Source of the DNA: Gemmatimonadota bacterium
GTDB lineage: Bacteria; Gemmatimonadota; Gemmatimonadetes; Gemmatimonadales; GWC2-71-9
Direction: 5' to 3'
NCBI GenBank assembly: GCA_036679645.1
Contig: JAZDCY010000087.1
Span: 1-23,359 of the forward strand
Length of the DNA stretch: 23,359 bases
Shown: positions 1 through 23,359 of the stretch, one piece after another
Position numbering within the stretch: the stretch's first letter is position 1
How the letters are laid out: each line of letters starts with the position of its first letter
Program-made: the position numbers and the translations under genes
The notes under the pieces: model-generated
Databases searched by the model: none
Seen by the model: only the letters and a program-made list of their open reading frames with translations
Told to the model about the DNA's origin: nothing

Positions 1-1173
1 GGTGAGGCGCACCAGGTCCACCTCGCCTTTGGCCCAACGCGCGTAGTACGGTTGCACCGGCGCGTGGAAGAACTGGCAGAACAGCCCGGTCTCTGCGAGA
101 TGACCCATCGCATCATCATCCGCGCCGAGCGGTGAGAACAGCGCCGTCCGCATGGACGGATTCGTGAGATACACCTTGAAGAAGTTGGCTCGTTGGAACC
201 GGCGCCCTTTTCGGTTCACGCGGTACACGACGCGGATCAAGAAGGCTGCCTCCAGGTACTCGAGGTAGCGGCGAATGGTGGGTTTGGCCACGCCGGCTCG
301 CTCTGATAATCCTTCGAGAGACACTTCACCGGCAGTGTTGAACGCGAGCGTCGTGAACAGCGTGTTCAGTTCTTGAATGTCCTGGATTCCGTAGAGACTC
401 GGCAGGTCGCAGAGCAGCACCTTGTCGATGATGTCGCTCTTGATGAAGCGCTGCGGGTCGGCCTGGATCTCTGGAGAGAACAACACCTCGGGATACCCAC
501 CGAAGTTGAGGTAGTGGACGAACCGCTCGTTGAGTTGCGCGATATCCCGCGCGGTCTGCGGACCCTCCGAGACGTGTGCCGCGCGGAGATCGTGATGGCC
601 GAGCAGGTCGAGATACTCGCTGAAGGTGAGGGGCGGCAAGAGAAAGTCGGTGAACCGTCCCGCACCCGATTCCCGGCTCTTCAGTCGCAGGGCCGCTGCC
701 GCCGATCCCGACGCCAGGGCGGTGACGGTAGGCCGCGAGTCGACCAGCGCCTTCAGGTGGCGCTCCCAGTCCTTGAGGTACTGGATCTCGTCGAAGAAGA
801 CGGTGCACGGGTTCTCGAGCAGCTCGCCGCCCGTTGCGCGGTCGGCCTCTTCCAGCAGATCATCGAGACCGCAGCCGGTATAGATGGGGTGGTCCACCGC
901 GATGTAGCAGAGCGAGCGCGGGGGCGCGCCCCGTTCCCGGAGCCGGCTCACGGCGTGGTGGATCAGGACGGTCTTGCCCACGCGGCGCGGGCCCAGGAGC
1001 ACCACCGCGCGCCGGATGCCGGTGGGAGCGAGCAGGGGGAGGAGTAGATCGAGATATGCCCGGGGTCGGAGTTGGGCGTACAGCGATCCGACCTGGTGCG
1101 GTGGGTCCCACCAGGGATTCTCGGCGGCGATGCGGCGCCGGACCTCGGAGCGGGGGATGTCCTGGACGGTCAT
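1..1173 (-). CDS. AAA-family ATP-binding protein (AAA_14 + DUF4143 type), runs off the left edge
   Basis: Not in the ORF track because it has no stop in the window. Manual translation from ATG at 1173 gives MTVQDIPRSEVRRRIAAENPWW...VVLLGPRRVGKT (Walker A), VFFDEIQYLKDWERHLK (Walker B), ATGSAAAAL..ESGAGRF, and at the edge YARWAKGEVDLV in the same frame. Confidence 0.9.
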   Translation of the reverse strand, partial: MTVQDIPRSEVRRRIAAENPWWDPPHQVGSLYAQLRPRAYLDLLLPLLAPTGIRRAVVLLGPRRVGKTVLIHHAVSRLRERGAPPRSLCYIAVDHPIYTGCGLDDLLEEADRATGGELLENPCTVFFDEIQYLKDWERHLKALVDSRPTVTALASGSAAAALRLKSRESGAGRFTDFLLPPLTFSEYLDLLGHHDLRAAHVSEGPQTARDIAQLNERFVHYLNFGGYPEVLFSPEIQADPQRFIKSDIIDKVLLCDLPSLYGIQDIQELNTLFTTLAFNTAGEVSLEGLSERAGVAKPTIRRYLEYLEAAFLIRVVYRVNRKGRRFQRANFFKVYLTNPSMRTALFSPLGADDDAMGHLAETGLFCQFFHAPVQPYYARWAKGEVDLVRLT

Positions 1174-1384
1174 ATAAGCAACATTAACTTAACTTATCGT
1201 TCCAGTAGCGCGTATTGTCAAGGTGGGGAGTCACTTACGCATGTACTGTGCGATAAGATATGTTGACTTATCTTAAGCCATGTACAGCGACTAACACATT
1301 GTGAAATAATAGGTTACGTTGTTGCCACGAGAGTACAGCGCCCGCGCCTCAGCCACAGGGGTGCTGGCACGCCGCAGTTTCGGT

Positions 1385-1770
1385 GGCCGGATGTACTATG
1401 ATTCCGACGCCATGATTTCATCGACCGTTCCGACCCTTTTCACGCTTGGGACCAGCAGCGCTCGCTCGACGAGTTCGTGGCGTTGCTCCTCGAAGCATCC
1501 ATCGACGTACTCGTTGATGTGCGTGAGACCGCATGGAGCCATAAACCCGGATTCTCGAAGCGTGGCTTAACCCACGCCTTGGGTGATCACGAGATCGCCT
1601 ATGTTCACGCGAAGTTCGCCGGCAATCCGAAGCACCTGCGCAAGTCAGCCACGTCACATGGGGAGTGTTTGCGCCTTTATGCTCGCCACATTGAATCCAA
1701 CGCAGCGATCATCGAGACCTTCGACGAACTGATTGGCCGTCTCCTGGATGCCGGGAAGCGCGTGTCGCCG
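1385..1770. repeat. Direct repeat copy A (DUF488 region); partner at 4692-5081
   Basis: 386 bp vs 390 bp aligned by eye, from GGc/tGGATGTACTATGATTCC to GGGAAGCGCGTGTCGCCG, with scattered substitutions and 4 nt of indels. Confidence 0.95.
1412..1770 (+). pseudogene. DUF488-family protein, copy A, frameshifted near 1450 and C-terminally truncated
   Basis: MISSTVPTLFTLG, then a 1-nt loss (GGG ACCAG vs GGA TAC CAG in copy B), then QQRSLDEFVALLLEASIDVLVDVRETAWSHKPGFSK...AGNPKHLR. It stops resembling the family after GKRV and lacks the C-terminal CxE..CHR motif. Confidence 0.8.
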
Positions 1771-1917
1771 CCTTTTCCGGGTCCCGCGTCTTCGGCGCAA
1801 GCTCCCGGTTCTTCAGTCAGTGATGTCGCTAGGGAAGTCGTCTTCGCCGAGCGCTTCGCCGCCTGCCAAAACGCCTGCTACTTCACGTCACATCCACTGT
1901 CGACGGATTCGGGCGTC
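1767..1917 (-). pseudogene. Remnant fragments of the genes at 5107-5912 and 6223-6520
   Basis: 1767-1805 matches 5255-5293 (34/39 nt). 1813-1917 matches 6223-6331, starting at the same TCAGTCAGTGATGTCGC stop-codon context. Confidence 0.85.
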
Positions 1918-2443
1918 ATGACAACGCTCGCCCCTCCGCCACAATGATGCTGGCACGCCGCAATTGCTCTTGAAACTTCTGTTCCGTCATGTCGACTCTG
2001 AGTCGCTTCGTGTGCCCGATTTGCCGATAGGCCGCTTCGAGCGACAGGAGCTGGTCTGTAAAACCCAGTGCATGCGCGGAGGTGATCGCGGCGCCGTCCC
2101 CTGTTACCAGGGCCATGTCTTCGGTCGCGTGGTGCACCAGATATGCGAGCGCCTCTTTCTCCCCGGGGTCCAGTTTCGCGCGTAAGCCGGGGTGGAGCCG
2201 TCCGAGGAAGGCGGCTTGTTCAGCCGGTGTGGCCGAGCACTTCTGTATCACCCCTTCATCGACCTCGGCCTCGAGACCCAAGAGGCGCCGTTGGCCGTCG
2301 GTGTCGAGGAAGTATGTCACTTCCTCGATGACCGTCTCGGCCACAACGATACCGTAGTGTTCCCGTAGGAGAAGCCACCCGTCGCATTGGTGCGCGCAGA
2401 TGCACGCGTCGGCGTCAACCAATAGTAAGCGCGGCCGAGTCAT
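1916..2443 (-). CDS. PIN-domain protein (putative ribonuclease toxin)
   Basis: Start taken at MTRPRLLLVDAD. PIN-type acidic motifs LVDAD, TVIEEV, LDPGEKEALA and LVTGDGAA. Overlaps the 3' end of the upstream XRE-ImmA gene. Confidence 0.75.
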   Translation of the reverse strand: MTRPRLLLVDADACICAHQCDGWLLLREHYGIVVAETVIEEVTYFLDTDGQRRLLGLEAEVDEGVIQKCSATPAEQAAFLGRLHPGLRAKLDPGEKEALAYLVHHATEDMALVTGDGAAITSAHALGFTDQLLSLEAAYRQIGHTKRLRVDMTEQKFQEQLRRASIIVAEGRALS

Positions 2444-3605
2444 CGTACTGCTCGTCAAACCCATGCCGCGACAACTCGCCTAGGGGCACCTCGAGACATT
2501 GAGCGGCCTTCGCGCGCCCGATCTCGCCACGCTGGTAAGCCGACCGAACGAGGTCCACGAAGCGGTCGGTGAACGGCCGTTCCGGCGTGGTCCAGTGGTC
2601 TTGGGACGCGGCTTGCCATGCCGCCTGGAATACGGCGTCACCACGTACCCGCTCCTTGTCTCCTTCTGAAATGACACCAAGCGTTGACAGCCGGATGACC
2701 ATGGCCTCGAGCGACACGCCAAAGTCCATAGCGAGGTTGGCCATGTCCCCGGGGCTCAGTTTCCCGTCCCGTGCCCTTACACGTACGCGTTCGAGTAGCT
2801 CACCAGCGGGAGACAGTAACACGGAGGCAAAAGCGTTCGCCTGCGCTTCGAGCTTGTTGTACCACCAGGGAGCCGTCTCTTGGTCTCGCTCCCAGAGCGC
2901 GCGGACAGATTCCCACGTCACGAGATGGAAGAGTTCGTGTGCGAGGCTGAACGTGCGGCGCCACGGCGGCTCGTCGCGGCTCAGCAGGACTGCCGCCCCG
3001 AACTCGCCCATTGCGCATGCGGCCGACCCGTCCGGGTCGTCTCCCAGGCTCTCGTAGAAGACCTTCACCCCATACGTCTCTTCGAGAGTTGGAAGAAGCG
3101 CACGGGCAGGTCGGTTACCGAGGTTGAGCTGTTCGGAGACCTGCTCGGCGATCCCCCGCGCAAGTGTGGTGTTCGCCCGTGCGGGATCGTGGGGAATCTC
3201 AGGGAGTTGCCGGGTGGGCCACTCGTTCGCCCACTCCATCACGAGCGCGTAGCGCGACGCCCGGTCTATCAACGCGGCTTCGCGCTGCATCCGCCGGTTG
3301 GCGTCGGCGTGCGGCTGGCCAGCGGCCGTTCGCCAGAGCACGAGTGCGGGTGTGGGCATCGGTTCGAGCCCGAGAAGCACCTCGATACCCACCCGAAGCA
3401 GGCCGGCGAGTTTGGCAAGTTCGAAGGCTTTGACCTGTCGGTCACCCCGTTCGAGGGCAGATACCGTCTCGCCGGCCTTCCATCCCATGGCCCGGGCCAC
3501 CTCGTCCTGAGAGAGTCCGGCCCGCTCCCTAGCCCGTCTGACAGCCGCAGCGATCAGGTTTGGGGATCCGGGAGTGGCCGGCTTGCGGGAGCGCGACTTT
3601 GGCAT
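2415..3605 (-). CDS. XRE helix-turn-helix fused to ImmA/IrrE-family zinc metallopeptidase
   Basis: N-terminal RRARERAGLSQDEVARAMG..TVSALERGDR (XRE HTH); RRTFSLAHELFH (HExxH) followed by EAQANAFASVLL. Confidence 0.92.
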   Translation of the reverse strand: MPKSRSRKPATPGSPNLIAAAVRRARERAGLSQDEVARAMGWKAGETVSALERGDRQVKAFELAKLAGLLRVGIEVLLGLEPMPTPALVLWRTAAGQPHADANRRMQREAALIDRASRYALVMEWANEWPTRQLPEIPHDPARANTTLARGIAEQVSEQLNLGNRPARALLPTLEETYGVKVFYESLGDDPDGSAACAMGEFGAAVLLSRDEPPWRRTFSLAHELFHLVTWESVRALWERDQETAPWWYNKLEAQANAFASVLLSPAGELLERVRVRARDGKLSPGDMANLAMDFGVSLEAMVIRLSTLGVISEGDKERVRGDAVFQAAWQAASQDHWTTPERPFTDRFVDLVRSAYQRGEIGRAKAAQCLEVPLGELSRHGFDEQYDDSAALTIG

Positions 3606-3865
3606 CAGGTGATTCCTGAACGGTTGGGAAGATACTGCCTACAACCTAGCTCATTGTTGGGAGTTCTCAAGTTTTTCTTGATTAGCAGTGAGATCGCAGC
3701 AAGTCAGGCCTAGTCGTAGGTGTCGAGGCCGGATCGGCTTGGACCCACGGTCTGCACTCGCCAGTCCATGCGGGAGACCCTCGGCGGTCCCGTTTCCTTC
3801 GGTTATCTTGAGCTGGCTTGGGCTGTCCGAGGTTGTATTATTGTCCCAAGTCACGCCTAGTATCC

Positions 3866-4600
3866 GTGGAGGCACCTCTGACCCGCCCGCACGTCCCCCT
3901 TGGAGTCGGCATCTACAGCCGAGCCGAAGCCGCCCGCTTGCTTCGCCTCACGCCGCAGCGGTTAAGCCGGTGGGTCCGGGGGTACACCTATTGGCTCAAG
4001 TCCGGTCCTGCGCCGCGTCGCACGCGGCAGCCTCCCGTTGTTCGCACCGACCTTCCTACGATCGACGGCACCGTCGCGCTTTCCTTCCTCGAGCTGATGG
4101 AGCTGCGGATCGTCAAGGCGTTCATCGAGAAAGGTGTGCCTCTACAGCGCGTGCGAGTCGCGGCACGCCGCATCCAGGAGCTTTTTGGAATCCCGCATGC
4201 GTTCGCGCACCGGCGTGTTTTCACCGATCACGAGGAGGTCTTCGTGGGGCTGTCGTCTTCAGAGCCGCAGCCCGACTTGCTGCAGGTCACGGGGAAGCGC
4301 GCGACGCTACAGGTGATAGCGGGAAGCCTTTTCGAGCACTTTGTGGAGGAAGTCGATTTCGACCCGAAGACCTCGCTAGCCGAGCGTTGGTTTCCGCTCG
4401 GGCGCGGCGTCCCCATTGTTCTAGATCCTCACATTGCGTTCGGTGCACCGGTTCTTGTTGGCACGAGGATTCGTACCGACGTCTTGGCGTTGTATGCCTC
4501 CGGCAACAAGAGTGACACGGTGGCACGCGCGTTCGAGCTGACGCGACCTCAGGTGACGGCCGCTACCGATTTCGAGGCCCAACTGGCGCGCGCCGCTTGA
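3866..4600 (+). CDS. DUF433-domain protein with N-terminal HTH (VapB45-like antitoxin)
   Basis: GIYSRAEAARLL..LSRWVRGY, LSFLELMELR, and C-terminal IVLDPHIAFGAPVLVGTRIRT. GTG at 3866 is preferred to the longer ORF start at 3818 (judgement). Confidence 0.85.
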   Translation: MEAPLTRPHVPLGVGIYSRAEAARLLRLTPQRLSRWVRGYTYWLKSGPAPRRTRQPPVVRTDLPTIDGTVALSFLELMELRIVKAFIEKGVPLQRVRVAARRIQELFGIPHAFAHRRVFTDHEEVFVGLSSSEPQPDLLQVTGKRATLQVIAGSLFEHFVEEVDFDPKTSLAERWFPLGRGVPIVLDPHIAFGAPVLVGTRIRTDVLALYASGNKSDTVARAFELTRPQVTAATDFEAQLARAA

Positions 4601-4645
4601 TCTTCCTGCTGGACGCCAACTTCCCACCGCAGTTCGCACGTGTCC
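4597..4645 (+). pseudogene. 5' stub of a PIN toxin (DUF5615/VapC45-like), truncated
   Basis: TTG start overlaps the TGA of the DUF433 gene. MIFLLDANFPPQFARV matches the 'FLLDxNxPP' opening of these PIN proteins; resemblance is lost after about 16 codons and the frame runs into DUF488 copy B. Confidence 0.7.
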
Positions 4646-4691
4646 CGCAATCGCCGGATCGCGAGAGACCATGTCACGCTTTCGGAGCGTC

Positions 4692-5081
4692 GGCTGGATG
4701 TACTATGATTCCTACGCCCATGATCTCATTGACTGCTCCGACCCTTTTCACGCTTGGATACCAGCAGCGCTCGCTCGACGAGTTCGTGGCGCTGCTCCTC
4801 GAAGCATCCATCGACGTACTCGTCGACGTACGCGAGACCGCATGGAGCCATAAACCCGGATTCTCGAAGCGTGGCTTTTAACCCACGCCTTGGGTGATCA
4901 CGAGATCGCCTATGTTCACGCGAAGTTCGCCGGCAATCCAAAGCACCTGCGCAAGTCAGCCGCGTCACATGGGGAGTGTTTGCGCCTTTATGCTCGCCAC
5001 ATTGAATCCAACGCAGCGATCATCGAGACCTTCGACGAACTGATTGGCCGTCTCCTGGATGCCGGGAAGCGCGTGTCGCCG
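4692..5081. repeat. Direct repeat copy B (DUF488 region); partner at 1385-1770
   Basis: Direct alignment with 1385-1770. Confidence 0.95.
4720..5081 (+). pseudogene. DUF488-family protein, copy B, frameshifted near 4877 and truncated
   Basis: LFTLGYQQRSLDEFVALL..DVLVDVRETAWSHKPGFSKRG, then GGCTTTTAA vs GGCTTAA in copy A (+2 nt, giving a stop at 4881). The remainder is in ORF 4890-5165. Family resemblance ends at the same GKRV point as copy A. Confidence 0.8.
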
Positions 5082-5106
5082 ACGACAGTTGCCGTATTCG
5101 CTAGAC

Positions 5107-5912
5107 CTACGACGAGTCCAGTAGATCGAGTTGGTCGGCGAGTTTCGGATACCAGAGTCCGATGATACCGAACTGGTACATTCTCATCCGGAAACTCCCC
5201 ATGAACAGCTTGAAGTCATGCTCATCCGGATTCGTTATTGACCGCAGGCGGCTAGCCGCCTTTTCCGGATCTCGCGTCTTGCGCGCAAGTTCCAAGAGTC
5301 CCCAGTCGAGCACACTCATGTTGTGGGGTCCGTCGGCACATTCGTCGCATGCCCCAGCGCACCGCCAAGCGAGCCGGATTGTGTAAGGTAGGTACTCCAG
5401 CTCCTTGTATTGCGGGTGGAAGAGGTCCGGTTGTGCCTGGATCTCTCGCCACTTCTCTTGGAAAGCGGCCTTATCTCCCAATGGACGTACTTGCACTTCT
5501 ACACCTTCGATCGTTCTGACCGACACGATGCCCATTGAAAGGCCAGATGCGCGGCGCGCGGCCTTCAGGTCGGCAACGCTGTCAAACTGCCAGCCGACGT
5601 GGCGGAACATGATCTCGCGACGTTGGCGCCAGTGATCGGAGGTGTCCACGTGCGCGACGACCCGAATGGCCTCGCTCATTACCTTGTAGCTCTCCGGGCG
5701 CGGATCACTGTGACTTTTCTGGATCGGCACGTCGATCCAGTCGTAGAGCCCGTATTGCTTTGAGCCGTCCAGGTAGCGAAGCGGGACAGGATACAGCCTG
5801 ATCGGCCGACCGTCTTCGCGCACGGCGCCGTGCAGACCGTCTCGACGTATCTGGCACTGAGTTCGGGATAGGTTTTGCCCCAGATCAGGGCACGAATCGT
5901 ATCGTAAGCCAC
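5107..5912 (-). CDS. Conserved hypothetical protein (KTYP...ETVCT...RLYPVP...DPRPES family, recalled as a DUF488 neighbour); 1-nt frameshift near 5831
   Basis: GGAGG RBS then GTG at 5912. MAYDTIRALIWGKTYPELSARYVETVCT (ORF 5679-5912) joins GAVREDGRPIRLYPVPLRY...IIGLWYPK (ORF 5107-5973) if one base is restored at TGC AC- GGC GCC. Confidence 0.75.
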
Positions 5913-6051
5913 AAGCCTCCGGACCGCTCGGACGTTCTGATGCGTCGATAAGCGGCCAACGATCCGGTGTCAAGCGCGTTACACCGCCCGTAGGTGCGTT
6001 CCTTCGCTGCTACACCGACCACGGACAACTCCTAAGCCTCGACAGACCGAT

Positions 6052-6198
6052 TCAGCATCGTCGGTACTGCGTGTTCTGCCCCTTGCCGCAGTTGCCACAC
6101 GGCGGCAACTGATCGTCGGCGTCGTCGAGCACGACCGCCCAGTCACAGTTGGTGCAGCAATACCGACCCTTTCCGGGTTTCTCCCCGATGTCATGCAT
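6052..6198 (-). CDS. 48-aa zinc-ribbon protein
   Basis: Below the ORF-track cutoff. AAGGAG RBS, then MHDIGEKPGKGRYCCTNCDWAVVLDDADDQLPPCGNCGKGQNTQYRRC*, with two CxxC pairs and the GEKPGKG..LPPC pattern of small zinc-ribbon proteins. Confidence 0.85.
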   Translation of the reverse strand: MHDIGEKPGKGRYCCTNCDWAVVLDDADDQLPPCGNCGKGQNTQYRRC

Positions 6199-6222
6199 CT
6201 CGTTCTCCTTGATTGTCAGGCG

Positions 6223-6520
6223 TCAGTCAGTGATGTCGCGACGGAATGTCGTGTCGGCCGAGCGCTTCGCCGCCTGCCGAAACGCCTGCTGCTGTTTCAC
6301 GTCACGCGCACTGTCGACCGATTCCGGTGTCTCGACCTCGACGATCTTCCGTTCCCAACCCTTCTTCACGACAACATCCGGCCTGTACCCGGTGATCGTA
6401 CCGGGCTTCGAGAACCCCTCGATATCGGCCTTCACGTCAAACCCGTGCTTTCTCATGCGTCCGAGCTACTTCACACACACGCTCGTCGTGCTCCGTTTGA
6501 GACTTCTTGCTCCGAGTCAC
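6223..6520 (-). CDS. Small PD-(D/E)xK-like (restriction-endonuclease fold) protein, probable +1 frameshift near 6451
   Basis: GTG at 6520 gives MTRSKKSQTEHDERVCEVARTHE. Removing one A in GAGAAAGCAC continues into KHGFDVKADIEGF..GYRPDVVVKKGWERKIVEVET. Motif is PD..EVE. The alternative is a 77-aa ORF from ATG at 6456. Confidence 0.6.
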
Positions 6521-6587
6521 ATGGATTTCCTCGTGATGGTTGAACCGCAGGTCAGTCCCGTGATCGCCGTGTTCGGTGACCTCCTGC

Positions 6588-8120
6588 TTAGACCACAAGG
6601 TCTACGTCGGTCGGACGGCTTCTTGCGTCCAAGATCCGGCGTCGCCGGACGGCCTCGATGTTCTTCTTCCTGGTCGTGCACACGCAATCGCGGTGGCGCG
6701 CCTGCGGGTAGAGGAGCCCGCCCTGGGGTCCCTGCAGAGCGTCGAACTGAAACTGCGGCTCGAGCACAGAGTTCAGTCCGGCCGCGTACTTGATCAGTTC
6801 CCCAACCACCATCGCAGCGCTCATGCATGCGACGAACGGGACCGACGGTGCCGGAGGAGCGGTCTGATCGGTTGTCAACGTCCGAGCCATCGCCTCGTCT
6901 ACCACCGAACAGATCCTCTTCCCAACGTATGCCGCGAGCCGGTCGCGCTTCTCGGCCGGTGCACCCTCCACATCTTCGACTGTTACGAGTTCGTCCCCTT
7001 TGACCACTCGTTCGGGACTCAGACCGGTCATCTGGCTCTGCAGGAGGTCCGCACGGTGGGCCCGCGGTTCGCGGTAGACGCACCGTAGGCAACCGATGTT
7101 GGGTCCCCACGGGTGCTTCCCAACACCAGCTAGGAGATCCCCGATCGCGCCGTCGATTACGACATCGAGCCAGAGGTCCTGAATCGCGTGCCGAGCCTCG
7201 ATGGTGTCCACGGCGCCTAAAACCACGTCCGGGTACTGGATTTCGAGTCCGAGTCGCTGGTCGAAGGTTTCGATGTCTTCGACGAAGCCAGTTGCAGCGA
7301 TCCCGGTTTGAAAACGGGATGCGAGATACTCAGCCTTGTCCTGCCCAAGCGCCTCGCGTCCGACGAGCACTGACGTACCGAGGTTCTCGTCCGCGTACTG
7401 TTGCGGATCGACTATCGCTAGCGTGCCGGTGAAGGGGAGCTGACGGAGGAGGTAGACGATGCCATTACCGATAGTCCCGCCGCCCACGAGTACGGCGTTG
7501 AGCAGCATCGGGGAGATCGCTGGTCCTGCCGTCTCGGATGTGCAGTCGTAGGAGAAGAGATCGAACTCCAAGAACGGCCAGAGCGATCCGCGGCTTTCCC
7601 GCAGTGCGATCAGGCGTTTGAACACCTCTGCCGTGCCGAGGCTGGCGGCGAACAGCGCGGCTACCGGATTGGTGTTCGATGTTGTCGCAGGAAGGTCGCC
7701 GCCGCCGGAAGCGACCATGGCATGCCAGCCATCCGAGTTCACCGTCGTCCACGGAAGATCGGAACGGCCGGTAGCGCCGACGCTCAGGATGGCGTCGAAG
7801 GAACTCAGCGTGGGTCGCTCTTGGAATTGGATGGGCGATGCAAACTCGAGCTGACGAGCGGTCGCCCCGATGTCCTCGCCAAGCCCAGGCACATTTAGCG
7901 GGACGTGCACCGTTAGCTGGGTGGTCATCGACCTCAATAGGCGCAAGGAGGCTTCGAAACATGTCCGACCGTTTGGCGTGCGAAGGACCTCCGGCTCACC
8001 CGTCAGTAGGACCCGCTTCTCCGGAAAGCGGTGGCGATCCGCAGCGTGTTCGCCAAGAGCCGCCGCCACGCCCATCGGCCGACTGAAGGCCGTCTGGCGG
8101 TCTACTGCGGAACTAGGCAC
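6588..8120 (-). CDS. bilD: E1-like ThiF-family ubiquitin-like activating enzyme (BilD-like)
   Basis: ~200-aa N-terminal degenerate adenylation-like region (NPVAALFAASLGTAEVFK); VLVGGGTIG nucleotide-binding loop; IVDPQQYADENL; GAVD; CLRC and C-terminal CVC as zinc ligands; candidate catalytic Cys404 (GKRICS) before PSVPFV. Symbol assigned from operon context. Confidence 0.88.
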   Translation of the reverse strand: MPSSAVDRQTAFSRPMGVAAALGEHAADRHRFPEKRVLLTGEPEVLRTPNGRTCFEASLRLLRSMTTQLTVHVPLNVPGLGEDIGATARQLEFASPIQFQERPTLSSFDAILSVGATGRSDLPWTTVNSDGWHAMVASGGGDLPATTSNTNPVAALFAASLGTAEVFKRLIALRESRGSLWPFLEFDLFSYDCTSETAGPAISPMLLNAVLVGGGTIGNGIVYLLRQLPFTGTLAIVDPQQYADENLGTSVLVGREALGQDKAEYLASRFQTGIAATGFVEDIETFDQRLGLEIQYPDVVLGAVDTIEARHAIQDLWLDVVIDGAIGDLLAGVGKHPWGPNIGCLRCVYREPRAHRADLLQSQMTGLSPERVVKGDELVTVEDVEGAPAEKRDRLAAYVGKRICSVVDEAMARTLTTDQTAPPAPSVPFVACMSAAMVVGELIKYAAGLNSVLEPQFQFDALQGPQGGLLYPQARHRDCVCTTRKKNIEAVRRRRILDARSRPTDVDLVV

Positions 8121-8643
8121 CGACCGTTATCACTTCGGCGAGCTGACTCGTATCGATCCGCACTCGTTTTTCGACCTCCGCTGTGCCGAGCCTCCGGTAT
8201 CCCGTGCCCGTTTCGAATACATGGACGCCGCAGTCCATAATGGTCGTGGACGGTCGTTGAGCGAAGTCGGGCGCGACGATCGACAGGTAGTGGGGAACGG
8301 CTACGCCGTACTTCCGGTCCGTTTCCGAGAGGCTCGTTGAGTAACCGATGCCGTGCGAGTGGATCTGACCGATTAGGCACACGCCTGCATCGATCGCGAA
8401 GTCGGTCACGTCGTTTAGAAGCCACGACTCGATCACCATCAGCTCCGGACCCTTCCGAACTCCCGGTCCCCGGAGCAAGACCACGTGCGAGACGGAGGCG
8501 CGGCCGGACTTCCGGTTGCCGAGCCACAGCGCGACTCCTTCGTTGCCCCGGGCGCCGTCGCGCGCCATATCGGCCAGGGACACGTCGAGAACGTCGGCCG
8601 CCAGGCGCCAGCGATCGACCCTTGGGAAATAGCGTTCGCTCAT
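8113..8643 (-). CDS. bilC: JAB/MPN (JAMM) metallo-isopeptidase (BilC-like)
   Basis: NEGVALWLG ... GQIHSHGIGYSTSLSETD matches E..HxH..S..D. The ATG at 8643 forms an ATGA overlap with the E2 stop. Confidence 0.9.
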   Translation of the reverse strand: MSERYFPRVDRWRLAADVLDVSLADMARDGARGNEGVALWLGNRKSGRASVSHVVLLRGPGVRKGPELMVIESWLLNDVTDFAIDAGVCLIGQIHSHGIGYSTSLSETDRKYGVAVPHYLSIVAPDFAQRPSTTIMDCGVHVFETGTGYRRLGTAEVEKRVRIDTSQLAEVITVGA

Positions 8644-9080
8644 CGGAATCGGCGTTGGAACTGCGTGTCCAGCTCGTCTTGCAGGGTCCGCAACACTCTC
8701 AGCAAAGGATTGCCGTGGGAGTCCCACGCCATTCGAGGGTCTCGCCGCCACTCGGGGTGGAGCGCAAAGCCCTCCGAACACCAGTTCACGCAGGCGTCGA
8801 GGCTCTGGGGTCTGAATCCGCGGACAACGGGCCAGGCGCTGGCAACATCCAATCGTCCCGTGTCCGGATCCCGGAATTTCAGCGACGGAGCTTCATCGGG
8901 GTACTTTCCCCAAAGCCATCTCGCTTGAAACAGTTCGTGAGCTGCGGGCGTCGGCGCCATGGTTGATAGCACCTCCAGCGACCCGAGCAGATCGAGCGCC
9001 CATCGTTCGGCATCGGGCAATTGCAGGACGGCTTCGTAATCGTCCTTGAGATTCAAAACCGAGAGTTCGTCGGCGGTCAT
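8640..9080 (-). CDS. bilB: E2-like ubiquitin-conjugating protein (BilB-like)
   Basis: KYPDEAPSLKF is the E2-fold YPxxxP motif; also AWP, candidate Cys97/Cys101 (DACVNWC) and HPEW. Lies between the Ubl and JAB genes with ATGA overlaps on both sides. Confidence 0.8.
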   Translation of the reverse strand: MTADELSVLNLKDDYEAVLQLPDAERWALDLLGSLEVLSTMAPTPAAHELFQARWLWGKYPDEAPSLKFRDPDTGRLDVASAWPVVRGFRPQSLDACVNWCSEGFALHPEWRRDPRMAWDSHGNPLLRVLRTLQDELDTQFQRRFR

Positions 9081-9364
9081 CCCTGCACGATCATCTTCTG
9101 CAGCTTCAACTGCAGAACGTGGTGATCGCCGGCGATGTCGCCAAGGGTCCGACTGAGGTCCTCGAGCGGCTCTTTCTTCGCGAAGAGCGTGTAGGTCGCG
9201 AGGTTGCCGTCTTCTGTCGGCCCCTCCGTAAGGCCGAAGGCGGAAAGGACACGTTGTTTGAGCTGTCCGACTGTCTCGCTCGGGTCCGCCGAATCGTCCT
9301 TGAAGGGCTCGCCGGCTGCCGGGAAATGGACAACTAGCTTAAGCTTGATCGCTACGGTCATCAT
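9077..9364 (-). CDS. bilA: Ubiquitin-like beta-grasp protein ending in Gly (BilA-like)
   Basis: 95 aa; ETVGQLKQRVLSAF helix; LEDLSRTLGD resembles ubiquitin LEDGRTLSD; ends LQLKLQKMIVQG*. AGGAGG RBS upstream. Confidence 0.85.
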   Translation of the reverse strand: MMTVAIKLKLVVHFPAAGEPFKDDSADPSETVGQLKQRVLSAFGLTEGPTEDGNLATYTLFAKKEPLEDLSRTLGDIAGDHHVLQLKLQKMIVQG

Positions 9365-9393
9365 GCCCTCCTAGGAAACGGTACTATGCTAGT

Positions 9394-9413
9394 CCGCAGA
9401 TCTGCTGTTTAGC
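9394..9413. promoter_or_regulatory. Candidate operator upstream of the Ubl gene
   Basis: CCGCAGATCTGCTGTTTAGC contains the perfect palindrome GCAGATCTGC and is 17/20 identical to 10511-10530. Confidence 0.65.
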
Positions 9414-9442
9414 GTAGTCCATGGCCCAAAAAACCGCAAGCC

Positions 9443-10156
9443 CTACTCAAACAGGGGCTCAGCCCCCACGGCTTCCGCGAGGTGCCCAAGTTGCAAGAGC
9501 CGCACGCGTGCCGCGGCCGACGATACGGAAAAAGCGCCCGCCACGCGCTGCACGAGCCCATGACCGAGCCGAGAATCGGCAGCCACCAAACCAAGGTGCG
9601 GCTCGCTTGCGAAAACCTTTCGGACCAGGGCCCCGATCTCGGTGGAGGGCATAAGCAGAGCCCCAGAAGCATAACCAGCCTGCCATTCCATCCAGTCGGT
9701 TACGGCCGCCTGCAGAATTGTCTCGCGCCTACACTGCTGCAGCTCACCAGTCTCGGACTCGAAAAGATCGAGTTCTTTACTCTTTTCCTGCCACAGCTGG
9801 TCATGGAAGCAGACGTGTCCGTATTCGTGAGTCAGCGTGGTGCGGAAGCGGTTTTCGTTGAATTCCTGAGTGCTGAGTTCACTGGCTATTCGGACTACTG
9901 GACGCTCCCCGGACTGAAACTCTGTCACACCTTCAACGCCAGCCCCTTCCAGGCGCAGATCAGCATACAGATCAAGTTCCCGGGTATCGCGCTCAATCAG
10001 CTTCGTCAGCGTATCTGTTGGAATCGGGTACATGGGTTGCCCGTGAACCTGAATCATGAACTCCGTGATGGTACGTTCGCACTCAAGATCGAGCTCAGCA
10101 CGGTCGTAGAAGGGCCGTGAGGGAAAACGGCCGGTGGGATCACGTATGTACTTCAC
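9443..10156 (-). CDS. ImmA/IrrE-family metallopeptidase (CapP-like)
   Basis: NRFRTTLTHEYGH (HExxH), WMEWQAGYASGALLMP, and C-terminal FSVSSAAARVRL. Directly downstream of an XRE HTH gene. Confidence 0.9.
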   Translation of the reverse strand: MKYIRDPTGRFPSRPFYDRAELDLECERTITEFMIQVHGQPMYPIPTDTLTKLIERDTRELDLYADLRLEGAGVEGVTEFQSGERPVVRIASELSTQEFNENRFRTTLTHEYGHVCFHDQLWQEKSKELDLFESETGELQQCRRETILQAAVTDWMEWQAGYASGALLMPSTEIGALVRKVFASEPHLGLVAADSRLGHGLVQRVAGAFSVSSAAARVRLLQLGHLAEAVGAEPLFE

Positions 10157-10167
10157 GGGCCGGACCG

Positions 10168-10470
10168 CTAACGTGCTAGGTTCCGGCGAAAGGTCTTGTA
10201 CGCGCTAACCACCTTCTTTCTATCGCGAGCCTTCTTTAGGTCGGCTGGCAATGTACCTGCGAGGTGATACAGATAGTCCTTGTCTTCTCGTAACACCCGG
10301 GCGAGTTCTTCAACGACGTGTGCTGATGGTATACGGCGGTCGCGCTCGATGTCGTTCAAATACTGCGGCGATATCGGTTCCCCATCCTCCTTTCGGATTC
10401 TATTCGCCAGTTCCTTTTGACTCAGGGGAAGTTTCTTTCGCGCTTCAGCGATCACTTGACCGAAGGTCAT
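10168..10470 (-). CDS. XRE-family HTH transcriptional regulator (CapH/ImmR-like)
   Basis: MTFGQVIAEARKKLPLSQKELANRI..ISPQYLNDIERDRRIP; GAGG RBS. Confidence 0.92.
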   Translation of the reverse strand: MTFGQVIAEARKKLPLSQKELANRIRKEDGEPISPQYLNDIERDRRIPSAHVVEELARVLREDKDYLYHLAGTLPADLKKARDRKKVVSAYKTFRRNLAR

Positions 10471-10510
10471 AACGCCTCTAGCGGGTTGTAGTAGCGATTG
10501 GGATGCTCAA

Positions 10511-10551
10511 CCGCTGATCTGCAGATTAGCAGAGAAGTGTATTGGTGTCAA
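10511..10551 (-). promoter_or_regulatory. sigma70-type promoter with overlapping palindromic operator for the HTH-peptidase-Ubl operon
   Basis: Minus strand TTGACA (10551-10546), 17 nt, TAATCT (10528-10523). The near-palindrome GCTGATCTGCAGATTAGC (10513-10530) covers the -10 box. Confidence 0.75.
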
Positions 10552-10568
10552 CGACATATGCGCCGGCC

Positions 10569-11753
10569 TCACTGGAGGCTTCGAAACGCCCGCTGCGCGA
10601 GCGAGTTGAAGAGATCGTTGTGATGATCCTGTGCCTCGACTGCCTCGTGCCACAGCTTGCCGTGGCGTTCCAATACCTTAGTGAAAACCTCCCGAAGATT
10701 CAGTGGCGGAACAGGGACTGGCAGTTCCTTGACGTCCCCCAGGTTGATCCCACGGACCGCCACGCCCTTTACAAAACGTTGCATGAGCTGCTGCATCGGC
10801 TCAGATGCCAAGCACATTTGCATGTATGGAGCCATGTGAGTCCCGATGATCGCCAAACGGGCCGTATCTTGGGTGATATTACCGCCTTCGAGTTCCTTCG
10901 GAGTCACCGCGATCCGTCCCACGTGACCCCTGATTGAGAGGAGTACGTCACCCGCCCGAAGCATCGATCTCTTGTACGCTTCCGCAATCTTTCTTGTGGT
11001 TCTCCTGACCGCATCTCTCACCGTGCCTTCAACCATGTCGACGACTCTGACGTAAGGAATTCCGTCGGGTTGGTCGGGGCCAGGTTTTAGGATGCCGTAC
11101 GTGATGGGACGGTCAGGATCGACTAGCTCTCGAAGCGTACGGACCTCCCACCCCTTCTCATTCCGCACCGGATCCCCAAACATCTCCAAGAACACCGACC
11201 GCAAGAACTCATCCAACAACCCCACCGCCTCCCGCCGCTTCCGCCGCACCGCGTCCGCCTTGTCCAACATCGCGGCAATTCGGCGCTGCTCGGCCAAGGG
11301 GGGGAGGGGAATTCGCTGGGCTCGCAGGAACGACGTCGGGACGCGCTTTTGCCCGGCAGTCCCGGTCATATTGCGCTCGGCCACGAAACGGAAGCGGGCG
11401 TTCCAGACCCCGTAGAACAAGTACCGCGCGTCGATCTCAGGGCCCGGTCGCAGCACATGGAATTCCGTGGAGCCGAATCCCACACTCGTTGGCATCGTAT
11501 CGAGTAGGGCTGCCTTTCCGTTCTCCATGCACGGTGTGATCTTCGCCAGGAGGACGTCGCCGCGCTCGAAGTACGTGTAGCCCTTGAGCACGTCCGCGAT
11601 TTGTCGCTCCTCGTGGTAGCTGACTGTCGCGTCCTCCGACACCGAAGACATCGGCAGGAATGTCACTCGCTCAGACGCGCGTTCCCTCACTCCCTTTGCG
11701 GTGGACGGGTTGATCTCCGCGACAGCGCTCAAGGGCACGAGTCGGGTGCTCAA
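10569..11753 (-). CDS. hsdS: Type I restriction-modification specificity subunit
   Basis: Two target-recognition domains separated by IPLPPLAEQRRIAAMLDKADAVRRKR...FLEMFGDPVRNEKGW; ends LFNSLAQRAF. Confidence 0.96.
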   Translation of the reverse strand: MSTRLVPLSAVAEINPSTAKGVRERASERVTFLPMSSVSEDATVSYHEERQIADVLKGYTYFERGDVLLAKITPCMENGKAALLDTMPTSVGFGSTEFHVLRPGPEIDARYLFYGVWNARFRFVAERNMTGTAGQKRVPTSFLRAQRIPLPPLAEQRRIAAMLDKADAVRRKRREAVGLLDEFLRSVFLEMFGDPVRNEKGWEVRTLRELVDPDRPITYGILKPGPDQPDGIPYVRVVDMVEGTVRDAVRRTTRKIAEAYKRSMLRAGDVLLSIRGHVGRIAVTPKELEGGNITQDTARLAIIGTHMAPYMQMCLASEPMQQLMQRFVKGVAVRGINLGDVKELPVPVPPLNLREVFTKVLERHGKLWHEAVEAQDHHNDLFNSLAQRAFRSLQ

Positions 11754-13306
11754 GGAAGCATTTCCTCGAGGTCCTGCAGATCGCTAGCAATCTCGCCCTC
11801 GATCTTGCGTAGGCGCGCTAGAATCTCGCCGGGCGTCTCATACTCGACCTCTTCGTACGGAATCTCCCTGTACCGATTGATCGACAAGTCGAACTCGTTT
11901 TTCACGATCTCACCGACCGGCACGAAGAACGCCTTGGCAGTGCGGTCCGTGTCCTTCTCCGGATCCCGCTCCCGCCACCGCTGCAACACGTCCGGTATGT
12001 CGTTCTCAGGCGTTCGCTCGCGCTTGTCGTCCAGCGAGTAGCCGTCAGCCTGCATGTCGTAGTACCAGACGTGCTCCGTGTCGCCGCCCTTCACGAAGAT
12101 CAACACCGCAGTGCTCACCCCCGCATACGGCTTGAATACGCCACTCGGCATCTTCACGACGCCCTGCAACTCGCACTGCTCGATCAGCATCTGCCGGAGC
12201 TGCTTGTGCGCCTTGCTCGACCCGAACAGCACGCCGTCCGGCACGATCACCGCCGCCCGACCGCCAATCCGCAGCAGGTTCATGATCCGGTTCACGAACA
12301 ACAGCTCCGTCTTGGTGGTCTTGAGCTTCAGCTCCTCGTGGATGTCCCCCTTGTCGATGCTCCCCTTGAACGGTGGATTGGCGAGCACAACGTCGTAGCG
12401 ATCCTTTTCGTCGTAGCGCTTCGACAACGTGTCCATGTAGCCCAACCTGGGCCGGTCGATCCCGTGCAGCAGCAGGTTCATGAGACCAATGCGGACCATG
12501 GTGGTGTCGAAGTCGTAGCCGTGGAACGTCTTTTCCCTTAATACCTCCCACTGGCGCGGGTCGGTCAGCTTGTCGCCCAACAGCCCCCGCTCGATTCCAT
12601 CCTCACCGACATGACAGTGCTCGGCGCTGGTATGCTGTGTCAGGATGTGCTGGTAGGCACCCAGCAGAAACCCGCCCGTGCCGCAAGCCGGATCGCACAC
12701 CTCCTCGCCCAGCTTGGGATCGACCAGCGACACCATCATCTGGATGATGTGCCGCGGCGTTCTGAATTGGCCGTTCTTGCCGGATGTGCTGATCTCGGCG
12801 AGGAGGTACTCGTATAGATCGCCCTGCACGTCGTGGAAGGTCTGTCCCGTGTCCTGCCGCTCGCGCTCGATCTCGGCGTAGATCTCGTCGATGATCCCCA
12901 CCGCCTCCACCAGCAACGATGCCTTGGGAATAATGAATACGGCATCCTGCATGTACGCGGTGAAGACCTGGCCGCCGTCCTTCAGGTTCTTGATGAACGG
13001 GAAGACGTTGTCGCGCAGGTGGTCCAGCATCTCCTCGGCGGGGAGATGGCGGAACTTGCTCCAGCGCAGGTCCTCGCAAGGACGCTCTTCGCGCGCTCGG
13101 GTTTCGTAGGTGCCGGCGAAGATTGACGTGTGCTCCCGGTCCAGGAACTCGGCGTCGCCCCGCTTCTTGTCGTCCAGCGCGTCGAGCCGGCGCATGAACA
13201 GCAGGTAACTGATCTGCTCGACGGCGGTGAGCGGGTTGGCGATGCCGCCCGACCAAAAATGGTCCCACAGCTTGTCGACCTTGGATTGGATTGGCTGGGT
13301 CAGCAT
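11750..13306 (-). CDS. hsdM: Type I restriction-modification N6-adenine methyltransferase
   Basis: GQFRTPRHI, DPACGTGGFL (motif I), LANPPF (motif IV), VPDGVLFG. Confidence 0.97.
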   Translation of the reverse strand: MLTQPIQSKVDKLWDHFWSGGIANPLTAVEQISYLLFMRRLDALDDKKRGDAEFLDREHTSIFAGTYETRAREERPCEDLRWSKFRHLPAEEMLDHLRDNVFPFIKNLKDGGQVFTAYMQDAVFIIPKASLLVEAVGIIDEIYAEIERERQDTGQTFHDVQGDLYEYLLAEISTSGKNGQFRTPRHIIQMMVSLVDPKLGEEVCDPACGTGGFLLGAYQHILTQHTSAEHCHVGEDGIERGLLGDKLTDPRQWEVLREKTFHGYDFDTTMVRIGLMNLLLHGIDRPRLGYMDTLSKRYDEKDRYDVVLANPPFKGSIDKGDIHEELKLKTTKTELLFVNRIMNLLRIGGRAAVIVPDGVLFGSSKAHKQLRQMLIEQCELQGVVKMPSGVFKPYAGVSTAVLIFVKGGDTEHVWYYDMQADGYSLDDKRERTPENDIPDVLQRWRERDPEKDTDRTAKAFFVPVGEIVKNEFDLSINRYREIPYEEVEYETPGEILARLRKIEGEIASDLQDLEEMLP

Positions 13307-13331
13307 GCGTCCTCCATGAACCGTGCGTTCA

Positions 13332-13535
13332 CGCGCGATTCATCGCGCGCCGCGCAGCGCCGAGCGCGGGTTTCAACCCGCGAACCCCACGGTGATGCCC
13401 CGCCCGCGTCCCGGGGTAGTGGCGTTCGAATCCGCCACAATGAGGTGAGACCGCGTCCGCCAACTCGGTTCGCGCCCTGAAGGGCGCGCTCGGCGGCCTG
13501 ACGGCCGGCGCGTCTTGAAAGACGCTGGCGCCTAC
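13332..13535. repeat. Cluster of REP-like GC-rich hairpins in inverted arrangement
   Basis: Palindromes at 13332-13349, 13365-13382, 13419-13438, 13471-13488 and 13510-13525; GTAG tetramers at 13416 (+) and 13535 (-). Confidence 0.75.
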
Positions 13536-14581
13536 GAATCCCGCGGCACCCATTGCGCGCCCCGACCGTAACCTTCCAGTTCGATCTTCCCTTCATCCCT
13601 GAGCCTCCGTAACACATGCCGAACCATCTCCCGACTCACACCGGGACAGTCAGCCTCGATATCCGCGATGCCGAACGGGCGTGCCCGCCGGGCTACCGCC
13701 TGCTCGATGCAGTCTGTCTTGGAACCGCGCCCGCCCTGAACCGCGCCGACGCGCGCTTCGAATTCCCCGTAAGCACGTAGTAACACGCCCCAGAAGTACG
13801 TCACCCACGGCAGCGCATCGTGCGTTCCCTCGTGCCAGCCCTGTGAGCTTGTCTCGAGCGTTTCGTAGTAGCTCTCCTTCGACTCCTCAGCGATGCGCTC
13901 GATGCTGATGTACTTCCCGACGGCATAGCCGGCCTGATAGAGCAGTAGCAGCGTGAGGAGCCGTGCCATGCGGCCGTTCCCGTCGGTGAACGGGTGGATG
14001 CACAGGAAGTCGAGCACCGCCAGGGGAATGACGAGGAGCGGCTCGCGTTGTTGATCCACCGCCTGAGCATAGGCGTCGGCAAGGGCATCCATGGCCGGCG
14101 GGGTAGCGACGGGAGTTACCGGCGTAAAGCGCACGCGGCGGACCGTGCCGTCCGAATTCCGCTCCACGATCTCGTTCTGTGTCATCTTCCACCGACCGCC
14201 ATCTGCCGGCAAGTAGCGATAGAGGATGCCGTGGAGTTGGAGAATGACGTTCACCGAGGGCGTCATCTCCATGGCCGATTCGTGAATGAGATTCAGCGCA
14301 TCCCGATAGCCGGCGATTTCCTGTTCCGGCCGGTCCTGCGGGGCGGTAGGTCTCAGAACGAGCGCTTTGATGCGGTCCCGAGGGACGCTGATTCCCTCTA
14401 ATCGGTTGGATGACTCCGACGACTCGATGACCGCGGCCTCCCGCAGGGCCTCGAGGACCTCAGGGGTCTGCCTGCGAAACAGCTCCTGCTTACCCCGATA
14501 CTCGCCTAGCGTCGCGAGAGTCGAGGCGAGGTCGGCCGGGAGCCGGAGTCGGTCCAGGTACGGAGAGGCGATGGAGAGCAT
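13532..14581 (-). CDS. Fic-family protein with C-terminal HTH
   Basis: HPFTDGNGRMAR is the canonical Fic motif; ESSESSNRLEG resembles the (S/T)xxxE(G/N) inhibitory motif; C-terminal winged-HTH-like tail. Confidence 0.95.
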   Translation of the reverse strand: MLSIASPYLDRLRLPADLASTLATLGEYRGKQELFRRQTPEVLEALREAAVIESSESSNRLEGISVPRDRIKALVLRPTAPQDRPEQEIAGYRDALNLIHESAMEMTPSVNVILQLHGILYRYLPADGGRWKMTQNEIVERNSDGTVRRVRFTPVTPVATPPAMDALADAYAQAVDQQREPLLVIPLAVLDFLCIHPFTDGNGRMARLLTLLLLYQAGYAVGKYISIERIAEESKESYYETLETSSQGWHEGTHDALPWVTYFWGVLLRAYGEFEARVGAVQGGRGSKTDCIEQAVARRARPFGIADIEADCPGVSREMVRHVLRRLRDEGKIELEGYGRGAQWVPRDS

Positions 14582-14582
14582 G

Positions 14583-14657
14583 AAATGCGTAATAAGGTAA
14601 ATAAACGTGACAACAAAGCTATGTAATTACGCATTTATTGTCAATCGCCACGCATTT
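14583..14657 (-). promoter_or_regulatory. fic promoter with 11-bp inverted repeat
   Basis: Minus strand TTGACA (14644-14639), 17 nt, TAGCTT (14621-14616). AAATGCGTAAT (14583-14593) and ATTACGCATTT (14626-14636) are perfect inverted copies; a partial third copy ACGCATTT is at 14650-14657. Confidence 0.65.
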
Positions 14658-17304
14658 CTAACTCGTCGCGAGCCTCCCCACGAACTGCAGGATCTCTTCG
14701 ATCTCGGCAGGCCGGAAAACTCCCCGAATCCCCTGGGGGTGAATCTGGGTGAACGGCCGCTCGATGAGATGGCTCTTTTCGACCAGGCCGGTCTGAAGGA
14801 TGAACGTTCGGAGCGTCTGGATGAATCGGATCTGCAACGCCGAGTAGTCGTTGTGTCTCCCGATGAAGTCGTCGAACGCGCGTGTGATCTCCGCGGACCA
14901 ACTCTCCACCAGCTCCAGGCCCAGCACGTGGCGCAGCAATTGGAGGAAGTTCGCTGTCCGTGCGTCGTAGACCTGTCTGAGTTGCTCCTCCGTGATGTAC
15001 GGGTCCTGGCCGCGCAGGAGACTGGCCAGCTCCCGCAACTCCGTCTCGCTCACCTCCTCGCCCCGCTGGATCTTCTGAAGCACCGGGTTCTCGGCCACGA
15101 GAGTGCGGATGTACGTCTCCACCCTTTCCCGGTACGCGGCGGTCGACAGGCGTTCGTGTTCCGGTCCGAACTCGATGTATTCCTTCAGCACGACCGCGTC
15201 TTCGAGATCGAGCTTGAGGATCGGGTCCCGGTGGCGCTGCCGGTATTTCATGAGCGGACCGAGCCTCTGCACCAACTCGCGTAAGCCAGCGTCATCCGCC
15301 CCCTTCCACCACGCCTCTTTGAGTACCCGATCGATAAGCGGCTTCTCTTTCGCCACGACGTTCACCGTGAGGGGCAGCTCTTCCACCTGCGTCCGCACGG
15401 ACTCCTTCAACGCCTCGACCGCATCGTCGTTGCGGGATAGCAAGGCGGTCCCCAACTCCACCACGTCCGTCTCGAACCGCAGCGCCTTGAACTCGGCGTC
15501 CGTGCGTACGCGCATGACGGGAGCGATTACCGTCCGGAGAAAGCCAAGGTCCTCAGGCCTGAGTCTCTCCCAGTACGAATCATCCCCGCTCTGAGGTCCG
15601 TCTTGATGGTCTCGATTACGTTAGTCGCACCTTCGGCGAACGCGACCTCCAGCTTGTCCAGCCGCGCCTTGAAGAGCCGCACCGGCACGGGTACCTGAGT
15701 GCCCGGTTCCCGGCCCTCGGGTTGCATGTCGAAGTACTCGAAGTTTCCCCAGCAGTCGATGATCAGGAACCGGTCCTTCTCGGTGCACCACGGTTTGCGT
15801 TTCTCCGGATCGGCATCGAGAATTCGCGTGCCCCGGCCGATCATCTGCCAGAACTTCACGTAACTGTAGACCGGCTTGGCGAAGACCAGGCTTACGACCT
15901 CGAGGATGTCGACGCCCGTATCCAGCATGTCCACCGAGATCGCAACGCGCGGCATGTCAGACGTCTTGAACTGATCCAGCAGTCCGCCTTTACCGTAGAC
16001 GAATCGGTCCTCGGAGACCAACACGCGGGCCAGGCGTCCGCGATGTTCCGGGTACAGCGCGTCGAAGATTTCCTGAAGGCGCCGCGCGTGTTTCTTGGAA
16101 ATCGCAAAGATGATCGTCTTCCCCGGCAGCGTACCCGAGGAATCCTTGATGCACTCCTCCATGAACTCGCGGACGATGAGTGCGTTGGTCGGTGCGTTGG
16201 TGACCTTGCGCTCGAGATCGGTGCCCGCGAAATCGATGTCCTCGACGTCCAGTCCGTCCGCTGTGAGCTTCTGTTGAATGGGCGGTGGGAGCGTGCCGCC
16301 GTGAATTCCCTCGAGCTGGAACTTCGAGCGGACTTTGAGCACTTCGAAGTTGCACAGGTAGGGAGGATCGTGCTCGATGGCTTCCTGATACGAATACGCA
16401 AACGACGGTTCACCCGGATCGCACTCGAACAGTTGGAACGTGTCGTGGTCTACGTGATCGCGCGGCGTCGCGGTCAGGCCAAGTTTGATTCCGTGGAAGT
16501 AGTCCACGACGTGCTGGTACGTGTTGTAGATGCTCCGGTGGCTCTCGTCAGCAATGATGAGATCGAAGAAGAAAGGCGAGATCCAGGTTCCCGGACTCGT
16601 ACCGGCCTGGATGCGGCTCAGCATCGTGGGATACGTGGTCACGTAGATGCGGCGGTTTGCGGCCCACGTGTGCTCGCCCTGCTTGGGCCAGGGCGGTGCC
16701 GCGGGCATGAATTCCTTGAACGCGCCCAGCGCCTGATCTCTGAGTGCAATCCGGTCGACGAGAAAGAGCCCCCTTCGAGGAGACTGCGGATAGCGGCAAT
16801 CTGGTAGTCCCGACCGGCGATATCTGTATCGATCAGCTCGACCGACAGCGGTTTCCGGCTCTCGCGTCGTTGGACGAGCCACTCGAGGTCGTCGGGTGTG
16901 GGGAAGCCGTGCACGGTGACAGGCGGATAGTGATCCGACTCCCAGTGGTAGATGTCGTAGCCGTTCGTGTACATGACGAACGGCGTTGCCCCACCGTGGA
17001 TTTTCTGGAGGTTCTCCGCGTACCGCAGCGCCTGTTCCTGGCCGAGCCGCGCGTCCTTCGAGGTACGCTTCGCTTCAACGACCGCCGTGGGCTTCCCGCG
17101 GAGTAGCAGCCCATAGTCGGCGAATTGGTGGCCCTCGTAGGGATGATCCGGTCGCTCTTCCCCCACGAAGAGTCCTGCCTTGCGCAGTTCGATATCCAGT
17201 TCCTGAATTACGTGCGACGGGTCGCGCACGTCCCAACCCGCCAGCGCGAGTTTCTCGTCGATGATCTGCTGGCGTGTTTGGGCTTCGTCGTAAGGCCGTG
17301 TCAT
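14658..17304 (-). pseudogene. hsdR: Type I restriction endonuclease R subunit (EcoEI-like), split into three frames by two apparent deletions
   Basis: FADY..VVEAKR nuclease motif and RDYQIAAI (ORF 16639-17304); LFLVDRIAL, IADESHRS, LTATP, MLDTGVD, QMIGRGTR (ORF 15527-16882); EcoEI-type C-terminus (14658-15515). No GxGKT Walker A between RDYQ and LFLVDR (break near 16770); second break near 15588. Confidence 0.9.
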
Positions 17305-17324
17305 GCAGACGGCTCCGTGGTCGG

Positions 17325-20300
17325 TTAGGCCAGCGCCTCGCTCACGATCCGTTGCTGTTCTGCCTTGTGCGCGGCCGGATACCCCTCGGCGGGGCTCGAG
17401 CGCTCGGGCCGCGAGATCCAGCGGACGGGAAGGCGGTCATGCACGATCATCTCGATCTTAGGCACCATCCACTTGCGGGGGCCCATGTTCTCAGGCTCCT
17501 CCTGCAACCACACGATCTCTTGCAGCTTGGGGTATTGCTCGATCACCTCCTCGAGCCGCTCGTCCGGCAGTGGGTAGAGCAACTCGATCCGCCCGACGGC
17601 GACGTGCACCGACTGCTCGCGTTGTTCCGCGGCCACTACATCGTAGTACACCTTACCCGAGCAGAACACGAGACGCGTGACGGCGTCGCGGCCATTGGCG
17701 CGCTCGGCGTCGTCGATCACCGGGGAGAACCCGCCGGTCGCGAGGTCCGTGAGAGACGAGATCGCCTTTGGATGGCGCAGCAGGCTCTTGGGCGTGAAGA
17801 TCATGAGCGGGCGCGCCTCCGAGTGCAATCCCTGGCGGCGCAGCAGGTGGAAGTACTGAGCCGGCGTGGAGCAATTCGCTACACGGATGTTGCCCTCGGC
17901 GGTCAGCGCGAGAAACCGTTCGATACGCGCGCTGGAATGTTCCGGGCCCTGTCCTTCGTACCCGTGAGGTAGCAGGAGGGTTAGACGCGATGTCTGTCCC
18001 CATTTCGCGAGACCCGCTATGAGAAACTGATCGATGATGATCTCCGCGCCGTTCACGAAGTCGCCGAACTGTGCCTCCCAGATCACCAACGCCTCGGGAA
18101 CATCCGACGCATACCCGTACTCGAATCCCAGCGCGCCGTACTCGGAGAGCGGCGAGTTGTGTAACTCGAGCGGCGAGGTTGCCCCGGTGATCTGCTGTAC
18201 CGGCACATGCTCATCACCGGTCTCGGCATCGTGCAGCACGAGATGACGCTGACTGAAGGTGCCGCGCTCGGGCGGGACTCCATCCTGCCGCAGCGAGCCA
18301 AGCGCCAGCGCTTCAGCCTGTGCCCAGTCCAGCCCGCCGCCGTTCTCCGCGACTGCCGTACGCTGCGCGAACTGACGCACGAGTTTGCGGTTCAGGTGGA
18401 AGCCGTCGGGGACGGTGTACAATTCCGCATTGAGTTGGCGCAGGCGTGTATCGTCGACGGTGGTGTCCGGTTCGCCGGCTGCGCGAAACATGCTCGATAT
18501 GCGGTCGGGTTCTTCGCCCTCCTCCAAACGTTCGATGTCCTTGCGCAACCGATCCTGAGTGTCGCTCAGTTCCTGGTAGACTCGTGCCGATTCGGCCTCC
18601 GCCTCGTCGGCGGTAAGGACCTTCAAGTCCACCAGCCGTTTCGCATACAGATCGCGCACCGGCGGATGACCGTCGATGAGCTGGTACATGAGCGGCTGCG
18701 TGTAGCGTGGCTCATCGCCCTCGTTGTGTCCGTGCCGGCGGTATCCGACCAGGTTGATTACGAAATCCTCCTGGAACTTTTTCTGGTACATCAGGGCCAG
18801 CCGTATCGCGGCCAGGCACGCTTCGGGGTCATCGGCGTTCACGTGGGCGATGGGCACGTCGTAACCCTTTGACAAGTCGCTTGCGAAGTCGGTGGACCGC
18901 GAGTCGGCCGGATCTGTGGTGAACCCCACCTGGTTATTAGTGATGATGTGGAGCGTCCCACCGGTGTCGTAGCCCTCGAGGTTCGCGAGGTTCAAAGTCT
19001 CCGCGACGATGCCCTGGCCGGCGAACGCGGCATCGCCGTGAATCAAGACCGGGAGCACCGGGGTGGGGTCGTGGATCGCCTCGGGGCCGGACCGATCGGT
19101 CTGCTTGGCGCGAGCGTTGCCCTCGACGACGGGATTCACCGCCTCCAGATGGCTCGGGTTCGGCATGAGCGTGATGCCGATCTCTTCGCCGTGCACGGTC
19201 GTGTAGGTCCCGCTGGCGCCGTGATGGTACTTCACGTCTCCCGTCCCGCCGGCAGCCCATCATGGAACGCCACGTCGAGTGTCGCGTGCAGCATCGGGAC
19301 CAGCATATCCAGTCCCTCGATGCCGAACCGCTTGTGGCCGAGGTAGTTCTTGTGCAGGAATCGCTCGAGTACGTCGACGCACGTAAGCTGGCCCAGCAAT
19401 CGTTTCTTCTCTTCGTCGGTCAGCGGAGTCCGGTGCTCCCCTGACTCGATGACACGCCGCAACCAGACGCGCTCTTCGTGAATGGAGATGTGCTCGATCT
19501 CGTAGGCGATCGTGCCGCAATATGTCTCCCGCAGTCGGGGGAGGATGTCCGCGAGCGTTTCACCGCCCACGTAGGTGCGGAACACCGGGGCCGGCAGCGC
19601 GCGCATGATGTCGGGCGTGAGATCCAGCGACTCGGGATCGAGCGCGGGATCGCCGCGCGGTGCCGTGCCGAGGGGATCTAGCTGTGCGGCCAGATACCCG
19701 TGTGTTCGATGGGCTCGCACGAGCGACATGGCGGCGGCCACGTGATAGAGTTGCTCCGCGGGTACGCCACCAGGCGCGGGAGCCAGGGCGGTCGTGGCCG
19801 GGGCGGACGCGGCGGCGACCGCCCTGCCGCTCTCCCACTCCGCGCCCATCTCCTCCGCGATCTCGTCGTAGAATCTGTGCTCGCCTTGCAGCAGCGCATC
19901 GACGTACTGCAGGAACAGTCCCGACTCGGCTCCCTGGATGATGCGGTGGTCGTAGGTGGACGTGATCATCATGAGCCGGCGTCCTGCCAACTCACGGATC
20001 GTCCCAGAGGCAATGATCGAGCCCTGGCCCTTCTTGGTGAGCGTGATCGTCCCGCCCATATACGCGTCGGGCATCAGCTTGCTCGCTCGCGCGCCCGCGA
20101 CGAGCCGCTCGTACTCCCGGTGGTACTCGGCGAACGTCATGGTATCCGCAGCCTTGAGGATGGGGACCATGAGCCCCCGGCTGCCGTCCTTGCGTTCCAC
20201 GTCTACCGCGAGGCCAAAGTTCACGGCGTCGGGCTGTGTGCGGTGCGGTCCGTCCTCCGTGTCGAGCACGGCGGAGATCATCGACGGGAACTGCTCGCAT

Positions 20301-20806
20301 GCCCGCACGATGGCCCAGCCGATGATATGTGTGAACGAGAGCTTGAGTTTGCGTGCCGCTATCTCTCCGTTCACGAACTTCCGGAAGTCCCACAACCGTG
20401 TGACCTCGATCTCGCGGAACGACGTCGCGGTGGGCAGATCGAGCGATGCTTCCATGTTCTGGAGCAATCGTAGGGCGGGACCGGTTATCGGGCTGCCCGA
20501 AGTGGCGGCGGGAGACTTGGGAGGTGACTTGTCCTCGTCCTTTCGGTGTGGAGGGGTCTCTGCCTTGCCGCGGTCTACCGGGAGCACGTCCGCTGCGGGC
20601 GGCTCGCCCTGCAGTCCCTGCTCGAACAACTCGCGCCACTCCGGCGGCACGGAGTTGGGGTCGCGCAGGAAATCTTCGTACAGCGCCTGCGCGAATCCGG
20701 AGTTGACGGTCTCGAATACGTTCTCGAACACTGGGTTGTGGCTCTCCGTAGCGGCTGAGTGCGTCGGGGACTCTGAGAAGATAAGGTGCATGGCTCCCGG
20801 CGGCAC
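17325..20806 (-). CDS. sucA: Multifunctional 2-oxoglutarate dehydrogenase E1 / Kgd (N-terminal E2-like domain + ThDP-dependent E1), apparently disrupted near 19250
   Basis: LYEDFLRDPNSVPPEWR, TYDHRIIQGAESG, KRFGIEG, GDVKYHHG, NPSHLEAV, IHGDAAFAGQG, GYRRHGHNEGD, WEAQFGDF, GYEGQGPEHSSAR. Split into ORFs 19232-20806 and 17325-19235. The true start may be GTG at 20731. Confidence 0.93.
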
Positions 20807-20896
20807 CGCATAGGGCGGGGGTGTGCTGGCGCCGCCCGCGTCACAGCCCGTATCTTATCGTTTCCTGATCGTCCCCTTTGCACGCTGAGGTAGGCC

Positions 20897-22850
20897 ATGA
20901 AGCTGTCCCAGTCCTTCGCCCTCGTTGCCGGTGCGCTCGCGGTTACGCTCGCATCCGCGGCCGCACAGGAACCTGCCAGCATCCAGGTCGCCCCCGATAC
21001 GCTGCGTCTGGCAGTGGGCGACTCGGTGCGAATCGAGGCCCAAGTGCTCGACGCCGACGGCGACGTTCTGAGCGACGTACCGCTCCGGTTCTTTTCGCGC
21101 AATCGGCGCGCGCTGGCCGTCTCTCGCGACGGTCTCGCGATGCCCAAGCGTGGGGGCACGTTCGAGATCTTCGCGTTCGTGACCACGGGACGTCGGGTCT
21201 CCACGCGCATTGCGGTCATCGTTGCGTTTCCGCCCATCGAGCGGGTTGCCATCGCTGCTTCGGGCGACCGGTTTTTTGTAGGCGGCACGGTGCGGCACAA
21301 CGCGACCGTGATCGACGCCGCCGGGATGGAGCGAGCCGAGGTCCCGGTACGGTGGAGCACATCGGACGAGTCGATCGCGACCGTGTCGCAGACGGGGCTC
21401 ATGACAGCGCATCGGGAAGGCACCGTTTCGTTACGGGCCACCGCAGACGGCGTGACCGGTGAGCATCGCTACGACGTGGTGGCGAATCCCATCCGGACAG
21501 TCACGTTGTCGGCGAGCGCGGATTCGGCGCGCACGGGTGACGTCATCGTGTTCTCCGCAGCTGCGCTCGACGCACGTGGCCGGCCGGTTGAGGACGCACC
21601 GGTGACGTTCACGCTGCTCGCGGATACTGAGGACTCGATCGTGGCGCACTCACCGGCGGCGGAGATCGACGACCGGGGACGGTTCGTGGCTGAGCGACCG
21701 GGAGCGTATACGGTGATGGCGATTTCCCCGGGGCAGGTCGCGTACCACAGTGTGCGAATCACGAACCGGCACGTGAGCCAGCTGGTACAGACCGTGGGCC
21801 AGGGTGCCGTGCGCGACGTGCGCACTTCCGATCTCTGGGTGTGGGAAGGCGTCGACGGACGCGATTACGCCGTCACCGGAACGTGGGGTGCGCAGGGCAC
21901 GGCCTACTTCTGGGACGTCACCAACCCAGGGGCAATCGAGCTGATCGATAGCATCGTGGTCGATGCACGCACCGTGAACGACGTCAAGGTGTCGGAAGAT
22001 GGCAGCGTCTGTGTCATCTCGCGCGAGGGCGCGTCCAACCGGCGCAACGGGCTCGTGATTCTCGACTGTACCGATCCGCACAACGTGGAGATTCTCGCGA
22101 CCTTCGACGACGAGCTTACGGGCGGTGTCCACAACCTGTTCGTGTATCGCGACCATATCTATGCCGTGAACAACGGTCGCAAGTACGACATCATCAACAT
22201 CGAGGATCCGCGGAACCCGCATCGCGTCGGCGTGTTCGAGCTGGACGCGGTGGGCCACGCGGTCCACGATGTGTGGATCGTTGACGGCATTGCCTATTCG
22301 TCCAACTGGGGCGACGGGGTCGTTCTCACCCGGTGCAGTTCGCCCAGTACCGCGATTTTGGCGGTGCGACGCACGCCGCGTTTCCGTACCGCAGCCCGAC
22401 GGGCCGGTTCTATGTCTTCATGGGCGACGAGATTGGCCGCTCTAACGGCGGCCCGACCGGCGAGAACGGCCGCGCCGTGCCCAACACCCCCGACGCGATG
22501 TCGGGATGGATCCACGTGGTCGACTTCACTAATCCCGAGAGCCCGGAGGAGGTGGCCCGCTACGAGGTGCCGGAAGCGGGTTCGCACAACCTCTGGATCG
22601 AGGGCGACAAGCTCTATGCGTCGTTCTACAACGGCGGGACGCGGGTCGTGGACATCAGCGGTGAGTTGAAAGGGAATCTCGGCCGGCAGGGACGCGAGAT
22701 CGCGCGATTCATGGCGTTCGATCCGGACGCGTACGTTGCCAATGCGCCGTTCTCGTGGGGCCCGCAGCTCTTCAAGGGCCACATCTTCATCGCCGAGCAC
22801 AACAGCGGTCTGTGGTCGATCAAACTGCAGGAGCCGCCGCCGGTGTTGAC
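20897..22850 (+). CDS. Secreted Ig-like-domain + LVIVD-repeat (choice-of-anchor-B-like) protein; frameshift near 22329, 3' end uncertain
   Basis: Signal peptide; VRWSTSDESIATVSQTG (Big_2-like); SDLWVWEGVDGRDYA, VNDVKVS, GVHN, HDVW. From 22330 another frame gives PVQFAQY..THAAFPY..FMGDE..GSHNLW..YNGG..WGPQLFKG..NSGLWSIKL. Confidence 0.8.
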
Positions 22851-23359
22851 AGGGACCCCGCAGCAGCCCCTCCGCCGTATCCTGGCGGTGGGACTCTGGG
22901 CGGTGGCCGCGTGCGTCTTGCTCGTTGGAACACCGGCTGCCGGGCAGGAGCCGTCGTACTTCGTGTACGTCGCGTCGGAGTCGGCGGACGAGGTGTCGCT
23001 GCTGCGATTCACGCCCGGCGACGGGTTGCATGTCGATAAGGTGATCTCGGTCGGGTTCTTCCCGGCCGAGATGGAGGGACCACACGGCATCAACATGGAT
23101 CCCTCGGGTGAGTACTGGTATCTCACGCTGGGCCACGGGTTTCCGTTCGGGAAGCTGCTGAAATACCGCACGGGTGTCGACACGCTCGTGAGTTGGGTCG
23201 ATCTCGGGTTGTTCCCAGCGACCGCGGTCGTATCGCCGTCCTCCAGGTTCGCGTTCGTGGTGAATTCCAACTTTTACGGTGAGCACGTCCCGAGCACCGT
23301 GTCGGTCGTCGACGTGGAGTCGATGGTGGAGCTGGACCGACTCCAGACGTGCACAATGC
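22843..23359 (+). CDS. YncE-like beta-propeller protein, runs off the right edge; start uncertain
   Basis: Signal-peptide-like RRILAVGLWAVAACVLLVGTPAAG, then YFVYVASESADEVSLLRF..EGPHGI..YWYLTLGHGFPFG..NSNFYG..STVSVVD..TCTM. In frame with the LVIVD C-terminus with no stop between them. Confidence 0.75.
   Translation, partial: MLTGTPQQPLRRILAVGLWAVAACVLLVGTPAAGQEPSYFVYVASESADEVSLLRFTPGDGLHVDKVISVGFFPAEMEGPHGINMDPSGEYWYLTLGHGFPFGKLLKYRTGVDTLVSWVDLGLFPATAVVSPSSRFAFVVNSNFYGEHVPSTVSVVDVESMVELDRLQTCTM

Follow-up and report, generated by a model that had tools for sequence, protein, structure and literature searches.

A complete Bil-like operon predicted to conjugate a ubiquitin-like protein in a Gemmatimonadota bacterium, probably apart from both described Bil types and preceded by a co-oriented HTH-peptidase pair

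We identified a complete four-gene operon of the Bil family in a 23,359-nt stretch of a Gemmatimonadota contig (JAZDCY010000087.1, assembly GCA_036679645.1; the whole stretch is referred to as the window). In the reading that we consider probable, this operon belongs to a clade separate from Bil Types I and II, would tag its targets, likely phage structural proteins, with a single ubiquitin-like protein (Ubl), and is likely repressed by an adjacent helix-turn-helix (HTH) protein until a peptidase cleaves that protein. The argument draws on predicted folds and family assignments, invariant catalytic residues, a conserved gene order, and paired palindromes.

The genes for the Ubl, the E2, the JAB peptidase, and the E1 are intact on the minus strand (Table 1), with positions, frames, and overlaps as given in an earlier note on this DNA (ATGA for Ubl/E2, ATGA for E2/JAB, and 8 nt for JAB/E1), and AGGAGG sits ahead of the Ubl gene. 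The note's picture of four translationally coupled genes with Ubl, E2, JAMM, and E1 signatures was borne out, the catalytic residues being invariant in 54 to 120 homologs, as was its BilABCD gene order: all four genes occur in 78 of 103 related loci, and all 78 show the order Ubl-E2-JAB-E1 found here (21 of the 25 incomplete loci are cut by contig ends). A contig from a public run matches the window across positions 6327-11177 with neither a difference nor a gap; it is not independent biology, because it probably comes from the source sample.

Table 1. Features of the Bil-like locus in the window
Feature	Position	Strand	Properties
BilD-like E1, inactive + active adenylation domain	6588..8120	-	510 aa
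BilC-like JAB/JAMM peptidase	8113..8643	-	176 aa; E35, H95, H97, S106, D109
BilB-like E2	8640..9080	-	146 aa; Cys97, His108
BilA-like single beta-grasp Ubl	9077..9364	-	95 aa; ends IVQG at conserved Gly95
Operator-like site 2	9396..9413	.	inside palindrome 9383-9418, in 78-bp gap ahead of Ubl gene
M78 zinc peptidase, HTH-like tail, no GAF domain	9443..10156	-	237 aa; Pfam M78 24 bits, PADLOC capP E 2e-9
XRE-family HTH repressor, CapH/ImmR-like	10168..10470	-	100 aa; Pfam HTH_3 E 8e-12, PADLOC capH E 2e-6
Operator-like palindrome, site 1	10513..10530	.	overlaps -10 box of HTH promoter
-10 box TGn-TAATCT	10523-10528	-	17 nt downstream of -35 box
-35 box TTGACA, likely sigma-70 promoter of HTH + peptidase genes	10546..10551	-	read by eye
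Downstream genes			77-aa AHJR-like; 48-aa DUF1451-like zinc ribbon; 288-aa PDC-M19B match

All four proteins match Bil proteins. The AF2 model of the Ubl (pLDDT 88.5) has archaeal and eukaryotic ubiquitin as its top Foldseek matches (E = 5e-5; TM 0.68), and that of the E2 (pLDDT 96) has BilB 8tz0_C (TM 0.62; E = 2e-3), in agreement with the beta-grasp and E2 folds proposed earlier for these two genes. PDB sequence searches with the E2 and with the Ubl gave no significant match; fold comparison alone gave matches. The Ubl matches PADLOC BilA at an E value of 0.025, PADLOC BilB is matched by 83 of 120 E2 homologs at E ≤ 0.1, and the neighbors of the E2 in the Atlas are DUF7665/Metal_CEHH. Ubl residue G95 is invariant in 79/79 homologs, and a C-terminal tail extends past this glycine in 35 of 85, the window Ubl itself ending in Gly; the aligned close homologs are 88 to 112 aa long, with L057, L059, and L080, whose ORFs run longer upstream, left out. 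In the E2, C97 and H108 are invariant in 120/120 homologs; the Type I reference L116 does not confirm C97, because Tyr stands in that column. Searches of GenBank phages and of IMG/VR gave no relative of the E2. Four of five long hits are Ubl-E2 fusions, which we rejected as a novelty since such fusions are already recorded in the table of Type II systems of the Chambers preprint (10.1101/2023.09.26.559546).

The JAB peptidase matches PADLOC BilC (E = 9e-10), and its best PDB match by profile is BilC 8tyx (E = 4e-14); the five residues listed in Table 1 are invariant in 75/75 homologs, leaving the metal ligands intact. The E1, which matches BilD 8tyz over its full length (E = 4e-14; by profile, E = 5.5e-36), appears to comprise two adenylation domains and a Cys insert. 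Its residues R14, C344, C347, C404, C479, and C481 are invariant in 54/54 homologs, with 344/347/479/481 as the Zn cysteines and Cys404 as the likely catalytic residue. The C404 column holds Cys in 131 of 133 E1s, and the Type II catalytic Cys falls 8 residues past C404 in a pairwise alignment. As R14 is invariant, the GTG start at 8120 is favored over the later ATG of the database protein P0131. A GTDB genome scan with the E1 as a single protein returned no match; a scan with the E2 alignment found homologs.

The four genes might instead represent a sulfur-carrier or cofactor pathway, i.e., ThiS/MoaD with ThiF/MoeB and a JAB peptidase; the E1 does contain a ThiF domain, and pathways of this kind also employ JAB peptidases. 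However, an E2 fold with an invariant Cys is present, the E1 has the two-domain BilD form, and the Ubl model matches ubiquitin, with no ThiS/MoaD among the matches listed. Moreover, no thiamine, molybdopterin, or cysteine-synthesis family occurs among 70 large neighbors or the recurring neighbor families. A sulfur or cofactor role is thus extremely improbable, and the evidence supports a complete Bil-like E1-E2-Ubl-DUB kit.

Sequence comparisons support a clade apart from both described Bil types, in line with the earlier description of the operon as a divergent version of Bil. In the trees (FastTree and a 24-row IQ-TREE), the window E1 clade excludes the Type II reference L113 (SH 100; 98/90), which is a single reference on a long branch. 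Type I BilABCD (Collimonas sp. OK412; 10.1101/2023.09.04.556158) has the gene order and all four protein classes in common with the window; its BilB is colinear with the window E2 over 127 columns at 24% identity, and its BilD has a Cys at the same loop position as the window E1. In contrast, Type I BilA has two beta-grasp domains (ISG15-like) and the window Ubl a single one, and the window E1 is longer (510 versus 452 aa) and retains the second Zn cysteine pair. The BilD model gives the window 98 bits versus 580 for a true Type I member, the BilA model 13 versus 191, and the BilB model none versus 201. Type II BilABCD (Ensifer aridi, CEHH/6C, PDB 8TYX-8TZ0; 10.1101/2023.09.26.559546) also has this order and shares with the window clade a single beta-grasp Ubl with a conserved Gly and tails of 0 to 8 residues, an E1 with four Zn cysteines and the IAD Arg, an E2 with C-x5-E spacing, occasional Ubl-E2 fusions, and CapH/CapP-type neighbors. 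Its reference L113 is 22% (E1) and 17% (E2) identical to the window, its E2 is longer (205 versus 146 aa), and the clade's host taxa are absent from Type II Supplementary Table 1. The CEHH motif is incomplete, as the window E2 keeps C97, E103, and H108, whereas F105 replaces the first His; this position is F in 109 and F, L, or M in all 120 of the 120 homologs.

The HTH and peptidase genes lie upstream on the same strand as the operon, a layout found in 7 of 63 relatives, and have a GC content of 57%, compared with 62.5% for the operon. A profile search with the HTH matches ImmR 7t8i. An XRE HTH with an HExxH M78 peptidase, upstream of an immune operon, is common to the window, CapH/CapP (10.1101/2022.04.27.489752; 10.64898/2026.05.16.725639), ImmR/ImmA, and DdrO/IrrE, as are a third ligand Glu, a candidate switch Cys, an Arg seven residues ahead of the first His, and a Phe-Arg near the HTH C terminus. 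The peptidase residues H110-E111-H114, E157, and C142 are invariant in 8/8 aligned sequences; C142, which aligns weakly (E = 0.43) with the switch Cys of CapP in 7t5t, is a candidate cysteine switch. The FR motif of the HTH (94-95), present in 5 of the 6 HTHs compared, may be where the protein is cut. Unlike CapP, the window-type peptidases (226 to 239 aa) stop after the HTH-like part without a GAF domain; judged by length and alignment, the window protein ends about 12 to 18 residues past this part, which would leave no room for a C-terminal GAF domain. Since in CapP and IrrE one half of the groove for ssDNA is built by the GAF domain, damage sensing by this peptidase is uncertain.

An 18-bp palindrome stands ahead of both the HTH and the Ubl genes and tracks the HTH subfamily, an observation that is new. 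Sites 1 and 2 are identical at 17 of 20 positions (p ≤ 0.003; 300 shuffles). A weight matrix built from these two sites alone places the five loci with window-type regulators in the top 6 of 83, together with one noncognate locus (L013); with a matrix derived from L050, the top 6 of 83 are the six loci whose HTH belongs to the other subfamily, and the window scores 3.2 bits. At two loci (L095 and L102), HTH and operator occur with no adjoining peptidase gene. A sigma-70 consensus scan found no site and missed the promoter in Table 1 because its -10 box fits at just 3/6 positions.

The earlier proposal of damage-inducible control by the HTH and peptidase gains support from the shared operator-like palindrome as far as HTH control is concerned, and is weakened in its damage-inducible part by the missing GAF domain. 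The pair might instead be an unrelated passenger, or toxin-antitoxin-like, beside a genuine Bil operon, as its layout is rare, its GC content is lower, and published CapH/CapP pairs are nearly all divergent. That one palindrome precedes both genes and varies with the HTH subfamily argues for regulators, and we regard a passenger as quite unlikely.

The co-oriented regulator layout had also been thought possibly undescribed. CapH/CapP beside Bil is already published, adjoining 25 of 162 Type II operons (Chambers preprint, 10.1101/2023.09.26.559546), as is CapK/CapS beside Bil (PMC13373217); what distinguishes the window from CapH/CapP is a co-oriented pair with two operator-like sites in place of one shared divergent promoter. 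CapK/CapS likewise has co-oriented regulators and two repressor sites, one of them ahead of the immune operon, and uses a kinase where the window uses a peptidase.

The defense island setting noted earlier was confirmed, with hsdS, hsdM, Fic, hsdR, a PDC-M19B match, and an XRE-M78 fusion forming a restriction-modification (RM) and toxin-antitoxin island; the Fic protein matches PADLOC SoFic (113 bits). At 16769, where hsdR is broken, and at the kgd breaks, the public-run contig contains additional letters (112, 130, and 21); these breaks consequently look like assembly deletions, and a broken restriction system was rejected at this hsdR junction. A second hsdR junction lies near 15520-15560. 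The idea that the downstream genes belong to the system was not supported: a search of 103 loci, of which 46 extend at least 1.6 kb past the E1, gave no match to them at E ≤ 1e-3, and in 118 loci no match fell below E = 0.04.

Clade members occur in Acidobacteria, Myxococcota, Gemmatimonadota, Verrucomicrobia, and Deinococcus, with E2s 60 to 72% identical across several phyla; the one cultured member, Deinococcus aetherius, carries the operon on a plasmid, pDAETH-1. The clade was found in 2 of 401 genomes of the phylum and in 0 of 165 other genomes of the source bacterium's own family, a patchy spread that fits a mobile defense cassette. Among 20 genome loci, scanned for ORFs of at least 220 aa and without a background control, 8 have a PADLOC neighbor at E ≤ 1e-20 and 12 have no strong one; several sit among housekeeping genes. 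Of the 63 loci whose upstream sequence extends for 1.5 kb or more, 57 carry a regulator of the kind described for immune operons, in four stress-regulator layouts. CapS-like and/or CapK-like genes are present in 23 of 63 loci, a CapS-like gene without an upstream CapK-like gene in 17 relatives, and an ATPase, histidine kinase, and receiver/kinase trio in 15 of the 41 loci whose downstream flanks are long.

Such near-universal stress regulators, together with this trio, would also suit a kit that conjugates the Ubl to host proteins as a general stress or damage response without phage protection, as suspected for Bub, whose operons have the same regulators and which are not known to protect against phage (PMC13373217). 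On the other hand, Type I Bil, the nearest relative that has been tested, is anti-phage and attaches its Ubl onto the phage's central tail fiber (Hor et al. preprint, 10.1101/2023.09.04.556158), the window E2 is colinear with Type I BilB, and the patchily distributed loci often lie beside RM or Abi genes. We therefore judge the host-stress role unlikely, and analogy with Type I suggests an anti-phage role and a phage target for the operon. According to the Gong preprint, neither targets nor defense are established even for Type II.

By analogy with Bil biochemistry, the E1 would adenylate Gly95 of the Ubl, with R14 contributed by the inactive domain, and the Ubl would pass as a thioester from Cys404 of the E1 to Cys97 of the E2, assisted by His108. 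The E2 would then move it to target lysines without an E3, and the JAB peptidase would trim the tails of tailed homologs and recycle conjugates. HTH dimers are predicted to sit on site 1, covering the -10 box of their own promoter, and on site 2, ahead of the Ubl gene, so that one repressor would control its own gene and the operon; a cysteine-switch peptidase would cut the HTH and free both sites. Least certain among these steps is the signal that induces the system. As a tentative extension, the clade may represent a third Bil type, as yet without a name and frequent in lineages from soil and sediment, in which a conserved core of four genes freely exchanges its stress regulator, with at least four kinds in use. 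In the window, a GAF-less cysteine-switch peptidase might read a signal other than the ssDNA of CapP (a redox, zinc, or protein cue) and release two operators at once, and the trio added in the lone-CapS sub-branch may provide a sensing or targeting module that had been missing.

The system class and its link to such regulators are already known, which limits the surprise. Standard profiles score the clade weakly, and no Pfam family covers the window Ubl, E2, or JAB peptidase; Bil-type systems are therefore probably undercounted. With a target known for one Bil system only and the role of Type II open, the clade offers a compact, highly conserved test case with a cultured member. The paired operator provides a direct handle on the control of an immune operon by a repressor and a peptidase encoded in its own orientation, and the same locus lets a GAF-less peptidase be probed for DNA-damage sensing.

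The Bil-like operon is real and intact. All six minus-strand open reading frames lie where the earlier note had placed them, and the overlaps that it described are present (ATGA between the Ubl and E2 genes and between the E2 and JAB genes, and 8 nt between the JAB and E1 genes). A public-run contig, probably from the source sample, matched positions 6327-11177 with 0 differences and 0 gaps. The E1 matched Ensifer aridi BilD (8tyz) along its length (E = 4e-14; profile E = 5.5e-36), and the top structure for the JAB profile was BilC (8tyx; E = 4e-14). A sequence search of the PDB with the E2 returned no match; its AlphaFold model (pLDDT 96) had BilB as the top Foldseek match, followed by eukaryotic E2s (TM 0.62, E = 2e-3), and 83 of 120 E2 homologs touched PADLOC's model of BilB at E<=0.1. 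The model of the Ubl, with a pLDDT of 88.5, matched ubiquitin from archaea and eukaryotes. Because of these ubiquitin and BilB model matches, the beta-grasp and E2 folds proposed earlier withstood the structural tests set to refute them. Among close homologs chosen by similarity (34-71% identity; rows with <85% query coverage left out), invariant residues were C97 and H108 of E2 (120/120), R14, C344, C347, C404, C479, and C481 of E1 (54/54), E35, H95, H97, S106, and D109 of JAB (75/75), and G95 of Ubl (79/79). Judged from these alignments, the operon motifs are not due to chance.

A bona fide Type I operon (L116) gave 191, 201, 204, and 580 bits with the PADLOC BilA to BilD models, and the window 13, none, 36, and 98. 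The window E1 shares 21% identity with the Type I reference and 22% with its Type II counterpart; the two references are 18% identical to each other. An E1 profile of the window's clade gave 666 bits for the window, 654 for Deinococcus, 127 for the Type II reference, and 70 for the Type I reference. In a FastTree phylogeny of 133 E1s, selected by likeness to the query and with a single, long-branched reference per Bil type, a 71-row clade (SH 100) included the window and neither reference; IQ-TREE on 24 of these rows supported the window clade at 98/90. The same tree contains other unnamed E1 clades, and therefore this third branch stands among several outside Types I and II. The window E2 is closer to Type I in layout and lacks the CEHH motif of Type II, whereas the Ubl is single-domain as in the Type II system of E. 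aridi. In the Type I BilB (L116:2669-3139), a Tyr occupies the column of the invariant C97, with a Cys three residues on. A Natrinema zhouii plasmid (L115:2327-5089) carries a haloarchaeal Ubl-E2-JAB-E1 operon, in which the small first gene has no terminal Gly and the insert with the catalytic Cys seems to be missing from the E1. A third Bil type was not found in full-text searches of a collection with few subscription papers; the Type I lists and the CapKS dataset could include members of this clade.

The E2 alignment recovered 103 related loci (23 genome and 80 metagenome), of which 78 hold all four genes, in the same order in 78/78; of the other 25, 21 are truncated by the end of a contig, and 4 have no match despite room. 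Named hosts include Acidobacteriota, Myxococcota, Gemmatimonadota, Verrucomicrobiota, Nitrospirota, Methylomirabilota, and Bacteroidota, and a cultured member is Deinococcus aetherius (plasmid pDAETH-1; E1 identity, 45%), in which a fused XRE-M78 gene, with a HipA-family kinase and DUF3037 coming after it, lies facing the operon (L111:1381-4357). The distribution of the cassette is sporadic: a Bil-like E1 (E<=1e-20) occurred in 6 of 401 sampled genomes of the phylum, only 2 of them with the window's clade, and by the same E1 search this clade was absent from another 165 genomes of the family. Gly is the last residue in 50 of 85 Ubls, and the remaining 35 have tails of 1 to 8 residues, which argues for a maturation role of JAB in many members. 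Four database proteins (P0126-P0129) are natural Ubl-E2 fusions of the window's clade with a QG processing site and then a short linker, from which E2 release would have to come from JAB.

Two near-palindromes flank the regulator genes (see the table); they are identical at 17/20 positions (p<=0.003), and, with up to 3 mismatches allowed, neither 20-mer occurs anywhere else in the genome. With a two-site matrix, the loci carrying a window-type HTH or peptidase (L046, L006, L095, L047, and L102) fell in the top 6 of 83 loci, L013 being the sole outsider. The six loci of a second HTH subfamily ranked first of 83 with their own motif, counting the training locus, and with the scanned stretch hand-set after the peptidase stop for three of the six; this motif did not pick up the window. 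Because the loci are related, the ranks are not independent trials. Repression by the HTH protein is a prediction well supported by sequence. The paired operator was not found in the same full-text searches. The peptidase keeps H110, E111, H114, E157, R103, and C142 in 8/8 sequences, with C142 aligning weakly to the CapP switch cysteine. CapP and IrrE bind ssDNA between their peptidase and GAF domains, according to the Calloji preprint (10.64898/2026.05.16.725639), whereas the window peptidase, judged from length and alignment, is GAF-less and stops right after its HTH-like part. By analogy to the CapH cleavage point F82-R83 in the Lau preprint (10.1101/2022.04.27.489752), the repressor would be cleaved at F94-R95.

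Features of the window and of the gene trio found in related loci
Feature	Position	Setting	Remark
DUF1451-like zinc ribbon, 48 aa	6052-6198	E1's strand, 3' of E1	below Pfam cut-off
AHJR-like nuclease-fold protein, 77 aa	6223-6456	E1's strand, 3' of E1	below Pfam cut-off
Near-palindrome, copy 1	10513-10530	over -10 box of TTGACA-17-TAATCT promoter	
Near-palindrome, copy 2	9396-9413	5' of Ubl gene	
Trio member 1			628-aa SMC/AAA ATPase, Ppl-like C-terminus
Trio member 2			350-aa histidine-kinase ATPase
Trio member 3			receiver-like protein fused to APH/TCAD9-like kinase

Upstream layouts were counted where 1.5 kb or more of sequence precedes the operon, as in 63 of 99 non-redundant loci: an M78 peptidase module in divergent orientation in 27 (3 via Pfam, 3 via an HExxH motif by eye), a lone CapS-like gene in 17 (profile match to CapS 9z71, E = 6e-12), the window's co-oriented HTH and short peptidase in 7, a CapK-like gene in 6 (5 also with a CapS-like gene), and none of these kinds in 6. 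According to the Chambers preprint (10.1101/2023.09.26.559546), CapH/CapP lie beside 25 of 162 Type II operons, upstream and in divergent orientation with a single exception, and CapK/CapS accompany five Bil operons listed in PMC13373217. The earlier note had suggested that both this version and its regulator layout might be undescribed; the divergent version groups as a separate clade in the E1 trees, but an HTH-peptidase pair beside Bil is published. In 15 of 41 long-flank loci (L003, L034, L042, L043, L049, L063, L074, L076, L081, L083, L086, L087, L091, L099, and L101), the trio lies directly 3' of E1, each time with a CapS-like and without a CapK-like gene; these loci may represent a Bil variant of seven or eight genes not described so far.

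None of the 103 related loci has the window's own downstream genes, which does not support them as parts of the system. A mosaic duplicate (1385-1922 versus 4692-6331; 84-95% identity) of a DUF488/PDC-M19B/AHJR-like cassette, with large parts missing, represents a second copy or else a repeat that was collapsed. Positions 1916-4600 hold an XRE-M78 fusion with an unassigned partner of 182 aa, which looks PIN-like by eye and gave no Pfam match, and, on the opposite strand, an HTH-DUF433 gene, which are probable toxin-antitoxin modules. Besides the operon, the window carries hsdS, hsdM, hsdR, Fic, the XRE-M78 fusion, and a PDC-M19B match. Short deletions interrupt hsdR and kgd (sucA), the latter the sole copy in the genome, at 14658-20806; these breaks, outside the operon, are probably assembly errors, because a contig of the same public run (X1) carries the missing letters at 16769 (hsdR), 18271, 19251, and 20033. 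PADLOC neighbors (E<=1e-20) occurred at 8 of 20 genome loci and at none of the other 12, as counts without a background control. No sulfur-transfer or cofactor cluster recurs among 70 large neighbors and the recurring neighbor families of the related loci, which speaks against the pathway setting that the earlier note had named as a refuting condition.

Bil systems and their association with HTH-peptidase regulators have been published before; what stands out here is a clade of its own, the exchange of regulators between loci, the paired operator, and a peptidase that appears to lack the GAF domain. The parts, folds, conserved residues, and paired sites are observed. By analogy with Bil work (among it the Hor preprint on Type I, 10.1101/2023.09.04.556158, and the Gong preprint, 10.1101/2024.11.21.623966), Ubl G95 would very probably be adenylated, form a thioester on E1 C404, pass to E2 C97, and be transferred to lysine in an E3-free manner, with JAB trimming and recycling. 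Kinship to Type I and the genomic context suggest that the operon would, quite likely, tag phage structural proteins and thereby spoil the progeny.

Follow-up and report, generated by a model that had tools for sequence, protein, structure and literature searches.

The window, which is the whole stretch of DNA analysed (23,359 nucleotides), carries on its minus strand, in the direction of reading, the genes hsdR (in pieces), fic, hsdM and hsdS, followed by an HTH gene, a peptidase gene and the genes of a Ubl-E2-JAB-E1 operon. The features of the last six genes and of their predicted control regions are as follows.

10546..10551, minus strand: candidate -35 box TTGACA of promoter P1 of the HTH-peptidase genes, assigned from the sequence
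10523..10528, minus strand: candidate -10 box TAATCT of P1, preceded by TGn and lying within operator O1, assigned from the sequence
10510..10533, no strand: putative operator O1, made of two 16-bp palindromes that are shifted by 8 bp against each other, located with a relatives-only profile
10168..10470, minus strand: 100-aa XRE HTH protein, the predicted repressor, with helix SPQYLNDIE (Pfam HTH_3, E 7.7e-12)
9443..10156, minus strand: 237-aa M78 (ImmA/IrrE) metallopeptidase (Pfam PF06114)
9434..9439, minus strand: candidate -35 box TTGCGG of the internal promoter P2, 3 nt past the peptidase stop codon, assigned from relatives
9411..9416, minus strand: candidate -10 box TACGCT of P2, which is the left arm of O2, assigned from relatives
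9385..9416, no strand: putative operator O2, two abutting 16-bp palindromes making four half-sites with an 8-bp period
9367..9372, minus strand: AGGAGG, the ribosome-binding site for Ubl
9077..9364, minus strand: 95-aa protein with a C-terminal Gly, read as Ubl (BilA position) from gene order and the terminal Gly
8640..9080, minus strand: 146-aa protein at the place of E2 (BilB), assigned from position and an invariant Cys
8113..8643, minus strand: JAB deubiquitinase-like protein (BilC; PADLOC BilC, E 9.1e-10)
6588..8120, minus strand: 510-aa E1 protein, BilD-like (PADLOC BilD, E 9.8e-29)

The cargo behind the peptidase gene is, as judged by sequence comparison, a Bil-type Ubl-E2-JAB-E1 operon with the gene order of BilABCD, because of the PADLOC matches to BilC and BilD and because the E1 protein matches the solved E1(BilD) structure (PDB entry 8TYZ; E 4.1e-14, residues 26-493). 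For the 95-aa protein in the Ubl position the family searches, Pfam and PADLOC among them, give no match, and its identity with its orthologues is 46-68%. The protein in the E2 position has no match in Pfam, PADLOC or the PDB, nor a sequence match to solved BilB; it belongs to a tight family of 382 homologues of about 145 aa, in which C97, E103 and H108 are near-invariant (conservation over 120 homologues) and in which F105 occupies the place of the first His of the type II CEHH motif. It is possible that this family is a distinct Bil subtype. The ubiquitin-like operon probably has an anti-phage function.

The HTH protein is matched by PADLOC capH (E 2.3e-6). Its model (pLDDT 94.2) has an N-terminal domain like that of P22 c2, ImmR and DdrO, the fold search being without a match at E 0.001, and CapH chains are not among the matches listed for this protein, in sequence or in fold. 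Its terminal helix (residues 84-99) contains the pair F94-R95, which is invariant in 33/33 aligned sequences and lies six residues from the C-terminus. The peptidase is matched by PADLOC capP (E 2e-9), and its best fold match is CapP (PDB entry 7T5T, E 5.1e-6), followed by IrrE/PprI. The HExxH motif (residues 110-114), E157, R103 and R105 are invariant in 29/29 sequences, R103 being at the position of the ssDNA-contacting R90 of CapP when counted from the first His. The cysteine-switch-like Cys142 is kept in 28/29 and is aligned with the Cys of Thauera CapP by a profile match that is weak (E 0.056). The model of the 237-aa peptidase (pLDDT 91.6) consists of the peptidase domain and a three-helix domain, after which the chain ends; a GAF domain is absent from it, and the family lengths are 212-251 aa.

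Several further features of the window are recorded here. The hsdR gene (14658-17304) is broken into three ORFs whose frames differ (HSDR_N, ResIII/helicase, EcoEI_R_C), being either a pseudogene or the product of assembly errors. Downstream of the E1 gene, on the same strand, a 288-aa gene (5107-5973) matches the PADLOC candidate defence model PDC-M19B (E 1.6e-31). A second XRE-M78 gene, in this case a fusion (2415-3605), has PADLOC RmrA/capP matches and lacks the motif described below in its upstream region; it is followed by a 182-aa gene without a Pfam family (1916-2464). The fusion gene and an HTH-DUF433 gene are flanked by two similar stretches (1319-1947 and 4597-5165) with near-identical encoded peptide text, which suggests a local duplication.

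Candidate operator arrays and promoters

The preliminary description reported a repeated 20-mer at 9394-9413 and 10511-10530, with 17/20 identical positions, and this repeat is present as described; its two copies lie at 30 nt and 41 nt, respectively, from the starts of the Ubl ORF and the HTH gene, and have their GCWGWTYWGC units at 9396/9404 and 10513/10521. The best ungapped matches between the two intergenic regions are 17/20, 22/28 and 24/30, compared with shuffled means of 12.6, 15.6 and 16.3, and 0/2000 dinucleotide shuffles equal any of these values. The 26-bp pattern GCT-N5-GCnGATCnGC-N5-AGC occurs only in these two places of the 4.05-Mb genome, also when one mismatch is allowed; this pattern is derived from the sites themselves and the search therefore shows uniqueness, not significance.

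The repeat is larger than first described, being a 16-bp palindrome arrayed at an 8-bp period at 9385-9416 and 10510-10533. The motif was learned with the window left out: a palindromic 16-mer was trained on the 150-nt stretches preceding the HTH relatives, taken from the best 80 of 158 confirmed HTH-relative loci after these had been thinned to 32 at a protein identity of 75%. The recognition-helix peptide served as part of the seed for the genome set. The four top matches of the learned motif, TMCGCTRA-TYAGCGKA, in the window start at 10518, 9401, 9385 and 10510. They correspond to the two palindromes of O1 (10518-10533, 16.7 bits; 10510-10525, 12.1 bits) and the two palindromes of O2 (9401-9416, 15.3 bits; 9385-9400, 13.2 bits). 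With a 56-bp profile made from the downstream sites of the relatives, O2 is the top match genome-wide (45.8 bits), O1 scores 26.2 bits and the best match elsewhere scores 15.4 bits.

The promoter proposed earlier for the HTH gene, TTGACA (10546-10551) and TAATCT (10523-10528) separated by 17 nt on the minus strand, is found as claimed, and its -10 box is inside O1. The internal promoter of the Ubl genes was previously only an inference and is now supported by a conserved -35/-10 pair at O2. In the window P2 has the layout TTGCGG, 17 nt, TACGCT, the array down to 9385 and AGGAGG, which is the same arrangement as in the relatives; the O2 array covers the -10 box and the predicted start near 9404. 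At the downstream site of the relatives a TTG is found 16-18 nt before the 16-mer in 17/22 representatives (0-2 in four shifted frames), and it is in register in 12/20 of the held-out loci that are described below. The TAnnnT pattern fits the left arm of this site in 19/22 representatives and the right arm in 5/22 (14/20 versus 2/20 in the held-out loci), and such a left-arm bias in an otherwise symmetric site is as would be expected from a -10 constraint. The dinucleotide GC is present at positions 4, 12, 20 and 28 in 21, 22, 17 and 15 of the 22 representatives, and off-phase in 0-2, so that the site has four half-sites with an 8-bp period.

At the upstream site the -35 box in fixed register is weak in the relatives (6/27, with 0-5 in controls). 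A TTG and TAnnnT pair that overlaps the motif is present in 7/27 (random mean 0.31), and one of these seven loci, L013, has the same TTGACA-17-TAATCT layout as P1 of the window. A generic sigma70 scan of positions 4000-16000 returns 0 promoters, neither P1 nor P2 being called; by inspection the -10 hexamers of both match TATAAT at 3/6 positions, which is under the cut-off of the scan.

Distribution of the motif among relatives, cargo and hosts

At a threshold of 12 bits the motif is found upstream of the HTH gene in 72/79 testable loci (27/31 representatives, in-sample) and no more than 250 nt past the stop codon of the peptidase gene in 51/71 loci (22/30 representatives, out-of-sample), the downstream site being absent in the other 20/71. 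The same loci contain 22 other matches in 801,649 bp, and equivalent windows behind other long ORFs, taken as control, have the motif in 4/331. Both sites are present in 19/32 representatives, which, going by the titles of their records, span nine phyla; the tree, being poorly resolved near the window, serves for the phylum labels only. The motif discovery upstream of orthologous loci that was proposed in the preliminary description thus finds the motif kept at both positions in the HTH-peptidase family, and the conservation on which the operator reading depended is there.

A held-out set of 80 metagenome loci was chosen by peptidase alignment. In the 42 close loci the upstream site is present in 18/23 testable cases and the downstream site in 20/34, and in the 38 distant loci these numbers are 2/8 and 5/33. 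When the held-out loci are split by recognition helix, omitting one truncated HTH and loci lacking a testable side, the motif is present in 23/24 loci with the helix S[PA][QR]YL[NI]D[IL]E and in 3/12 with other helices. The three loci that carry the motif despite a different helix are all distant, and the coupling of helix and motif is therefore incomplete. Three further near-identical distant loci have a 10.8-bit variant of the motif at both positions, from which it follows that the motif is older than the exact helix. The distant gut-metagenome pairs L124, L126, L128, L132, L150 and L154, whose recognition helices differ, retain a motif variant on both sides. Among eight plasmid matches, three loci were examined and all three have both sites. 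In some Dehalococcoidia (L001, L003, L004, L007) the operator is 537-706 nt upstream, before an inserted gene that in L004 is kinase-like by eye; the downstream genes of these four loci are housekeeping-like and the second site is absent.

Searches of 401 and 401 genomes identified three orthologous Ubl-E2-JAB-E1 operons. None of these is accompanied by this HTH gene (0/3) or by a motif site upstream of Ubl (0/3), and the lone motif match, of 12.7 bits, is inside an E1 gene. One of the operons lies behind a tandem STAS-HATPase gene and a 200-aa gene, read as CapK/CapS-like (L176 1491-3665); another behind a divergent sigma-like gene accompanied by an M78 peptidase gene and a 150-aa gene of unknown kind (L177 4242-6550); and the third behind a divergent XRE-M78 pair (L178 2852-4427).

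A genome-wide regulon is rejected, as single 16-mers in the genome number 43, 10 and 2 at 12, 15 and 18 bits and are not above the means of column-permuted profiles (66, 13.5 and 2.3). A DdrO-like regulon was suspected in Dehalococcoidia because the pair precedes housekeeping-type genes there, and it is likewise rejected, as each of 5 genomes examined has 1-3 matches. Control of the neighbouring genes (type I RM/Fic, the 288-aa gene, a 77-aa gene and the XRE-M78 fusion at 2415-3605) is also rejected, the best scores in the six intergenic stretches being -8.1 to 3.1 bits. The motif follows the HTH gene, since the orthologous Ubl operons under other regulators lack it and there is no wider regulon; in the genomes compared, it travels with the regulator rather than with cargo or host.

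A search of 60 related genomes gave no member of the HTH family. Relatives of the E2-position protein were found neither in the viral contigs searched nor in five regulator-carrying genomes, and the phage matches to the peptidase are only two and distant. In the cargo of the Paraburkholderia plasmid, E1 and E2 can hardly, or not at all, be aligned with their counterparts in the window. Among the loci of 29 relatives, 15 have CBASS, HORMA/AAA, cyclase-E2, Bub, multi-ubiquitin/E2/E1, DUF3892 or DUF2188 families as cargo, in a scan that covered 63/106 roughly called ORFs on the same strand only. The HTH-peptidase genes and their cargo are arranged in tandem in the window, in 3/3 plasmid loci and in the relatives with same-strand cargo. 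In many Alphaproteobacteria (L010, L048, L053, L058, L071, L078) the cassette precedes two uncharacterised genes of about 390 and 315 aa, without a Pfam match among those scanned, and often also a small HTH gene; many such loci have additional copies of the putative operator just past the peptidase stop.

Proposed mechanism and its alternatives

In the reading that we prefer, with a probability of about 0.8, the repeats are operators of the XRE protein, which would repress its own promoter and that of the Ubl genes until it is inactivated by the CapP-like peptidase, for which DNA damage or infection is the probable trigger. The operator role of the motif for the HTH protein is supported, in that those parts that can be tested on sequences hold; repression, cleavage and induction by mitomycin C are proposed by analogy with CapH/CapP. 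HTH dimers would sit on O1 and O2, and thereby on the -10 boxes, stacking cooperatively on the four half-sites of O2, and would repress by blocking RNA polymerase, with autoregulation at P1 keeping the level of the repressor low. Once activated, by analogy probably by DNA damage or infection, the peptidase would remove the repressor, possibly by cleavage at or near F94-R95, and P2 would then fire the Ubl operon directly.

The cleavage of the HTH protein would be the weakest step of this mechanism, given that F94-R95 is six residues from the end and that the peptidase is without a GAF domain. Both features are also in agreement with a rather unlikely variant, in which the sites are HTH operators and the peptidase relieves repression without cutting, by blocking oligomerisation, or in which the signal is not single-stranded DNA; non-proteolytic inhibition is described as the second mechanism of COG2856/XRE pairs in the available text of PMC6868357. 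The invariance of HExxH, E157 and R103 (29/29) and the presence of C142 in 28/29 argue against this variant, and ImmA, as described in the same text, is without a GAF domain and yet cleaves ImmR.

The remaining alternatives concern the nature of the sites. That they are RNA hairpins (terminator or attenuator) or a chance duplication is hardly credible: the palindromic core does fold modestly (z -2.3), but for the internal intergenic region as a whole the folding is not better than that of shuffled sequences (z -0.92), which makes the hairpin reading weak, a terminator search of this region calls none, and the conserved bases are in a fixed register with the -35 box, the left 16-mer being mostly upstream of the predicted start. 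Some XRE proteins activate, such as the controllers of restriction-modification systems, and an 8-bp array with a spacing of 1.1 kb would permit higher oligomers, so the HTH protein could be an activator, or the sites could mainly loop the DNA between O1 and O2; we consider this improbable, as both arrays overlap the -10 box and the start region, which is the geometry of repression. Host stress control of defence operons is frequent, and it is conceivable, with a very low probability, that the motif, as an SOS-type box, serves a global regulator of the host and not the local HTH protein. The three distant loci that keep the motif with a different helix would agree with such a box. It is contradicted by the presence of the same motif around the HTH-peptidase pair in nine phyla, by 16-mer numbers in the host genome that do not exceed those of permuted profiles, by the mere 1-3 matches per genome in the five Dehalococcoidia genomes, and by the orthologous Ubl operons, which lack the motif as well as this HTH gene.

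With the sites taken as operators of the local HTH repressor, the gene pair and its two operators are in effect a portable inducible cassette that ends in a ready-made promoter for different defence operons. A more far-reaching proposal, which we regard as possible and keep tentative, is that the pair belongs to a distinct phylum-crossing XRE/M78 branch, characterised by the portable cassette, an operator that coincides with the -10 box, stacked dimers and a GAF-less peptidase whose sensing would not use the ssDNA groove. If this proposal is true, the cargo, including its unnamed genes, would be stress-inducible defence, and the motif would therefore be a discovery tag. The motif can serve to list the cargo of the cassette as candidate inducible defence systems. 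The analysis provides a precise predicted operator and a predicted internal promoter for a widespread, uncharacterised CapH/CapP-like branch, and it suggests that the tandem wiring with two promoters, as shown for the kinase switch CapK/CapS, is shared by the protease switch. In four genomes, one Bil-type operon stands behind a different regulator each time. How Bub-type operons are induced may help to reveal their function, and the absence of the GAF domain raises a direct question on the inducing signal.

Comparison with known systems

The operator is not described in the literature searched (exact strings, titles and abstracts); supplementary tables may list tandem pairs of this branch. The literature compared includes the available part of 10.1101/2024.11.21.623966, and, according to the available text of PMC11601596, Bub operons have not shown anti-phage activity in E. 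coli.

The cargo resembles BilABCD of types I and II in its Ubl-E2-JAB-E1 order, in the similarity of its E1 to BilD (PDB entry 8TYZ) and in the PADLOC BilC and BilD matches; it differs in the E2, where Phe replaces the first His of the type II CEHH motif, and in the Ubl, which ends directly in Gly (compared with the available text of PMC10557695). With DdrO/IrrE and ImmR/ImmA the regulatory pair would share an XRE repressor that is inactivated by a COG2856/M78 protease and that is autoregulated, and ImmA is also without a GAF domain. DdrO, as described in the available text (PMC6868357), has a genome-wide regulon, whereas none is seen here, and ImmR controls a mobile element. RptR is likewise a defence-island repressor that acts on a short-period array over the -10 box (PMC12255303), but it is a different protein and its array consists of 6-bp TAGCTA elements in 9-bp repeats; a partner protease is not mentioned in the available part of that source.

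CapH represses until it is cleaved by CapP, the cut being at F82-R83 in the first of two C-terminal helices, and all CapH/CapP pairs found in the available text are on the strand opposite to their operons (10.1101/2022.04.27.489752). In type II Bil operons CapH/CapP is reported for 25/162, all but one divergent (PMC10557695, available text), and ssDNA is described as binding to CapP between the peptidase and GAF domains (10.64898/2026.05.16.725639, available text). The locus resembles these systems in that an XRE HTH gene adjoins a gene for an M78 HExxH peptidase beside a defence operon, in the PADLOC capH and capP matches, the CapP 7T5T fold, the cysteine-switch-like Cys and the conserved Phe-Arg pair, and in an overlapping cargo of CBASS, DUF2188, DUF3892 and ubiquitin-like operons. 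The cysteine-switch loop is present in many, not all, CapP proteins, with C142 as its counterpart here. The published pairs, as far as the available texts describe them, are divergent with one shared promoter region, whereas the arrangement here is tandem with two putative operators; the peptidase here is without the C-terminal GAF domain (212-251 aa versus about 290); the 22-bp CapH site is upstream of the -35 box (Lau preprint, available text), whereas the site here contains the -10 box; and the Phe-Arg pair is in the last helix instead of the first of two C-terminal helices. The locus is set apart from CapH/CapP proper because it has neither the divergent layout nor the GAF domain.

The counterpart in wiring is CapK/CapS, where two promoters of this kind, tandem in their arrangement, are bound by CapS (PMC13373217). 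In both systems the regulator genes form a tandem that is situated upstream of operons of the CBASS, Bub or Bil kind, and there are two palindromic repressor sites (predicted ones in the window), at the own promoter and at that of the cargo, the TTAA of the CapS site being part of the -10 box; the formation of higher oligomers on the DNA is a proposed further likeness (PMC13373217). CapK/CapS differs in its chemistry, which is that of a kinase and a STAS-wHTH protein, and in its TTAA half-sites (PMC13373217); Pfam identifies no STAS-GHKL kinase or STAS-wHTH domains in the HTH-peptidase pair. Promoter 1 of that system is located between capK and capS (PMC13373217), whereas O1 precedes both genes here. 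By analogy, the switch would work like CapH/CapP in its chemistry and like CapK/CapS in its wiring.
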